A stretch of DNA of 64,000 nt, from the IMG/VR virus record IMGVR_UViG_3300021197_001489, positions 124,001-188,000 of that record; one strand, written 5' to 3'. The notes under the pieces are model-generated. The model was not told where the DNA came from and did no database searches. It worked only from the letters and a program-made list of their open reading frames with translations. The stretch's first letter is position 1, and each line of letters starts with the position of its first letter. Shown piece after piece: positions 1 to 64,000 of this stretch. Position numbers and translations under genes: made by a program.

Positions 1-2467
1 AATTGTTTTTGAATACTGGAGTAAGTCCAGTTGCGGCATCGTAATCGACCACACGATTGAAACGTATTTCAAACAAGACTTCACTGGCATTTACATTGCA
101 ACTGCCATCAGGTTCGAATGCACCAAGATTAGATGATGTGTAAAAAAGTTCACTTTGTGTAATCCAATCTGGATCTCCTACGATTTCCATTTCAACTTTG
201 GCTACGTCTGCAGGACCATACAGTCTTGAGGCCAGTTGTGCTGCTGGCAGTGTGCTTTCACCTCTGCCGCCTTGTGTACTTTGCTCTGCACTGGCTTGAA
301 AGTATCTTTTTTCAGCATACCGTGCATCGCCTCTAACCATATCAACTTTGCCACTGTTGTTGATTGGAGTAAGATAGTTTGTGTTTGCGTCAATTTCAAA
401 GTTTAGCACTTCGGTGTTAAGTCCAGTAAACCAATACTCGTATACTTTGTGTACGCCTCTATACATTGCTGGCGGAAAATATGGAGATCTTGGCGTGTTA
501 ATTTGATATCTAGAAACACGATATTTGATTTCGTACGCATAATCTTTCCTAGCACTATCATACTCGAGTGGTGTTGCTGTTTGAATTATTCGATACCATT
601 GCACAGTTTTTACTGGTGTATTTTGTATCTCTTGTTTGGTTATTTCGTCAAATGCCACAGTTTGCTGAGCCGTAATATATGAACTGTTTTTCATCACTTG
701 GTCAATCAACTGCACAATCTGCGTGCCTGCGGCAATACTGAATGATTTTGATTCTGTGTCAAACTGCTGGCGTTTTGGATCATTTATAATATTGGGATTG
801 TTATTGGTTACCATTGGAGAGTCTTGCTTGGCCACTGTTCCTTGTTTTTTCATCTTGGCATCTTTAAAGCCAGGAACATTTTCCAATTCAATGATGTACA
901 CGTCAGGAACATATCCAGGAGTTTTTTTAGCAAGCTCTTGCTGATGCTGATTGAGTGCTTCAACCAGCCCTTGTGTTACTGTTGCATTGGCCAGTCCTGC
1001 TGATTCGTTGTTACGATCTTCATTGGGATTGCCGCCGCGAACTGGAGTTTGTTGTTGTCTGGTAAGCAAGCTATTGCCGTTAAGCAATGTTTGGACATCA
1101 GGTGCATTCAACTGGAAGTTAAAAGGTATACTACCTCTGCCTGTGCTATACCCCACTTGAGTCTGTGGTATTACACACTCAATGTTGTATTCAACTGCCT
1201 GGCTGGCAATCTTGTACCTGATATTGGCCATTTGAAATGGAATAAATTTTTCAACTAGAGAGTTAGGATCACTGGTTGGTTCACCGCCTCTGTTAAGTGA
1301 TGCGTTACTAACAAGATTGCCGTTTTCGTCATAGCCAAAAAAGCGTATAACCATGAGATAGTTTTGACCGTTAATAGTTTGGGTTTGATCACCAGTATGT
1401 TGCCAAACTGCTTGGCGCAGCCGCTCCAAGAATGTAATTCCTTGCGGCTCAAGAAGATCAAACTTCATGGTAACAGCATTGTGCGGGCTGGATGTTCCTT
1501 GTGTGCCAACTTGGCATTTAAGTTCAAAATTTTCTGGATAAAAGTCCAAGTCAAAAAACTGGTTACGCTGTCCTATTGGTGCGCCTCCTGATTGAAAAAG
1601 CAACTGCTGACCGGGCAGTATTTTCCTGTCTGTGTTTAAAAACTTTTTAAACTCTTCTTTATCCATAAGATAGACACTGAGTGTGTAGGTTTGACTTGCA
1701 AGACCTGCTAGTTTGTTTGGCGTTGCAACAATGGGTTGCATAAATTCATCTGCAATTGCAGCACGGCCTTCTACTGCTTGTGATGCAGTGCCCACTGTGT
1801 TTTGCTTTTCCTGAAATGCATCATCAGGGTTTTCAATACGACCTTGGGTTGGGGTATTGCCGCCAGTGGTGCTAACTGTGCTGGTATTGTTGTCACTGCC
1901 CAGTTGTGCATCGCTTGGTCCAGCAAGCGTAGGACGAATTGCATTTGTAGCTTTGCTCGCTGATGCTTGCACTACTTGTGCGCTGTCTGTGCTTATGTTA
2001 GGAACACTGTCGTCGTTAGGTCCTAGTGTAAAGTTCTGCTTGAATGGTGTGCTTGGCAATGCATTTTCCAAGTTGCCTGCTTGTGCTGACAAAACTTCTG
2101 CGCCTGCACTGTCTCTGGAAATAGCAGCGGCTGTTGATGCAGCATTTAGGTTGCTAAATGCCGCCGGTCGTATAGCACTGAGTTTGGCTTGCATTGAATC
2201 AACTTGATCTCTGTTACCAACCAGTTGCTCTGCCAATCTCAAACGACCAGGATCACCTTGCAATCCTGAATTTTGCACTTGCAGGTTAACCAAACTGTTT
2301 TCAAGATTTTCTACTGTAACATTGCTGCTATCCCAGCGGGTGTTAATATCATTCCAGGTTGATCCGCTGGCAACGTCAGCAGCCAGTTTATCAACAATGG
2401 GTTGTTGTACATTGATCTGTAGTTGCAAACTTAGTCTGGCTTGATTCAATTGCTGTGACGTTGTCAT
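1..2467 (-). CDS. Baseplate hub-like protein (T4 gp27-like), 3' end truncated by window edge
   Basis: Not in the ORF track. ATG at 2467 follows the wedge gene stop. I translated the frame at several points (MTTSQQLN..., ILPGQQLLFQSGG..., VAKVEMEIVGDPDWITQSE..., FNRVVDYDAATG) and it runs off the window. The 'MEIVGDP' motif and synteny fit hub proteins. Continuity was spot-checked, not checked codon by codon. Confidence 0.7.
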   Translation of the reverse strand, partial: MTTSQQLNQARLSLQLQINVQQPIVDKLAADVASGSTWNDINTRWDSSNVTVENLENSLVNLQVQNSGLQGDPGRLRLAEQLVGNRDQVDSMQAKLSAIRPAAFSNLNAASTAAAISRDSAGAEVLSAQAGNLENALPSTPFKQNFTLGPNDDSVPNISTDSAQVVQASASKATNAIRPTLAGPSDAQLGSDNNTSTVSTTGGNTPTQGRIENPDDAFQEKQNTVGTASQAVEGRAAIADEFMQPIVATPNKLAGLASQTYTLSVYLMDKEEFKKFLNTDRKILPGQQLLFQSGGAPIGQRNQFFDLDFYPENFELKCQVGTQGTSSPHNAVTMKFDLLEPQGITFLERLRQAVWQHTGDQTQTINGQNYLMVIRFFGYDENGNLVSNASLNRGGEPTSDPNSLVEKFIPFQMANIRYKIASQAVEYNIECVIPQTQVGYSTGRGSIPFNFQLNAPDVQTLLNGNSLLTRQQQTPVRGGNPNEDRNNESAGLANATVTQGLVEALNQHQQELAKKTPGYVPDVYIIELENVPGFKDAKMKKQGTVAKQDSPMVTNNNPNIINDPKRQQFDTESKSFSIAAGTQIVQLIDQVMKNSSYITAQQTVAFDEITKQEIQNTPVKTVQWYRIIQTATPLEYDSARKDYAYEIKYRVSRYQINTPRSPYFPPAMYRGVHKVYEYWFTGLNTEVLNFEIDANTNYLTPINNSGKVDMVRGDARYAEKRYFQASAEQSTQGGRGESTLPAAQLASRLYGPADVAKVEMEIVGDPDWITQSELFYTSSNLGAFEPDGSCNVNASEVLFEIRFNRVVDYDAATGLTPVFKNN

Positions 2468-2468
2468 A

Positions 2469-2786
2469 TTAGATTCCTAATACTGTTTTCAGAGTGTCCT
2501 GCTGAGGTAGATAAATGGTAGTGCCTGTTGTAAAGTCGCCGAGTGGATCCTGCAACTGATTGGGATTCCGCTGTGCAAACACCCACCAAAGACCTGAATC
2601 TTGGTACAGGTCATATGCCAGTAGATCTGGGCGCAGATTGTATGTTTCGTTGATTGTCATTGACAAATCATCAACCAATTTAGGAATTGGTCTATTAACC
2701 ATTACGCCAAGATACTGTCTGTTAATAACAGGTGTAGCAAAATAGGAACTGCTACTTAGATATTCGTTGTCGGCACCTGCTTCCAT
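2469..2786 (-). CDS. gp53: Baseplate wedge subunit, LysM-like (T4 gp53-like)
   Basis: Motif 'YNLRPDLLAYDLYQDSGLWWVFAQRNP...GTTIYLP'. ATG at 2786 overlaps the upstream stop (TAATG). Confidence 0.8.
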   Translation of the reverse strand: MEAGADNEYLSSSSYFATPVINRQYLGVMVNRPIPKLVDDLSMTINETYNLRPDLLAYDLYQDSGLWWVFAQRNPNQLQDPLGDFTTGTTIYLPQQDTLKTVLGI

Positions 2787-4369
2787 TACCACATTCCTTT
2801 CTTGATCAAGTTGCCATTTGCATATTCTCTAAGACTGAATGTTTGGCTCTGCTGTTGTCTTGTTGCAACTGGCAATAAGTTAATTGTCATCGACATCTTG
2901 GTTGGTACATAGGTTGCACCTTTGCTGCCAAGATTGCTTGGTCCTGCTTTAAATGGCTTTGCGCCAACTTGCAGAGGCTGTGTGCCGCCATTAAAAGCAT
3001 TGGTAATTGCTGTTCCTAGGCGTGACAGGCTAGCAAAGTTGCCGTTTGTTGGGGCAGTTGCAAGTGGTTTTTGAAATTGCAAATTGTCGGCGCTTGTTAT
3101 CTGTCTACTTCTTGCTCGTATATAGTTCACATCGCTGGGCAGGTTGTAGTTAAATTCTGATACCACACAAGGTGATTCGTTAAACTGATATTCCCCCAAT
3201 CCTGTTAGGTACAACAGTGGCGGTGGTGACCCTCTTTCGGCATCTTGCCCGTAAAACATTTTGCTAGCACTTCTTAAAAAGTGTATGACTGCTAACATGT
3301 ATTCTGCTTCTACTGTATCTTGTGCTGTAAAATCTGCTTGAATTTGCACAGTTTGCACACTTGACCCTTTGTAAAAATAGTTTATATAGTTGCTGTGTGT
3401 CGGCTGGTAATTGTTGTATTCTGCTCTATACTGCAAATCAATCTGTGGAGTGTATGGAAAGATAATACCGTCTGTCACGGCCAGTGGAGCAAGGATACCA
3501 GGGTTTGACGCCTTGTACAGATATGTGGCCTGTGGAGCAAGACGAAGTTTTACACGCCAGTCGCCGTCGGCGTTTTTAACACCACTTGCTTCTCGCATAG
3601 CATTGACTGTTTGCTGTTGCTGTGCTTTTTGAGTCAATGCTCGTGCATTGTTTGCAGCTTCTTGCGCTTCAGCATCTGCTGCATCTTGTTCAGCAGCATC
3701 TTCGGCTTCGTCATCGTCGATACCGTAGTCAGTTCCCCCTGCAATAGTGTCGCCGTCTTCGTCTCCAGCTTCAACTCTATCAGCAGCAAAATCAATGTCA
3801 TCTTCATCATCGAAGTCCGATCCGTGATCGCGAGCGTTGTCAGTGAAGTTGACATCGTCGCCGTCATCTAAGACAATCGTGCCATCTTCTTGTAACCCAG
3901 GGCGTTCGTAGCCAACTGGGTTTGGTTCAACCACACTGTAATCTTCAGCGTTTGCTGTAGTTTCTGTTGCAGCATTGTTGATGGCTTCGGTGTTGTCAGT
4001 TACATATTCGCGCGATAAATCAGTTGCAGTTGGCCCAGGGTTTGCTGGTTCTACCAATGGCTCAGGAACTGGTGGACGTTGATACGCAGGTGGTATCGGT
4101 TCTGGTTCTTGGTAAGCATCGCCATAGGCGTCTAGATCGGTATCATCAGAAGTAACATCACTCCAGTCAAATCTTGGTTGAGTTGCCTGGACACTGTTCA
4201 CACGTCCAAAATCTTGATTAATAATAGGTGTAGCGTTTCTATCAATGGTGTAGTTGTCAACCTCAGATGCTGGCACATCTGCTAAAAATGCCAGTGTATT
4301 TAAATCAGCGTCTGGGTTCTGTTGCGCCAGTTCATTCATTTGATTGGCTTTAGCCGGATCGAAAACCAT
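2786..4369 (-). CDS. Baseplate/tail-tube initiator-like protein with long acidic N-terminal region
   Basis: C-terminal half has 'GIIFPYTP...THSNY...FTAQ...GSPPPLLYLTGLGEYQF..SPCVVSEFNYNLP', which resembles the tube-fold baseplate proteins of T4-like phages. A late promoter lies upstream. Confidence 0.6.
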   Translation of the reverse strand: MVFDPAKANQMNELAQQNPDADLNTLAFLADVPASEVDNYTIDRNATPIINQDFGRVNSVQATQPRFDWSDVTSDDTDLDAYGDAYQEPEPIPPAYQRPPVPEPLVEPANPGPTATDLSREYVTDNTEAINNAATETTANAEDYSVVEPNPVGYERPGLQEDGTIVLDDGDDVNFTDNARDHGSDFDDEDDIDFAADRVEAGDEDGDTIAGGTDYGIDDDEAEDAAEQDAADAEAQEAANNARALTQKAQQQQTVNAMREASGVKNADGDWRVKLRLAPQATYLYKASNPGILAPLAVTDGIIFPYTPQIDLQYRAEYNNYQPTHSNYINYFYKGSSVQTVQIQADFTAQDTVEAEYMLAVIHFLRSASKMFYGQDAERGSPPPLLYLTGLGEYQFNESPCVVSEFNYNLPSDVNYIRARSRQITSADNLQFQKPLATAPTNGNFASLSRLGTAITNAFNGGTQPLQVGAKPFKAGPSNLGSKGATYVPTKMSMTINLLPVATRQQQSQTFSLREYANGNLIKKGMW

Positions 4370-4385
4370 GTTAACTCCTATACGT

Positions 4386-4392
4386 TATTTAT
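4386..4392 (-). promoter_or_regulatory. Late (gp55-type) promoter ATAAATA
   Basis: ATAAATA on the minus strand 17 nt upstream of the baseplate operon; T4 late consensus is TATAAATA. Confidence 0.65.
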
Positions 4393-4419
4393 GGCTGGTA
4401 AAAACGGCTAAGTTAATGA

Positions 4420-4447
4420 TTGACAACCCCTATGTATAGTGTATAAT
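4420..4447 (+). promoter_or_regulatory. Sigma70-type promoter for the gp55-gp47-gp46 operon
   Basis: TTGACA-16 nt-TATAAT, followed by an AAGGAG RBS before 4473. Confidence 0.75.
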
Positions 4448-4472
4448 AAGTACTATTAATAAGGAGAACTGA

Positions 4473-5366
4473 ATGCCACCAGTTAAAAAGCCTAAGAAAG
4501 TTAACTATCTTAACAACAGAGATATTCTCAAAGAAATTCACAAAAGCAAAGCAACTTTTTGCTCATTTCAAGAATCGCATCAGGCACAGTATGATATTAT
4601 TGTACCCAGTGTGGACAAAATTAACCAGCGCAGTATTGCAGAAGCAAGGCGCAACAAAGCCGATCGTATCAAGCGAGAGACCGGCGAGATTGTTGATCCA
4701 ACAAAACTAAGCAATCAAGAGCTTGTGTTTCGTGTTACCTGCTGGGATCATATTCCAATGGTGCCCAAGAAGCTAACCAAAGCACAAGAAAAGAAAAAAA
4801 GCAAGCTGGAAGAGATTCTGGAAATGGATGAAGTAGACTACGACGATGATGGTTTACAAGAACTGATGGTTGAAGTTGAACAAGATCTCAACTATGTAAA
4901 GCTAAACTTTCCACCATTCTATCATTACATGCTCGACGAAGACAAAATACCATATCTAGTAGGCAAAAGTCACTGGGTTGGCGGATTTGAAAACGGATAT
5001 TTTTCAAAGGACCATGGCAAAATGACTGACAAGCTGGCACACATGTTTATCAAACTGTGCGAACGCTATGCTACACGTTCAAACTGGCGCGGGTACACCT
5101 ACAATGAAGAAATGCGTGGGCAAGCACTGCTACAGTTGAGTCAAATTGGGTTGCAGTTTGATGAATCAAAAAGTCAAAATCCTTTTGCATACTACACGGC
5201 TGCTATCACAAACAGCTTTACCAGAGTGCTAAACATTGAAAAGAAGAATCAAAACATTCGTGATGATATCCTTGAGCAAAACGGATTGAATCCAAGTTGG
5301 ACACGCCAGTTTAACAACTCGCCAGATGCAAAGAAATTAGTAGAAGAATCAGCAGCTAAAAAGTAA
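4473..5366 (+). CDS. gp55: Late-transcription sigma factor (T4 gp55-like)
   Basis: Motifs 'NYLNNRDILKEIHKSK' and 'RSNWRGYTYNEEMRGQALLQL...FDESKSQNPFAYYTAAITNSF'; adjacent to gp47/gp46 as in T4. Confidence 0.9.
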   Translation: MPPVKKPKKVNYLNNRDILKEIHKSKATFCSFQESHQAQYDIIVPSVDKINQRSIAEARRNKADRIKRETGEIVDPTKLSNQELVFRVTCWDHIPMVPKKLTKAQEKKKSKLEEILEMDEVDYDDDGLQELMVEVEQDLNYVKLNFPPFYHYMLDEDKIPYLVGKSHWVGGFENGYFSKDHGKMTDKLAHMFIKLCERYATRSNWRGYTYNEEMRGQALLQLSQIGLQFDESKSQNPFAYYTAAITNSFTRVLNIEKKNQNIRDDILEQNGLNPSWTRQFNNSPDAKKLVEESAAKK

Positions 5367-5376
5367 GGACGCACAT

Positions 5377-6390
5377 ATGGGTTTGTTTAAAAAAGCCTTG
5401 GTGTTCACTGACATCCACTTTGGCATGAAAAGCAACAGCATCATGCACAATCAAGACTGTGAACAGTTTGTGGATTGGGCAGTGCAGCAAGGCAAACTGC
5501 ATGGCTGCGAAACTTGTATCTTTATGGGAGATTGGCATCACCATAGAGCAAGCCTCAGCCTGCTAACCATGAATCACAGTTTGCGAGCACTAGAAAAGCT
5601 CAGTTCAGGTTTTGACATTACCTACTTTATCACTGGCAACCATGACTTGTACTATCGTGACAAGCGTGATATTTACAGTTTTGAGTGGGCCAAGCATATT
5701 CCAAATTTAAAAATATGCAATGACTGGTTCCAACAAGATGACGTTATACTGTGTCCATGGTTAGTTGGCGATGATCACAAGCGTATCAAAACTGCCAGTG
5801 CCAAGTACATGTTTGGACACTTTGAACTACCGCACTTTAAAATGAATGCCATGGTAGAAATGCCAGATCACGGAGAGATTAAAAGCGAACACTTTCAGCA
5901 ATACGGCGAAGTGTTTTCAGGACATTTCCATTTGCGTCAGAAGAAAAACAACATCAACTATATTGGCAATGCTTTTCCGCATAACTTTTCGGATGCCGGC
6001 GATGATCAACGTGGCGTTATGATTATGGATTGGGATGGCACCAAGGAGTACATTGCTTGGCCTAAACAGCCACTTTACAGTGTTATGGATCTAAGCGATG
6101 TTATTGACTATGCTGACACTAGACTAAAGCCCAACATGCATGTGCGTGTTAACTTGGATATTGAAATTTCCTACGAAGAAGCAAACTACATCAAAGAACA
6201 GTTTATCACCAAGTATAATCTGCGTGAGATGGCACTTATACCAAATAAACGCAGTGCATTAGAAGAAGAAATGAACCCTGGCGATATCAAGTTTGAAAGT
6301 GTTGATCAAATTGTAACTGAACAGATCATAAACATTGACAGTGAATTCTATGACAACAAACTGTTGTTAGAAATTTACCGGAGTTTGTAA
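5377..6390 (+). CDS. gp47: Recombination nuclease subunit (Mre11/SbcD-like, T4 gp47)
   Basis: Metallophosphoesterase motifs DIHFG, GDWHH, GNHD, GHFE and SGHFH. Confidence 0.93.
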   Translation: MGLFKKALVFTDIHFGMKSNSIMHNQDCEQFVDWAVQQGKLHGCETCIFMGDWHHHRASLSLLTMNHSLRALEKLSSGFDITYFITGNHDLYYRDKRDIYSFEWAKHIPNLKICNDWFQQDDVILCPWLVGDDHKRIKTASAKYMFGHFELPHFKMNAMVEMPDHGEIKSEHFQQYGEVFSGHFHLRQKKNNINYIGNAFPHNFSDAGDDQRGVMIMDWDGTKEYIAWPKQPLYSVMDLSDVIDYADTRLKPNMHVRVNLDIEISYEEANYIKEQFITKYNLREMALIPNKRSALEEEMNPGDIKFESVDQIVTEQIINIDSEFYDNKLLLEIYRSL

Positions 6391-6441
6391 ATGGATTCTA
6401 AAGTGTTTGCAAAAGCAATGAATTTATGTTAGTATACTTAC

Positions 6442-8199
6442 ATGATACAACTTAAAGATCTCACAGTTAAAAACTTCATGAGTGTGGGCAACGCCACACA
6501 AGCTATCAACTTTGATCGACAAGATCTCACATTGGTTCTAGGTGAAAACTTGGACCTTGGCGGCGATGGCAGCCGGAACGGCACTGGCAAGACCACTATC
6601 ATCAATGCACTAAGCTATGCACTGTACGGACAAGCACTGACAAATATCCGACGTGACAACTTGATTAACAAGACCAACAGCAAAGGCATGATGGTTAGTT
6701 TGGATTTCTGTGTTGGTGAACAGTGTTACAGGATTGAGCGCGGTCGTAAACCAAATGTGTTAAAGTTTTATATCAACGACAGTGAACAAGAATCAGACGA
6801 CAATGCACAAGGTGATAGTAGAGAAACACAAGGCGCTATTGAAAAACTGTTAAGCATGAGTCACACTATGTTTAAACACTTGGTAGCATTGAACACATAC
6901 ACCGAACCGTTTTTAAGTCTTAAACAAAACGATCAAAGAGAAATAATTGAACAACTGCTGGGTATAACCTTGCTCAGTGAACGTGCTGACAAGATCAAAG
7001 ATCTAAGCAAGCAAACCAAGGATTCAATCAAAGAAGAAGAAATGTCAATCCGTGCATTGCAAAATGCCAATGACAAAATAGGTGAACAAGTTGAAGCACT
7101 CAAGCGTAGACAAACACTGTGGCAAAACAAAAAAACAGAAGACACAGCCAAGTTCGAACGTGCTATTGAAGACTTAGCACATGTAGACATTGATGAGGAA
7201 CTTAGAGCACACACCGAACTTGCTGACTGGAATACGCTCAACAACGAACAGACACAATTACAAAAAGACATTGCGGCATTGCAAGCACAAGTTAGCAGAG
7301 CTGAACGTGATGTGAAAAAAGCAAACAAAGCTCTGGTAGGATGGCAAGACGGAGTTTGTCACAGTTGCAACCAAAGCATTGAACACTTGGATAGCCACAA
7401 ACAAGAAATTGAAAAGGCAGAGAAGGAACATGACGAAGCAAATAATTTCCTTGGAGAACTACAAGAAGGAATTGAAACGCTCTCAGCTGGAAAAACAGAT
7501 GTCCCAGCAAAACCACGCACTTTCTATGATAGCGCCAATGATGCACACAACCATCGTTCAAGCCTATCAGCACTGGAATTACAACTACAAAATAAACAAG
7601 ATGAAAGTGACCCTTACACCGATCAAATAGCAGACATGGAAACATCAGCAGTGCAAGAAGTTAGCTATGACAAACTCAACGACCTAACACGGTTGCACGA
7701 ACATCAAGACTTCTTGCTCAAACTGTTAACCAACAAAGACAGCTTTGTGCGCAAACGTATCATTGATCAAAATCTAAGTTACTTGAATTCAAGACTAACA
7801 CACTACTTGGACAGAATTGGATTGCCGCACACTGTGATATTCCAGAACGACCTAACTGTAGAGATTCAAGAGCTAGGCAGAGACTTAGACTTTGACAATC
7901 TATCAAGAGGTGAACGTAACAGACTTATACTGAGTATGAGTTGGGCGTTCCGTGATGTATGGGAGAGTTTGTATGGTGCAATCAACTTGCTGTTCATTGA
8001 TGAACTGGTTGATTCGGGTATGGATACATCAGGTGTAGAAGCAAGTTTAGCACTGCTTAAGAAGATGGCCCGTGAACGTGACAAGAGTATTTGGTTAGTA
8101 TCGCACAAGGACGAGCTTGCAGGGCGTGTAAACAACTTGCTTAAAGTTGTCAAAGAAAACGGCTTTACCAGCTATAACACAGATGTTGAAATACTATGA
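6442..8199 (+). CDS. gp46: Recombination ATPase subunit (Rad50/SbcC-like, T4 gp46)
   Basis: Walker A 'NGTGKTT', coiled coil with CHSC zinc hook, signature 'LSRGE', Walker B 'LLFIDE', H-loop 'VSH'. Confidence 0.95.
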   Translation: MIQLKDLTVKNFMSVGNATQAINFDRQDLTLVLGENLDLGGDGSRNGTGKTTIINALSYALYGQALTNIRRDNLINKTNSKGMMVSLDFCVGEQCYRIERGRKPNVLKFYINDSEQESDDNAQGDSRETQGAIEKLLSMSHTMFKHLVALNTYTEPFLSLKQNDQREIIEQLLGITLLSERADKIKDLSKQTKDSIKEEEMSIRALQNANDKIGEQVEALKRRQTLWQNKKTEDTAKFERAIEDLAHVDIDEELRAHTELADWNTLNNEQTQLQKDIAALQAQVSRAERDVKKANKALVGWQDGVCHSCNQSIEHLDSHKQEIEKAEKEHDEANNFLGELQEGIETLSAGKTDVPAKPRTFYDSANDAHNHRSSLSALELQLQNKQDESDPYTDQIADMETSAVQEVSYDKLNDLTRLHEHQDFLLKLLTNKDSFVRKRIIDQNLSYLNSRLTHYLDRIGLPHTVIFQNDLTVEIQELGRDLDFDNLSRGERNRLILSMSWAFRDVWESLYGAINLLFIDELVDSGMDTSGVEASLALLKKMARERDKSIWLVSHKDELAGRVNNLLKVVKENGFTSYNTDVEIL

Positions 8200-9227
8200 G
8201 CCTAGCACTGGATCACTGGCATATTGAAGTAAGCAGCGTTTGCACATTGCAGTGCCCGCGATGTACTCGTGCTGAAGTTCCAGAAACACTGCTTAACCGA
8301 AATCTCAATTTAAAATTTTTTCAAGAACAAATCGGTGAAGAATGGATAACAAAAATTCGCAAAATCACATTCTGTGGCGACGATGGTGATCCAATCTATG
8401 CCAAACAGTTTATCGAAATTGTTGAATGGATCAAAACGGTTAATCCTGATATTCAGCTCTTGATTATCACCAACGGCAGTTATAAAACTGCTGATTGGTG
8501 GCATCGTCTTGCTTGTGTACTCAATGAAAATGACGAGGTTCATTGGAGTTTAGACGGCTGGAATCAAGATAGCAACAGCAAATACAGAGTAAACTGCGAC
8601 TGGGCAAGTATTATGTTGGGCATAATAACTTTTCGTGTTTACAACAAAACCACATACACCGTGGTGGCAAGTATAGCATTTAGATTCAACGAAAACAACT
8701 TGCAAGATATAAAACAGATTGCAACAGATAACAATTTTGATTGTTGGCAACTTACAAAAAGTACAAAATTTGGTAGCAAATATCCAGTCGCTTATGGCAC
8801 AGACGACTTGCTAGAGCCTCTAGATACTGAATTGGTTGCGGCAGGACATCGTTTTGAAAGAACACAATACCCACTGAGCGACAAAACTCGACCAGGAAGC
8901 GATCTCAAAGAGTTGTTTTGGCAACGTGCGCAAAAATTAAATGCAAGCGACGAGTATCCTGCATTGTGCTATATCGGCAATAAAGGTGTATTTTTAAAAA
9001 GCACAGGAGAATTTTATCCGTGTTGCTGGACAGCATTACGCTATCCACATAATACAAAGTGGATCGAGCTTGCAGAAACCAAATTTAACCTGTACAATAG
9101 CACATTGGATCAGATACTAGATGATCCATGGTGGAGTACAGAATTTAGGCAGTTTGACAATCTAGAATGCAAAACAAAATGTATTAAAAGCAAACTTTTG
9201 GATCAGGCTCATGTCACAGAGTGGTAA
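8196..9227 (+). CDS. Radical SAM protein with C-terminal SPASM/twitch-like cysteines
   Basis: CxxxCxxC motif (CTLQCPRC), 'FCGDDGDP', and C-terminal 'CYIG...YPCCW...CKTKC'. Confidence 0.85.
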   Translation: MSLALDHWHIEVSSVCTLQCPRCTRAEVPETLLNRNLNLKFFQEQIGEEWITKIRKITFCGDDGDPIYAKQFIEIVEWIKTVNPDIQLLIITNGSYKTADWWHRLACVLNENDEVHWSLDGWNQDSNSKYRVNCDWASIMLGIITFRVYNKTTYTVVASIAFRFNENNLQDIKQIATDNNFDCWQLTKSTKFGSKYPVAYGTDDLLEPLDTELVAAGHRFERTQYPLSDKTRPGSDLKELFWQRAQKLNASDEYPALCYIGNKGVFLKSTGEFYPCCWTALRYPHNTKWIELAETKFNLYNSTLDQILDDPWWSTEFRQFDNLECKTKCIKSKLLDQAHVTEW

Positions 9228-9235
9228 CTATCACT

Positions 9236-9643
9236 ATGACATGGTACTACCAAGACAAAGAAGTAACTGATATTCCAGAAGGAGCAATTGGATTTGTGTA
9301 CATAATCACCAATCTTGTAGACAATCGCAAGTATATTGGCAAGAAATTGGCACAGTTTAAGCGCAGTAGAAAACCACTCAAAGGCAGAAAAAACAAACGC
9401 AGATACACAGTTACATCAGATTGGCAAGACTATTATGGCAGCAGCGATGCACTTACTGCGGATGTCGAACTGCTAGGCAAAGACAAGTTTAAACGCGAAA
9501 TAATGTTTTGGTGTGCAAGCAAAAGCGAACTTAGCTATGTTGAAGCAAGAGAACAATTTGCACACCGAGTATTAGAAAGCAAAGACTGGTATAACGGACA
9601 TATACAGGTTCGGGTACACCAAAAAGGCATACTAAAGGAATAA
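9236..9643 (+). CDS. Small GIY-YIG (Seg-like) endonuclease
   Basis: 'GFVYIITNLVDNRKYIGKK...YYGSS...E...WYNGHI'. ATG at 9236 gives 135 aa. Confidence 0.85.
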   Translation: MTWYYQDKEVTDIPEGAIGFVYIITNLVDNRKYIGKKLAQFKRSRKPLKGRKNKRRYTVTSDWQDYYGSSDALTADVELLGKDKFKREIMFWCASKSELSYVEAREQFAHRVLESKDWYNGHIQVRVHQKGILKE

Positions 9644-10187
9644 ATTTACAGGCAAATGATAACTAGCATAAACACTTATGCACAGGCACACTCAGAGCAA
9701 TGCTCAACTTTCTCTTTTAAATTTCCCAGCTAACATCGGAACACTGATTGGTCGGAATAGTTCGACTCACCTTGCAGTCTGCCAGCAGAAATGTTGTAGC
9801 CGTCAGAACTGGTGCGTTCCAAGGACATAGCTAACTATAGGCTAAAATGACATGGGCTCTGTGAAACAGATACAACCCATGCCCGAAGATACTTTGCTTG
9901 AAGGGGTATACAAGGGTTCCGTTGCGAGTCAAGGCTAGAGTAGGAGGTACAGCGTAACCGCCTCCGTACACAATTGTAATCTCTTTATTCAAGTGACTGA
10001 CACGACTCAGATGATGACTTTCAGTTTATGCTTGCCCTGTGTAAGGGCAAGTATGACCAAAAAATCTAGATGATAACGGAACGCTTCGCTTTGCTCGCGT
10101 GTTAACAGTATTGCTGAGCGTTAGCGATAGCAATAGATGTCTTTAGACATCTCGATAAGTTATTATTAAAACTTTGTGATTGTTATT
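9644..10187 (+). ncRNA. Candidate large structured ncRNA (unknown family)
   Basis: ~540 nt with no ORF of 60 aa or more in an otherwise gene-dense genome. It has about ten stems, a GAAA tetraloop, G-U pairs and long-range pairings (see findings). Strand is inferred from operon direction. Confidence 0.55.
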
Positions 10188-10511
10188 TTAGTATTGGTCT
10201 GGCCAATCTCTATATAGCAAATGTTGAATTGTTTCCATATCAACCATTTGGTTAAAGCCGTGATGCTTTTCTTCGATGTTGTCTGTGTCTGTAACCACAT
10301 GCTTCATGGCATCGTCAAGGTCTTGCATGTTTTTGAATTCCATGTCAATGCGCCACTCACCAACATCCATGCTCCTGAAGCCCAGTTTCATTCTGGTAAT
10401 ACGATAGCTTTGCATGGTAGGCAGTGCATCCAAGAACTTTTTCATATTGGTTACAAATTCATGTGGGTTAACGCCTTCTTTTACGTCACAGTAGATAGTG
10501 TAAACGTCCAT
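10188..10511 (-). CDS. Small alpha/beta-barrel-like protein (recalls DUF6614-type proteins)
   Basis: 'MDVYTIYCD...YRITRMKLGF...LYRDWPD'; family call from memory, unverified. Confidence 0.5.
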   Translation of the reverse strand: MDVYTIYCDVKEGVNPHEFVTNMKKFLDALPTMQSYRITRMKLGFRSMDVGEWRIDMEFKNMQDLDDAMKHVVTDTDNIEEKHHGFNQMVDMETIQHLLYRDWPDQY

Positions 10512-10963
10512 TATTTGACTCCTAAGTTGTCTGATGGAAATATTGTGAATCCATCTATTTGTTTCTTGTATTCATGTGCTTCGCCTAGTATTATCAACTC
10601 GTAACCCAACTCTTTGTATATTGCACATTCGGTTTTCATACTAGCAATGCCCAGTTTCAGTTTTGGATTGCGATAATCCCATGCAAACTGTAGAGCTTCA
10701 ACTGCTCGATTGTTTATCTTGTACATCATACTCCAGGCAACAAGGTCGTTGTTGTCGTAGTATGCTATTATGTCGTTGTGTTCTGCTACAAACTCTTCTT
10801 GATAGATTGGCCACACACTTTTGAATTTTTTATAATCAGCATACTGTTGATAGATTGTGAGCATTTGACTGGTTTTGGCATATCTTTCGTCTTGCAACAA
10901 TATCTTGTGATTGGTTTCTGCTGTGTAGTCAGTATCTGCGAGGTTTATGTAGCAGTAAGTCAT
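10511..10963 (-). CDS. GNAT-fold protein resembling the C-terminal domain of aminoacyl-tRNA-protein transferases (ATE/Bpt-like)
   Basis: 'IAYYDNNDLVAWS...QFAWDYRNPKLKLG...E...KELGYELIILGEAHEYK'. Confidence 0.55.
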   Translation of the reverse strand: MTYCYINLADTDYTAETNHKILLQDERYAKTSQMLTIYQQYADYKKFKSVWPIYQEEFVAEHNDIIAYYDNNDLVAWSMMYKINNRAVEALQFAWDYRNPKLKLGIASMKTECAIYKELGYELIILGEAHEYKKQIDGFTIFPSDNLGVK

Positions 10964-11460
10964 CTTGGGTCTTCTCTGTTTGTAAACAAACCTTGCAAAT
11001 ACTGTTCATCCCAGCCATTGTAAAAACCTTTTTTACCAAGCAGCTTGGCATGACTGTGTAATTTGCTGAGGCTTTGCACCAATGCTAGTGCATACTTACC
11101 CTGATTGAACTGTACCCCTTTGACCATTTCTACATTTTCTGGATGATCAGCCAGTGCCAACATGTCTATGGGTACCAGTGTTTCTTCGTTGATGCTGTCA
11201 ACTGCATCTTCAAAATCGTCTGGTGCATACCCTTGTGGATTGTATGCATAAATGTACACATCTTGGTCTCCCATGCCTTCTTGTGCAACATCTAGCATGT
11301 CAGCGTACAAATCTGTTCCGATACGCACAGTGTACTTGTTTTCCAGACGTGCTTTTCTGGCATAAGGGCATGGTGCCCAGTTGCCCAGTGCAGGATGCGG
11401 CACTTCTACAAAGTTGATCAACCAAGATTCAATGTCAGCTTTTACGTCATCTATTACCAA
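10960..11460 (-). CDS. DUF1415-like protein
   Basis: 'W...FVE......LGNWAPCPYARKA' and 'ADHP' resemble the family's CPFA and FHP motifs. Confidence 0.5.
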   Translation of the reverse strand: MVIDDVKADIESWLINFVEVPHPALGNWAPCPYARKARLENKYTVRIGTDLYADMLDVAQEGMGDQDVYIYAYNPQGYAPDDFEDAVDSINEETLVPIDMLALADHPENVEMVKGVQFNQGKYALALVQSLSKLHSHAKLLGKKGFYNGWDEQYLQGLFTNREDPR

Positions 11461-11630
11461 AACGGTTGTCCAGTCTTTTTTGCAGTCTCAAGGTTCTCTT
11501 TGATTAACTTGCCCATTGATTCGCGTTCACTTACGCTCATTTGTACAATCTCACTGTAAGTCACACCACCTCGCATAAACCAGCAAATCTTGAGCATGTC
11601 TTCTTTGAGGCCCTTAACTTCTTTGTCCAT
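11454..11630 (-). CDS. Small baseplate/tail assembly chaperone-like ORF (gp51- or gpT-like); possibly made mainly as a frameshift extension
   Basis: 'ICWFMRGGVTYSEIVQMSVSERE'. The ATG at 11630 has a weak RBS, and the frame stays open upstream across the gp26-like stop. Confidence 0.6.
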   Translation of the reverse strand: MDKEVKGLKEDMLKICWFMRGGVTYSEIVQMSVSERESMGKLIKENLETAKKTGQPFW

Positions 11631-11677
11631 CTTTTCAACTATGTGTTCAATTTCGTCGGGGGATGATGTTAAGAGCC

Positions 11678-12514
11678 TTATACGAAAAAATTTGCAACAT
11701 TCATTGTGAATGGTGTGTCGTATTCGTGTTTGCAATCTGCACAAGTAATATGCAGCGGTTCTACTGCGCCAGTTTGCTTGATGTCTTCAATTTTCTTGCG
11801 AATCTTATCAAATGCTTTGCTTTCGCAGTTGCGAATGTATTCTTCAATGTGGTCTTTGTCCACAACAAGGTCATCACCAGCTTTGATCATGCTAATGCTT
11901 TGGGAAATGGCACTCAGTGTTAAATGACTGATATTTGTGAATGCTTGTTGTAACAGTTCTAGTTTTTCAGATTCAGGAATTTCCGCGGTTGGCAGCGTCT
12001 CTAACATTTTTTGGTCTTGAAACTGTGCAGAGTTGTTTTCGTTTTGTTCTTTGTAGGTAAGTGGGCGAAAGTGTATTTCGACATCTCCTGCAACAACTGG
12101 CTGTGAAAAGTCTGGTGACTTTATCCGTTCCATAATATCTCTTAGATCAATAGCAAAGTTGTTTTCTTCTTCACATTTTGGACACTTGCTGGTAAATTCC
12201 ATTTCATGCCCATAACTGGCTATTCTCATAGCAATCAACAGTGTGTCAAGATCCAATGTACTGGTCTGCCAAGCGTCTTTGTATGCAGGAACACAGCTTT
12301 CAATAACACTGGCAATGGCACTGCCGTTAAACAGCGCATCAGCAGTTCTATATGTAATCTCATCCAGTGCTGTCATTGGGTAGATTGGCAATTCGCCGTT
12401 TTCTGGCATTGTCAACTGTGACTCGTCATTGAAGGCGCCGCCACTGGGTAACTTGATATAGATGCTGGGTTGCCTGAAATGTTTTGCCAGCGGATTTGGG
12501 TTAGTGTTTGACAT
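11678..12514 (-). CDS. gp26: Baseplate hub assembly protein (T4 gp26-like)
   Basis: 'NPLAKHFRQPSIYIKLPSGG...MTALDE', two CxxC pairs (CPKC, CADC); likely ATG at 12514. Confidence 0.8.
   Translation of the reverse strand: MSNTNPNPLAKHFRQPSIYIKLPSGGAFNDESQLTMPENGELPIYPMTALDEITYRTADALFNGSAIASVIESCVPAYKDAWQTSTLDLDTLLIAMRIASYGHEMEFTSKCPKCEEENNFAIDLRDIMERIKSPDFSQPVVAGDVEIHFRPLTYKEQNENNSAQFQDQKMLETLPTAEIPESEKLELLQQAFTNISHLTLSAISQSISMIKAGDDLVVDKDHIEEYIRNCESKAFDKIRKKIEDIKQTGAVEPLHITCADCKHEYDTPFTMNVANFFV
11684..11693 (-). promoter_or_regulatory. Putative -1 programmed frameshift site (A AAT TTT TTC)
   Basis: Two overlapping X XXY YYZ heptamers in the correct phase, ending one codon before the gp26-like stop; the -1 frame is open for 76 more codons. 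Confidence 0.6.
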
Positions 12515-12580
12515 GTTTTTTCCTACCATAAATATATGTATAACGTACTTATACGACGTAAAAATGGGCAAAAATTAAAT

Positions 12581-14668
12581 ATGGATGAAGAAAGCAACAG
12601 ATTACTTGCAGAAGTTTTAGCAGAACTGAAAAAATCAGGCGGCGATGCTAATGCTCCTGGTGCTGCAAAAGCTATAAAAGATATGAATGCTTATTCAATG
12701 GCGCAAACTCGCGGCACCAAAGCCACTGACGCTAATACAAAATCAACTGACAAGAATACTACTGCTAGCGGCGCGGCAGCCAAAGGGCTGTACAAAATGT
12801 CAACTGGCGCCGCTGATGCTACGAGAACATTCGTAGAAGCAGCCGGTTCTGTTAGAGAAAACAGAGAAAATTTTGAAAGTTTAAATCCTGCTATTAAGTT
12901 GACAGGCAATGCTGTCAGCATGGTAGGCAAGGGTGCTGGCTTAGCTGCCGATGCACTGGGAGATGCAGTGCCTGTAATTGGCAGCTTTATCAGTGCCGGT
13001 GGAAAAATGGCGGCTGCAATTACGCAAGCAGCCGGAGAAATTATCAACACTGTAGGACCTATGCTCACAGCAGAATTGCAACGTGCAAGTGAGGCATTTA
13101 GAGCTGCTGGTTCAGTTGGTGCGCTTGGTGCAGACGGACTGTCTGGGCTTGCCAAGCAGTCTATCCAAGCAGGATTGAGTTTTAGTACATTCAGTAAAGT
13201 TGCTGCAGAAGGCGCAGAAGGATTAACATTTGCATTTGGTGACAGTGCAACTGGTGTAAAGCGTTTTGCTGATGCTTCAGAAGCAATGCGTCCGTTTAGA
13301 CGCGGTTTGTTAGCAATGGGTGTAAGTGCTGAAAGCCAAAATGAACTTACAGCCAAGTATATTCAGCTACAAGCCAGGCAAGGCAATATAGAAGGTAGAA
13401 GTTCTAGAGATCTTGCTCAAGGATCAGCAAATTATATCAAACAGTTGACAGCGTTAAGCAGACTCACTGGTAAAAGTGTTGATGAGCAACAAAAAGCCAT
13501 GGATGAACAGATGCGCAACGTGCGTATGGCAGCCGCAGTCGCTGACGTACAAAGCAGACTAGGTGAAGATGCTGCCAATGCAATGAAAAACACCACAGCG
13601 GCTATAACTTCGATGGCTCCTAACATTGGCAAAGGCTTGCAGGATGCACTCAGTGGCAACTTAGGCACAGAAGCTGCACAAGAATTCCAGCTAGCAGCAG
13701 GCGAAATGGGTGCGCAAGCAGTTGATATGTTGCGCAAGGGAACGATCACTCAAGAAGAAGCTACTGCAATGATCCAAGAGGGTGTCAAAAAGCAAGCGGA
13801 AGCCATTGGCGGCCCAGCTACCATTGGTTCAATTGCAGGATTAGGCACAGCGTTTGACAATGTGTTAGGCGATATGCTCTCAATGGGACAGAGAACCACA
13901 TTAACTGCCTCGCAGATTGAAAATCTTGGTACACAACAGGAAAACTTAGCAAACACCACAGACGCTACAACCAGTTCAATGATTGATGCAAATGAAAGCA
14001 TGCTGAAAGCTGCAACAGCTCTTGACGAATTAGCATTAGGAACCACATTGCCACTAGCTGCTAAAGGCATTGATGTGTTTACCGATGGCATGGTGGTAGC
14101 AACAAAAGCCATGCTGGAGTTTGCTGGACTGAGTCCAGAAGAAATTGAGGCTAAACTAGGTGACGACGCCAAAGAAGCTGGTGGAAACTTTGTAGACGAA
14201 AACAAAGCTGAACTAATCGGTGCTGGTATTGGAACGGTTGTAGGTGGTGCAATTGGACTATTAGGCGGCCCACTTGGTGTAGCTGTTGGAGCAAGTGTTG
14301 GAGCATCACTTGGCGGTATATTTGGGGGTTTCTTCGGCGGCAATAGAGCTGTTGGTGGACCAGTTGATTCTGGAAAAATGTATGTGGTTGGTGAACAAGG
14401 CCCAGAGATTCTTCTAAGTGGAGCATCCGGAACAGTTGTACCAGCTACTGCCGGTCCAGCAGGCGGGTATAACAGCCCAGATCTTGGCAGTGCTGTATCA
14501 AGTTCACTAGGGACAGCACAGTCAGCAACTGCCGCAGCAGGTGGATCAGCTGGTGGCGCAAACAATGCACTCATGGAAGCCAGTGTAAACAGACTGGATC
14601 AACTTGTATCGGCTATGAGTCGCAACAACGACATCAACACCAAAATACTTCAAGCAGCGCATCGATAA
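12581..14668 (+). CDS. Tape measure protein-like
   Basis: Ala/Gly/Gln-rich helical protein of 695 aa with C-terminal 'RAVGGPV...YVVGEQGPE' motif; ATAAATA promoter at 12528-12534. Confidence 0.75.
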   Translation: MDEESNRLLAEVLAELKKSGGDANAPGAAKAIKDMNAYSMAQTRGTKATDANTKSTDKNTTASGAAAKGLYKMSTGAADATRTFVEAAGSVRENRENFESLNPAIKLTGNAVSMVGKGAGLAADALGDAVPVIGSFISAGGKMAAAITQAAGEIINTVGPMLTAELQRASEAFRAAGSVGALGADGLSGLAKQSIQAGLSFSTFSKVAAEGAEGLTFAFGDSATGVKRFADASEAMRPFRRGLLAMGVSAESQNELTAKYIQLQARQGNIEGRSSRDLAQGSANYIKQLTALSRLTGKSVDEQQKAMDEQMRNVRMAAAVADVQSRLGEDAANAMKNTTAAITSMAPNIGKGLQDALSGNLGTEAAQEFQLAAGEMGAQAVDMLRKGTITQEEATAMIQEGVKKQAEAIGGPATIGSIAGLGTAFDNVLGDMLSMGQRTTLTASQIENLGTQQENLANTTDATTSSMIDANESMLKAATALDELALGTTLPLAAKGIDVFTDGMVVATKAMLEFAGLSPEEIEAKLGDDAKEAGGNFVDENKAELIGAGIGTVVGGAIGLLGGPLGVAVGASVGASLGGIFGGFFGGNRAVGGPVDSGKMYVVGEQGPEILLSGASGTVVPATAGPAGGYNSPDLGSAVSSSLGTAQSATAAAGGSAGGANNALMEASVNRLDQLVSAMSRNNDINTKILQAAHR

Positions 14669-14713
14669 CGATAAATACTCTTGTTAACAGCAATGCGCAT
14701 TGGAAAATAATAT

Positions 14714-16459
14714 ATGTCTTGGAAAAAATACTTTAAAGTTGTAGACAACGCAGGCGGACAACTTTCTCCTATAAGCGGACAAAACAACCGTGGTCCAAGT
14801 TATGGATCTGGCGGTTCAGGTGGACAGTTTGGTTTTAAAAACTATCAAAGCCATTTGCCTGAAGTATACTCAGGACATCCTAATAGAATTGAACGCTATA
14901 ATCAATATGAAAACATGGATAGCGACAGTGAAATCAATGCCTGCTTGGATATTATCTCAGAGTTTAGCACACAAACAAACGAAAGCAACAACACACCGTT
15001 TGAAGTTGAGTTTACAGACACTCCAACAAACAACGAAGTTGAAATTATTCGCAAGCAGTTGCAACAGTGGACCAAGCTAAACAAATTTGATCAACGAATG
15101 TTCCGCATCTTTCGCAACACGCTGAAGTATGGAGATCAAGTGTTTGTGCGTGATCCAGAAACATTTGAACTGTACTGGGTCGACATGACCAAAGTGGTGC
15201 GTGTCATTGTAAATGAAAACGAAGGCAAACTTCCTGAGCAGTATGTTATTAGAGACATCAATCCCAACTTTCAAAATATGAGCATTGCGCCTAAACAAAC
15301 CACCGACTATGGCACTGGCACAAATTCAGGACAAATTATTGGCACTGGCGGCAGCAACATGGGCGGCTCAAACTATACCGTACCAAATATGCCCAGTGGG
15401 CAAAGTAGATTTGAACACACTGTAAACGAAACAGTCATTGATGCTAAAAATATTGTGCATCTTGGTCTCAGTGAAGGTTTGGATTTTTTCTGGCCGTTCA
15501 GCCAAAGTGTGCTAGAAATGATATTCAAAGTGTTCAAGCAAAAAGAACTGCTTGAAGATTCAATACTGATATATCGTGTGCAACGTGCGCCAGAGCGCAG
15601 AGTGTTTTACATTGACGTAGGCAATATGCCAAGTCATCTTGCTATGCAGTTTGTGGAGCGTGTGAAAAACGAAGTTCACCAAAGACGTATTCCAAATCAG
15701 CAAGGCGGACAAGCCGGCACTACAATGGATACCACATACAATCCGCTTTCAATCAATGAAGATTACTTCTTTCCGCAGACAGCAGAAGGCAGAGGTTCAA
15801 AAGTTGAAACATTACCCGGTGGTGAAAATCTTGGACAGATTGATGATTTAAAATACTTCAATAACAAGATGTGCAGAGGCCTGCGTGTTCCTAGCAGCTA
15901 CTTGCCAACTGGTCCAGATGATAGCGATCGTCCAATGAATGATGGTCGTGTTGGCACAGCACTTATACAAGAATACAGATTCAATCAGTACTGTGAAAGA
16001 CTGCAAAAGCAGGTTATACAACATCTTGATGATGAATTCAAAATGTTTATGCGTTGGAGAGGCTTTAATATTGACAACAGTCTGTTTGCAATTAAGTTTG
16101 CAGCACCGCAAAACTTTGCCAGTTATCGTCAAGCTGAGCTTGATACAACAAGAATGCAGGCATTTAGCGCATTAGAACAATTGCCCTATATGAGCAAGCG
16201 TTTTCTCATGAAGCGTTACTTGGGATTGACTGACGATGAACTGCAAGAAAACACAGAAATGTGGAGTGAAGAAACTGCACAGCCTGTTGACACACAGCCG
16301 GAAGGCAGTGATTTGCGTACAGTTGGTGTTAGCCCAGGTGATTTTGAAGGTGACATTGAAATGGGAGATGCTGTTAGCGCAGAAGCAGAAGGCGGCGAAG
16401 CAGTTGATGTCAATGTTGATATGGCTGCACCAGCAACACCAGAAGCACCGCCGGCATAA
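14714..16459 (+). CDS. gp20: Portal protein (T4 gp20)
   Basis: 'LLEDSILIYRVQRAPERRVFYIDVGNMP' and 'EDYFFPQTAEGRGSKVETLPGGENLG'; promoter ATAAATA at 14671-14677. Confidence 0.95.
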   Translation: MSWKKYFKVVDNAGGQLSPISGQNNRGPSYGSGGSGGQFGFKNYQSHLPEVYSGHPNRIERYNQYENMDSDSEINACLDIISEFSTQTNESNNTPFEVEFTDTPTNNEVEIIRKQLQQWTKLNKFDQRMFRIFRNTLKYGDQVFVRDPETFELYWVDMTKVVRVIVNENEGKLPEQYVIRDINPNFQNMSIAPKQTTDYGTGTNSGQIIGTGGSNMGGSNYTVPNMPSGQSRFEHTVNETVIDAKNIVHLGLSEGLDFFWPFSQSVLEMIFKVFKQKELLEDSILIYRVQRAPERRVFYIDVGNMPSHLAMQFVERVKNEVHQRRIPNQQGGQAGTTMDTTYNPLSINEDYFFPQTAEGRGSKVETLPGGENLGQIDDLKYFNNKMCRGLRVPSSYLPTGPDDSDRPMNDGRVGTALIQEYRFNQYCERLQKQVIQHLDDEFKMFMRWRGFNIDNSLFAIKFAAPQNFASYRQAELDTTRMQAFSALEQLPYMSKRFLMKRYLGLTDDELQENTEMWSEETAQPVDTQPEGSDLRTVGVSPGDFEGDIEMGDAVSAEAEGGEAVDVNVDMAAPATPEAPPA

Positions 16460-16467
16460 ATATTATT

Positions 16468-16683
16468 ATGAAACTATTTGAATTTTTTAATGCAGCACCA
16501 GAAGGCTACCAGGATTTAGAGGACGATAACTCTACACCCCAGCTTGGTGAACTGCGTAAGACCAAACTGACTCTGAAGCAAGTTTCCAAGTTGCGCAAAA
16601 TGTATGATATGCGTAATTATGAAAAAGAGCAAGACCTCAAGAAGATTCAGGCTCAGTTTGCACCACCACCACCGCAACTGTAG
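16468..16683 (+). CDS. Small head-region protein (gp67/68-like position)
   Basis: 71 aa, lies between portal and core genes, with its own ATAAATA at 16456-16462. Confidence 0.6.
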   Translation: MKLFEFFNAAPEGYQDLEDDNSTPQLGELRKTKLTLKQVSKLRKMYDMRNYEKEQDLKKIQAQFAPPPPQL

Positions 16684-16812
16684 GAATTTATTAGAGATTT
16701 TTTCTTTAGCATAATAAATTCTCCATTTTCTACCCATTTTACCCCTATAAGTACATAGTTTTTAACATTCGTGTTAAATATTACACTGAGCCAACACTTG
16801 GAGGAAAATTTT

Positions 16813-17727
16813 ATGAACAAATTTGAACAACTCATTGAATATGTCATCAACGATGACGAAAAGAATGCTGAGGCTCTTTTCCACGAGATCGTGGTAGAGA
16901 AGTCAAAAGACATTTACGAAGAAATTATGTCTGAAGAAGAAATTTCAGAAAAGAAACAAGGTTACAAGGATCGTGAAGATGAGCATCTAGGTGCTAAAGA
17001 CGGTGCTGAAAAAGACAAAGAACAGTCCATGAAAGATCGTAGAGACGACGAAATGGGCAAGCGCGGCAAGCGTGACGCAGAACATGACAACGATCAAAAA
17101 ATTGACGAAACTGACTTAGGTGGTTCGCAAGTTGATGATCTCATTGATGAAGTAGAAGCCGAAGAGCAAGGCGTTGCTTTTGAAGATGAAGAAGAAGAAA
17201 TTGCAATGATTGACGTTGACGTCGAAGACGATGATGACGAAGATCTAGAAGATCGTGTAGTTGGTCTTGAAGACAAGCTAGACGAACTAATGGCAGAGTT
17301 TGAAGATTTAATGGGTCAGGTTGACGACAACACTGACGATATTGAAGGCGAGCAAGATGAGATTTCAGACATTGATAGCGATACTGACATGGAGCAGGAC
17401 GAAATTGATGATATGCAAGCTCAAATGGATGAGCCAGTTGATGTAAATGTAGAAGTTGAAGGTTTGGAAGAGAACGTCGACTTGGTAGCGGCTCCAAAGC
17501 CAGTAACATCTACACCAGCTAGTAAGTCACCAGTTGCTGCAAACTCAGGTCAAGCAGGAATGGATGCACATCCAGTAGATTTTGATGATGGAAACAAAGG
17601 CGATCAAGGCCGTCCAACACCAAAGTACGTGGATCAAGGCAACACAACTCGTCCAGATGTAAAACCAGCTACTAAGCCGGATCTATCACAAGCTGCTGGT
17701 GTTAACACCAAAAGCCCGATATCATAA
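16813..17727 (+). CDS. Acidic prohead core protein
   Basis: Very Asp/Glu-rich; GGAGGA RBS before the ATG at 16813; sits directly before the protease gene. Confidence 0.7.
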   Translation: MNKFEQLIEYVINDDEKNAEALFHEIVVEKSKDIYEEIMSEEEISEKKQGYKDREDEHLGAKDGAEKDKEQSMKDRRDDEMGKRGKRDAEHDNDQKIDETDLGGSQVDDLIDEVEAEEQGVAFEDEEEEIAMIDVDVEDDDDEDLEDRVVGLEDKLDELMAEFEDLMGQVDDNTDDIEGEQDEISDIDSDTDMEQDEIDDMQAQMDEPVDVNVEVEGLEENVDLVAAPKPVTSTPASKSPVAANSGQAGMDAHPVDFDDGNKGDQGRPTPKYVDQGNTTRPDVKPATKPDLSQAAGVNTKSPIS

Positions 17728-17739
17728 GGATAACCTAGT

Positions 17740-18366
17740 ATGGCTCTGTACCTAAGAGAAAACCTTACCTTCGAAACCGCACAAATTCAACTTGTTGAAG
17801 GCAAAGACGGTAAGGATCTCTATATGGAGGGCATCTGCATACAAGGTGGTGTTAAAAATGCCAATGAGCGCATTTATCCTGTAAGTGAAATTGCTGATGC
17901 AGTAAAGACACTTAATGAACAAATCAAAGACGGAAACAGTGTTCTTGGTGAAGTAGATCACCCAGATGACCTTAAAATTAACCTAGACCGTGTGTGTCAC
18001 ATGATTACTAACATGTGGATGGACGGTCCTAACGGTTACGGAAAACTAAAGATACTCCCAACACCAATGGGCGAACTGGTTAAAACCATGCTGCAATCAG
18101 GTGTAAGATTGGGCGTATCAAGTCGCGGTTCAGGTAACGTGGACCCGCATAACGGACATGTCAGTGACTTTGAAATTGTCACTGTCGATGTGGTCGCACA
18201 ACCCAGTGCTCCAAATGCTTACCCTAAAGCGATCTATGAAGGATTGATGAACATGAAATACGGACATCAAATTCTTGAGATGGCTAGGGAGTCTGGGAAA
18301 GACGACAAAATACAAAAGTACTTGAAAGATGAGGTTTCTCGTCTTATCAAGGACCTAAAGATTTAG
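17740..18366 (+). CDS. gp21: Prohead protease (T4 gp21)
   Basis: 'KNANERIYP', 'LGEVDHP', 'LGVSSRGSG', 'DVVAQPSAPNAYP'. Confidence 0.95.
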   Translation: MALYLRENLTFETAQIQLVEGKDGKDLYMEGICIQGGVKNANERIYPVSEIADAVKTLNEQIKDGNSVLGEVDHPDDLKINLDRVCHMITNMWMDGPNGYGKLKILPTPMGELVKTMLQSGVRLGVSSRGSGNVDPHNGHVSDFEIVTVDVVAQPSAPNAYPKAIYEGLMNMKYGHQILEMARESGKDDKIQKYLKDEVSRLIKDLKI

Positions 18367-18375
18367 GAGAATCGC

Positions 18376-19464
18376 ATGTTAGATGCTATTAAACCACTAC
18401 TGGATAGCGATCTTGTCAATGAGGATACTCGCCAAGCTATTGCCGAACAATGGGAAGCAAAGCTAAGTGAAGCCAAAGAGACAGTTCGTGCAGAACTTCG
18501 TGAGGAGTTTGCACAACGCTATGAGCATGATAAGACTGTGATGGTAGAAGCCCTAGATAAAATGGTAACAGAAGGCTTAACAAGTGAAATTTCTCAACTT
18601 AACGAAGAGAAAAAATCACTTGAAGCGGACCGTGTAAAGTTTGCAAAGTCAATGTCAGAAAACGCCGACAAGTTTAACAACTTTATGGTTACAAAACTGT
18701 CAGAAGAACTACGTGAGCTACGCAAGGATCGTAAAGTACAGGTAGAAGGTTTTGAGAAATTAGAATCTTTTGTTGTTGGTGCTTTAGCCGGCGAAATCAA
18801 GGAGTTTGCAGCAGACAAGAAAGACCTAGTTGAATCTAAGGTAAGACTTGTACGCGACGCACGTGGACAACTTGAAGCATTGAAAGGCAAGTTCATCAAA
18901 GAATCTGCAAAGAAAATGTCAGCCACTGTTTCAACACATCTTAAGGCTGAACTAAGTCAACTACAAGAAGACATTAAAATTGCTCGTGAGAACAATTTTG
19001 GTCGTCGTATCTTTGAAGCATACGCTACAGAGTTTGGTGCTACTCATCTCAATGAGAATGCAGAAGTACGCAAACTAACAGATGCTATTGCTGAAAAGGA
19101 CAAGCAGTTGGCGGAAGCCATCCAAGCTCAAACACAAGCCTCAAAACTTGTAGAGAGTAAAGATCACCAGATTAAAGTTATTCGTGAAGCCAATGAGCGT
19201 GATGCTACATTGGACGAACTTCTTTCTCCTCTCAATGATGAGAAGAGAGCAGTAATGACAAATCTACTTGAAAACGTTCAAACATCCCGTTTAAAGAACG
19301 CATTCGAAAAATATTTGCCAGCAGTTCTTAGCGAAGCAAAAGCCACTAAAAAGGCTGACAGCTTAGTTGAAGCAACTGGTAATAAATCTGCAAAGGCCGT
19401 CGAAGCAACCAACAACACAGATAATAACAATGTTGTTGAACTAAAACGCCTAGCAGGGCTTTAA
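18376..19464 (+). CDS. gp22: Prohead scaffold protein (T4 gp22-like)
   Basis: Long charged coiled coil between the protease and capsid genes. Confidence 0.8.
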   Translation: MLDAIKPLLDSDLVNEDTRQAIAEQWEAKLSEAKETVRAELREEFAQRYEHDKTVMVEALDKMVTEGLTSEISQLNEEKKSLEADRVKFAKSMSENADKFNNFMVTKLSEELRELRKDRKVQVEGFEKLESFVVGALAGEIKEFAADKKDLVESKVRLVRDARGQLEALKGKFIKESAKKMSATVSTHLKAELSQLQEDIKIARENNFGRRIFEAYATEFGATHLNENAEVRKLTDAIAEKDKQLAEAIQAQTQASKLVESKDHQIKVIREANERDATLDELLSPLNDEKRAVMTNLLENVQTSRLKNAFEKYLPAVLSEAKATKKADSLVEATGNKSAKAVEATNNTDNNNVVELKRLAGL

Positions 19465-19486
19465 AATATAGAAAAAGGAGACAGAA

Positions 19487-20677
19487 ATGTCACAAGAACT
19501 ACTAGAAAGCCGTTGGGATGAGACCAAAGAAGCCCTCCTAGAAGGCCTCGGTGGCGCTCGCCGCTCAACAATGAGTGTTGTACTAGAAAACACTCGCAAG
19601 CACTTGGCAGAAAACGCAACTGCAGGTTCTACAGCATCAGGAAACGTTGCTACATTGAACCGCGTTATTCTTCCAGTTATCAGACGTGTCATGCCAACAG
19701 TTATTGCTAACGAGTTGGTTGGTGTTCAGCCAATGACAGGTCCAGTTGGCCAAATTCACACACTTCGTGTACGTTATGCCACTACAATGACAGACAACTC
19801 AGCAGCAGGTACTTCAACAGTAGCTGGTGAAGAAGCTCTTTCACCATTCAAAATTGCCCAGGCATATTCCGGTTCAACTGGAGCGACTGCGGCAGCTTAT
19901 ACTGCAGGTAACACAGCAGCCATGGAAGGTGTTGGCGGACGTCAAATTTCAGTACAGATCTTAAAGCAAGCTGTTGAAGCAAAGACACGCAAGCTACAAG
20001 CTCGCTGGACATTTGAAGCAGCACAAGACGCACAAGCCATGCATGGTATTGACGTTGAAGCTGAAATCATGGCAGCACTTGCACAAGAAATCACAGCTGA
20101 AATTGATCAAGAGATCCTATTTTCTCTTCGCACACTAGCAGCTACTGAGTTCACATACAACCAAGCAACTGTATCAGGTACAGCTACTTACGTTGGTGAC
20201 GAGCATGCAGCACTTGCAGTTCTAATCAACAGAACAGCTAACTTGATCGCTCAGCGTACACGTCGTGGCGCAGGCAACTATGCTGTTGTTTCTCCTGCTG
20301 CACTTACAGTGCTTCAGTCAGCTACAACTTCAGCTTTTGCTCGCACAACAGAAGGCGTCTTCGAAGCACCAACAAACACTAAGTTTGTAGGTACATTGAA
20401 TGGCACAATGCGTGTATTCTGCGATAGTTATGCAGCTGATACAACTCCAGTACTTGTTGGATACAAAGGTGCAAGTGAAACAGACGCTCCAGCGTTTTAT
20501 TGCCCATACGTTCCACTAATGAGTTCAGGCGTTGTCTTGGATCCAAGTACATTCGAGCCAGTCGTATCATTCATGACACGTTATGGTTATATCGAGCTTA
20601 CAAACGTAGCATCTTCATTCGGCAACGCCGGTGATTATGTTGGTGAGATTGCAGTATCTAACTTGTCATTCTCATAA
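19487..20677 (+). CDS. gp23: Major capsid protein (T4 gp23-like)
   Basis: 'VGVQPMTGPVGQIHTLR', 'AKTRKLQARWTFEAAQDAQAMHG', 'FYCPYVPL', 'FMTRYG'. Confidence 0.97.
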   Translation: MSQELLESRWDETKEALLEGLGGARRSTMSVVLENTRKHLAENATAGSTASGNVATLNRVILPVIRRVMPTVIANELVGVQPMTGPVGQIHTLRVRYATTMTDNSAAGTSTVAGEEALSPFKIAQAYSGSTGATAAAYTAGNTAAMEGVGGRQISVQILKQAVEAKTRKLQARWTFEAAQDAQAMHGIDVEAEIMAALAQEITAEIDQEILFSLRTLAATEFTYNQATVSGTATYVGDEHAALAVLINRTANLIAQRTRRGAGNYAVVSPAALTVLQSATTSAFARTTEGVFEAPTNTKFVGTLNGTMRVFCDSYAADTTPVLVGYKGASETDAPAFYCPYVPLMSSGVVLDPSTFEPVVSFMTRYGYIELTNVASSFGNAGDYVGEIAVSNLSFS

Positions 20678-20709
20678 GCCAAAAACAAACCTGCTTTGCG
20701 GGGGAGAAG

Positions 20710-20738
20710 AAACAGCACCTTCGGGTGCTGTTTTTTTT
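20710..20738 (+). terminator. Rho-independent terminator after major capsid gene
   Basis: AAACAGCACC-TTCG-GGTGCTGTTT followed by a T run. Confidence 0.9.
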
Positions 20739-20769
20739 GTTTTAAATTTTATTATACTTAAATACTGTC

Positions 20770-21834
20770 ATGAATATACATTGGCGCTACAATTATGATT
20801 ATAAAAGTTTCATCTGGGTTGATGGAAATCCAAACCAAAGCTATCAACCATTGATGGATCATGTAGCCATTCCTACATTAATTATTGACATTAATTTGGT
20901 TAAAGCCATTGATCTTGAATCATACTTGAATTATGTATTAGATGCCGCAATCACAGACAATAATCCAATAAGTTATAAACAATTGATATTTGATGCAACG
21001 TATGACCCTGTGTACGATTACAAAGAAAAAGTGGAAATTTTGAATGACTATGTGAAGAACAAAGGCATCCCTGGGTTTTTAAGTGTAAGTCATTTTGAGG
21101 TAAACTATCATAGCCATCTAGTAGAAATACTGTATCCTAGTTGGTTGTTTTCTTTCAAAAGACAAAAATTACCAGAACTAAACCTAACAGAAAAAAAATG
21201 GAAGTATAGCTGCTTAAATCGAAATCCTATATGGCATCGTTTGATGTTTTATACAATGATTAAAGAAAAAAATCTATTAGACCAATTTGTTTATACATTC
21301 TATGATCGATGTCCATACATTGGTACATTAGTTGACGGACACTATTATGCTAAAACTGACCATTTTTTTGAAGATTATTACGGTAGATGTATGGAAAACA
21401 TATCTGATTTGCCATTATCATGGCCTAACGATGTCCCAGGACACAGCGATCATACATTAAATCATGACGCTTATATCAACGCAGAATGTAACATTGTTAC
21501 AGAAACAAGTGTTTCGGTTAGTTTCACTAGTGAGAAAATTTGGAAACCAATTGCAGCTGGTCAAATCTTTCATGTTGTTGGCAGTGCGTATACCAACAAA
21601 TGGTTGCAAAGTCTAGGGTTCTATACATTTGATACAGGGTATGATTCAATCATTGATAATGTACAGCGTATTGAGGCAGTCGCTAATCTGGTCGAAAGAG
21701 AAATTGAGACCGCTGCAACCAGGTGGGAGCTACGGAAAACATTTTTTTATGTTCAACAGAATTATCACTTGTTTCATAGCGGAGCAGTTGAAAAAATTAT
21801 TTTAGATCCACTGATTGCACTCCTAAATAAGTAA
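20770..21834 (+). CDS. Hypothetical protein, possibly glycosyltransferase-like
   Basis: AT-rich; 'YSCLNRNP..HR', 'NIVTETS...FTSEKIWKPI...F..VG'; TTAAATA promoter at 20758-20764. Confidence 0.5.
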   Translation: MNIHWRYNYDYKSFIWVDGNPNQSYQPLMDHVAIPTLIIDINLVKAIDLESYLNYVLDAAITDNNPISYKQLIFDATYDPVYDYKEKVEILNDYVKNKGIPGFLSVSHFEVNYHSHLVEILYPSWLFSFKRQKLPELNLTEKKWKYSCLNRNPIWHRLMFYTMIKEKNLLDQFVYTFYDRCPYIGTLVDGHYYAKTDHFFEDYYGRCMENISDLPLSWPNDVPGHSDHTLNHDAYINAECNIVTETSVSVSFTSEKIWKPIAAGQIFHVVGSAYTNKWLQSLGFYTFDTGYDSIIDNVQRIEAVANLVEREIETAATRWELRKTFFYVQQNYHLFHSGAVEKIILDPLIALLNK

Positions 21835-21840
21835 AATTTA

Positions 21841-21940
21841 CTAAATAACTGTAACATAACGCAATAATGCGTTTTATGCGGAATACCATCCGCGTAGTGG
21901 GCTAGAACCCACATCGGACTTCTATAAAGGAGAAAACAAC
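21841..21940 (+). promoter_or_regulatory. Late promoter plus structured leader (two hairpins and an H-type pseudoknot)
   Basis: CTAAATA at 21841-21847. Stems 21858-63/21868-73, 21875-82/21889-96 and 21897-901/21908-12; loop TAGAA pairs with TTCTA at 21920-24; AAGGAG follows. Confidence 0.6.
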
Positions 21941-22615
21941 ATGGGACGTCCTCTCAAAATTAAAAAATCAGCAACCACTGACATTGGTTTCAACAATCCA
22001 GGTGATGATTCATCACCAAGAGTACCAGCTGGCGAACTATACTTTGGTCAAGTTGGCGGAGACACAGCTTTAGCTAACGGCGACAATCCAGTCACATCAT
22101 GCCGTGTCAAAATTGGCTCAGTGGCAGAAGCTGAAGGTTATATCATCCGTCAAAAAGGTGCAACCAAGTACCTAGTTGCTGATGCAACTGGTGTTACAGC
22201 CGGTTCGTTTGTTACTAGTAACACATATATTATTACTTCACTTGGCAACACTGATTTCACTCTTGTTGGCGGTCCAGCAAATGCAGCAGTTGGCACAACA
22301 TTCGTAGCTACCGGCGCAGGCTCAGGCTCAGGCACAGTGGATACAATTGGTACATGTGTACTGGCTAACAAGGCTGATGCTTCTTTAGCAGCAGATGAAA
22401 TGACAATAACTTACTCAGATGTTGGATCAGGTCAAGTTCGCATCAAGCGCATGACTAACAAATATGCAATTAACTTTTCTGATGCTAGAGTTGTAGTTAA
22501 CTACTTTAACATCATTGATGATACAGTTGAGAAGTCAGGTGCTGATAAAGACACAATGACAGGTGGTGTATCAACTATTGACGTAGTACAGGTTGAGAAT
22601 CCAATCTACGGTTAA
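21941..22615 (+). CDS. Virion structural protein (post-capsid, decoration-like)
   Basis: Strong RBS and own terminator; Thr/Gly/Ala-rich. Confidence 0.55.
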   Translation: MGRPLKIKKSATTDIGFNNPGDDSSPRVPAGELYFGQVGGDTALANGDNPVTSCRVKIGSVAEAEGYIIRQKGATKYLVADATGVTAGSFVTSNTYIITSLGNTDFTLVGGPANAAVGTTFVATGAGSGSGTVDTIGTCVLANKADASLAADEMTITYSDVGSGQVRIKRMTNKYAINFSDARVVVNYFNIIDDTVEKSGADKDTMTGGVSTIDVVQVENPIYG

Positions 22616-22635
22616 TAAACACTTTTTAACTAACC

Positions 22636-22671
22636 AAGCCCTCATTGTAATAACTACAGTGAGGGTTTTTT
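22636..22671 (+). terminator. Rho-independent terminator
   Basis: 14-bp stem AAGCCCTCATTGTA / TACAGTGAGGGTTT (2 G-U pairs) plus T run. Confidence 0.75.
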
Positions 22672-23259
22672 ATGAGTGCAGCATTTATATTGGGAAACGG
22701 CAGAAGCAGATTAGTACTTGATCTCAATATGCTAATGGAAGTTGGCTATGTATTTGGTTGCAACGGATTGTACAGAGACTTCACACCTCACTGCTTGGTT
22801 GCCACTGATAGACCAATTGCTGAAGAAATACAAAATTCTGGATATGCTGAAAAGCACAGATTTCACACACGCAAGCCCATTGAAAGTCTTGGAGGCAGAT
22901 CTCTTATTAGAGAGTACAAAGGTTTTAGCAGCGGGCCAAATGCTGCTGCACTTGCACTTGTTGACGGTCACAGCGACATATACCTAATAGGTATGGATCT
23001 TGGCAGCACAAACGGCGTGTTTAACAATGTTTACGCAGGAACACAGTTTTACAAACAAGAACTTGCTTCACAAACATTTCCCGGCAACTGGATTAATCAG
23101 GTTGTTAAACTCACTGAAGACTTTGAAAGTAGACAGTTTTGGAGAATTGAAGGACCCGAAAGTGCATTTGTTCCACAGTTTAATAAAATACCAAACATGC
23201 GGATTTTGTCAATGGACAAGTTTAAAGAGAAGGTAAATACTGCTAGAGGTCCACTATGA
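22672..23259 (+). CDS. Hypothetical, DUF115/MptE-like (GT-D-like) Rossmann protein, copy 1
   Basis: 'AFILGNGRSR...VFGCNGLYRDF...LVATD...SSGPNAAALA...IYLIGMD'. Confidence 0.55.
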   Translation: MSAAFILGNGRSRLVLDLNMLMEVGYVFGCNGLYRDFTPHCLVATDRPIAEEIQNSGYAEKHRFHTRKPIESLGGRSLIREYKGFSSGPNAAALALVDGHSDIYLIGMDLGSTNGVFNNVYAGTQFYKQELASQTFPGNWINQVVKLTEDFESRQFWRIEGPESAFVPQFNKIPNMRILSMDKFKEKVNTARGPL

Positions 23260-23894
23260 GAACAAAGAAAAGAATTGACGGCGATTACTTTATTGAAACC
23301 ATAAACTCAACAGACATGGTTCATATTGCCAGTAACACAGAAATTGACGGTAACCTTACAGTCAGTGGTAATGTTACATATATTAACACAGAACAATTGG
23401 ATGTGAAAGACCCTTTTGTTATGGTTAACATGAGTAACACTGCAACATATGCAAGTAATGCTGGATTGTTAACTCATAAGACTGCAACAACATTTGCTGG
23501 CATTCGTTATAACACCGATGACAATAAATGGGAATTAAGCACAAGCACAGGTAGCACTGGTGAAACTGGTACATGGACAGAAATCGGAACAGCAACCGCT
23601 GGCACTGTTGCAGGAGCAAATACACAAGTACAGTTCAACAATTCAGGTGCTTTTGGTGCTAGTGCAAACTTAACGTTTACAGACACAAGTCAGTTAAACA
23701 TTGGCGGAAATGTCAATTTAACTGCAGGTTTACAACTTGCCCACGTTTCTGCACCAGGGGCAGTTGGTTCGACTACTATTTTACATGGTGGCGGTATGGG
23801 CAGTGGTGGTACCGGTCTGTTTTTTGTAGATGGATCAGACGCAGATGAATTAGTTAGCAAAAGCAAGGCGATTGTTTTTGGAATTATATTTTAA
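23256..23894 (+). CDS. Virion structural protein
   Basis: 'DGNLTVSGNVTYINTEQLDVKDP' fibre-type motif; GTAAATA promoter at 23233-23239. Confidence 0.6.
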   Translation: MRTKKRIDGDYFIETINSTDMVHIASNTEIDGNLTVSGNVTYINTEQLDVKDPFVMVNMSNTATYASNAGLLTHKTATTFAGIRYNTDDNKWELSTSTGSTGETGTWTEIGTATAGTVAGANTQVQFNNSGAFGASANLTFTDTSQLNIGGNVNLTAGLQLAHVSAPGAVGSTTILHGGGMGSGGTGLFFVDGSDADELVSKSKAIVFGIIF

Positions 23895-23903
23895 GGAAAA
23901 ACG

Positions 23904-24218
23904 ATGACAATACAAACAACGCTCGTAACAAATAGTGCAACCACAGTTTATACCAGTACAAACAATACTGCTATAACTTACATGGAATTAACAAATGTTT
24001 CTGCAGGTGCATTGACTGTTGATATTCATGTGATACCAAGTGGAGATAGTTTGTCAAATACAAACATAATAGCAAAGACACTTAGTATTGCAGCCACTGA
24101 CAGTTATCAAATATACACAGGTGGCGAAAAACTATTGCTTGCAAATGGAGATATCATTCAAGTAACTGCAAGTGCAGCCACAGGGATAAACGCAGTAGTA
24201 TCATTTACGGCGATCTAG
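23904..24218 (+). CDS. Small beta-rich virion protein
   Basis: 104 aa with AAGGA RBS, within the structural operon. Confidence 0.6.
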   Translation: MTIQTTLVTNSATTVYTSTNNTAITYMELTNVSAGALTVDIHVIPSGDSLSNTNIIAKTLSIAATDSYQIYTGGEKLLLANGDIIQVTASAATGINAVVSFTAI

Positions 24219-24221
24219 TAA

Positions 24222-24632
24222 ATGGGCACATTTCTAAAAAATAGAATATTACCAAATGGAGACAGCGGAGTAGTTGTTCCTGGCGGGCCAACTGCGGAGC
24301 GACCAGACAATCCAGTATTCGGAGTTTTTAGATATAACACCAGCACAAACACTATGGAATTTTTTAACGGGACAGTATACAAAACTTTCTCCAGCTCTGG
24401 CGAAGCAAATATCACAGTTGACAGTTTCACCGGAGATGGATCAACACTTACATTTACATTAGGCACTGTCGTAAGTGCTGCTGATCAGGTTCTTGTTTTT
24501 GTATCAAACATTTACCAACAACCAACTGGTGTGTACACTATTACAGGCAGTGGCAATGACATTACCTTTAGTTCCGCACCGTTAGCAGCCGAACCAATTA
24601 ATGTAATTCACGGTCTTGGCAACACACCTTAA
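24222..24632 (+). CDS. Small virion protein with 'FTGDGSTLTFTL' module
   Basis: Shares the GDGST..F.L...Q.P..Y...G..ITF..AP module with the fibre genes. Confidence 0.6.
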   Translation: MGTFLKNRILPNGDSGVVVPGGPTAERPDNPVFGVFRYNTSTNTMEFFNGTVYKTFSSSGEANITVDSFTGDGSTLTFTLGTVVSAADQVLVFVSNIYQQPTGVYTITGSGNDITFSSAPLAAEPINVIHGLGNTP

Positions 24633-24672
24633 CAACTGCGATAAATACTGCAAAGTTTAAGGATAGTAATTA

Positions 24673-27600
24673 ATGGCCATTGCAAGAGTCACCGGTAAAG
24701 CACTCGCAGACAATCTTGAGAGAACAACCAATTTAGCTGTCGATACAAGTACATTGTTTATTGACGTGACTAACAATCGTGTTGGCATTGGTACTATTAC
24801 TCCAACACAGTCTTTAACTGTTCCAGGAAATGCTAATATTGCAAATATTTCTATTGCAGGAAATGCAATTTCAGCAGAAGGCAATCTCAATTTAAGCGGC
24901 AGTAACGTAAATCTTGGTGCTAATACCGGAATTACTATTACTGGCGGAACAACTGGCCAGGTACTTACTACTAACGGAAGTGGTGTATTAAGTTGGACTA
25001 CTGGTGCAAATGTATCGAGTGTGTTAGGTAACACAATCGACCTTGGCACACCAGCTGATGGAAGTTTAACTGGAAATGTTGCATATGACGGTTTTACTAC
25101 TACAAGTAAGGTCACTGACAGCATAGATGATCTTAACCAAGTAATATTAAATGTTGGAAACAGCACTTTTGTAGGACAAGCAAGTTTTACAGGAACACCA
25201 GTTAGCGGACCAAGTCCAACAACTGTAGACTTTACTGGAACATTTACTGGCAATGCAACCTCATTTGAATGGAACTTTGGCGATGGGAACACTTCAACTT
25301 CGCAAAATCCATCACATACATATAACGATGCAGCCGGTGGTACGTTTACAGTTGTATTCACTGCAAAAAACACAGATGGAACATTTTCTGGAAACATCGC
25401 TGCAGGGGCAAAAGGCAGTGCAGATAGTTTCACAAGAACAAATTATATCACACTGTTTACACCAACTCCTATTCCAAGTTTCACACTTACTGATAGTACC
25501 ATCGACTCAGGTGCTACTGCAACTATTACTAACACAAGTCAATTTGTCACAACCAGTTTTACACTAGATTGGGGACAAGGTGCAAACGTAAATCCTGCAA
25601 CAGATTTTACAACTGTCAACAACACATACACCAACACAGGTGGTGACACACAGTATCAAATTGTTCTTACTGGAGTATCAAACACTGCTGGTGCTAGTCC
25701 TGTAACAGTGAACAGTGCGCCAACTACTATAAGTGTGTTTACTGCACAAACAACACTATCCAGTGCTAACGTGGTTCGTGTAGTCAATGAAGAAGCAACA
25801 TCAGGTGGTGTTGTGCAGTTTACAAATAGTACTGCAACTGCCCCAGGAACAACTGCACTATTTGGCAGCGGTCAAAAATACAGATGGACTTGGGGAGATG
25901 GTAATGTTGATAGTGTAAACATACAAACAGGCGTAGCGGGCAATCCAGGATCAACTCTTGATCATACATTTGCATTGAGCAGTGTGCAACAAGCCGCTGG
26001 CACAACCGCAACATACGCAGTCCAGCTATCAACACTTACTGGTCATACAAGTAGTCCATTTAATGCAGCCAATATTGCAATAGCACTTGAGCCTGATATA
26101 CGCAGTATTTTTACCGGTACAACTGTTATTGCTAGTGATAAAACAGGTGACAATGCACAAGATGGTTATTTGTTTACAGACTACAGATCAGGACTCTCTA
26201 CCACTGATAGAGGATTAGTTACATTCCAAAACACAAGCCAAAACGTTACAACCACTAATTTCACATTTGGTGATGGTAATACAACCGGCGCTATCACAAG
26301 TGGTGCTGGTACACCAGGAGCAGCCAATATAACAAACAGCTACGGAAGCGTTGCTTCGTTCACTGTGGCATTGGTATCAAGTGGTACACCAGATACTATT
26401 GCACAAACAGACACAGAAACAAAAACAAACTTTATAACTATTAACGCTAATCCTGCTGCACCTACAGCACTGAGTGGCAAAACGCTTAGTATGTCAACTG
26501 GCAGTCAAGGAACTGCTCCGTTGCTGGCAGCAAGTGCCACTGACAGAAGCAGTGGTAACATACCAGCAAATGGTACCAGTGTTACAAGATATACAACTGC
26601 TGATCCAATTGTTACAAGTACAGTCACTGATGCAAACACTGCAATCTCTGGGACACTAACTGCAACATTTAACAATTCAGCTTCAGGCGCAGTTACGTTT
26701 ACTGCCAGCGGCGATGGTGCAGGAACATATACTGACTTGGTAGTAGTCAACGATGGCGACGCACATGATGAAATAAGTGCTAGTACCTATCCAACAGGGT
26801 TTGCAAAAGTATTTGATGCTCGCGTTTCAAAAGCCACTAGCGGAATAAGTGTAGGATACAATGATACAAGTCTGATACACTCAACTGCTGGCGTAACAAA
26901 CACTGTTGGTTTTGTAAAAGATGATATGGTTAGTGTGCCAACAGTAAATCAAGGCGCGGCAACCATTACCCAAGGAACTGCAGGAACATTTAGATATATT
27001 TCAGGAGTGCCTTATTACAACACCGGTTCTCCTACGGTAAACGTTGCAGGGTTGACAGTGTCAAACTTTGTAGGACAAACATATAGAGATACAACCACAC
27101 CATTTCAATCTACAACTGGTACACTTGCAGAAAGCACCACGGGTAGTATTATTGCAACACAAACTAAAACCTACGCTAACATCGATGGAGCACCAACTTT
27201 CTTAACTGGCGGCATTCCAATTGCCGGTACTGGTGTTGGCAGTGCATATACTTTAGGAACTGTTAGTTTAGCAATTAACGGAACTGCTAGGGCTGTAGGG
27301 TATCTTGACGCGCAGATGTTCAACGTAAATGGTAATAGCAGTATTGTTGATCTTACTAACAAATATATACAAATTTATAGTGCAAGTTTAACTGGGTTTG
27401 ACGAAGAAAATATTCCAGTAGCAGATGCACTTGGTACAACCTTTGATGATGACGGAAAGCGTGTAACCGGCTTTGGCAGTTTTGCTGATACTCCTAGTTT
27501 TGCAGGCGGCACAGATTACTATACTTCAAATGTTTTTACAGGAGCAGTTACAGTAGCAGGAACTTCGGAAGCAATAGTACGTTTTGGAACACTAAAACAT

Positions 27601-28059
27601 TTTGTTACAAACCTAAGCAGTGGGTATCTGCCTGCAGGTCCAGATCTAGCTACAAGCAGATCAGGTAATCAGTACATAACTTTTGCATTTAGAAGAGCAA
27701 CTGTAGCAAACTTTGACATAGCAATTAACAGTAGTACTGGAGTTAAGGGTGTGTTTATAGGAGCACCTGGTACGGCAATTGACACTGCTAGTGGATTGAA
27801 TGGATGGGTAAGCGGTAGTACACAGTATGCTGGTTCGGGTGTGCCGGGCAGTGATACTGGTAATGGCGGCAACGGCAGTAATGGTTGTGCTTTAACAGGG
27901 GCAGACGTTATTCCAACAGACACAGGCATCAATGCTTCTTATACCATGACACTAGGAAGTGAGAATAGTTCAAACGCTACAGGAAACAATGTGCTAGTGC
28001 GTATTGCATTAGGCTCAGGCCAAACTCTTACCAGTGTTAGTGTAGGAGAACAAACCTAA
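24673..28059 (+). CDS. Large PKD-domain virion/adhesin protein
   Basis: PKD motif 'SGPSPTTVDF...FEWNFGDGNTSTSQNPSHTY' and further W/FGDG repeats; ATAAATA at 24641-24647. Confidence 0.75.
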   Translation: MAIARVTGKALADNLERTTNLAVDTSTLFIDVTNNRVGIGTITPTQSLTVPGNANIANISIAGNAISAEGNLNLSGSNVNLGANTGITITGGTTGQVLTTNGSGVLSWTTGANVSSVLGNTIDLGTPADGSLTGNVAYDGFTTTSKVTDSIDDLNQVILNVGNSTFVGQASFTGTPVSGPSPTTVDFTGTFTGNATSFEWNFGDGNTSTSQNPSHTYNDAAGGTFTVVFTAKNTDGTFSGNIAAGAKGSADSFTRTNYITLFTPTPIPSFTLTDSTIDSGATATITNTSQFVTTSFTLDWGQGANVNPATDFTTVNNTYTNTGGDTQYQIVLTGVSNTAGASPVTVNSAPTTISVFTAQTTLSSANVVRVVNEEATSGGVVQFTNSTATAPGTTALFGSGQKYRWTWGDGNVDSVNIQTGVAGNPGSTLDHTFALSSVQQAAGTTATYAVQLSTLTGHTSSPFNAANIAIALEPDIRSIFTGTTVIASDKTGDNAQDGYLFTDYRSGLSTTDRGLVTFQNTSQNVTTTNFTFGDGNTTGAITSGAGTPGAANITNSYGSVASFTVALVSSGTPDTIAQTDTETKTNFITINANPAAPTALSGKTLSMSTGSQGTAPLLAASATDRSSGNIPANGTSVTRYTTADPIVTSTVTDANTAISGTLTATFNNSASGAVTFTASGDGAGTYTDLVVVNDGDAHDEISASTYPTGFAKVFDARVSKATSGISVGYNDTSLIHSTAGVTNTVGFVKDDMVSVPTVNQGAATITQGTAGTFRYISGVPYYNTGSPTVNVAGLTVSNFVGQTYRDTTTPFQSTTGTLAESTTGSIIATQTKTYANIDGAPTFLTGGIPIAGTGVGSAYTLGTVSLAINGTARAVGYLDAQMFNVNGNSSIVDLTNKYIQIYSASLTGFDEENIPVADALGTTFDDDGKRVTGFGSFADTPSFAGGTDYYTSNVFTGAVTVAGTSEAIVRFGTLKHFVTNLSSGYLPAGPDLATSRSGNQYITFAFRRATVANFDIAINSSTGVKGVFIGAPGTAIDTASGLNGWVSGSTQYAGSGVPGSDTGNGGNGSNGCALTGADVIPTDTGINASYTMTLGSENSSNATGNNVLVRIALGSGQTLTSVSVGEQT

Positions 28060-31000
28060 TGGCATTAGCTGATAGCACCAAAGTAGATTTTTTATGGAAG
28101 AAACTTGGATTTGGAGTTACTAAAACTGCTCCAAATGCTAACAAGCAGGCATTCAACGAGAGTATTCCATCACCACTGTTGATGCGTGGCGATAAAGTAT
28201 GGCAGAGTTCTGGAAGTATACCAGCAGTGAAGCCTGCGGCTACAAGCAGTATTGTACAAATATATCAAGATGCAGCTGGCGGATCAGCCACTATAGAAAC
28301 CACAGAAGATCTCAGTGCACCAGACAATAGGACTTGGAAAACAAACATCACTGATTGGATACCAACTGAATTTGGATCAACCTACTTGGTGAAAGTTTAT
28401 GTTGATGATGCAGGAGAAGCCGCACCACAAAGCACAGGAACACAGCTATTCCAAGCTGGATCAGGGAACGACGATGAATGGTTTTTTGATTACTCGTCGG
28501 GAGTTTTAAACTTTAATGGTACTAACATTCCTTCAGTAATAGGAACTGGTGTCACAGGAAAGTCTGTGTACATTGTTGGTGCAAGATATGTAGGGCCATT
28601 TGGTGTAGGAGGCGGCACCGGTATAGGTAACTTAACTGTTACTGACACAACTTTTACCACAGATAATGCTGGTAGTAATATAGGATTTACTACAACAGGG
28701 CAAGGCACAATTGAAATAAACAATACCACGGCTATAAAAGTTTCTGTTGGTACAACGGCACAACGACCAACAACACCAACAACCGGTGATTTAAGATTTA
28801 ATTCAACCACTGGATTTGCTGAAGTTTATGATGGTTCGGCCTGGACCAGCTTTGGCAACGACTTTGGCACCATTACAACTCAGACTCTCAATGGGGATAA
28901 CAGCACTGTTGCATTTACGCTGGACCAAGCAGCAAGTACAGCAGGAATTATTGTTAGTATCAACGGTACAATGCAACAACCAGTGACTGCATACAGTGTA
29001 AGCGGAACAACAATAACTTTTACTGAGGCACCAGAGACTGGGGATGCAATTGAAGTAAGATTTATCACACAACTTACTACGTTTACTTCTATTCAAAATA
29101 CCAGTGGCAATGCTATTGTTAGCACCTTAGACACTGCCCCCACAGTACAGATCACTGGAGATTTACTACCAGCCGCAGATGGTACTCAAGATCTAGGTAG
29201 CGCAAGTAAACATTGGCTAGATGCTCATTTAGGAAAAGTTATCTTTTATGATGCTGATGATTCAAATACAGTATCATTGGCAGCTCCGGCGACGGTGGGT
29301 TCAAATGTAGAATTTACCTTACCAGCCGCAGATGGATCAGCTGGACAAACAATTGTTACTGACGGTTCGGGTGCATTGAGTTTTGCTGACAACACATCTG
29401 TAGTTACAGTAGCAAGTGATACAGCCACAAACGCAGAGAGATTGATCTATGTTGGTGCTACAACAACAGGCACTTTGTCAAATGTTACACAGGACAGTGG
29501 ACTTACATACAACCCAAGTACCGGTACTATAACAAGTGCTGAGTTTATAGGTGGCGGCGCTGGGTTAACTGGGTTAAGCGGAAGTGCTATTGCTTCAGGT
29601 ACTGTGGCAGCGGCTAGAGTAGCAACGCTCAACCAAAACACCACTGGTAGTGCAGCCACATTAACCACTACTAGAGCAATTGAAGTAAGTGGTGCTGTCA
29701 CTGGTACTGCCAATTTTGACGGTAGTGCAGCAATCAACATTGTTACAACTGCAACTAGTGATCCAACTATCACACTTGGTGGTGATTTAAGTGGTGCTGT
29801 AACACTAACAAACTTAGCAAGTGGTACCTTAACCGCAACTGTTGGCACACTTAATCAAAGCACCACTGGTAGTGCGGCTACTTTAACAACAGCAAGAGCT
29901 ATTGCACTCACTGGTGACGTAACCGGTACCGCCGACTTTGACGGCAGTGCAGGCATTAGTATTGCAGCAACAATCGCTGCAAATAGTGTTGCACTAGGCA
30001 CCGATACAACTGGAGACTATGTTGGGACGATCACAGGAGGTACTGGCATTGACTCAACAGGGGCAACCTCAGGTGAAGGTATTGCACATACATTATCAAT
30101 TGACAGCACCGTTGCTACACTTACTGGTTCGCAAACATTAACAAACAAAACACTTGGTGCTACTACAATGAGTGGCAATTTAGATGCCGATTCTAACGGC
30201 ATCACTAACCTGGCAACTCCTTCGGCGGCAACTGATGCAGCTAACAAATCATATGTTGACGGGGTTGCCCAAGGACTTGATGTAAAAGCATCAGTGGTAA
30301 ATGCCAGCACAGCAAACTTAACACTAAGTGGTGAACAAACTATTGATGGTGTTTTGACCAGTACCAGTAGGATTCTAGTTAAAGACCAAAGCACTGCCAG
30401 TCAAAATGGCATTTATGTAACAGCCGCTGGCGCCTGGGCTCGCAGTGCAGATATGGACAACTGGTTAGAAGTACCAGGTGCATTTGTGTTTATCGAGCAA
30501 GGCACAACACAAGCCGATACAGGGTTCGTTTGTACTGCTAACGGTGGTGGAACAATTGGTTCAACAGCTATGCCGTGGACACAGTTCAGTGGACAAGGAA
30601 CATTTACAGCCAGCACTGGGTTAACATTAACTGGAACGGCATTCAGTATCACCGATACAGCAGTAACACCTGCAAGTTATGGTAGTACCACTGCAATACC
30701 GACTTTTACTGTTAATCAACAAGGACAACTTACAGCCGCAGGAACTACAGCTACTAGCGCACTTACTGGTCTTAGTGGAACGGCAATATCTTCGGGTACC
30801 GTGGCAGCGGCCCGGGTTGCAACATTAAACCAAAACACAACTGGAAGTGCAGCCACGCTTACCACTGCTAGAGCAATTGAAATAAGTGGCGATGTAACAG
30901 GTACCGCCGACTTTGATGGCAGTGCTGCTATCAATATTGCAGCAACCATTGCAGCTAACAGTGTAGCACTTGGAACCGATACAACTGGTAACTATGTTGC

Positions 31001-31550
31001 TACAGGTGCAGTAAGTGGCGTTGGCCTAAGTGGTAGTTCAAGCAGCGAAGGTGGCACATTTACTGTAACATCAAATGCCACAAATGCAAATACAGCTAGC
31101 ACCATAGTAGCTCGCGATGCCAGTGGTAACTTCAGTGCAGGGACAATTACTGCACTTGCAACTTCAGCACAATATGCTGATGTGGCTGAAAACTTCGAAG
31201 TCAATGAACAAGCAGACGCTGGTACAGTTATGGTATTTGACAAAGATGGATTGCTTGTAATATGCAATAGCTATGCTGATTCGATGTTGGTTGGTGTTAT
31301 ATCAACTGATCCAGCATATCTGTTAAACAGTGACCAGCCAGACGGGCAGCCGATTGCTCTTGCAGGGCAAGTTCCTTGTAAGGTGATTGGGCCAGTTAAA
31401 GTTGGCGATTTATTAACAACAAGTAATACACCAGGTTATGCCACTGTACTTGAATTAAATGACTGGAAGCCCGGTATTACTGTTGGCAAAGCAATGGAAA
31501 ATTGTTCTATTGGCAAGCACACAATAAAAGTTTTTGTAGGTACTTTCTAA
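28059..31550 (+). CDS. Tail fibre-like protein with C-terminal intramolecular-chaperone/autocleavage-like domain
   Basis: Thr/Ala/Gly repeats; C-terminal 'AQYADVAENF...GVISTDPAYLLN...IALAGQVPCKV'. Confidence 0.75.
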   Translation: MALADSTKVDFLWKKLGFGVTKTAPNANKQAFNESIPSPLLMRGDKVWQSSGSIPAVKPAATSSIVQIYQDAAGGSATIETTEDLSAPDNRTWKTNITDWIPTEFGSTYLVKVYVDDAGEAAPQSTGTQLFQAGSGNDDEWFFDYSSGVLNFNGTNIPSVIGTGVTGKSVYIVGARYVGPFGVGGGTGIGNLTVTDTTFTTDNAGSNIGFTTTGQGTIEINNTTAIKVSVGTTAQRPTTPTTGDLRFNSTTGFAEVYDGSAWTSFGNDFGTITTQTLNGDNSTVAFTLDQAASTAGIIVSINGTMQQPVTAYSVSGTTITFTEAPETGDAIEVRFITQLTTFTSIQNTSGNAIVSTLDTAPTVQITGDLLPAADGTQDLGSASKHWLDAHLGKVIFYDADDSNTVSLAAPATVGSNVEFTLPAADGSAGQTIVTDGSGALSFADNTSVVTVASDTATNAERLIYVGATTTGTLSNVTQDSGLTYNPSTGTITSAEFIGGGAGLTGLSGSAIASGTVAAARVATLNQNTTGSAATLTTTRAIEVSGAVTGTANFDGSAAINIVTTATSDPTITLGGDLSGAVTLTNLASGTLTATVGTLNQSTTGSAATLTTARAIALTGDVTGTADFDGSAGISIAATIAANSVALGTDTTGDYVGTITGGTGIDSTGATSGEGIAHTLSIDSTVATLTGSQTLTNKTLGATTMSGNLDADSNGITNLATPSAATDAANKSYVDGVAQGLDVKASVVNASTANLTLSGEQTIDGVLTSTSRILVKDQSTASQNGIYVTAAGAWARSADMDNWLEVPGAFVFIEQGTTQADTGFVCTANGGGTIGSTAMPWTQFSGQGTFTASTGLTLTGTAFSITDTAVTPASYGSTTAIPTFTVNQQGQLTAAGTTATSALTGLSGTAISSGTVAAARVATLNQNTTGSAATLTTARAIEISGDVTGTADFDGSAAINIAATIAANSVALGTDTTGNYVATGAVSGVGLSGSSSSEGGTFTVTSNATNANTASTIVARDASGNFSAGTITALATSAQYADVAENFEVNEQADAGTVMVFDKDGLLVICNSYADSMLVGVISTDPAYLLNSDQPDGQPIALAGQVPCKVIGPVKVGDLLTTSNTPGYATVLELNDWKPGITVGKAMENCSIGKHTIKVFVGTF

Positions 31551-31616
31551 ACAAAAGCGCATCACACAGTACCACTTGAAACAAATATATCCATTAAATT
31601 AAAATATTGTTACTCG

Positions 31617-31729
31617 ATAAATACGTTTATAATGTACGCTGGCGGCGATAAAGCCCAAGGGTGATTGTACCGCAGCTGATGCAACATTATACTAAATTAC
31701 ATGCTTTGGTATAATGGAGAACCTACAAA
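31617..31729 (+). promoter_or_regulatory. Late promoter plus structured leader with alternative pairings
   Basis: ATAAATA at 31617-23. TATAATGT (31628-35) pairs with ACATTATA (31684-91), or ATTATACTAA (31686-95) pairs with TTGGTATAAT (31706-15) next to the GGAGA RBS. Confidence 0.5.
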
Positions 31730-34700
31730 ATGGCAATAACAAGAATTAAGAATAATCAAATCACTGATGCAACTATTGTTGCTAGTGCAAAACTAGTTGA
31801 CGCTAGTATTAGCGCAGGCAAGTTAGCAGCAAACTTGAACTATGGTAGTAACCTTACAGTTACAGGAAACCTAACAGTGAACGGAACAAGTACAACACTT
31901 GATACTGTCAATACAATTATTGAAGATCCGGTAATTCTTCTTGCTAAAAACGAAACTGGTGTACCATCAAAAGATATTGGTTTTATTGGAGAGCGTGGAG
32001 ATTCCCAAAACATTGCATGGATTTTTGACGAAACAGACGACACATTTAAAGCAGGCCTAACAACAGATGACGGTACTGGTACTGCAATTACACTAGCAAG
32101 TTTAGTGGATTCACAGTTCAAAGACATCACAATGGTCAACCTGGCTCCATCAGGTAACGTAACCACTGCACTGAATGCCTCAAGCACAATTGCAGCCGGA
32201 AGTTCTATCACAGCAGTAACAAGTGTAACAGGTGCAACAATAACAGATGGCACTGCCAGTTTAGCTTCTGGAAGTATCACAGGTGGTGTTGCAGCTACAT
32301 TCAGTGGTGCAATCACCGGTGGATCATTAACAGATGGCACTGCAACAATTTCATCTGGTGCAATTACTGGCGCAACATCAGGTGCATTTAGCACAACCCT
32401 TACTGCAACAGGCAACGTAGCTGGCGGCAACTTAACCACTGCTGGCGATGTAACCACAGTTACAGTTACAGCTTCGGGTGCAATTGCAGGTTCAACGACT
32501 ATCACTGCAACTGGCAATGTTACAGGCGGAAATTTAGTAACAGCAGGTAAGATAACAGATGGTGCCATAGTAATGGATGATGGCACTATCACAGGTGGTG
32601 TTGCAGCTACATTCAGTGGCGCAGTTACAGGTGGATCACTTACAGATGGTACAGCAACACTATCAAGTGGTGCTTTATCAGGTGCTACAACACTTACAGC
32701 AAGTGGTGCAATCACCGGTGGTACACTAACAGATGGCACAGCATCAATCAACTCAGGTGCAATTACTGGTGTTACTACAGCAACAGCAAGTGGAGCAATT
32801 ACAGGTGGTACACTAACAGATGGTACAGCATCAATTAACTCAGGTGCAATTACTGGTGCAACGACGGGTACATTCAGTGGTGCAGTAACTGGTGGATCAT
32901 TGACAGATGGTACTGCAACTATTACATCAGGTGCTATCTCAGGTGCAACATCTGGCTCATTTAGTACAACTCTTACTGCAACAGGTAACATCACAGGTGG
33001 CAATGTTAACACAGGCGGTATAGTTGCAGCAACAGGTAACGTAAGTGGTGGAAATATCACCACAGGTGGTAAAGTTGCAGCAACTGGCGACGTAGCTGGT
33101 GGAAGTGTTACCACTAACGTATTCCAAGGTAGCCTTCCAGTTATCAGTTCAACAGGGACAAATGCAGATATTTCAATTGATCCGAACGGAACTGGCGATG
33201 TTGATGTAAACAATGCGAAAATTATTCAACTGGCAACTCCAACTGCTAACGGCGATGCAGCCAACAAAGCATATGTTGATTCAGTTGCTGAAGGCTTAGA
33301 CATCAAAGAATCAGTTGTTGCCGCAACAACTGCCGCACTAGCCGCAGTTACATATAACAACGGTGCTTCAGGTGTTGGTGCTACATTAACAGCCAACGCT
33401 AACGGTGCAATCGCCGCAGTTGATGGCGTTACATTGGTAGCAGACGAAAGAGTGCTTATTCAAGATCAGGCAGCCGCTTTACAGAACGGTATCTACGTTG
33501 TAACAACAGTTGGTACTGCTGGAGCTCCTTTTGTATTAACCAGAGCAGGCGACATGGATGGTTCACCAGCTAGTGAAATTCCAGGTGCGTTTGTATTTGT
33601 TGAAGAAGGTAGTACCAACGCTGATGCTGGTTTTGTTTGTACAACAAACGCTCCTGTGACAATGGGTACAACTGCAATTAACTTTACACAGTTTTCAGGA
33701 GCAGGTTCAATTGTAGCTGGGGACGGTTTAGCAAAAACAGGCGAAACACTCAGTGTTAACGTTGATGACGTAACCACAGCTATTGTTGGTGACGCAGTAA
33801 CAGTTAAAGTAAGTGCTAACCTAACCACACCAAACATTGGTGTTGCTAACGGTGACAGTATTACAGTCACAGGCAATGTTACTGGTGTGAGTGCAACGTT
33901 ATCAGGTGTTGCGGTTGTAACAGGTAACATAACTGGTGGAAATTTAGTAACAGCAGGTAAGATAACAGATGGCGCTATTGTTATGGACGATGGCACAATA
34001 ACAGGCGGCGTTGCAGCTACATTTAGCGGTGCAGTAACTGGCGGGTCACTTACAGATGGCACTGCAACTATCAACTCAGGTGCAATTACTGGTGCAACGA
34101 CGGGTACATTTAGTGGTCAAGTATCAGCTGGAACACTAACAGATGGCACTGCAACTATCACATCAGGTGCAATTGCTGGCGCAACAACAGGTACATTCAG
34201 TGGTGCAGTAACTGGTGGATCATTGACAGATGGCACTGCAACAATTTCATCTGGTGCTATCTCAGGTGCAACATCAGGTGCATTTAGCACAACACTCACA
34301 GCAACTGGAAACGTCACAGGTGGGAACTTGGTAACAGCCGGTGATGTAACCACAGTGACAGTTACAGCTTCAGGTGCAATTGCAGGGTCAACTACAATTA
34401 CTGCAACTGGCAATGTTACAGGTGGGAACTTGGTAACGGCCGGTAAGATAACCGATGGCGCTATTGTTATGGATGATGGTACTATCACAGGTGGTGTTGC
34501 AGCTACATTTAGTGGTGCAGTTACAGGTGGTTCATTGACAGACGGTACTGCAACTATAACAGCAGGGGCTGGTTCAGGATTTACAACTATTACTTCAACT
34601 GGAAACATTACAACTGGTGTAGGAAATGTAATAGCAGGTAATGTAACTGGTGCTATAGGTGACTTCTCAGGCGCAGTTAGTGGTTCTACACTAACGTCAG

Positions 34701-37700
34701 ACAGTGGAATTACCATTAGTGGCAGTGACATTGATACTGCTGGTTCAGTGATTACTGTGAATCAAGCAGGTGCTGATAAAGACTTTGTTGTCGAAGGTGC
34801 TGCTGATACTAATTTGTTAAAAGTAGATGCTGGTTCTGATACTGTATTGATCAGTACTGCAACTGCAACAACAGGTGCAACACTAAAAGTTGATAGTACA
34901 GACTCTATATTGATTCCTAAAGGAACAACTGCACAAAGACCTACTCCAGTTACTGGTATGATACGTTTCAATACTACACTAGATAATTTTGAATTCTATG
35001 ATTCAGACAGCTGGACAACTGCTGGCAGTGACTTTACAGTTATTGCAAGTCAGACATTCGCAGGTGATGGGTCAACAGTGGCATTTACCCTTAGTAGTTC
35101 TCAAACTACTGCTAGTTGTATCGTTAGTATTAACGGTGTGGTACAGCTACCAACAACTGCATATGGTGTAAGTGGCACAACACTTACATTTACTGAAGCA
35201 CCAGAAAGTGGTGATACCATTGAAGTCAGAACCATTGCTACAACAACAACTATTACTGAACTTTCATCTGACGATGCCTCGTCGGTAATAGCTTTACAAG
35301 ATGGTGGTGATGTAAATATTAAAGGCAACGTTATACCACAAGCCAACGTATCATTTGATATTGGTAGTGCATCTGAAAGATATACAAATGTATTTTCAGG
35401 AACTGCATTGATTGTTGGTAACATCCAGATCAAGAACTCAAGTGCAAACACTGTTGGATTCTTTGCCGCAGATGGTACAACACCAGCTTCAATTGATGCT
35501 AACGCAACCATTGTTGGTGATAGTATTTCAAGTGGTTCGAGCGTTGTTGACTTTAGCGGCTCGGGTGGTAGTGTTCAAATTACTGCAGGCGGTACACAGT
35601 CATTGACTGCATTGTCAACAGGTGCTAATGTAGCTGGAGATTTTGCTACAACTGGTGATGTTAGATTCTTAGACAATGACAACAGTCACTATGTAGGGTT
35701 TCAAGCACCAGCAACAGTGGGTACCAATTTAGTATGGACACTTCCAGCAACAGATGGAACTTCTGGACAAGCTCTTGTAACAGATGCAAGCGGAACTTTA
35801 AGTTTTGCAGCCGCAGGTGCTACTATTAGCAGTGATACAAGTACAAACACTGATTTCTTGCTATACTTTGCAAGTACCACATCAGGTGCATTAACAGCAG
35901 TAAAACAGGATAGTGGATTAATCTACAATCCAAGTAGTGGTAGACTTACAAGTGGAGAAGTTGCTGGTGATGGATCTGCGCTGACATCACTTAATGGTAC
36001 ACAAATAACAACAGGTACAGTGGCAGCAGCGAGAGTGGCAACACTTAACCAAAACACCACTGGAAGTGCTGCAACATTAACAACTGCCAGAGCAATTGAA
36101 GTAAGTGGTGCTGTCACTGGTACTGCCAATTTTGATGGAAGTGCAGCAATCAATATTACTACTACTGCAACAAGTGACCCAACTATTACACTATCAGGTG
36201 CAATAACTGGATCAGGTACATTAACCAATCTAGGTGATGTTACTATTGCAACAGCAGCAACAAGTGATCCAACTATCACACTTGCTGGTGCCTTGTCTGG
36301 TAGTGCAACACTAACTAACTTGGGTAGTGCTACACTAACAGCAGCCATGGCAGCTAACTCAGTAGCACTTGGACCTGATACAACTGGTAACTATGTTGGT
36401 ACAATCACTGGCGGAACTGGTATCGATTCATCAGGAGCAACATCAGGTGAAGGTATTGCACATACACTGTCAATTGATAGCACAGTTGCTACTCTTACTG
36501 GTACGCAGACACTAACAAACAAAACACTTGGTGGAGACTTGGATGCTGATTCCAACAGTATTACTAATCTTGCAACTCCTTCAGCATCAACGGACGCAGC
36601 TAACAAATCATACGTTGACGGCGTTGCACAAGGGCTTGATGTAAAAGCATCGGTGTTGAATGCTAGTACAGCTAACTTAACACTTAGTGGCGAACAAACC
36701 ATTGACGGTGTTACAACCAGTACCAGTAGAATATTGGTAAAAGACCAAAGTACTGCCAGTCAAAACGGCATTTATGTAACAGCCTCCGGTTCTTGGGCTC
36801 GTAGTACAGATATGGACAACTGGTTAGAAGTACCGGGTGCATTTGTATTTGTTGAGCAAGGAACGGCTCAGGCAGATGCAGGATTTGTTTGTACTGCTGA
36901 TGGTGGAGGAACGATTGGTTCAACTGCTATGCCTTGGACACAATTCTCAGGTTCAGGTGCGTTTACAGCCAGTACTGGATTAACACTTACTGGAACAGCA
37001 TTTAGCATTACCAATACCGCAGTAACACCTGCAAGTTACGGTAGTACTACTGCTATTCCAAACTTCACAGTTAATCAGCAAGGACAACTTACAGCGGCAA
37101 GCACTAGTGCAGTGGTTGCACCAGCTGGTACATTGTCCGGATCTACTTTGGCAGCGGGTGTTACTGGTTCTAGTTTGACTTCAGTTGGTACACTTGGTGC
37201 AGTAACAGTTACTGGCAACGTAGCAGCCGGCAACGTAACCACAGGCGGTAAAGTAACAGCAACTGGCGAAGTAAAGGGTGCCGACCTAAATGGCACATCA
37301 GGATCACTTACTCTTGAAGCATGGGGCATTGATGCTTCTGCCTTTACTGCGAGTAACACTGTGTTTTATGCAAATGCAATACATAACTTTGTAGGCACTA
37401 TAGTTGGTAATGGCGCAAGTGTCACTGCACTAAACGGAAGCAATATATCAAGTGGTACTGTAGCAGCGGCTAGAGTAGCAACACTCAACCAAGACACAAC
37501 TGGGACAGCAGCAATTGCTACAACTGTCACAGTCACAGACAATGAGTCTACAGATGAATCTAATGTAATTTTGTTTGCGGCAGGAGCTGCTGGGTCAGGT
37601 AACCTTGGTGTCGAAGCTGACGGTAACATGACATATAACCCAAGTACTGGTAAGATTACAGCAACTGGGTTTGTTGGAGCGTTAACAGGTAATGCTGACA

Positions 37701-38392
37701 CGGCAACAGCACTCGCAACTGCAAGAGCAATTGAAATAAGTGGCGATGTAACAGGTACTGCAAACTTTGATGGAACTGCTGCTATTAACATTGCAGCAAC
37801 TATTGCAGCAAATAGTGTTGCACTTGGCACAGACACAACTGGTAACTATGTTGCTACAGGTGCAGTGAGTGGTACAGGACTAAGTGGTAGTTCAAGTAGT
37901 GAAGGCGGAACATTTACTGTTACATCAAACGCCACAAGTGCTAACACAGCCAGTACCATTGTTGCCAGAGATGGCAGTGGCAACTTCACCGCTGGTGTTA
38001 TTACAGGTACAGCAACAGCGGCACGTTACGCTGACTTAGCTGAGATGTATGCGGCAGACAGTGAAATTGATCCAGGTACAGTTGTATGTTTTGCAGGAGA
38101 AGGTAAAGTTGTAGCATGTGACATTGAAAACTGTCGTGCAGTAGCAGGTATTATATCAACAGATCCAGCACACTTGATGAACAGTGATCAAGAAGGTGTA
38201 GCACTTGCACTAGCAGGTCGTGTACCATGTAAAGTGACTGGTGCAGTAGCAGCAGGTGACTTAATGGTGGCAGCAGGCAACGGTATGGCAATGGCCAATA
38301 ACCAAGCAGCAATGGGTACAGTAATTGGTAAAGCAATTGAAGCAAATGAAAGCGGCGAAGGCGTTATTGAAGTACTAGCACTAATGATGTAA
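31730..38392 (+). CDS. Giant repeat-rich tail fibre-like protein (2220 aa)
   Basis: Many 'ITGGSLTDGTATI.SGA' repeats; C-terminal 'ARYADLAEMY...GIISTDPAHLMN...ALAGRVPCKV'. Confidence 0.8.
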   Translation: MAITRIKNNQITDATIVASAKLVDASISAGKLAANLNYGSNLTVTGNLTVNGTSTTLDTVNTIIEDPVILLAKNETGVPSKDIGFIGERGDSQNIAWIFDETDDTFKAGLTTDDGTGTAITLASLVDSQFKDITMVNLAPSGNVTTALNASSTIAAGSSITAVTSVTGATITDGTASLASGSITGGVAATFSGAITGGSLTDGTATISSGAITGATSGAFSTTLTATGNVAGGNLTTAGDVTTVTVTASGAIAGSTTITATGNVTGGNLVTAGKITDGAIVMDDGTITGGVAATFSGAVTGGSLTDGTATLSSGALSGATTLTASGAITGGTLTDGTASINSGAITGVTTATASGAITGGTLTDGTASINSGAITGATTGTFSGAVTGGSLTDGTATITSGAISGATSGSFSTTLTATGNITGGNVNTGGIVAATGNVSGGNITTGGKVAATGDVAGGSVTTNVFQGSLPVISSTGTNADISIDPNGTGDVDVNNAKIIQLATPTANGDAANKAYVDSVAEGLDIKESVVAATTAALAAVTYNNGASGVGATLTANANGAIAAVDGVTLVADERVLIQDQAAALQNGIYVVTTVGTAGAPFVLTRAGDMDGSPASEIPGAFVFVEEGSTNADAGFVCTTNAPVTMGTTAINFTQFSGAGSIVAGDGLAKTGETLSVNVDDVTTAIVGDAVTVKVSANLTTPNIGVANGDSITVTGNVTGVSATLSGVAVVTGNITGGNLVTAGKITDGAIVMDDGTITGGVAATFSGAVTGGSLTDGTATINSGAITGATTGTFSGQVSAGTLTDGTATITSGAIAGATTGTFSGAVTGGSLTDGTATISSGAISGATSGAFSTTLTATGNVTGGNLVTAGDVTTVTVTASGAIAGSTTITATGNVTGGNLVTAGKITDGAIVMDDGTITGGVAATFSGAVTGGSLTDGTATITAGAGSGFTTITSTGNITTGVGNVIAGNVTGAIGDFSGAVSGSTLTSDSGITISGSDIDTAGSVITVNQAGADKDFVVEGAADTNLLKVDAGSDTVLISTATATTGATLKVDSTDSILIPKGTTAQRPTPVTGMIRFNTTLDNFEFYDSDSWTTAGSDFTVIASQTFAGDGSTVAFTLSSSQTTASCIVSINGVVQLPTTAYGVSGTTLTFTEAPESGDTIEVRTIATTTTITELSSDDASSVIALQDGGDVNIKGNVIPQANVSFDIGSASERYTNVFSGTALIVGNIQIKNSSANTVGFFAADGTTPASIDANATIVGDSISSGSSVVDFSGSGGSVQITAGGTQSLTALSTGANVAGDFATTGDVRFLDNDNSHYVGFQAPATVGTNLVWTLPATDGTSGQALVTDASGTLSFAAAGATISSDTSTNTDFLLYFASTTSGALTAVKQDSGLIYNPSSGRLTSGEVAGDGSALTSLNGTQITTGTVAAARVATLNQNTTGSAATLTTARAIEVSGAVTGTANFDGSAAINITTTATSDPTITLSGAITGSGTLTNLGDVTIATAATSDPTITLAGALSGSATLTNLGSATLTAAMAANSVALGPDTTGNYVGTITGGTGIDSSGATSGEGIAHTLSIDSTVATLTGTQTLTNKTLGGDLDADSNSITNLATPSASTDAANKSYVDGVAQGLDVKASVLNASTANLTLSGEQTIDGVTTSTSRILVKDQSTASQNGIYVTASGSWARSTDMDNWLEVPGAFVFVEQGTAQADAGFVCTADGGGTIGSTAMPWTQFSGSGAFTASTGLTLTGTAFSITNTAVTPASYGSTTAIPNFTVNQQGQLTAASTSAVVAPAGTLSGSTLAAGVTGSSLTSVGTLGAVTVTGNVAAGNVTTGGKVTATGEVKGADLNGTSGSLTLEAWGIDASAFTASNTVFYANAIHNFVGTIVGNGASVTALNGSNISSGTVAAARVATLNQDTTGTAAIATTVTVTDNESTDESNVILFAAGAAGSGNLGVEADGNMTYNPSTGKITATGFVGALTGNADTATALATARAIEISGDVTGTANFDGTAAINIAATIAANSVALGTDTTGNYVATGAVSGTGLSGSSSSEGGTFTVTSNATSANTASTIVARDGSGNFTAGVITGTATAARYADLAEMYAADSEIDPGTVVCFAGEGKVVACDIENCRAVAGIISTDPAHLMNSDQEGVALALAGRVPCKVTGAVAAGDLMVAAGNGMAMANNQAAMGTVIGKAIEANESGEGVIEVLALMM
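32215..34700 (+). repeat. Intragenic imperfect repeat arrays (GAxTGGxLTDGTA units) in two blocks
   Basis: The DNA segment encoding 'GGNLVTAGKITDGAIVMDDGTITGGVAATFSG' occurs three times (~32525, ~33935, ~34420). Confidence 0.85.
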
Positions 38393-38412
38393 TCAATAGA
38401 AACTATTTGGAG

Positions 38413-38440
38413 AAATAGCACCTTGGGGTGCTATTTTTTT
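38413..38440 (+). terminator. Rho-independent terminator
   Basis: AAATAGCACC-TTGG-GGTGCTATTT plus T run. Confidence 0.9.
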
Positions 38441-38485
38441 GACTACAGTATCCGATAAATACTGCAAAGATAAGGATTGCTATAA

Positions 38486-41400
38486 ATGGGATTGACCAGA
38501 CCTAGAGCTCATCAGCTTCAAGACATTGACTTCAAACAAACAGCTAGAGCTATTACATCAAGCAATATTACGTTAAGTGGCGGAGCACCAGCAACTGTCG
38601 ACGGTGTAAGTCTTCTTGCTGACGATAGAGTACTGGTTAACGGACAATCCGACGCATCTGAAAACGGAATTTACTTTGTAGCCACGCTGGGAAGCGGATC
38701 CAACGGAACATTTACACGAACAGGTGACGCAAATGCCACAGGTGAAATAAATTCAGGAATGATCATTATGGTCACTGAAGGCACTTCTTTTGCTGATACA
38801 CAGTGGATGCTTACCACTGATGGCACAATCACAGTTGGATCAACAGCCATTTATTTTGCACAGGTTAGTTCAAACTCATTTGGTATTGTAGCTGTTTCTG
38901 GCCAGGATAATATTGTTGCTGACACTGTTGGTGATACACTTACAATGGTTGGTGGGACTAACTTGGCATTGACAACTGTTGCTGGCACTGATACACTTAC
39001 GTTAACGCCAAGTTTGACTCCTGCATTAACCACTGCAACATTTACAAATACAACCACTGATGATAGTATCTTGGTCACCACTACAGAAGCTTCAAGCAGT
39101 GCTGCACCAGTAATTACACTGAAGAGAAATAGTGCAAGTGTAGCCGACGCTGATTACTTAGGACAATTAAAGTTCAAAGGGGAGAATGATGCTGATCAAG
39201 AAGTAGTTTATGCTAAAATTACTGCAAAAATACAAGACGCAAGTGATGGCTCAGAAGATGGTTTAATAGAATTTGCAAATCGCAAAGCAGGATCAAACAC
39301 TATCACTGCTAGACTAAGATCAGATAGTTTACAATTATTAAATGGCACATCCCTTGTTGTTGCTGGACTTACCTACCCCACATCAGATGGATCAAACGGT
39401 CAAGTGATTGTTACTGACGGGTCAGGAACACTTAGTTTTGCAGCGGCATCAGGCGGTGGTGCAACTGTAACCAGTGATACAAGCACTAACGCAGAAAGAT
39501 TGATCTACGTTGGCTCAACTACATCGGGTACTCTAAGTGCAGTAACACAAGACAGTGGATTAACATACAATCCTAGCAGTGGCTCATTGACATCAGCTGC
39601 ATTTATTGGTAATTTAACTGGTGGTGCGGTAACAGCGACTTCTTTAAGTGTTAACAGCGCCTATTCATTACCAACTGCAGATGGTAATGCTAATCAACTT
39701 CTTAAAACAGATGGCTCTGGGACATTAAGTTTCTCTGATCTAACAGCAGCAGATGCATCTATAACTGTAAATAATTTTACAGGAAACAACAGTACAACGG
39801 CATTTACAATTACAACGGCACCTAGTAATGCAAATTCTTTATTAGTTACTATTAACGGAATAACTCAAAGACCAACAACTGATTATACAGTAAGCGGAAC
39901 AACACTAACTTTTGGAACAGCACCATTTACTGGAGCAAATATATCCTCCAGATTAATTGGTGGTAGCGTAGGCGGTACCTTTGATCCTGGTTCTGTAGGT
40001 GAAAGCATCATCCCAGATACAGATGTCACCTATGACTTAGGCACTGCCAGTAAAAGATTTAGAGACATTTTTCTAAGCGGCAGTACTATTAACTTAGGCG
40101 GTGCTATCATCAGTGTTGATGGCACAAGTGGTGCCGTTGCAGTTGTACCAAAATCAACTTCAGGAACGCCCAACCCAGTGGGTGTTGTGTTTACCAAAAC
40201 TGGTGAAATGAAAACAGTTACAAGTGATGGTGGTGCAGTTACTTCAGCAGAAATCGCAACCGCGGCAGCTTCAAATGATGTAACACCAGCAACTACAGTA
40301 GTAACTAATCCAACAGATTTACCTAGCAGCCCTGTTGCTGGAACTATGGGGTATGTAACAAGCAACAATAAGCTATATCTTCATAACGGCACTGCATGGT
40401 ATGTGTTTGCTGGTGTAAATGAAGCACCAACTATATCAGGTTTAAATGCTGCTTATAGTTTAGCAACTGATGGAACAGCAACAGTAATTACAATGAGTTC
40501 TTCTGACCCTGAAGGGCTGCCTGTAACTTTTAGTTCTTCAGCAACCGGGCTGGGTAGTATTGCTACAATCAGCCAAACTGATAACGTTTTTACTATAACG
40601 CCTTCTACAGATTCTTCTAACGCTGGCAGTTTTACTTTGGTGATTACAGGAACAGATGGGGTAAACAGTGTGACCACCGCAACTGCAACACTTACTTTAC
40701 CTGGCGGAGTAACAGCTACAGGGGGAGATAGTATTGTAACTAGTGGTGGATTTAAAATTCATACGTTTACAAGCTCTGGTACGTTTGCAGTTACAGGCAC
40801 TGGAACCGTAGAATACCTAGTTATTGCCGGTGGTGGCGGTGGCGGTAAAGGCGCTTACGGCAATGGCGGAGGAGGCGGCGCGGGTGGCTATAGATCGTCT
40901 GTTTCTGGGGAATCATCTGGTGGAGGTGCTAGTGCTGAAACGGCTTTGAGTGTTTCAACTGGAAACTACACAGTAACAATTGGTGCTGGCGGTGCTGGCG
41001 CAACAAGTGGAGCTGGTTCTAACGGTAGCGATTCAGTATTTGGTTCAATTACTTCAGTTGGCGGCGGTGGTGGTGGAACCTCTACTGGTAGTGGCGGTAT
41101 TCAAGGTGCAGCCACAGCAGGTGGCTCAGGCGGTGGTGGCGGTGGAAGCAACGCAACCGGCGGTGCTGGAACGGCTAATCAAGGCTTTGCAGGTGGTACA
41201 GCAGGTCCTTATTCACCACCTAATTATCCGGGAGGCGGTGGAGGCGGAGCAAGCGCCACTCCTAGTACACCAGCTAATTCTTCAGCCGCTGGTGCTAGTG
41301 GCGGAGCGGGTGTCGCTTCATCAATCACAGGCAGTAGTGTTACTCGTGCAGGCGGCGGAGGAGGTGGTGTTGAAACCGGAACAGCGGGTAGCGGTGGAGC

Positions 41401-41539
41401 TGGCGGTGGTGGTGCTGGAAACTCGGGTGCAACGTCTGGTACTGCTGGAACAGCTAATACTGGAGGTGGCGGTGGCGCAGGATATACCGCTGCTGGTGCA
41501 GGTGGATCTGGCATAGTAATTGTTCGATATGCAGTGTAA
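38486..41539 (+). CDS. Fibre-like virion protein with glycine-rich C-terminal domain
   Basis: Shared fibre modules; C-terminal poly-G motifs ending 'GGSGIVIVRY'; ATAAATA at 38455-38461. Confidence 0.75.
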   Translation: MGLTRPRAHQLQDIDFKQTARAITSSNITLSGGAPATVDGVSLLADDRVLVNGQSDASENGIYFVATLGSGSNGTFTRTGDANATGEINSGMIIMVTEGTSFADTQWMLTTDGTITVGSTAIYFAQVSSNSFGIVAVSGQDNIVADTVGDTLTMVGGTNLALTTVAGTDTLTLTPSLTPALTTATFTNTTTDDSILVTTTEASSSAAPVITLKRNSASVADADYLGQLKFKGENDADQEVVYAKITAKIQDASDGSEDGLIEFANRKAGSNTITARLRSDSLQLLNGTSLVVAGLTYPTSDGSNGQVIVTDGSGTLSFAAASGGGATVTSDTSTNAERLIYVGSTTSGTLSAVTQDSGLTYNPSSGSLTSAAFIGNLTGGAVTATSLSVNSAYSLPTADGNANQLLKTDGSGTLSFSDLTAADASITVNNFTGNNSTTAFTITTAPSNANSLLVTINGITQRPTTDYTVSGTTLTFGTAPFTGANISSRLIGGSVGGTFDPGSVGESIIPDTDVTYDLGTASKRFRDIFLSGSTINLGGAIISVDGTSGAVAVVPKSTSGTPNPVGVVFTKTGEMKTVTSDGGAVTSAEIATAAASNDVTPATTVVTNPTDLPSSPVAGTMGYVTSNNKLYLHNGTAWYVFAGVNEAPTISGLNAAYSLATDGTATVITMSSSDPEGLPVTFSSSATGLGSIATISQTDNVFTITPSTDSSNAGSFTLVITGTDGVNSVTTATATLTLPGGVTATGGDSIVTSGGFKIHTFTSSGTFAVTGTGTVEYLVIAGGGGGGKGAYGNGGGGGAGGYRSSVSGESSGGGASAETALSVSTGNYTVTIGAGGAGATSGAGSNGSDSVFGSITSVGGGGGGTSTGSGGIQGAATAGGSGGGGGGSNATGGAGTANQGFAGGTAGPYSPPNYPGGGGGGASATPSTPANSSAAGASGGAGVASSITGSSVTRAGGGGGGVETGTAGSGGAGGGGAGNSGATSGTAGTANTGGGGGAGYTAAGAGGSGIVIVRYAV

Positions 41540-41563
41540 AAAAATGAAAGCAGGAATTAGCTA

Positions 41564-43837
41564 ATGTCTCAAAAAATTAAAGTTGATCAAATAGCAGATG
41601 TCACAGCTACTTCAACAGAGTTGAATTATACTGATGGCGTAACTAGTGCTATTCAAACACAACTAGACGCAAAGCTGCCAACAACTGGTGGTGCAATGAC
41701 TGGTGCAATCACAACCAACAGTACCTTTGACGGTCGTGATGTTGCAACTGATGGCACTAAGCTCGATACTATAGAAAGTTCGGCAGATGTTACTGATGCC
41801 ACAAACGTCACCGCCGCTGGTGCATTGATGGACAGTGAGGTTACCAATCTAGCACAAGTCAAAGCATTTGATAGCAGTGACTATGCTACCGCCGCTCAGG
41901 GCACCACAGCAGATGCTGCATTGGCACGAACCGGTGGCGCAATGACAGGTGCAATCACAACCAATAGTACATTTGATGGTCGTGATGTTGCAACAGATGG
42001 AACAAAATTAGATACTATAGAAACATCTGCAGATGTTACTGATGCAACTAATGTAACTGCCGCTGGCGCGGCTATGAAGGCTAACAACTTATCTGATTTA
42101 CCAAACGCTTCAACTGCAAGAACAAATCTTGGAGTGGCTATTGGTTCAAATGTGCAAGCGTATGATGCTGATTTGACCGCTATAGGTGGATTAGCAAAAA
42201 CAGACAGTAATATCATTGTAGGTAATGGCTCAACCTGGGTTGCCGAAAACGGAGCAACTGCTCGAACGTCTTTGGGTTTAACCATTGGCACAAACGTACA
42301 AGCATATTCTAGCGTTCTTCAAAACACTACTGCGTCTTTCCTTACTGCGGATGAGACCAAGTTAGATTACATTACTGTTACGCAGGCAGTGAGCCTCGAC
42401 CAAATGGAAATAGATATTGCTGCTCTTGAAAATGGCATGGTCTACAAAGGTGATTGGGACGCTAGTGCAGGGAGTTTTCCAGGCAGCGGGTCTGCCCAAG
42501 TAGGGTGGTTTTACTACGTTTCAGTGGCGGGTACCGTTGACAGTGTGGCATTTGCTGTAGGTGATAACATAGTCGCTTTAACAGACAATGCTTCTACATC
42601 TACATATGCAGGAAACTGGTCAAAGCATGACCAAACGGACGCTGTACAAGCCGTTGTTGGACTAACAGGTTCGATAGCCAAAAGCTCATTGTTAAGTGCA
42701 TTAAACGTAGAAGACGGTGCAGACGTAACTGATACAACTAACGTAACGTCGGCAGGTGCGCTAATGGACAGCGAGGTTACTAATCTTGCACAAGTCAAGG
42801 CATTTGATTCATCCGACTATGCAACAGCGGCTCAAGGCACAACAGCAGATGCTGCATTGCCACGCACTGGTGGTGCAATGACTGGTGCTATTACAACTAA
42901 CTCAACTTTTGATGGACGTGATGTTGCAACTGATGGCACTAAGTTAGACACCATAGAAACCAACGCCGATGTGACAGACACAGCCAATGTAACATCTGCT
43001 GGTGCATTGATGGATTCAGAAGTTACCAATTTAGCACAAGTAAAAGCATTTGATAGCAGTGATTATGCAACAGCGGCTCAAGGCACAACAGCAGACGCAG
43101 CATTACCTACAACAGGCGGAGCAATGACTGGTGCTATTACTACGAATAGTACATTTGATGGGCGTGATGTTGCAACAGATGGCGCTAAGTTAGATGGCAT
43201 AGCCGCAGGCGCCACTAACGTAACTAATAACAATCAAATTACAAACGGTGCAGGTTATACTACTAACGCAGGTGATATTACCAATGTTAGTGTAAGCGGT
43301 ACAGGATTATCAGGCGGTGGTGCAAGTGGTAGTGTAACAATTACCAGTAATGCCACAAGTGCTAACACAGCTAGTACCATTGTTGCTAGAGATGGCAGTG
43401 GCAACTTCACTGCTGGTGTTATTACTGGTACAGCAACCGAAGCACGTTACGCTGACTTGGCTGAAAAATACACTTCAGATGCAGACTATGAACCAGGCAC
43501 TGTGGTCGAGCTAGGCGGCGAAGCAGAAGTAACTCAATCAACTGGTCTAACCAGTCGTCGAATTGCTGGTATAGTTTCTACAAATCCAGCACACTTAATG
43601 AATAATGAACTCGAAGCAGACCATGTAGTTGATGTTGCCCTAATAGGGCGTGTACCTTGCAAGGTTATTGGCGTTTTTAACAAAGGTGATATACTTATAA
43701 GCAGTAATACACACGGACATGCTTGCGCCTGGACTAATGCTACAAATCCACCAGCAGGTAGTGCAATTGGAAAAGCGATTGAATCAAAAACCGATCTTGG
43801 TGCAGGCATTATTGAAGTACTAGTAGGTCGAATGTAA
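41564..43837 (+). CDS. Tail fibre-like protein with 82-aa repeats and C-terminal chaperone-like domain
   Basis: 'TGGAMTGAITTNSTFDGRDVATDG' four times; 'ARYADLAEKY...GIVSTNPAHLMN...ALIGRVPCKV'. Confidence 0.75.
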   Translation: MSQKIKVDQIADVTATSTELNYTDGVTSAIQTQLDAKLPTTGGAMTGAITTNSTFDGRDVATDGTKLDTIESSADVTDATNVTAAGALMDSEVTNLAQVKAFDSSDYATAAQGTTADAALARTGGAMTGAITTNSTFDGRDVATDGTKLDTIETSADVTDATNVTAAGAAMKANNLSDLPNASTARTNLGVAIGSNVQAYDADLTAIGGLAKTDSNIIVGNGSTWVAENGATARTSLGLTIGTNVQAYSSVLQNTTASFLTADETKLDYITVTQAVSLDQMEIDIAALENGMVYKGDWDASAGSFPGSGSAQVGWFYYVSVAGTVDSVAFAVGDNIVALTDNASTSTYAGNWSKHDQTDAVQAVVGLTGSIAKSSLLSALNVEDGADVTDTTNVTSAGALMDSEVTNLAQVKAFDSSDYATAAQGTTADAALPRTGGAMTGAITTNSTFDGRDVATDGTKLDTIETNADVTDTANVTSAGALMDSEVTNLAQVKAFDSSDYATAAQGTTADAALPTTGGAMTGAITTNSTFDGRDVATDGAKLDGIAAGATNVTNNNQITNGAGYTTNAGDITNVSVSGTGLSGGGASGSVTITSNATSANTASTIVARDGSGNFTAGVITGTATEARYADLAEKYTSDADYEPGTVVELGGEAEVTQSTGLTSRRIAGIVSTNPAHLMNNELEADHVVDVALIGRVPCKVIGVFNKGDILISSNTHGHACAWTNATNPPAGSAIGKAIESKTDLGAGIIEVLVGRM
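41684..43200 (+). repeat. 246-bp (82-codon) direct repeats in two tandem pairs
   Basis: Unit starts at 41684 and 41930, and at 42866 and 43112. Confidence 0.9.
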
Positions 43838-44526
43838 TGTCAGAAAGATACAGAACACACTACGACGGCGAATTTGTAATTGTCAGCAACAAAATCCAAG
43901 GTGGTAAAAAATATCAAGAGCGTGAATGGATTGATAACCCTATTCAAAATCAACATATCTCAGGTCGGGCTGCGGTAATTGGACACGGAGACAGTCGTTA
44001 TACTACAAAGTTACATGGAAAATTCAATCTCTGCAACAATATTGAAAAACACAAAGGCGGGCACCTAGCCCGGAAACGTCTGCAAAGTTATGGTGCTGAA
44101 AAAGTGTGGGAAGAAATGATATGTGACTTCTATGTTGAGTTTGACGTACCTACACTGGAAAAATTAATAGAAACCAAATACAACGAGAAAACCAGCGTGT
44201 ATAGCAATGCACGAAATTGTATAAATTCACCTGGTGAATTCTATCTTGTTCCATACGGGGAACGAGGACGCAGTGTTGCTGTAGCTGCCTGGCTGGCATG
44301 TTTTGATGGGCATGACGAAGTGTATTTAATTGGAGTTGATGGAACAAATGCAGCTGGCGAGGTTGATGAAACTACGGTGCACCAGTTCAACCGTGTGATT
44401 ACGAGCTATCCGGGTGTAAAGTTTGTATACGTGAGCGATAGTATTTCGCCTCCCAGTGTGTGGAAAGAAAATGTAAATTTTTCTCAATGCACTTATGGCA
44501 ATTTTGTATCAAAATGTGATATATGA
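43837..44526 (+). CDS. Hypothetical, DUF115/MptE-like Rossmann protein, copy 2
   Basis: 'AAVIGHGDSR...AAWLACFDGHDEVYLIGVDG'; distant resemblance to 22672-23259. Confidence 0.5.
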   Translation: MSERYRTHYDGEFVIVSNKIQGGKKYQEREWIDNPIQNQHISGRAAVIGHGDSRYTTKLHGKFNLCNNIEKHKGGHLARKRLQSYGAEKVWEEMICDFYVEFDVPTLEKLIETKYNEKTSVYSNARNCINSPGEFYLVPYGERGRSVAVAAWLACFDGHDEVYLIGVDGTNAAGEVDETTVHQFNRVITSYPGVKFVYVSDSISPPSVWKENVNFSQCTYGNFVSKCDI

Positions 44527-44951
44527 AATTGCTTAACTGTATCAATTTTGCCTAACACTTCTTCAAAATTAATAGTAGTCCACAAACCTGGGTGCAACGG
44601 TTTTGGCCATATGCCCGATTCAACCCATGCATAACCATGATGTTCGTTGTTAAGCACAGGCGTAAACTCCGTACTTACTAAACAAAAAAATGTATTGTAA
44701 CTGAAATGGTTGTCAGCACTGGTAAACTTTTCAATCGGCACAAGTTGAATAACTTCGGGCCACATGCCAATTTCTTCTTGGCATTCTCGTTGTATTGCTT
44801 CTTGTAGGTTTTCGCCATGATCAACTTTGCCACCTGGTAATCCCCAGCATCCGGGATTTTTTGGATCATTGCGTAGTAGGTATAGATATCTATTGGTGTT
44901 TACACTGTAAAACCAAACGCCAACAGCGTCAATCAAAGTACCAAACTCCAT
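44493..44951 (-). CDS. NUDIX hydrolase
   Basis: NUDIX box 'GGKVDHGENLQEAIQRECQEEIG'. Confidence 0.9.
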   Translation of the reverse strand: MEFGTLIDAVGVWFYSVNTNRYLYLLRNDPKNPGCWGLPGGKVDHGENLQEAIQRECQEEIGMWPEVIQLVPIEKFTSADNHFSYNTFFCLVSTEFTPVLNNEHHGYAWVESGIWPKPLHPGLWTTINFEEVLGKIDTVKQFHISHFDTKLP

Positions 44952-46333
44952 TCACCTTCTGGATACAAGCCCTCGTAGCTTTTTAGCCACTCTCCGTCTG
45001 CCCAGCGATATTGTACAGTGGTTGTTAGATTGGTTAGGTACTGCACACTGCTAATATTTGAACTATCAAATACAATATTCCAGCGTGTGCCGTCGTACTC
45101 AACAATGTCATTGGCATTGGCTACAAGCGGCGATCCGTCTGTGCCTCTCCATGCTTCTGCATTGCCTGTTGCACTGCCTGTTGAATTGTTAATAAGCAAG
45201 TAGCGTTGTCCTGCAGAAGCAGCAGGCAATCCGGCTGTAGTACCTGGTCCTTTGCGTTGAGGGTCTACAATTGCAGTAATAGCCTCTAATGTGTTCTGTG
45301 GAATAGTATCTGTGTCTACTGTAAATAATAAAAATCTATCGTCCGTTGGATGATACGCTACAGTGCCAACAATTATCGTGTCATCATACGGATTGTCAAG
45401 ACGTACTTGGCTAATGCCATTTCTCATGCTACCATATAAGTCGACAACAGTATGCCACATCAAGTTACTAGGCGGAGCAGTTGGCACTTTAACACCTTCG
45501 TCGTTGAGTACAACAGCATTTGGTTCAAGCACTTGTAACTGATTGCCCACCAATAGTGTTTGATAGTTATACGGAGTAAACTTTTGTCTTGTTCCCATTA
45601 GAAGATCATTATCGTAAATTGCGTCAGTGTAGTCACCGCTGGCATCAAACACACTGGCAATAATTTTTTGCACAACTCCAAGTTTTTTAACTTTGGCGGG
45701 CGGTGATATGAAAATAGGCATTACAAAACGCAGTGTGGCAATGTCAATTGGATCATCTGTTCCCATTGGTATTGATCTTGAACTCCATGTAACTTGCTCA
45801 AGATACATTACACTGAGACTGGTCCAGTCAATAAAGTTGTCGGTGCTTTGTATTTCTAACCCTGGGTTAAACAGTGTTAGTATTTGTTCCAGAGCTTGTA
45901 GTTTTTGGTTTGTGTTACTGGTCCAAAGGTCAACGTTTATTTCAAGATCATAAGGAACCGGCATCAACTTTTCAATTGTGAATGCAGTGCCTTGTGTGGT
46001 TTCGTAACTTTCGCTATCAGTATCCCAATAACGTTGTCTTACATTTTGTTGTTCAACAAAGTAAGGTTCTTGTATCCTATCTCGCGCATAGTTTAAGTTT
46101 GTAACGTGAAATGTAATTAGTGGAGTACTCGGCAATGCATTTGCACTGTTTTGCTGCATAATGGTAGCAGCCTGACGAGTTGCATCTCCATAGCGTACAG
46201 GAATTCTATACAGTGTCTTGGCATTGGTGTCAGCATCGCGACCATACTCAACCTGAAAGTTTGAAAAAACTCTGGTAACTTGCAGCAAGAATCTGCGTAT
46301 TTGTTCGTCATAAAAGAACTGTTGTAGTGCCAT
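44933..46333 (-). CDS. gp15: Tail sheath stabiliser/terminator (T4 gp15-like) with C-terminal extension
   Basis: 'FFYDEQIRRFLLQ..R.FSNF', 'MPVPYDL', 'KLQALEQILTLFNP'. Confidence 0.8.
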   Translation of the reverse strand: MALQQFFYDEQIRRFLLQVTRVFSNFQVEYGRDADTNAKTLYRIPVRYGDATRQAATIMQQNSANALPSTPLITFHVTNLNYARDRIQEPYFVEQQNVRQRYWDTDSESYETTQGTAFTIEKLMPVPYDLEINVDLWTSNTNQKLQALEQILTLFNPGLEIQSTDNFIDWTSLSVMYLEQVTWSSRSIPMGTDDPIDIATLRFVMPIFISPPAKVKKLGVVQKIIASVFDASGDYTDAIYDNDLLMGTRQKFTPYNYQTLLVGNQLQVLEPNAVVLNDEGVKVPTAPPSNLMWHTVVDLYGSMRNGISQVRLDNPYDDTIIVGTVAYHPTDDRFLLFTVDTDTIPQNTLEAITAIVDPQRKGPGTTAGLPAASAGQRYLLINNSTGSATGNAEAWRGTDGSPLVANANDIVEYDGTRWNIVFDSSNISSVQYLTNLTTTVQYRWADGEWLKSYEGLYPEGEWSLVL

Positions 46334-47658
46334 TAATTGTCAGCCTCAGGTTTGAGCAGTTTACTAAGTGCTTGACGCTGTGGAATATTGCCTCGATCTT
46401 CAGTTGGTGTCTCGTTTGTATTGTTAACGAAGCCGCTACGCAGTGTTTCGTTCTGCGACCCTGGCGTCAAGTTTGTTCTTACATCGTCTTCGTACTTAAC
46501 CCAACGTGCGCCATTGAAGCGGAAAAGTCTATTAGGAAAGTAATCCAGTCTCAATGCAAAGTCTCCTTCTTGTGCACCTGGCGGAAAGCTAATGCCCGGG
46601 GTAACTGGCAAACCATTTGGCGCTATACCATCGCCAGTTAGGTAGCCAAGCGTGTATCCGTTGGCTCTTGGTGCTTGTGGTTGACCATCAACATCAACGT
46701 TTGTTGTGTCAACTGTAATTCCTGTATTGTCCACTGTATAACTATCTGGATCTGCAGGTGTGCCATCTTCGTTTGTAGGGACAATATAAAATTTAACAGT
46801 GTCGTAACCACTTAGTGGAACTTCGTATTCGGCCTGTGTGAGAATGGCATCGTTAATTTCTGTATCTTTAACGACTGTACCAAAAGTGTGTAACTCATCT
46901 TTGGGAGTAAACTCTTGCCACTTAGTTGTATCAGTAATCTCTACGCCAGGGTTCACATCATCTATTGCTTTATAGTATGTTTCTCCGCTGAGTACAATAC
47001 TACCTTGAGGATAATAGTTTCCATTGTCCCAAATATTTTCAACTTCAAAGGGCTTATTGAGTATATCATTGTATTCTTGAGCACCTACCAGTGGGGTTGC
47101 TTTTACACGCCATAAGTGAGGCAACCAAGTTTGACTGAAACCTTCGCTGGCAAATGCAGCATCTTGTATCACGTAATATTTTGGAATTGCACGAGCAATG
47201 CCACTGTCGAGAGGATGAAAATCTTTGAGGTTTGGTAACTCAAGTACGTCTCCGTTCATCAGTTTGCGGCCAAGTGTGTCAATCATAAAGTTATAGTGGA
47301 ATGTAATGAACAGTGTGTCGTTGTTCAAGAACAGTCCGAATTGGCTTAGGTCAAAATCAATGTCCTGCGAGTTATAGACACCGCGCATTTGATAAACATC
47401 GTCATCATATTTACGATCTCTGTTTTCAAGTAGGAATAAATCTTCAATAAACAGTGGTGATTCTGTGCTGTAGGCTGGTTGTGTTGCATCTTGTGTGCCG
47501 CCACTAACACTTGAACTGTCATCGCCGTGCGGCTGCGGTCCAAGATATTTGTGAACAAACATATCAACGCCACCAACCTGATACATTTCCATAACAGTGC
47601 GGTCAATAAATTTGTAATCGTTTTGACGATTTGGGCGATATAAACTCAAGCGTGGCAT
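46333..47658 (-). CDS. gp14: Neck protein (T4 gp14-like)
   Basis: 'DLFLLENRDRKYD...LSQFGLFL...GDVLELP'; ATAAATA on minus strand at 47677-47683. Confidence 0.75.
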   Translation of the reverse strand: MPRLSLYRPNRQNDYKFIDRTVMEMYQVGGVDMFVHKYLGPQPHGDDSSSVSGGTQDATQPAYSTESPLFIEDLFLLENRDRKYDDDVYQMRGVYNSQDIDFDLSQFGLFLNNDTLFITFHYNFMIDTLGRKLMNGDVLELPNLKDFHPLDSGIARAIPKYYVIQDAAFASEGFSQTWLPHLWRVKATPLVGAQEYNDILNKPFEVENIWDNGNYYPQGSIVLSGETYYKAIDDVNPGVEITDTTKWQEFTPKDELHTFGTVVKDTEINDAILTQAEYEVPLSGYDTVKFYIVPTNEDGTPADPDSYTVDNTGITVDTTNVDVDGQPQAPRANGYTLGYLTGDGIAPNGLPVTPGISFPPGAQEGDFALRLDYFPNRLFRFNGARWVKYEDDVRTNLTPGSQNETLRSGFVNNTNETPTEDRGNIPQRQALSKLLKPEADN

Positions 47659-47686
47659 ACAGTATTCCTCTGCATGTATTTATCGC

Positions 47687-47965
47687 TTATGCTGATACCT
47701 TCTTGGGTTCTGTTTTAGTAATGGTATGCATCTTTTTAACAATAGCAGCAACTTCGCTAAGTGCCAAGTAACCCTGAACAGTATCACCTTTTCTGGTAAT
47801 TCCTGGGAGCTCAACTTGCATGTTGTTTTGGAACACAGCAATTTCATACAAGCCGTTCTTGCCACCATAGCTTCCGCTGTGTTGCACAATACTCAACTCG
47901 TACTGGTCAAAGTCTAGCACAAGTTGTACACCATCAAGAAATGGCTCAAAGCTAAGTCCTAACAT
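47687..47965 (-). CDS. Small hypothetical early protein
   Basis: 'SIVQHSGSYGGKNGLYEIAV'; likely ATG at 47965. Confidence 0.6.
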   Translation of the reverse strand: MLGLSFEPFLDGVQLVLDFDQYELSIVQHSGSYGGKNGLYEIAVFQNNMQVELPGITRKGDTVQGYLALSEVAAIVKKMHTITKTEPKKVSA

Positions 47966-47969
47966 AGTT

Positions 47970-48143
47970 TCATGTTCCACGGATACGATCCTCTCCAAGC
48001 ATAAGATTTAATTGACGCAACATTGTGATAGCAGTGCGTGTCCAAAACTGGTGAGCCCAAGTTCCTTCAGTGCATTTCTCAGCAACACCAAAGCAACGTT
48101 CGATGCGTTGCTCGTACAATTTAATTGTTTCACTACTTACCAT
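47970..48143 (-). CDS. Small hypothetical protein (57 aa, below ORF-track cut-off)
   Basis: Hand-translated MVSSETIKLYEQRIERCFG...DRIRGT*; tiles the gap in the operon. Confidence 0.5.
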   Translation of the reverse strand: MVSSETIKLYEQRIERCFGVAEKCTEGTWAHQFWTRTAITMLRQLNLMLGEDRIRGT

Positions 48144-48303
48144 TTAACATATACCTCGTAAATTCAAAGAACAATAATCCAAATCCAAACACGCCAACTG
48201 CCGTGCCAGCAAGTAGGAAACTCTGTGTAGGATCATATCCTAGTACAAACAAGCCAACTGATCCAACAAACAATACCCAACACGCAAAGATAGATACTAA
48301 CAT
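48133..48303 (-). CDS. Small two-helix membrane protein (56 aa, below cut-off)
   Basis: Hand-translated MLVSIFACWVLFVGSVGLFVLGYDPTQSFLLAGTAVGVFGFGLLFFEF...; GGAG RBS. Confidence 0.55.
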   Translation of the reverse strand: MLVSIFACWVLFVGSVGLFVLGYDPTQSFLLAGTAVGVFGFGLLFFEFTRYMLNGK

Positions 48304-48305
48304 TT

Positions 48306-48509
48306 TTATACTCCTTGCGTATTAAGTTTTACACATGCAGTCTTTACAAACTGATATTCACCAGCATATTTGGCTTTAATTTTCTTTTGTGCAAGTAAAC
48401 AACTTGCCTTGGTTGGCATGTTACGTTCCCACATTAGGTTAAAGTCTTTTGTAGCTCCAAGTTCTGCTACATTTACTAGCGATACTAACAAAATAAATTT
48501 GGTAATCAT
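48306..48509 (-). CDS. Small hypothetical protein, possible signal peptide
   Basis: Hydrophobic N-terminus and two cysteines. Confidence 0.5.
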   Translation of the reverse strand: MITKFILLVSLVNVAELGATKDFNLMWERNMPTKASCLLAQKKIKAKYAGEYQFVKTACVKLNTQGV

Positions 48510-48835
48510 GAGTATTGTGCCTCCTGTTGTATGCTAATCATAGCACAAGCCGCTTCCAGCTCTGCTTCTAGTTCTTCCTTTGTCCAAACACTAAGACGCA
48601 AATTGCGAGCATATCCCTTGCTGTATGCATCTGCTACTGCGTAGTATACACTCTCTTCGAGCTCAATACGCTCATACTCAGCAAGTGTACCTGTAGGCAC
48701 ACGCTCTGCCCAATACGCAAGCTCTGTTGCTTCAGGCATCTTACCCATAAAGCAACCTTCCTGCTTGCTGAACTCTTCAGCCTCTGCACGTTGAGCGTTA
48801 ATCAAATCTACCAAACCTTGATCCAACTTGTACAT
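48506..48835 (-). CDS. Hypothetical early protein
   Basis: First gene behind a sigma70 promoter with an AAGGAG RBS. Confidence 0.65.
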   Translation of the reverse strand: MYKLDQGLVDLINAQRAEAEEFSKQEGCFMGKMPEATELAYWAERVPTGTLAEYERIELEESVYYAVADAYSKGYARNLRLSVWTKEELEAELEAACAMISIQQEAQYS

Positions 48836-48867
48836 TTTGCCTACTCCTTGTTTCTAACTGTACATAC

Positions 48868-48895
48868 AGTATAACACATATATACCAAAGGTCAA
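48868..48895 (-). promoter_or_regulatory. Sigma70-type promoter (leftward)
   Basis: TTGACC-16 nt-TATACT with TG extension. Confidence 0.7.
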
Positions 48896-48928
48896 CCTTT
48901 TTATTGTCTTAGAGCAAATAATTTCCGG

Positions 48929-48956
48929 TTGACGTACACTGTAGATATGTTATAAT
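48929..48956 (+). promoter_or_regulatory. Sigma70-type promoter (rightward)
   Basis: TTGACG-16 nt-TATAAT with TG extension. Confidence 0.75.
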
Positions 48957-48987
48957 GGTATATAAGTTAGAAATTTAGGAGCAGCAA

Positions 48988-50250
48988 ATGGCACTAACAG
49001 CACTTCGCGGTAAGAAAATAGCCCGTAAGAAAGCACCAGCAGCAAGACGTCAGCGCGGCAAAACAGCAGATCCTAGTTGGGACAATGCGCTTAAGATGAG
49101 TGGTGAAGCATATCACAAGTACAAGCGCAAGCAAATTGACTTTTACTACGGCGACAAGAAGTCAGTTGAGCTAATGCCAGATCTTCTTGCATGGATGAAA
49201 GAGGCTGAATACAACAAAGGCGATATTGCTTTGGTCAAGAAGCATGGGCACTCTGGAATGATATATGCTGGTATCTATGCACGTTGTTTACGCAATGGCA
49301 TGCCTGACCTGCATCCTGATCACAATGCATACTGGCAAACATTACCAGGCACAAGCGGTGACGTACAACCTACTAGCGACTTTATCCGACGCAAAATCAA
49401 TGAAGCTATTGCTAAAACTGAACCAGACGTTGAACTTGTCGTAGACAATGACAAGACAGACGTTGTGCGCAGAACCATTCAAGAAAATATGCGTGACAAA
49501 ACCATGCTGATTGGTGGACTGTGTGATGAAGTTATGGATGAGTTTGTTAATGGTGGCTACAAAGACCCAGACAAGTTCTCTATTATGAATACGTTGCGCA
49601 ACGAAGGCTGCCCTCCACAAACAGTTGACATGATTGCAACTCCGTTTAAGAACCAACTCAGTGAAATTGCTGAATTGATGAATGGTCACAGCAAAAAAGA
49701 GCTTGCTAAAATGGGTGAGCATGAGCAAGAAATGGTATTGCAACTTGTTGAAGGGTACGCACATCTTGGCAAACTGCAAATCAGGGCTTTACATAAGTTT
49801 CTCGAACGTGCAGTTGCAGATTGTGCTAGTTATGTGCAGGTTAAAAAAGTAGAACGCAAGCCACGTGCAGTTAAAACAAAAACACCAGCACAGTTGGTTC
49901 GCAAATTTAAATATCTCAAGGAGTTTGCAGAGCTAGGACTTACTAGTATATCTCCAGAAAAGTTAGTTGAAGGTAGCGAGGCTTGGCTGTATAACACAAA
50001 GACACGCAAACTAATCTACGTAGTTGCTGATGAAATGCTTAAAACCTACAATGTTAAAAGCAACAGTGTGATTGGTTTCGATCCTAACAAGAGTGTTATG
50101 AAAACACTACGCAAACCAGCAGAGCAGCTTAAAGCACTAATAGCTGGAGGCAAACCAGCCAATAGAAAGTTCTTTCAAGATATCAAAGCCACCGAGGTCA
50201 AGTATAACGGGCGCGGGAACGAACACGTGGTATTGCTTAAGGCTTGGTGA
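48988..50250 (+). CDS. Hypothetical protein, early promoter
   Basis: 420 aa; basic N-terminus; C-terminal 'AWLYNTKTRKL...KTLRKP...GR.NEHVVLLK' resembles a conserved T4-like phage protein of unknown function. Confidence 0.7.
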   Translation: MALTALRGKKIARKKAPAARRQRGKTADPSWDNALKMSGEAYHKYKRKQIDFYYGDKKSVELMPDLLAWMKEAEYNKGDIALVKKHGHSGMIYAGIYARCLRNGMPDLHPDHNAYWQTLPGTSGDVQPTSDFIRRKINEAIAKTEPDVELVVDNDKTDVVRRTIQENMRDKTMLIGGLCDEVMDEFVNGGYKDPDKFSIMNTLRNEGCPPQTVDMIATPFKNQLSEIAELMNGHSKKELAKMGEHEQEMVLQLVEGYAHLGKLQIRALHKFLERAVADCASYVQVKKVERKPRAVKTKTPAQLVRKFKYLKEFAELGLTSISPEKLVEGSEAWLYNTKTRKLIYVVADEMLKTYNVKSNSVIGFDPNKSVMKTLRKPAEQLKALIAGGKPANRKFFQDIKATEVKYNGRGNEHVVLLKAW

Positions 50251-50281
50251 TAATGCTAAATACTGCATAAGGACAGTATAA

Positions 50282-51055
50282 ATGGCAACAGAAACACTTG
50301 ATCAAACCCTAGAAACACTCAAACAGGAAGCTATCGATTTTGTAAAGTTACAACTTGGCGACGGCATCATTGACTTGGAATTGGATGCAGATCATTACGA
50401 AGGTGCATATCAAAGAGCTTTAGGCACATATCGCCAACGAGCAGAGAATGCATTTGAAGAGAGTTACACTTTTCTAAAATTGCAAGACAATGTAAACATT
50501 TATACATTGCCCAACGAAATACAAACAGTTAGACAGGTATTTAGACGCACTATTGGATGGGATAACGGCGGCGAAGGCAGCGCATTTGAACCATTTAGCG
50601 CAGCCGCGCTTAACACATACCTTTTGAACGGTAATCAAATGGGCGGCCTTGCAACATATGACTTTTATTCACAGTATGTTGAACTAACTGCTAAGATGTT
50701 TGGTGGATTCCTAAACTACAATTACAACACTGCAAGCAAACAGCTTACATTGATGCGCGACATCAAAGGATCAGGTGAGATTGTGTTACTTTGGTGCTAC
50801 AATCTTCGTCCAGAAGCACAACTGCTTAGTGATTTTTCAACATCACAGTGGATGAAAGACTACATGGTTGGCAACTGTAAACTGATCATTGGCGAAGCTC
50901 GTGAAAAGTTTGCCACTATTGCCGGTCCACAAGGCGGCACTGCTCTCAATGGTGCACAAATGAAAGCAGAAGGCAACGCTATTATGGATGCTAAAATTGA
51001 AGAGCTGAAAAACTATGTAGATGGAAGCCAGCCACTTACCTGGGTTATTGGTTAA
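50282..51055 (+). CDS. gp13: Neck protein (T4 gp13-like)
   Basis: 'LQLGDGIIDLELD', 'WMKDY...LIIGEAREKF...GPQGGTALNG'; CTAAATA at 50256-50262. Confidence 0.85.
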   Translation: MATETLDQTLETLKQEAIDFVKLQLGDGIIDLELDADHYEGAYQRALGTYRQRAENAFEESYTFLKLQDNVNIYTLPNEIQTVRQVFRRTIGWDNGGEGSAFEPFSAAALNTYLLNGNQMGGLATYDFYSQYVELTAKMFGGFLNYNYNTASKQLTLMRDIKGSGEIVLLWCYNLRPEAQLLSDFSTSQWMKDYMVGNCKLIIGEAREKFATIAGPQGGTALNGAQMKAEGNAIMDAKIEELKNYVDGSQPLTWVIG

Positions 51056-51432
51056 TGAGAGCATACGAAATCATCACTGAACATGAAATGGTGTTTAGTA
51101 GAGCAGGCAACAAACTAAAAACAAAATGGCGTTGCACCACTGGCGCAAGAAGCGGCCGTGTTGTTGGCAATGCCAAGGATTGCGACAAGCCAATCGATCA
51201 AAAGAAACGAGCGCAAATGAAAGTGACTCGCAAAACCAAAGCCAAGCAAGCAGCTCGCAAATCAGCCAAGACCAAAAGAGTAAATCCAGCAAGCAAGTTG
51301 TTGGGCATGCTTAACAAGATGCGCAAAGCATCAGTTACCAGTGGCGGCAAAAAGAAAACAGCCTACAAGCAGCCAAAGAGCAGTCTCAAAGGCACAATCA
51401 AGCCAAGAAAAACAGTAAAGACCCGAAAGTAA
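51055..51432 (+). CDS. Small highly basic (Lys/Arg-rich) protein
   Basis: Very rich in Lys and Arg; translationally coupled to the neck gene (TAATG). Confidence 0.7.
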   Translation: MRAYEIITEHEMVFSRAGNKLKTKWRCTTGARSGRVVGNAKDCDKPIDQKKRAQMKVTRKTKAKQAARKSAKTKRVNPASKLLGMLNKMRKASVTSGGKKKTAYKQPKSSLKGTIKPRKTVKTRK

Positions 51433-51453
51433 TCACTAACTCAGAGGCAATCC

Positions 51454-52278
51454 ATGCTGATAAATGATTTAGAATACTATACCCGCAAATCCAATTATGT
51501 AAATCAGTATAGCGGTATGGATGATCCACAACATCATGACCGTGATTTTTATGATTATCCAATTCAAGATTTTGATTATCAATTTAACAGTTGGGGCTTT
51601 AGAGGACCTGAGTATGAACAGTACCGTGATAAGCCTGTTAATATTTGCGTAGGTGATAGTTTTACAGTTAACCTTGGCGGTCCAGTTGAACACAGTTGGT
51701 GTAGTCAGTTAGCGGCGCATTTTTCAATCCCAACTCTAAACTTAGGGATGGATGGTGCTGGTAACGATGCGCTGCATTTAGTACATAGTCGGGCTTGCGA
51801 ATTATTTGATGTACAAAATACCTTTGTTATGTATTCTTATCTACATCGCAGACTAAAGGACGGTGTGTTTGCACAACATGTAGATGGGGACGAAGAAAAT
51901 TTTTCTTACTTCTTACAACATCGACTGAACAATGCAATTGAATGTGCATTACCAATGTGGAACTGGACTGAAAGTGAAAAAACATTTTTACATGATCAAA
52001 ACGTTTACTTTTTCGATACCAAGATGTACTTTGCTGACTACCAACACATAGATAGAAAGCACATTGTCAAGCAAGACTACAACAATCTAAAAGGTCCTGA
52101 TTGGCCTACATTGGAAGATTTTCAAAACGGAGCAGATCCGCATAGCGATATGTTCACTAAGCAATTTGGTCAATTTATATCTCACAGTTGTCATATGAAC
52201 CGTGATGGTCACCACAACAGCTTTGCTATCAACAAGCAGTATGCTGACTGGCTGTACAAAGAATCAAATAAAGGTTGA
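51454..52278 (+). CDS. SGNH/GDSL hydrolase-like protein
   Basis: Block I 'CVGDSFT', block II 'NLGMDGAGND', block V 'RDGHH'. Confidence 0.65.
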   Translation: MLINDLEYYTRKSNYVNQYSGMDDPQHHDRDFYDYPIQDFDYQFNSWGFRGPEYEQYRDKPVNICVGDSFTVNLGGPVEHSWCSQLAAHFSIPTLNLGMDGAGNDALHLVHSRACELFDVQNTFVMYSYLHRRLKDGVFAQHVDGDEENFSYFLQHRLNNAIECALPMWNWTESEKTFLHDQNVYFFDTKMYFADYQHIDRKHIVKQDYNNLKGPDWPTLEDFQNGADPHSDMFTKQFGQFISHSCHMNRDGHHNSFAINKQYADWLYKESNKG

Positions 52279-52302
52279 CAACAATTGTTATTCTGTTAAA
52301 CT
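52275..52302 (+). promoter_or_regulatory. Sigma70-type promoter
   Basis: TTGACA-16 nt-TAAACT with TG extension. Confidence 0.6.
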
Positions 52303-52308
52303 AAAAGC

Positions 52309-52833
52309 ATGACAGATATTATGATTGACTTGGAAACTGTGAGTACAACGCCTAATGCTTGTATCCTCACCATCGCCGCCCAGACTTTTGATCCAACTGG
52401 CTCTGGGTACCTTCCACAAGACTACTATGCTCGTGTTGACATTGATAGCCAACCCAATCGAGATGTTGATGATGCCACTGTTGAGTGGTGGGCTTCACAA
52501 CCAGCCGAAGCACAAGCTGAAGCATTTGGCGAAGACGGCCGCATCCCACTTAGACAAGCACTAGAGGAGCTGGGCAAACTGTGTTTCCACTGTGATCTTA
52601 TCTGGGCAAATGGTACAACATTTGACATGGTTATACTTGAAAATGCATACAAGCAAGAAGGCATCCCAGTACCATGGCAGTTTTGGCGTGTGCGTGATGC
52701 AAGAACGGTATATAGTTTGTATCCTGACTTGCCTAAACCAAAAGCTAGTCACCATGCATTAGAAGATTGCAAACGGCAAATTGATCTTTTGCAGCAAACA
52801 TTACAGCACCTTGGAGTAGTAAAATTACGATGA
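52309..52833 (+). CDS. DEDDh 3'-5' exonuclease (RNase AS/DUF5051-like)
   Basis: 'IMIDLET', 'WANGTTFDMVIL', 'HHALEDCKRQ'. Confidence 0.85.
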   Translation: MTDIMIDLETVSTTPNACILTIAAQTFDPTGSGYLPQDYYARVDIDSQPNRDVDDATVEWWASQPAEAQAEAFGEDGRIPLRQALEELGKLCFHCDLIWANGTTFDMVILENAYKQEGIPVPWQFWRVRDARTVYSLYPDLPKPKASHHALEDCKRQIDLLQQTLQHLGVVKLR

Positions 52834-52845
52834 TGCATATACCAA

Positions 52846-53559
52846 ATGCTTAAAATGCTACGCTGGGTAGGCGGCTATGGCGGCGATACAATCCTTTCTT
52901 CATTATTATCGGTTAATACAGATGTGTTGTCTAATATTGATTGTGTAAAAATAGCAAACAACGGGCAATCGATTGTAGAGCCTAACAGAGAACATATTCT
53001 ATTTGATTTAACACAGTCACACAGAGTACCAATTCCAGCTGACATTGCTTTATTAGAAGAAAAAATTGAAACAACAATCAATGATACTCAAACTCATCTT
53101 ATAAAAAATCATTATTATCTGCCTTTCTTGGACAAGTATAGCGATCATATGGTTGATATTGTTAGTACAAACAATTTTTTAAGTTTTACAACTGGTGCAA
53201 ATTTTTACAAGAATTATAAATGGTCTTCAAAATTTCTAAGAGACACAGACAACATTTATAAAATTTTAGAGCAGAAAGATAAAGTTGAAGCTGACAATTA
53301 TATGATATGGCAGCTTGCAGTATCTCACTACAAGCTCAATTGTAAAAGGCATAAATCAAAAAACAAAATTGTACTAGACAAATGGATCAACTCGCAATAT
53401 AATAATATACTAGGGTATGATTTTGATCGCAGCATGCGGGATCATTGGATAGAAAAAAATCAGTACTTACTAAACAAAAGTAATTCCAACATTGAAAAAA
53501 TTTGTGAGTTAGTAAAGCAACAAATTCCGTATAATGAAATAAGAAAGCAGTTAATATGA
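52846..53559 (+). CDS. Hypothetical protein (AT-rich)
   Basis: 237-aa ORF filling the gap; no recognisable motif. Confidence 0.6.
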   Translation: MLKMLRWVGGYGGDTILSSLLSVNTDVLSNIDCVKIANNGQSIVEPNREHILFDLTQSHRVPIPADIALLEEKIETTINDTQTHLIKNHYYLPFLDKYSDHMVDIVSTNNFLSFTTGANFYKNYKWSSKFLRDTDNIYKILEQKDKVEADNYMIWQLAVSHYKLNCKRHKSKNKIVLDKWINSQYNNILGYDFDRSMRDHWIEKNQYLLNKSNSNIEKICELVKQQIPYNEIRKQLI

Positions 53560-54173
53560 TTATCGGACTATGCGGATTAATTGGTGCCGGAAAAGGAACA
53601 GTAAGCGATATCCTGGTTGAACAAGGATTTACCAAAGTAAGTTTTGCTGACAAACTCAAGGATGGCGTTGCTGATATTTTTGGGTGGGATAGAGCGTTAC
53701 TAGAAGGAGACACTGATGAGTCAAGACAATGGCGAGAGCAAAGAGACGACTTTTGGAGTGCTGAAACGGAAATGGAAATCACTCCTCGTTTGGTGCTTCA
53801 GTTATTTGGTACTGATTGCATGCGTAATGGCTTCTATGAAGGCATCTGGGTAAGCACACTGAAGAAAAGAATCATAGACCATCCTGGAGACTATGTGATT
53901 CCTGATGTCCGGTTCCGCAATGAACAAAACATGATTCGTGAACTTGGTGGACAAATTTGGCGTGTACAACGTGGTGACATTCCTGAGTGGTATGGTTGTG
54001 CTATGTTAGACAATACTACTGGCAGCACTCTAATGGAAGCATATGATGTACACTCAAGCGAATATAAATGGATAGACATGAACAATAAATTTGATGCTAC
54101 GTTTTACAACGAAAACACTATTGAAGATCTAAAAAATCTAGTCCTCGCTGAGATCGCCAACTTGCCACGGTAA
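53556..54173 (+). CDS. gp1: Deoxynucleoside monophosphate kinase (T4 gp1-like)
   Basis: 'IIGLCGLIGAGKGT', 'FADKLKD', 'TPRLVLQLFGT', 'VIPDVRFRNE'. Confidence 0.9.
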   Translation: MIIGLCGLIGAGKGTVSDILVEQGFTKVSFADKLKDGVADIFGWDRALLEGDTDESRQWREQRDDFWSAETEMEITPRLVLQLFGTDCMRNGFYEGIWVSTLKKRIIDHPGDYVIPDVRFRNEQNMIRELGGQIWRVQRGDIPEWYGCAMLDNTTGSTLMEAYDVHSSEYKWIDMNNKFDATFYNENTIEDLKNLVLAEIANLPR

Positions 54174-54482
54174 ATCCAATCTGGTAATTTCTACAGTACA
54201 GTTCAAACACACATTTCTCAAATTAGTAAGATTGCTATTATTGAGATTTCCGTCCAAGTGATATACCAATATCTGTGCGCCACTCACTGCTCTAAACCCG
54301 CACCTATCACATTCTAGTTTTTTCTTAAATCCGCTTTGTTGCCATCTTGGTTTTGGTACTCGCATCTTCCTATTTTTTCGTTCACAACTGTCGCAGCGTT
54401 TGCGATAGTGTGTTCTATTGCCTTTTCGATAGTTTATAGCGGCAAGTTTACGGTTACATGCGGTGCATAGAGGGCGATCCAT
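54138..54482 (-). CDS. Zn-finger/HNH-like protein
   Basis: CxxC pairs plus 'VYHLDGNLNN...NL..VCLNC'; ATAAATA on minus strand at 54488-54494; likely ATG at 54482. Confidence 0.7.
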   Translation of the reverse strand: MDRPLCTACNRKLAAINYRKGNRTHYRKRCDSCERKNRKMRVPKPRWQQSGFKKKLECDRCGFRAVSGAQILVYHLDGNLNNSNLTNLRNVCLNCTVEITRLDLPWQVGDLSED

Positions 54483-54588
54483 GGCGATATTTATCTTAAA
54501 ACCTTTGCAAAGGGCAGCTTTAACCACCGGATTTTATAGATTTTAATAAATATCGTTAGAGAATAATTTTTATAAAGGAAGAGAAAAC

Positions 54589-57500
54589 ATGGCACTAACA
54601 TCCCCAGGCGTAGAAGTTACCATAATTGACGAAAGTAACTATCTACCAGCCCCAACTAATTCAGTTCCGTTTATCCTTGTTGCAACTGCACAAAACAAGG
54701 TCAGTGGAGCAGGTGTCGGCGTAGCTGCTGGCACAACAGCAGCCAATGCAAACAAGCCTTACTTGATCACATCACAAAGAGATCTGGCAGCAACATTTGG
54801 CACACCGTTCTTCTACAGCACCAGTGCTGGTACAAGCATCAACGGTTACGAGCTTAACGAATACGGATTGCTTGCTGCATACTCAGTATTGGGTATTAGC
54901 AATAGAGCATACATTCAGAGAGCCGACATTGACCTCAGTGAGCTAACAGCTTCTTTGCAGCGTCCTAAGGGCGATCCTGCTAACGGAGCATACTGGTTAG
55001 ACACTGGTTTAACAACCTGGGGCACTTTTGAGTGGAGTGCTGTTACTGAAACATTTGCAGCTAAAACTCCACTTGCTATCACTAACACAAGTGACCTAGA
55101 TGGTGGCGTGCCTAAAACTTCAATTGGTAGTATTGGCGACTATGCAGTAGTTACAACCAATTTAAACAATCCAGTGTACTATAAGACACCAGGAAACACA
55201 GCAGCCAGTGTTACAGCTAACACTTGGGTATTAGTAGGCAGTGACGAATGGAAAAATTCATGGCCAACAGTGACTAGTACAGTAAGTAACCCAACATTGA
55301 CTAGCGGTAACAGTATCATATTAAACGATATTACAGTTACACTGGCAGGAACAACAATAACAGCTATGGCTTCTGATATTAACAGTGCCTCTGTCCCAGG
55401 CGTAGTTGCTACTGTTTCGAATGGCAAGTTAAACATCTTTGTTGACAGTGCTGGATCAAACGATGGTTCAACTGATGACGGCAATGGTATTATGATGGTT
55501 GAAAATGGTAACAATGCTACACTGCTCACTGAGCTAGGCATTACAGCAAGTGATACCAAGCCTTATTTTGCTCCAGTATTGCAGATGTCGGCTAGCTATA
55601 GCAACCCAAGTTGGGCAGCGACAGGCACAGAGCCACATCCAACAGGCAGTGTGTGGGCTAAGACCAACAATGTTAACTCAGGTGCAAACATAGTTGTTAG
55701 CAGCTACGATGCAACAACTGATACTTTTGTAACACAGAATACACCAGTTTACGCAAACGATCAAACAGCATTAAAAAATCTTGATCCAGCAGGCGGCGGA
55801 ACTAACATTGCAGCCGGAGCACTTTATGTACAAAATGACGTAAGCGGCAACGACACTTACACTTACAAGGTGTTTGAAAGATACGCAACCGGTGCAACAT
55901 TGGTCACAGGAACAGATACTGCTCCAGTTTTTGTAAACTCAGAAACATTTACTATTCAAGCAAGTGCAAAAAATAGCACAGTGCTTACAACCGCAGTAAC
56001 AGCACAACTAGGTGGCACTGCTGCCGCAGACTTTGTTGCAGCATTTACCGCAGCAAACGTTGCGAATACTACAGCAAGAGTGCTATCAACTGGTGCAGTT
56101 CAAGTTGAACACACCCAAGGCGGCACTATTGTACTTACAGACACAAGTGGTACGCCAGTAGTAGACGCAGGCATTACAACCGCAGTTACAACTGGTCAAG
56201 TCCGAACCGAAAGTTCCGGTGTACTGTTAAGCAACTGGATTCCACTAGGATTTGGGTTAACACCAGTTTACGTTGCAAAAGATGAAGCACCAAGTACTGA
56301 TCCAGCAGACGGCACAAGATGGTATTACAGTGCAACTGATGAAGTTGATATCTTGATTCAAAGTGGCGGTACTTGGAAAGGTTACCAAAATGTTACTTCA
56401 GACATTAGAGGATTCAACCTTTCAACCACAAATGCTACAGGCCCAATTGTTGCTGCATCTGCGCCAACAACACAGAACGATACTGCTAAGAGTGCATTGG
56501 TGTATGGCGATCTTTGGTTAAGCACAGCAGACTTAGACAACTATCCTATACTTTACAGATGGCAGAGTGTTGATTCAGTGGATCAATGGGTGTTAATTGA
56601 CAATTCAGATCAAACCACACAGAATGGTATACTGTTTGCTGATGTACGTTGGGCCGGCAACGGAACAACTGATCCAATAACAGACACAAAGCCAACCATT
56701 GTTAGTTTGCTAACTAGCAATTATGTTGACTTGGACAAGCCAGATCCTACACTGTATCCAGAAGGCTGTTTAGTTTGGAACATGAGACGTTCGGGCTTTA
56801 ATGTAAAATCTTACGAAGTTGATTATTTTAACGCCTCAGACTTCCCATTCTCTACGTATGGTGCATTGCCTACAGTGAAAGATGCATGGGTAACAGCAAG
56901 CGGATTACAAAGTAACGGTGCTATGTATGCAGGACGCAAAGCTGTAAGAGCAATTGTTGTTGCAGCAATGAAATCCAGTATTGACGGCGCACAGGAACTT
57001 CGTGAAGAGCAAAAGATATACAACTTGATTGCATGTCCAAACTACGAAGAACTTGCAACCAACATGGTAGCACTGAACAACGAGCGAAACAACACAGCAT
57101 TTGTTATCGGCGACACACCACTGCGTCTAGAAGACACTGGCACAGATATTGTTAACTGGGCAACCAATGCTAACGGTGACGGCTTAACGGTAGCAGATCC
57201 ATACTTTGGTGTGTTCTATCCAAGTTGTCAAACAACTGACCTAAGCGGTGCTACAGTAGTTGCTCCACCAAGTCATATGATTTTGAGAACGATAGTGCGT
57301 TCTGATGATGTTGCTTATCCATGGTTAGCACCAGCAGGTACAAGACGTGGTACAGTAGACAACGCAAGCCAGTTAGGTTATATTAACGCACAAACAGGTG
57401 AGTTTGTACAAACAGCAATTCGCCAAGGACTGCGTGATACACTGTATGAGAACAGCATCAACCCAATTACCTTTATCCCAGGTAGTGGCATTCTCAACTA

Positions 57501-57876
57501 CGGTAACAAAACAACATTCACACAGAGTTCACTGGATAGAATTAACGTTGCAAGACTTGTTGCATTCATTCGTGGAAGACTTGAAGTTATCGGCAAGAAC
57601 TTTGTGTTTGAACCAAACGATCAAACAACACGCGATGAAATCAAAAACTCAATTGAGAGCTTGATGATTGATCTTGTAGCAAAGCGCGGACTATATGATT
57701 ACTTGGTAGTATGTGATGAATCAAACAACACACCGGCTAGAATTGATAGAAACGAACTATACGTTGACGTTGCTATTGAGCCAGTGAAAGCTGTTGAATT
57801 CATCTACATTCCAGTCAGGATCAAGAACACAGGTGAAATTGCAGCAGGTAATGTAGCAAGCGCATCCGCAGTTTAA
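54589..57876 (+). CDS. gp18: Tail sheath protein (T4 gp18-like)
   Basis: 'LTSPGVEVTIIDES', 'YPWLAPAGTRRG', 'LDRINVARL', 'FVFEPND'; ATAAATA at 54546-54552. Confidence 0.95.
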   Translation: MALTSPGVEVTIIDESNYLPAPTNSVPFILVATAQNKVSGAGVGVAAGTTAANANKPYLITSQRDLAATFGTPFFYSTSAGTSINGYELNEYGLLAAYSVLGISNRAYIQRADIDLSELTASLQRPKGDPANGAYWLDTGLTTWGTFEWSAVTETFAAKTPLAITNTSDLDGGVPKTSIGSIGDYAVVTTNLNNPVYYKTPGNTAASVTANTWVLVGSDEWKNSWPTVTSTVSNPTLTSGNSIILNDITVTLAGTTITAMASDINSASVPGVVATVSNGKLNIFVDSAGSNDGSTDDGNGIMMVENGNNATLLTELGITASDTKPYFAPVLQMSASYSNPSWAATGTEPHPTGSVWAKTNNVNSGANIVVSSYDATTDTFVTQNTPVYANDQTALKNLDPAGGGTNIAAGALYVQNDVSGNDTYTYKVFERYATGATLVTGTDTAPVFVNSETFTIQASAKNSTVLTTAVTAQLGGTAAADFVAAFTAANVANTTARVLSTGAVQVEHTQGGTIVLTDTSGTPVVDAGITTAVTTGQVRTESSGVLLSNWIPLGFGLTPVYVAKDEAPSTDPADGTRWYYSATDEVDILIQSGGTWKGYQNVTSDIRGFNLSTTNATGPIVAASAPTTQNDTAKSALVYGDLWLSTADLDNYPILYRWQSVDSVDQWVLIDNSDQTTQNGILFADVRWAGNGTTDPITDTKPTIVSLLTSNYVDLDKPDPTLYPEGCLVWNMRRSGFNVKSYEVDYFNASDFPFSTYGALPTVKDAWVTASGLQSNGAMYAGRKAVRAIVVAAMKSSIDGAQELREEQKIYNLIACPNYEELATNMVALNNERNNTAFVIGDTPLRLEDTGTDIVNWATNANGDGLTVADPYFGVFYPSCQTTDLSGATVVAPPSHMILRTIVRSDDVAYPWLAPAGTRRGTVDNASQLGYINAQTGEFVQTAIRQGLRDTLYENSINPITFIPGSGILNYGNKTTFTQSSLDRINVARLVAFIRGRLEVIGKNFVFEPNDQTTRDEIKNSIESLMIDLVAKRGLYDYLVVCDESNNTPARIDRNELYVDVAIEPVKAVEFIYIPVRIKNTGEIAAGNVASASAV

Positions 57877-57894
57877 AGCACACACAACACAGAT

Positions 57895-57920
57895 AAATGA
57901 GGTTTCGGCCTCATTTTTTT
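57895..57920 (+). terminator. Rho-independent terminator
   Basis: AAATGAGGT-TTCG-GCCTCATTT plus T run. Confidence 0.85.
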
Positions 57921-57966
57921 GTGGCTAATTTTAGATAAATAACTATTGTAATAGGAGAATTATAAC

Positions 57967-58584
57967 ATGGCCGTATCATCGCTAACAAGAATGACAGTGC
58001 CTTTGGCCAGTGACCAATCAAGTCCAACCCAAGGTCTGTTAATGCCAAAACTAAAATACCGCTACCGTGTGGTATTTGAAAACCTTGGTGTAACTACACC
58101 TAGAACAGAGCTTACCAAACAGGTAATGACATTTAATCGTCCAACGATTAACTTTGAAGAGATTGAAATTCCAATCTACAACAGTCGTATGTATCTAGCA
58201 GGACGTCAAACATGGGATGCAGTAGGTGCAACTTTCCGTGACGATGCCGGCGGACACGTTAGTCGACTGATTGGAGAGCAATTACAAAAGCAAATGGATA
58301 CCATGGAGCAGGCTTCAGCTAGTTCTGGTATTGATTACAAGTTCACTACACGTTGTGAAGTACTTGACGGTGGCAACGGCACAAGCGCACCAGTTGTACT
58401 TGAGACTTGGGAACTATATGGTTGCTTCTTAGTAAGTGCTAACTATGGTGATCTTGATTATGGTTCAAACGATCCAGCAACTATTGAAATATCAATTCGC
58501 TATGATAATGCTGTTCAAACACCACTTGGTACAGGCATTGGCTCTACAGTAGGAAGAACACTAGGCGACGTCGTAACTGGCTAA
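57967..58584 (+). CDS. gp19: Tail tube protein (T4 gp19-like)
   Basis: Follows the sheath; 'LMPKLKYRYRV', 'WELYGCF', 'LDYGSNDPATIEISIRYDNA'; ATAAATA at 57935-57941. Confidence 0.85.
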   Translation: MAVSSLTRMTVPLASDQSSPTQGLLMPKLKYRYRVVFENLGVTTPRTELTKQVMTFNRPTINFEEIEIPIYNSRMYLAGRQTWDAVGATFRDDAGGHVSRLIGEQLQKQMDTMEQASASSGIDYKFTTRCEVLDGGNGTSAPVVLETWELYGCFLVSANYGDLDYGSNDPATIEISIRYDNAVQTPLGTGIGSTVGRTLGDVVTG

Positions 58585-58597
58585 TAAGGAGTAACTT

Positions 58598-59794
58598 ATG
58601 GCCTTTGGTGAAGACTTTCTTAAAGGATTTTTTGGCAGCGATTTCTTAAAAGACTATACGCATGCTAGCAAGACGTTCCGTAGCGATAACGGTGCGCTTG
58701 CTCCGCGCAGGAAATTTCTTTTCCATGTTGTGTTCAATCTAAATGTGCAACAAATTCCGCAGTTGCGCAACGTATTTCAAACACAAGACCTGGACAACCT
58801 AAGTTTGCTAGTAAAAGAAGTTAAACTTCCTAGCTACAAGTTCAGTGTTGACACAATGAATCAGTATAACAGAAAACGTAAAGTTCAAACACAAATTGAA
58901 TATGATCCAATTACATGTATTATGCATGATGATGCAAGCGACCTATCTAGAGAAATGTGGTACAACTACTATGCGTATTACTACAAAGATGCCAGTCAGA
59001 AATATTGGGATGCCGCAGTAACCAATGGCAGTATGGGACAGAATGCGCAGGGTGTTAACCCGGGTGCTGCATATCCATACAACTACAGAGATATCTACAC
59101 ACAAGATAGAGAAATAAACGACTGGGGCTACATAGGCGAAAGTTATACAGACGGCGCAAGAGCAGGCAAACCAGCATTTTTCCGCGACATTACAATCTTT
59201 GGCTTCAATGATCACAAATGGGCAGCATACACACTGATTAACCCTATTATCAGCTCGTTCGAGCATGATACCTACAACTACACCGAAGGTGCTGGCATTA
59301 TGCAAAATACTTTTACCTTTGATTATGAAACAGTTAAGTACTATAACGGAGCTCTTACAGGTACCAAACCAGATGGCGGCATACCGAGCTTTGCAAATCC
59401 TGGTAGTTATGATACAGTGCAGTCACCGTTGTCTCGCCCAGGCAGCGCGGGTACTATATTTGGTAATGGCGGCTTGATTGACGCGGCAGCAGGTATTGTT
59501 ACAGATTTAAGTGCTGGAAATTTAGCTGGTGTTGTTGGTGCAATACAAAAAGGCGGAACAGCATTTGAAACGTTTAGAGGTAGAGATTTGCAATCAATAT
59601 TGAAAACAGAATCACGTGACATATTAAGAAACACAATCAAGCAGGATTTACCAGGCGCAGCCCGCGGTGCGCTATTTCCAAAGGCACCTGTGCAACAAGC
59701 AGTTGGTATCAATGCTCCAGCTACACCAAAATCAGCAACGGCTACAGTAAGCAACGGCCCTATTACAGTTCCTAGCCAGACCAAGGTACAATAA
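58598..59794 (+). CDS. Second tail-tube-like protein
   Basis: 'VKEVKLPSYKF.VDTMNQYNRKR', 'LINPIISSFEHD..Y...TF.YE', plus a low-complexity C-terminal tail. Confidence 0.6.
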   Translation: MAFGEDFLKGFFGSDFLKDYTHASKTFRSDNGALAPRRKFLFHVVFNLNVQQIPQLRNVFQTQDLDNLSLLVKEVKLPSYKFSVDTMNQYNRKRKVQTQIEYDPITCIMHDDASDLSREMWYNYYAYYYKDASQKYWDAAVTNGSMGQNAQGVNPGAAYPYNYRDIYTQDREINDWGYIGESYTDGARAGKPAFFRDITIFGFNDHKWAAYTLINPIISSFEHDTYNYTEGAGIMQNTFTFDYETVKYYNGALTGTKPDGGIPSFANPGSYDTVQSPLSRPGSAGTIFGNGGLIDAAAGIVTDLSAGNLAGVVGAIQKGGTAFETFRGRDLQSILKTESRDILRNTIKQDLPGAARGALFPKAPVQQAVGINAPATPKSATATVSNGPITVPSQTKVQ

Positions 59795-59796
59795 CA

Positions 59797-60156
59797 ATGA
59801 CAACAGTAAATTACACAAATCCCAAAACCGATCCTACAGTCAGGGTATTTGATGAATTTTACCAACGTGAATTGGTCATTGATGCAAACATCTATGACAA
59901 TGTACTAAGTTTCTTTAATAGTATCTTTGCTGATCCACTAGCTGCTAAAAACTTTACGCTTACAGTTTTTACTATCAGTGAAGATTCAGGTACACCTGTT
60001 GAGACATTGTTGACCGAACTGAGCGACCAAAACCAAGTGCAAATTACAGCAACCCTTGCATATTACCTAAATAACCTACGCAGCAATAGCACACTGCTAG
60101 GAATTAAGACCACAGCAACTCCAAATCAATTCGCAGCCCGCAACGTCTTCATATAG
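59797..60156 (+). CDS. Hypothetical protein
   Basis: 119-aa ORF in the tail operon. Confidence 0.65.
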   Translation: MTTVNYTNPKTDPTVRVFDEFYQRELVIDANIYDNVLSFFNSIFADPLAAKNFTLTVFTISEDSGTPVETLLTELSDQNQVQITATLAYYLNNLRSNSTLLGIKTTATPNQFAARNVFI

Positions 60157-60163
60157 GTGACCT

Positions 60164-60604
60164 ATGGCTAATAACTATCAGCAAGGTTACTACACAGTTC
60201 TAAATCAAGCAAAGTATGCAGGCAAAAAAGCACCCAAATACCGTAGTGGATGGGAATTGGCTTTCATGCGTTTCTGCGACAGCAACGATAACATTGTAAG
60301 TTGGGCAAGCGAAAGTCTTGTTATTCCTTATCGGAATCCACTTACTGGTAAACCAACACGCTACATTCCAGACTTTCTCATACAGTACAAGAATAGGCAC
60401 AATCAAGTTATTACAGAGTTAATTGAAATTAAACCCAAGAAACAAAGTATACTGGAAAGCAAAGCATCAAACAGAGACAAAGCAATTGTTGCGGTAAATT
60501 ATGCTAAGTGGGACGCTGCTACCAAATGGTGTGCAAGAAACGGTTTAAAATTTAGAGTGATAACAGAAGACGATATCTTCCGTCAAGGCGGCAAACGCCG
60601 GTAA
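60164..60604 (+). CDS. gp4: Head completion nuclease (T4 gp4-like, TnsA-type)
   Basis: 'YRSGWE..FM.FCD....IVSWASE', 'YIPDF', 'IEIKPKKQ', 'KWDAA..WC..NG.KF..ITE'. Confidence 0.9.
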   Translation: MANNYQQGYYTVLNQAKYAGKKAPKYRSGWELAFMRFCDSNDNIVSWASESLVIPYRNPLTGKPTRYIPDFLIQYKNRHNQVITELIEIKPKKQSILESKASNRDKAIVAVNYAKWDAATKWCARNGLKFRVITEDDIFRQGGKRR

Positions 60605-60612
60605 ATACCCAT

Positions 60613-61119
60613 ATGACACGGAAACTAGAAGAACTATTTGAATTACCAACGGATTCAGTGGACGATGGTTTGGCCAACGAAGTAACGCCAGATAATGTTC
60701 CTGATCCTACACCTGAAAACATGCCTGCTATGCAAAATGCACTGAGCGAGCTTGACAAAGTTCAAGCAGCATTACCGCAGGTCCGAGGACTCGAAGCCAG
60801 TGATCAAGAAATGGATGATCTTGCTGTAAAAGCATCGAAGAGCTTTGATGACCTGATGGACTTGGGAATGAACGTTGATAGTCGATGGGCAAGCGACATT
60901 TTTGGGGTTGCAAGCACAATGCTCGGGCATGCTATTACTGCTAAAACTGCCAAGCTAAACAAAAAACTCAAGATGGTTGATTTACAACTGAAAAAAGCCA
61001 CACTGGATGCACGACAAGCAGCCAACAGCGACAATGATATTGCAACAGGGACTGGTGTTGTACTTGACAGAAACGCACTTTTAGATCGGCTGTTGAACAA
61101 AGACAAAGATGAAAAGTAA
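60613..61119 (+). CDS. gp16: Terminase small subunit (T4 gp16-like)
   Basis: Helical; 'DLMDLGMNV..R' and a C-terminal 'VLDRNALLDRL'; GTAAATA at 60601-60607. Confidence 0.65.
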   Translation: MTRKLEELFELPTDSVDDGLANEVTPDNVPDPTPENMPAMQNALSELDKVQAALPQVRGLEASDQEMDDLAVKASKSFDDLMDLGMNVDSRWASDIFGVASTMLGHAITAKTAKLNKKLKMVDLQLKKATLDARQAANSDNDIATGTGVVLDRNALLDRLLNKDKDEK

Positions 61120-61155
61120 ACAGATTTTGCTAAATACTGCATAGGGGAATAAACG

Positions 61156-61815
61156 ATGAAATCATTCGCACAATACTTGACAGAGACACGCCAAACATTT
61201 GATTATCGAATCAAAATTTGTGGCGACGTAACTGCTGAACAGGTCAACGAGCTAGAAGAAAAACTTCAGCAGTTTGATGTTATTAAAATGTCAGAACCAA
61301 AGAAAACACCGATCCAGAAAACACTTCCAGATTTTCCAGGTGTTGAAAACGAAAGTATGTCAATTATTGACGTTACTTTTAACTATCCAACAACGCCGCC
61401 GCAGATGATACAGATTGCGCGATTGTTAGGTATGGATCCAAATAGAATGTGTATCCAAGACACACAATATGCTGACAGTATTGATCAAGAACGTGCAGAT
61501 TACGAAGCACAACCTAATCCAGTACTAGGTGCAGATTACGAACCAGACACTGCTGAAGCAAAAGAAGCCAGCGAATATTACGGCGCAGATCCCTATAAGC
61601 GCAAAGTAGTTGGCAATGAATATAGCAGTGATTTTACAATTGCAGGCGGTGCTGATCCAGATATTTTCCCATCAGGCCCGCTATACACAACAGATTACCC
61701 TAATAGTACAGATAGCCCAATTATGGGTACTAACAAGATTCCAAAGGTTACCAGTTCCGCTGGTGATTCAGCGCCAGAGAATCGCAAAAACGGCCCTCCA
61801 GGCAAGAACAGTTAA
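61156..61815 (+). CDS. Hypothetical late protein
   Basis: CTAAATA at 61130-61136; 'MKSFAQYLTE' N-terminus resembles gp21-processed head proteins. Confidence 0.65.
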   Translation: MKSFAQYLTETRQTFDYRIKICGDVTAEQVNELEEKLQQFDVIKMSEPKKTPIQKTLPDFPGVENESMSIIDVTFNYPTTPPQMIQIARLLGMDPNRMCIQDTQYADSIDQERADYEAQPNPVLGADYEPDTAEAKEASEYYGADPYKRKVVGNEYSSDFTIAGGADPDIFPSGPLYTTDYPNSTDSPIMGTNKIPKVTSSAGDSAPENRKNGPPGKNS

Positions 61816-61827
61816 AGGAACGGAAAC

Positions 61828-63471
61828 ATGGACAACATTTATAAAGTATTAGAAAAATACGATCAAGTAATGGAAGACAATGCGGCTGTTGATGCTAGCA
61901 AGATGAACAAGCAAGCAAATTACAAGCCATTTGGTAAAAGCGACAAAGACTATGAAACTGGTCTGCCAAGGGATGCTAAGAAGGACAAAATGTTTGATGA
62001 CATGGCGGCTGTTGATGCAAGCAAAATGAACAAGCAGGCAAACTATACGCCGTTTAGCGACAAACAAAGTCCAGATGGGTTACCAGAGAAGAAAAAAGAT
62101 AACAAGATGTTTGAAAAAGAGTCTGATGTTGAAAGAGATGATCGTGCAGAAAAAGCAGGACGTGAAGTAAAGCGTGATGCAAAATATGATCACTATCGGC
62201 ATGCTGGTAAAGATGGCAAGTCAGTAACCAAAGACATTGAGTATGATGAGAAGCATGACAAAGATGGAATGCACGAAGCTCAAGGCTATGACGATAAAGA
62301 AGACGAGTCAATGGGTATGCGTACTGGCAAAGAGTCAGACAAAAAGCAGTCAATGAAAGATCGTAGAGATGATTCCTATGGGAAATTTGGCAAACGTGAT
62401 AAAGAACACGAAGATGGAAAGATGCACATGGGTGAAAACTCAGGCACACTTAAAGACGCAGCCAGACAAGGCGTGTTAGCACGTTTAGCAGAACTAGCCG
62501 GTGTACCAGCACAAGAAATTGAAGAAGCACTAGGTACTCCACAAGAGATTGCAAACAAGATTATGTCTGAAAATCCACTTGATGAAGCAGACGTCGAAGA
62601 AGGTAATGCATTCTCAGGTGCTATGGCACAAGCTAAAAAAGATGGCAAAGATGATTTTGAAGTTGACGGCAAGAAGTACAAAGTATCTGAAGCTGAGATG
62701 GAAGAAGATCACATGGACATGAAAACACTCAAATGTAAAGAGTGTGGTGATATGCTTGGCATGCCAACTACAGATTGTGAATGTGACAGTATGGATCCAA
62801 AAGGTGACAACTGGATTATGGTTGATGTTGACAATGATGGCGATATGGATATGGCAGTTGCAAACGAAGCAGCCAAGCCAGATTTTGCAGATATTGACGG
62901 AGACGGCGACAAAAAAGAAGATATGAAAAAAGCTGCCAAAGACAAAGCCAAGAACGAAGACAAAGTTGAAGAAACCACAGTAGCTGGAGCAATTGCAACA
63001 GATGCTAGCGGCAACGGAAAAGCATTATACAAGCAGGCAAGTGTTTATGAGTCAAACGAAATTGCCCGTGCAGCAAGCAAACTAATGGAAGGCATGGACA
63101 TCAATGTTAGTTTAAGTGACCGAGCTGGTCCCAGTCTAACCATTAATGCAACTGATGAAGATGCAATGAAATTAGGTGGATTGCTTAAACTAGCCGGAAT
63201 TGGTATGAACATGCAGAATGAAATGACTGAAGAGATGGAATTTGCAAATGGTGCAGATGATACTGCAACAGCAGATACAGACACATTGGTTAACGGTATT
63301 GCTGGCGGACTAAACGGTCCAAAGATGCAAGTGAACCCAAACAACATGGCTGATAATCCGCTTGCTATGAAAGGTATGAAAAATAACTCAGTCAACCTTG
63401 GTGAGTCAGAGCTTGAAGAAACAAGTGCAAGTCATTTAATGGAACTTTACAAGGAATACAAAGCAAAATGA
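61828..63471 (+). CDS. Acidic low-complexity internal head-like protein
   Basis: Many [LVIM]xE motifs, a 41-aa internal duplication and DxDxDG motifs. Confidence 0.65.
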   Translation: MDNIYKVLEKYDQVMEDNAAVDASKMNKQANYKPFGKSDKDYETGLPRDAKKDKMFDDMAAVDASKMNKQANYTPFSDKQSPDGLPEKKKDNKMFEKESDVERDDRAEKAGREVKRDAKYDHYRHAGKDGKSVTKDIEYDEKHDKDGMHEAQGYDDKEDESMGMRTGKESDKKQSMKDRRDDSYGKFGKRDKEHEDGKMHMGENSGTLKDAARQGVLARLAELAGVPAQEIEEALGTPQEIANKIMSENPLDEADVEEGNAFSGAMAQAKKDGKDDFEVDGKKYKVSEAEMEEDHMDMKTLKCKECGDMLGMPTTDCECDSMDPKGDNWIMVDVDNDGDMDMAVANEAAKPDFADIDGDGDKKEDMKKAAKDKAKNEDKVEETTVAGAIATDASGNGKALYKQASVYESNEIARAASKLMEGMDINVSLSDRAGPSLTINATDEDAMKLGGLLKLAGIGMNMQNEMTEEMEFANGADDTATADTDTLVNGIAGGLNGPKMQVNPNNMADNPLAMKGMKNNSVNLGESELEETSASHLMELYKEYKAK

Positions 63472-64000
63472 GTCTAAAGAAATACATCACTGAGAGTGAA
63501 AGAGCGCAAGCCTTTATGGTCGAAGGCGATGTGTTTACAGTTGCAGTCAATGAAGAACTTGCACTGGAGTTTGATGTGGTTAGCCACACAGATGACAGCG
63601 TAGTTGTCGAAACAGATGACTTTGGGACAACAGTGCTTGAGCATTGCGGTTGCCACATGATTGCAGACGACGATAAGGAAGTTACAGAAGATACTATAGA
63701 CGAAGCAAGAAATTGTGGTTGTGGACAGACACCTTGTATAACATACGGTAATAAAAATGAATCAAATGAAGAAGTTGCTGAAGATCGTGAAGTAATGGTT
63801 AGAGCAAGAGACATTCGTTTTGCTGGGTCAGCACTTGATAAACTTCCAACAGACTTAAATGTAAAAGTAATGGCCAATCCTGGTGATGATGACGAAGCAA
63901 TTTATGATATGGTTGCAGATGAACTAGAAGATCGATATGGGGTCAAAGTAAGTGGCTTTCATATGCAGATGACAGAAGCTGAAGACAGTCATGTACACGA
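63468..64000 (+). CDS. Acidic protein, truncated by window edge
   Basis: Not in the track. ATG overlaps the upstream TGA; reads MSLKKYITESERAQAFMVEGDVF... open to the end of the window. Confidence 0.7.
   Translation, partial: MSLKKYITESERAQAFMVEGDVFTVAVNEELALEFDVVSHTDDSVVVETDDFGTTVLEHCGCHMIADDDKEVTEDTIDEARNCGCGQTPCITYGNKNESNEEVAEDREVMVRARDIRFAGSALDKLPTDLNVKVMANPGDDDEAIYDMVADELEDRYGVKVSGFHMQMTEAEDSHVH

What the first reader, a model, noticed from the sequence alone, without database searches (positions are those of the whole stretch)
21858..21940. H-type pseudoknot abutting the RBS of the post-capsid structural gene
Seen: after the late promoter there are two hairpins, then S1 GTGGG/CCCAC (5 bp), L1 of 1 nt, S2 TAGAA/TTCTA (5 bp) and L3 of 7 nt, ending a few nt before AAGGAG. 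CGGA in L3 could alternatively pair with TCCG of the preceding hairpin. Established: the T2/T4 gene 32 translational operator is a pseudoknot of similar geometry. Inference: a translational operator or switch that sets the stoichiometry of this protein.
Basis: partly seen in the sequence, partly recalled or inferred. Interest (0 to 1): 0.62.

Follow-up and report, generated by a model that had tools for sequence, protein, structure and literature searches.

The report
Known phage leader RNA, pseudoknot unsupported
The stretch is a textbook copy of an already catalogued but functionally unexplained RNA motif (Rfam freshwater-2) that forms the 5' leader of a late gene next to the capsid gene of an uncultured giant phage. 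The proposed pseudoknot can be drawn here but is not conserved among relatives.

Summary
After a TAAATA late-promoter-like box come three hairpins: H1 21858-21873, H2 21875-21896 and H3 21897-21912. The H3 loop UAGAA can pair with UUCUA (21920-21924), 3 nt before AAGGAG.

The region 21857-21943 is a full-length match to Rfam RF02980, freshwater-2 RNA (68.5 bits, cut-off 49.9). The element is therefore already catalogued, with no known function.

I collected 167 distinct homologous leaders from viral metagenome contigs. H1, H2 and H3 are supported by compensatory changes. The pseudoknot stem S2 is not:
- The loop UAGAA essentially never changes.
- The 3' strand is absent in 116 leaders that have a short spacer.
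- It is a perfect 5 bp in only 14 of the 51 leaders with a long spacer.
- No pair shows a change on both sides.

New context:
- TAAATA precedes 166 of 167 leaders.
- In 174 of 178 copies the gene that follows encodes a protein starting MGRP.
- That gene sits downstream of the major capsid gene in 131 loci.
- All 44 protein-first homologue loci with enough upstream sequence carry the motif.

Most likely this is a gene-specific, RNA-level translation and stability leader with a sequence-specific factor-binding core (H2 plus the H3 loop). It is not a gene-32-type pseudoknot operator.

The parts
20705..20738 (+). Rho-independent terminator after the major capsid gene (19487-20677). In relatives without the 354-aa insertion it directly precedes the promoter and leader.
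   Evidence: 15-bp stem, T-run. Searches show the layout terminator, TAAATA, leader within 73-140 nt of the capsid gene in about 50 loci.
21841..21851 (+). Late-promoter-like box CTAAATAACTG (TAAATA at 21842-21847), of the T4 TATAAATA type. The inferred transcription start is about 21853-21855.
   Evidence: TAAATA lies 20-50 nt upstream of the UAUGC anchor in 166 of 167 distinct leaders and mostly 5-15 nt before H1. The related word TAAATACTG occurs 6 times in the window, all on the + strand, against 0.96 expected, and 9 forward to 0 reverse in the genome. The transcription start is inferred, not measured.
21858..21873 (+). H1: 6-bp hairpin AACGCA-AUAA-UGCGUU. It is variable in sequence, conserved as a structure, and sits near the 5' end of the transcript.
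   Evidence: fold. 150 of 167 leaders have a hairpin here, with 128 different sequences.
21875..21896 (+). H2: UAUGCGG(A)...(U)CCGCGUA, the nearly sequence-invariant core stem with a C-rich loop.
   Evidence: 7 pairs. Pair 6 covaries (G-C 103, A-U 27, U-A 19, G-U 1) and there is an invariant U-G wobble. Those positions were fixed by my search pattern, but 44 of 44 protein-first loci show the same stem.
21897..21912 (+). The stem covaries freely and the loop N-UAGAA-C is almost invariant.
   Evidence: 53-78 sequences carry compensatory changes at each of the three consensus pairs. Loop variants are only UUAGAAC (L022, L027) and CUAAAAC (L045).
21903..21924 (+). Candidate pseudoknot stem S2: UAGAA (21903-21907) with UUCUA (21920-21924). 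It can be drawn but is not supported as a conserved element.
21913..21923 (+). Optional conserved box AUNGGACUNCU (here AUCGGACUUCU), present in 51 of 167 leaders ('class A'). No pairing partner was found.
   Evidence: GGAC/GUCC pairing with codons 3-4 is not conserved across box variants.
21927..21943 (+). Strong RBS AAGGAG, then the A-rich spacer AAAACAAC, then AUG. This is conserved family-wide as AAGGAGAAAACAAAUG.
21941..22615 (+). The regulated gene: a 224-aa all-beta protein of unknown function that starts MGRPLKIKK.
   Evidence: No PHROG, Pfam or PDB sequence match. AF2 pLDDT 79. Fold matches are only to uncharacterised phage proteins and weak SH3/Tudor-like barrels, Z <= 4.2. 652 homologues, all 'hypothetical', all metagenomic.
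22636..22671 (+). Terminator closing the unit: a 14-bp hairpin plus U6. The next ORF's ATG (22672) follows the U-run directly.
   Evidence: -23 kcal/mol for 22610-22675, z -6.0.

Best explanation
Shown: window 21857-21943 is a full-length member of the catalogued RNA family freshwater-2 (Rfam RF02980). It is three tandem hairpins followed by a strong Shine-Dalgarno sequence. It lies in a 316-kb uncultured jumbo-phage genome, behind a T4-type late-promoter box, and forms the 5' leader of a short promoter-leader-gene-terminator unit. The gene belongs to a family whose products all begin MGRP and which sits just downstream of the major capsid gene.

Inferred mechanism: the element acts as RNA, on the + strand, as a gene-specific leader. 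H1 caps the 5' end and probably protects the message. The sequence-invariant H2 stem and H3 loop (UAUGCNG...CNGCGUAG...NUAGAAC) form a recognition platform for a trans-acting factor, either a phage or host protein or the ribosome. This platform is held 5-30 nt upstream of the SD, so occupancy would set the rate of translation initiation of this one protein.

The H-type pseudoknot is not part of the conserved mechanism. At most it is a weak, lineage-specific extra in leaders that carry the AUNGGACUUCU box.

The confidence value is a composite. Family membership and context are near certain. The factor-binding mechanism is about 0.4.
For: Family membership: 68.5 bits against a gathering score of 49.9, model positions 1-84 of 84, E 1.6e-10. 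There is one copy and one MGRP gene in the genome.

RNA structure:
- The three hairpins fold at z -4.9.
- H2 pair 6 shows G-C, A-U and U-A, and H3 pairs carry 53-78 compensatory sequences.
- H1 is present in 150 of 167 leaders with 128 different sequences.

Strand and RNA level: the invariant U-G wobble in H2 and the G-U pairs in H3 work only on the + strand.

Transcript context: TAAATA is present in 166 of 167 leaders. TAAATACTG is strand-biased and enriched. Terminators flank the unit.

Gene specificity:
- 174 of 178 leaders precede an MGRP ORF, with synonymous codon variation (CGU 91, AGA 66).
- 44 of 44 protein-first loci carry the motif.
- Tandem paralogues each have their own copy (L143, L219).
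- The cultured relatives Phosso and Vibrio phage 2.275.O lack both the motif and the gene.

Sequence invariance of a stem and a loop beyond what pairing needs is the usual signature of a specific binding site. That step is inference.
Against:
- Much of the apparent invariance of H2 and H3 comes from sequences retrieved with a pattern that required those bases. Only the 44 protein-first loci are unbiased.
- All carriers belong to one phage lineage (capsid protein 70-95% identical). Co-occurrence of leader and gene could therefore reflect co-inheritance rather than functional coupling.
- A passive stabiliser or enhancer role would explain the hairpins without any factor.
Confidence: 0.55

Rival explanations
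1. An H-type pseudoknot (S1 = H3, S2 = UAGAA/UUCUA, L1 1 nt, L3 7 nt) next to the RBS acts as a translational operator or switch of the T4 gene 32 kind.
For: - The pairing exists in the window.
- It spans 28 nt, like the T4 pseudoknot component (PMC535899).
- Among leaders with the long spacer, complementarity of at least 5 bp to the H3 loop is commoner than in shuffles: 15 of 28 distinct variants against 6.4 expected.
- Two lineages gain a sixth pair: UUAGAA/UUCUAA in L205, and AUAGAA/UUUUAU in another register.
Against: - No S2 pair shows a change on both sides, and 73-99 of 150 rows have no 3' strand at all.
- The 116 short-spacer leaders show no enrichment: 7 of 93 variants against 5.7 expected.
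- Within the 51 long-spacer leaders the 3' strand is UUCUA in 14, UUCUG in 3, UUCUU in 13, UACUN in 13, UCCUA in 6 and CUCUUU in 2, while the loop stays UAGAA.
- The class A enrichment is confounded by shared descent of the GGACUUCU box.
- S2 is worth only -3.1 kcal/mol as a duplex and competes with a -8.4 kcal/mol hairpin.
- The other defining features of the gene 32 operator are absent.
Confidence: 0.08
2. A passive leader. The hairpins only stabilise the late mRNA against 5'-end-dependent decay and keep the strong RBS unstructured. No specific factor is involved.
For: - The hairpins start within a few nt of the inferred 5' end.
- RNAalifold predicts no consensus structure between H3 and the AUG.
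- The median predicted probability that the SD is unpaired is 0.61.
- The gene is a self-contained unit with a strong promoter, RBS and terminator.
Against: - A stabiliser needs structure, not sequence. H1 behaves that way (128 different sequences), but the H2 stem and H3 loop are held constant across proteins that have diverged beyond BLAST recognition.
- The element is tied to one gene family and is not seen on other late genes: one copy in 316 kb.
Confidence: 0.22
3. A mobile regulatory cassette. The conserved terminator, late promoter, leader and first codons serve as a homology patch for recombinational swapping of the variable gene behind the capsid gene, like the PeSL cassettes of T4-type phages. 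This can coexist with a regulatory role.
For: - The downstream ORFs range from 116 to 512 aa. The N-terminus MGRP is invariant, the middles and C-termini vary, and one carries GLEYA/PA14.
- In the window a 354-aa ORF sits between two copies of the promoter-like box (20759-20767 and 21842-21851).
- The spacing between the capsid gene and the motif varies from 73 to 5922 nt through insertions.
- PeSL precedent: PMC4122927.
Against: Compensatory changes in H1, H2 and H3 and strand-specific wobble pairs show selection on RNA structure, which recombination alone does not explain. No recombination breakpoints were mapped.
Confidence: 0.1
4. A transcription-level element. The nascent hairpins modify RNA polymerase (put-like), or bind an N-like basic peptide (boxB-like H3), so that polymerase reads through the terminator at 22636-22671 into the downstream genes.
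For: - The position is just downstream of a promoter.
- H3 is a 3-5 bp G+C-rich stem with a purine-rich loop.
- The next ORF starts right after the terminator's U-run with no promoter box of its own.
- The product's N-terminus is basic (MGRPLKIKK).
Against: - The tight, conserved placement against the SD and AUG points to translation.
- The product looks like a variable-length, all-beta structural protein, not a small regulator.
- No test was possible.
Confidence: 0.04

Closest known systems
freshwater-2 RNA motif (Rfam RF02980, type Cis-reg). From my own recollection it was reported among the 224 candidate structured RNAs of Weinberg et al. 2017 (PMC5737381). The main text held here does not mention it and no supplement is held.
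   Same: Full-length match above the curated threshold. It has the same three hairpins, the same conserved UAUGCgG...CcGCGUAG and cUAGAAC, and the same AAGGAGAAAAcA-AUG tail.
   Different: Nothing structural differs. What is added here is context: the carriers are jumbo-type phages, the element is preceded by a T4-type late-promoter box, it follows the capsid gene, and it always serves an MGRP-family gene.
T4/T2/RB69 gene 32 translational operator
   Same: It is a 5' leader of a phage gene. A candidate H-type fold of about 28 nt with a 1-nt L1 and a 7-nt L3 lies upstream of the RBS.
   Different: - The gene 32 operator needs the pseudoknot plus a >40-nt unstructured UUAAA/UAAA tract and is bound by gp32, an ssDNA-binding protein (PMC535899).
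- Here the pseudoknot is not conserved and S2 ends 16 nt from the AUG.
- S2 is 5 bp; from memory, the T2 stem is 7 bp.
- The product is not gp32-like.
Phage lambda N / nutL boxB (from my own knowledge, not tested here)
   Same: A small G+C-rich hairpin with a purine-rich loop sits in the leader of the gene whose product has a basic N-terminal peptide. That leader is known to mediate both antitermination and autogenous translational repression.
   Different: No sequence or fold relation was shown. The product here is larger, all-beta and of very variable length, and the element has three hairpins.
PeSL promoter/terminator cassettes of T4-type phages (PMC2839356, PMC4122927)
   Same: A conserved composite of terminator, promoter and stem-loop flanks variable ORFs. 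In the window an inserted ORF is bracketed by two promoter-box copies.
   Different: PeSLs carry early promoters and occur many times per genome in hyperplastic regions. This element is a late-promoter leader, single-copy and tied to one gene family, with clear RNA covariation.

Membership tests
Rfam RF02980 freshwater-2 | Covariance-model score at or above the curated gathering score over the full model | tested here: met
   68.5 bits against 49.9, model positions 1-84 of 84, window 21857-21943 on the + strand.
Rfam RF02980 freshwater-2 | Three consecutive hairpins with a conserved H2 stem sequence and cUAGAAC loop, followed by SD and AUG | tested here: met
   Alignment to the consensus, the fold and covariation among 150 relatives.
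Rfam RF02980 freshwater-2 | Cis position in the 5' UTR of a protein-coding gene | tested here: met
   The AUG at 21941 is the last model position. 174 of 178 leaders precede an MGRP ORF.
T4 gene 32-type translational operator | A folded pseudoknot conserved among homologous leaders | tested here: not met
   S2 has 0 pairs with change on both sides. It is absent in 116 of 167 leaders and is a perfect 5 bp in 14 of 51 long-spacer leaders.
T4 gene 32-type translational operator | An adjacent >40-nt unstructured tract with UUAAA/UAAA repeats that includes the RBS (PMC535899) | tested here: not met
   There are 16 nt between S2 and the AUG, with one UAAA at 21925-21928.
T4 gene 32-type translational operator | The regulated gene encodes the ssDNA-binding protein that is the repressor | tested here: not met
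   No Pfam, PHROG or PDB match. The model is all-beta with only weak SH3/Tudor-like similarity, Z <= 4.2.
T4 gene 32-type translational operator | Autogenous repression of translation | not testable with these tools
   This needs binding and translation assays.
H-type RNA pseudoknot (generic) | Two stems with loop lengths able to span them | tested here: inconclusive
   S1 5 bp, L1 1 nt, S2 5 bp and L3 7 nt can be drawn. S2 is worth only -3.1 kcal/mol as a duplex. No pseudoknot-aware folding tool was available.
PeSL-type mobile regulatory cassette | A composite terminator/promoter repeated at the borders of inserted or swapped ORFs | tested here: inconclusive
   Two promoter-box copies bracket ORF 20770-21834, and the capsid-to-motif distance is variable. 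No breakpoint analysis was done.

The most novel reading that the evidence does not exclude
freshwater-2 could be the operator of an autogenous circuit. In this reading, unassembled MGRP protein binds the invariant H2/H3 platform of its own late mRNA and shuts off its translation. Binding would be through its invariant, basic N-terminal peptide, in the manner of lambda N on boxB or a ribosomal protein on its leader. This would match supply of a capsid-associated protein to capsid assembly. In the window's sub-lineage, the AUNGGACUUCU box and its weak pairing with the H3 loop would modulate this.
Probability: 0.12. Interest if true: 0.6.

Novelty: already known. Interest (0 to 1): 0.3.

Why it matters
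The motif is one of many orphan structured RNAs known only from metagenomes. Placing it is useful: the carriers are jumbo-type phages, it follows a T4-type late-promoter box, and it serves one hypervariable gene next to the capsid gene.

That turns the orphan into a concrete, testable case of gene-specific post-transcriptional control of a virion-associated protein. It also gives a handle, the leader plus the MGRP start, for finding this gene family, whose members are otherwise too diverged to recognise. Showing that the pseudoknot is not conserved saves effort on a gene-32 analogy that the data do not carry.

Tried and rejected
- **uORF in the leader.** An ORF could start at the invariant AUG of H2 and end at the invariant UAGs. 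The frames split 39, 68 and 60 among UAG1, UAG2 and other stops, and the peptides are not conserved. Rejected.
- **GGAC (21916-21919) pairing with GUCC of codons 3-4.** This is the SD/AUG-enclosing MFE hairpin. It is not conserved across box variants and not significant (z -0.79).
- **H2 loop CCCA pairing with UGGG of AUG-GGN.** At least 4 bp are possible in 127 of 167 leaders, but this is no better than shuffled loops and it fails in the ACAAAA-loop lineage.
- **Literature.** Searching for 'freshwater-2' returned only unrelated papers. The Weinberg 2017 main text does not mention it and no supplements are held.
- **INPHARED phages.** There was no tblastn hit for the protein and no blastn hit for the leader. 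The closest cultured capsid relatives lack both the motif and the gene.
- **Genome contigs pattern scan.** The pattern was too loose for 596 Gb.
- **Protein function.** Nothing came from Pfam, PHROGs, PDB sequence search, Foldseek PDB, VIA-align wide, the ESM Atlas feature search or the word-index homologue search.
- **Not used.** The metagenome-contig scan and the large representative-protein search were not run, because they would not have changed the verdict.

Full report
**1. What is in the sequence**

The interval lies between ORF 20770-21834 (354 aa) and ORF 21941-22615 (224 aa), both on the + strand. Reading 5' to 3':
- CTAAATAACTG at 21841-51
- H1 AACGCA-AUAA-UGCGUU at 21858-73
- H2 UAUGCGGA-AUACCA-UCCGCGUA at 21875-96
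- H3 GUGGG-CUAGAA-CCCAC at 21897-912
- AUCGGAC at 21913-19
- UUCUA at 21920-24
- UA, then AAGGAG at 21927-32
- AAAACAAC, then AUG at 21941

RNAfold gives the three hairpins at -24.8 kcal/mol, z -4.9, with 0 of 200 shuffles as good.

RNAfold does not use the H3 loop. It pairs GGACUUCUAU with AUGGGACGUCC instead. That hairpin is worth -8.4 kcal/mol and is not better than shuffles (z -0.79).

**2. It is a catalogued motif**

cmscan against Rfam 15 gives one hit in the whole 64-kb window. It is RF02980, freshwater-2 RNA (type Cis-reg), at 21857-21943 on the + strand: 68.5 bits against a gathering score of 49.9, model positions 1-84 of 84, E 1.6e-10.

The Rfam consensus structure is three hairpins followed by an unpaired tail that ends AAGGAGAAAAcA-AUG. 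No pairing is annotated in the model line for the tail.

The window is part of a 316,012-bp IMG/VR virus record, about 91% complete, and it holds exactly one copy. The capsid gene is 66-70% identical in DNA to RaK2-, PA5oct- and fHe-Yen9-04-type jumbo phages.

From memory, the motif comes from the Weinberg et al. 2017 survey and has no assigned function. The copy of that paper available here does not mention it and its supplements are not held.

**3. Relatives**

I used three retrievals:
- (a) Protein-first, with the 224-aa product: 45 loci.
- (b) The DNA pattern UAUGCGGAA..CCGCGUAG..CUAGAAC.

Together they gave 178 distinct leaders, or 167 after trimming to the region from H1 to the AUG. Retrieval (a) is blind to the RNA, and all 44 of its loci with enough upstream sequence carry the motif.

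Retrievals (b) and (c) fix the H2 and H3-loop bases by construction. Invariance there must be read with that in mind.

**4. What is conserved**

- **H2.** It has 7 pairs. Pair 6 is G-C in 103, A-U in 27, U-A in 19 and G-U in 1. A U-G wobble is invariant.
- **H3.** Each consensus pair has 53-78 sequences changed on both sides. The loop is N-UAGAA-C, with only UUAGAAC and CUAAAAC as variants.
- **H1.** MAFFT misaligns it. Per sequence, 150 of 167 leaders fold a hairpin ending within 4 nt of UAUGC, using 128 different sequences.
- **Strand.** The wobble pairs work only on the + strand, so the structure is selected in the transcript and not as a DNA palindrome.
- **Downstream of H3.** RNAalifold finds no consensus pairing.

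**5. The pseudoknot test**

The spacer after H3 comes in two forms. 'Class B' (116 leaders) is a short A-rich spacer, median 9 nt, with nothing complementary to the loop. 'Class A' (51 leaders, including the window) carries a conserved box AUNGGACUNCU.

In class A the loop stays UAGAA while the S2 3' strand varies:

| 3' strand | Leaders | Pairing with UAGAA in this register |
|---|---|---|
| UUCUA | 14 | 5 bp |
| UUCUG | 3 | 5 bp with a G-U |
| UUCUU | 13 | 4 bp |
| UACUN | 13 | 3 bp or fewer |
| UCCUA | 6 | 3 bp plus an isolated pair |
| CUCUUU | 2 | not in this register |

On the alignment, S2 has no pair with a change on both sides. Between 73 and 99 of the 150 rows are gapped there. The terminal U-A pair is unpaired in 46 of 77 informative rows, and the A-U pair at columns 86/101 in 22 of 51.

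At the level of distinct loop-plus-spacer variants, complementarity of at least 5 bp is enriched in class A (15 of 28 against 6.4 expected). It is not enriched in class B (7 of 93 against 5.7). The class A excess is largely one inherited box, so it is not independent evidence.

For the window itself:
- The shuffle P is 0.046.
- The S2 duplex energy is -3.1 kcal/mol.
- From general knowledge of pseudoknot geometry, a 1-nt L1 across a 5-bp stem is tight.

My reading is that the pseudoknot is drawable, weak, lineage-restricted and unsupported by covariation. I give about 8% that it is functional in this clade.

It also needs the C of the box, which varies C, U or A without any compensating change.

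**6. Context that explains more than the pseudoknot does**

- **(i) Promoter.** TAAATA lies 20-50 nt upstream of the UAUGC anchor in 166 of 167 leaders, mostly 5-15 nt before H1. In many relatives a rho-independent terminator sits just upstream. In the window, TAAATACTG occurs 6 times, all on the + strand, against 0.96 expected, and 9 forward to 0 reverse in the genome. Most of the window copies sit just upstream of ORF starts. This matches the T4 late-promoter type TATAAATA (established knowledge). The leader therefore begins a late transcript within a few nt of H1. The transcription start is inferred.
- **(ii) Terminator.** A strong terminator at 22636-22671 closes the gene.
- **(iii) Gene family.** 174 of 178 leaders precede an ORF starting MGRP[LIV][KNR]. 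Synonymous codons vary (Arg CGU 91, AGA 66; Pro CCA, CCU, CCG), so that constraint is on the peptide. The ORFs run from 116 to 512 aa and form one BLAST cluster. They share a small beta-barrel segment that can lie near either end, and one has a GLEYA/PA14 domain.
- **(iv) Position.** In 131 loci the motif lies downstream of, and on the same strand as, a capsid gene 70-95% identical to the window's. In about 50 of them it is within 73-140 nt.
- **(v) Paralogues.** Tandem paralogues each carry their own leader (L143, L219).
- **(vi) Absence in relatives.** Cultured relatives by capsid gene (Phosso, Vibrio phage 2.275.O) have neither the motif nor the gene. INPHARED has no match.

**7. The regulated protein**

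There is no PHROG, Pfam or PDB sequence match. The AF2 model has pLDDT 79 and is all-beta, with a disordered basic N-terminus.

Foldseek finds only uncharacterised phage proteins. VIA-align gives SH3/Tudor-like barrels at Z <= 4.2, below what counts as meaningful. The 652 sequence homologues are all unnamed and metagenomic, and some sit on contigs of 300-540 kb.

The gene sits next to the capsid gene, its outer domains are hypervariable, and one relative carries a carbohydrate-binding domain. On that basis a capsid-associated (decoration-like) role is my guess. It is not shown.

**8. Mechanism**

- **Shown.** The element is an RNA-level, + strand, gene-specific leader behind a late-type promoter box, next to a strong RBS.
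- **Inferred.** H1 acts as a 5' cap-like stabiliser. The H2 stem sequence and the H3 loop form a specific binding platform whose occupancy tunes initiation. Which factor binds, and whether it activates or represses, is unknown.
- **Excluded.** A uORF.

**9. Verdict**

The element is real and conserved, but it is already in Rfam. The pseudoknot and the gene-32 analogy are not supported. The added value is the genomic and transcriptional context of an orphan motif.

Noticed in passing
window 20757-21834: The 354-aa ORF between the capsid gene and the leader has no PHROG or Pfam match. It starts 5 nt after a second promoter-like box (TAAATACTGTC-ATG) and has no Shine-Dalgarno sequence. The same TAAATA-N5-ATG layout recurs in homologues 66-68% identical (L009 type). 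This suggests a leaderless late mRNA, and an insertion bracketed by two promoter copies. Relatives such as L002 lack the ORF.
   Followed up: partly
window 20759, 23234, 24642, 38456, 50257, 61131 (+ strand): TAAATACTG occurs 6 times, all on the + strand, against 0.96 expected, and 9 forward to 0 reverse in the whole 316-kb genome. Most of the window copies sit just upstream of ORF starts. It is a candidate late-promoter consensus for this phage.
   Followed up: partly
window 21913-21923; class A leaders, e.g. L063, L133, L140: An optional conserved box AUNGGACUNCU lies between H3 and the SD in 51 of 167 leaders and occurs with many different H3 stems. No conserved pairing partner was found. 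It loosely resembles the H3 loop word (NUAGAAC against AUNGGAC).
   Followed up: partly
L143:1427-4612 and L219:456-2123: Two phage contigs carry two MGRP-family genes in tandem, of different lengths. Each gene has its own TAAATA box and freshwater-2 leader.
   Followed up: partly
window 21941-21952 and all homologues: The first four residues MGRP are invariant across a family whose remaining sequence diverges beyond BLAST detection and whose length runs from 116 to 512 aa. Synonymous codons vary, so the peptide itself is constrained. One member (L240:990-2111) ends in a GLEYA/PA14 carbohydrate-binding domain.
   Followed up: partly
window 22636-22674: The ATG of the next ORF (22672) follows the U-run of the terminator directly, with no SD or promoter box in between. 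That gene's expression would depend on read-through or on some unrecognised signal.
   Followed up: no
window 21883-21888 and 21941-21946: The C-rich H2 loop (family consensus ACCCA, here ACCAU) is complementary to AUGG/UGGG of the start and Gly codons in 127 of 167 leaders. This is not better than shuffled loops, and it is absent in the ACAAAA-loop lineage.
   Followed up: yes
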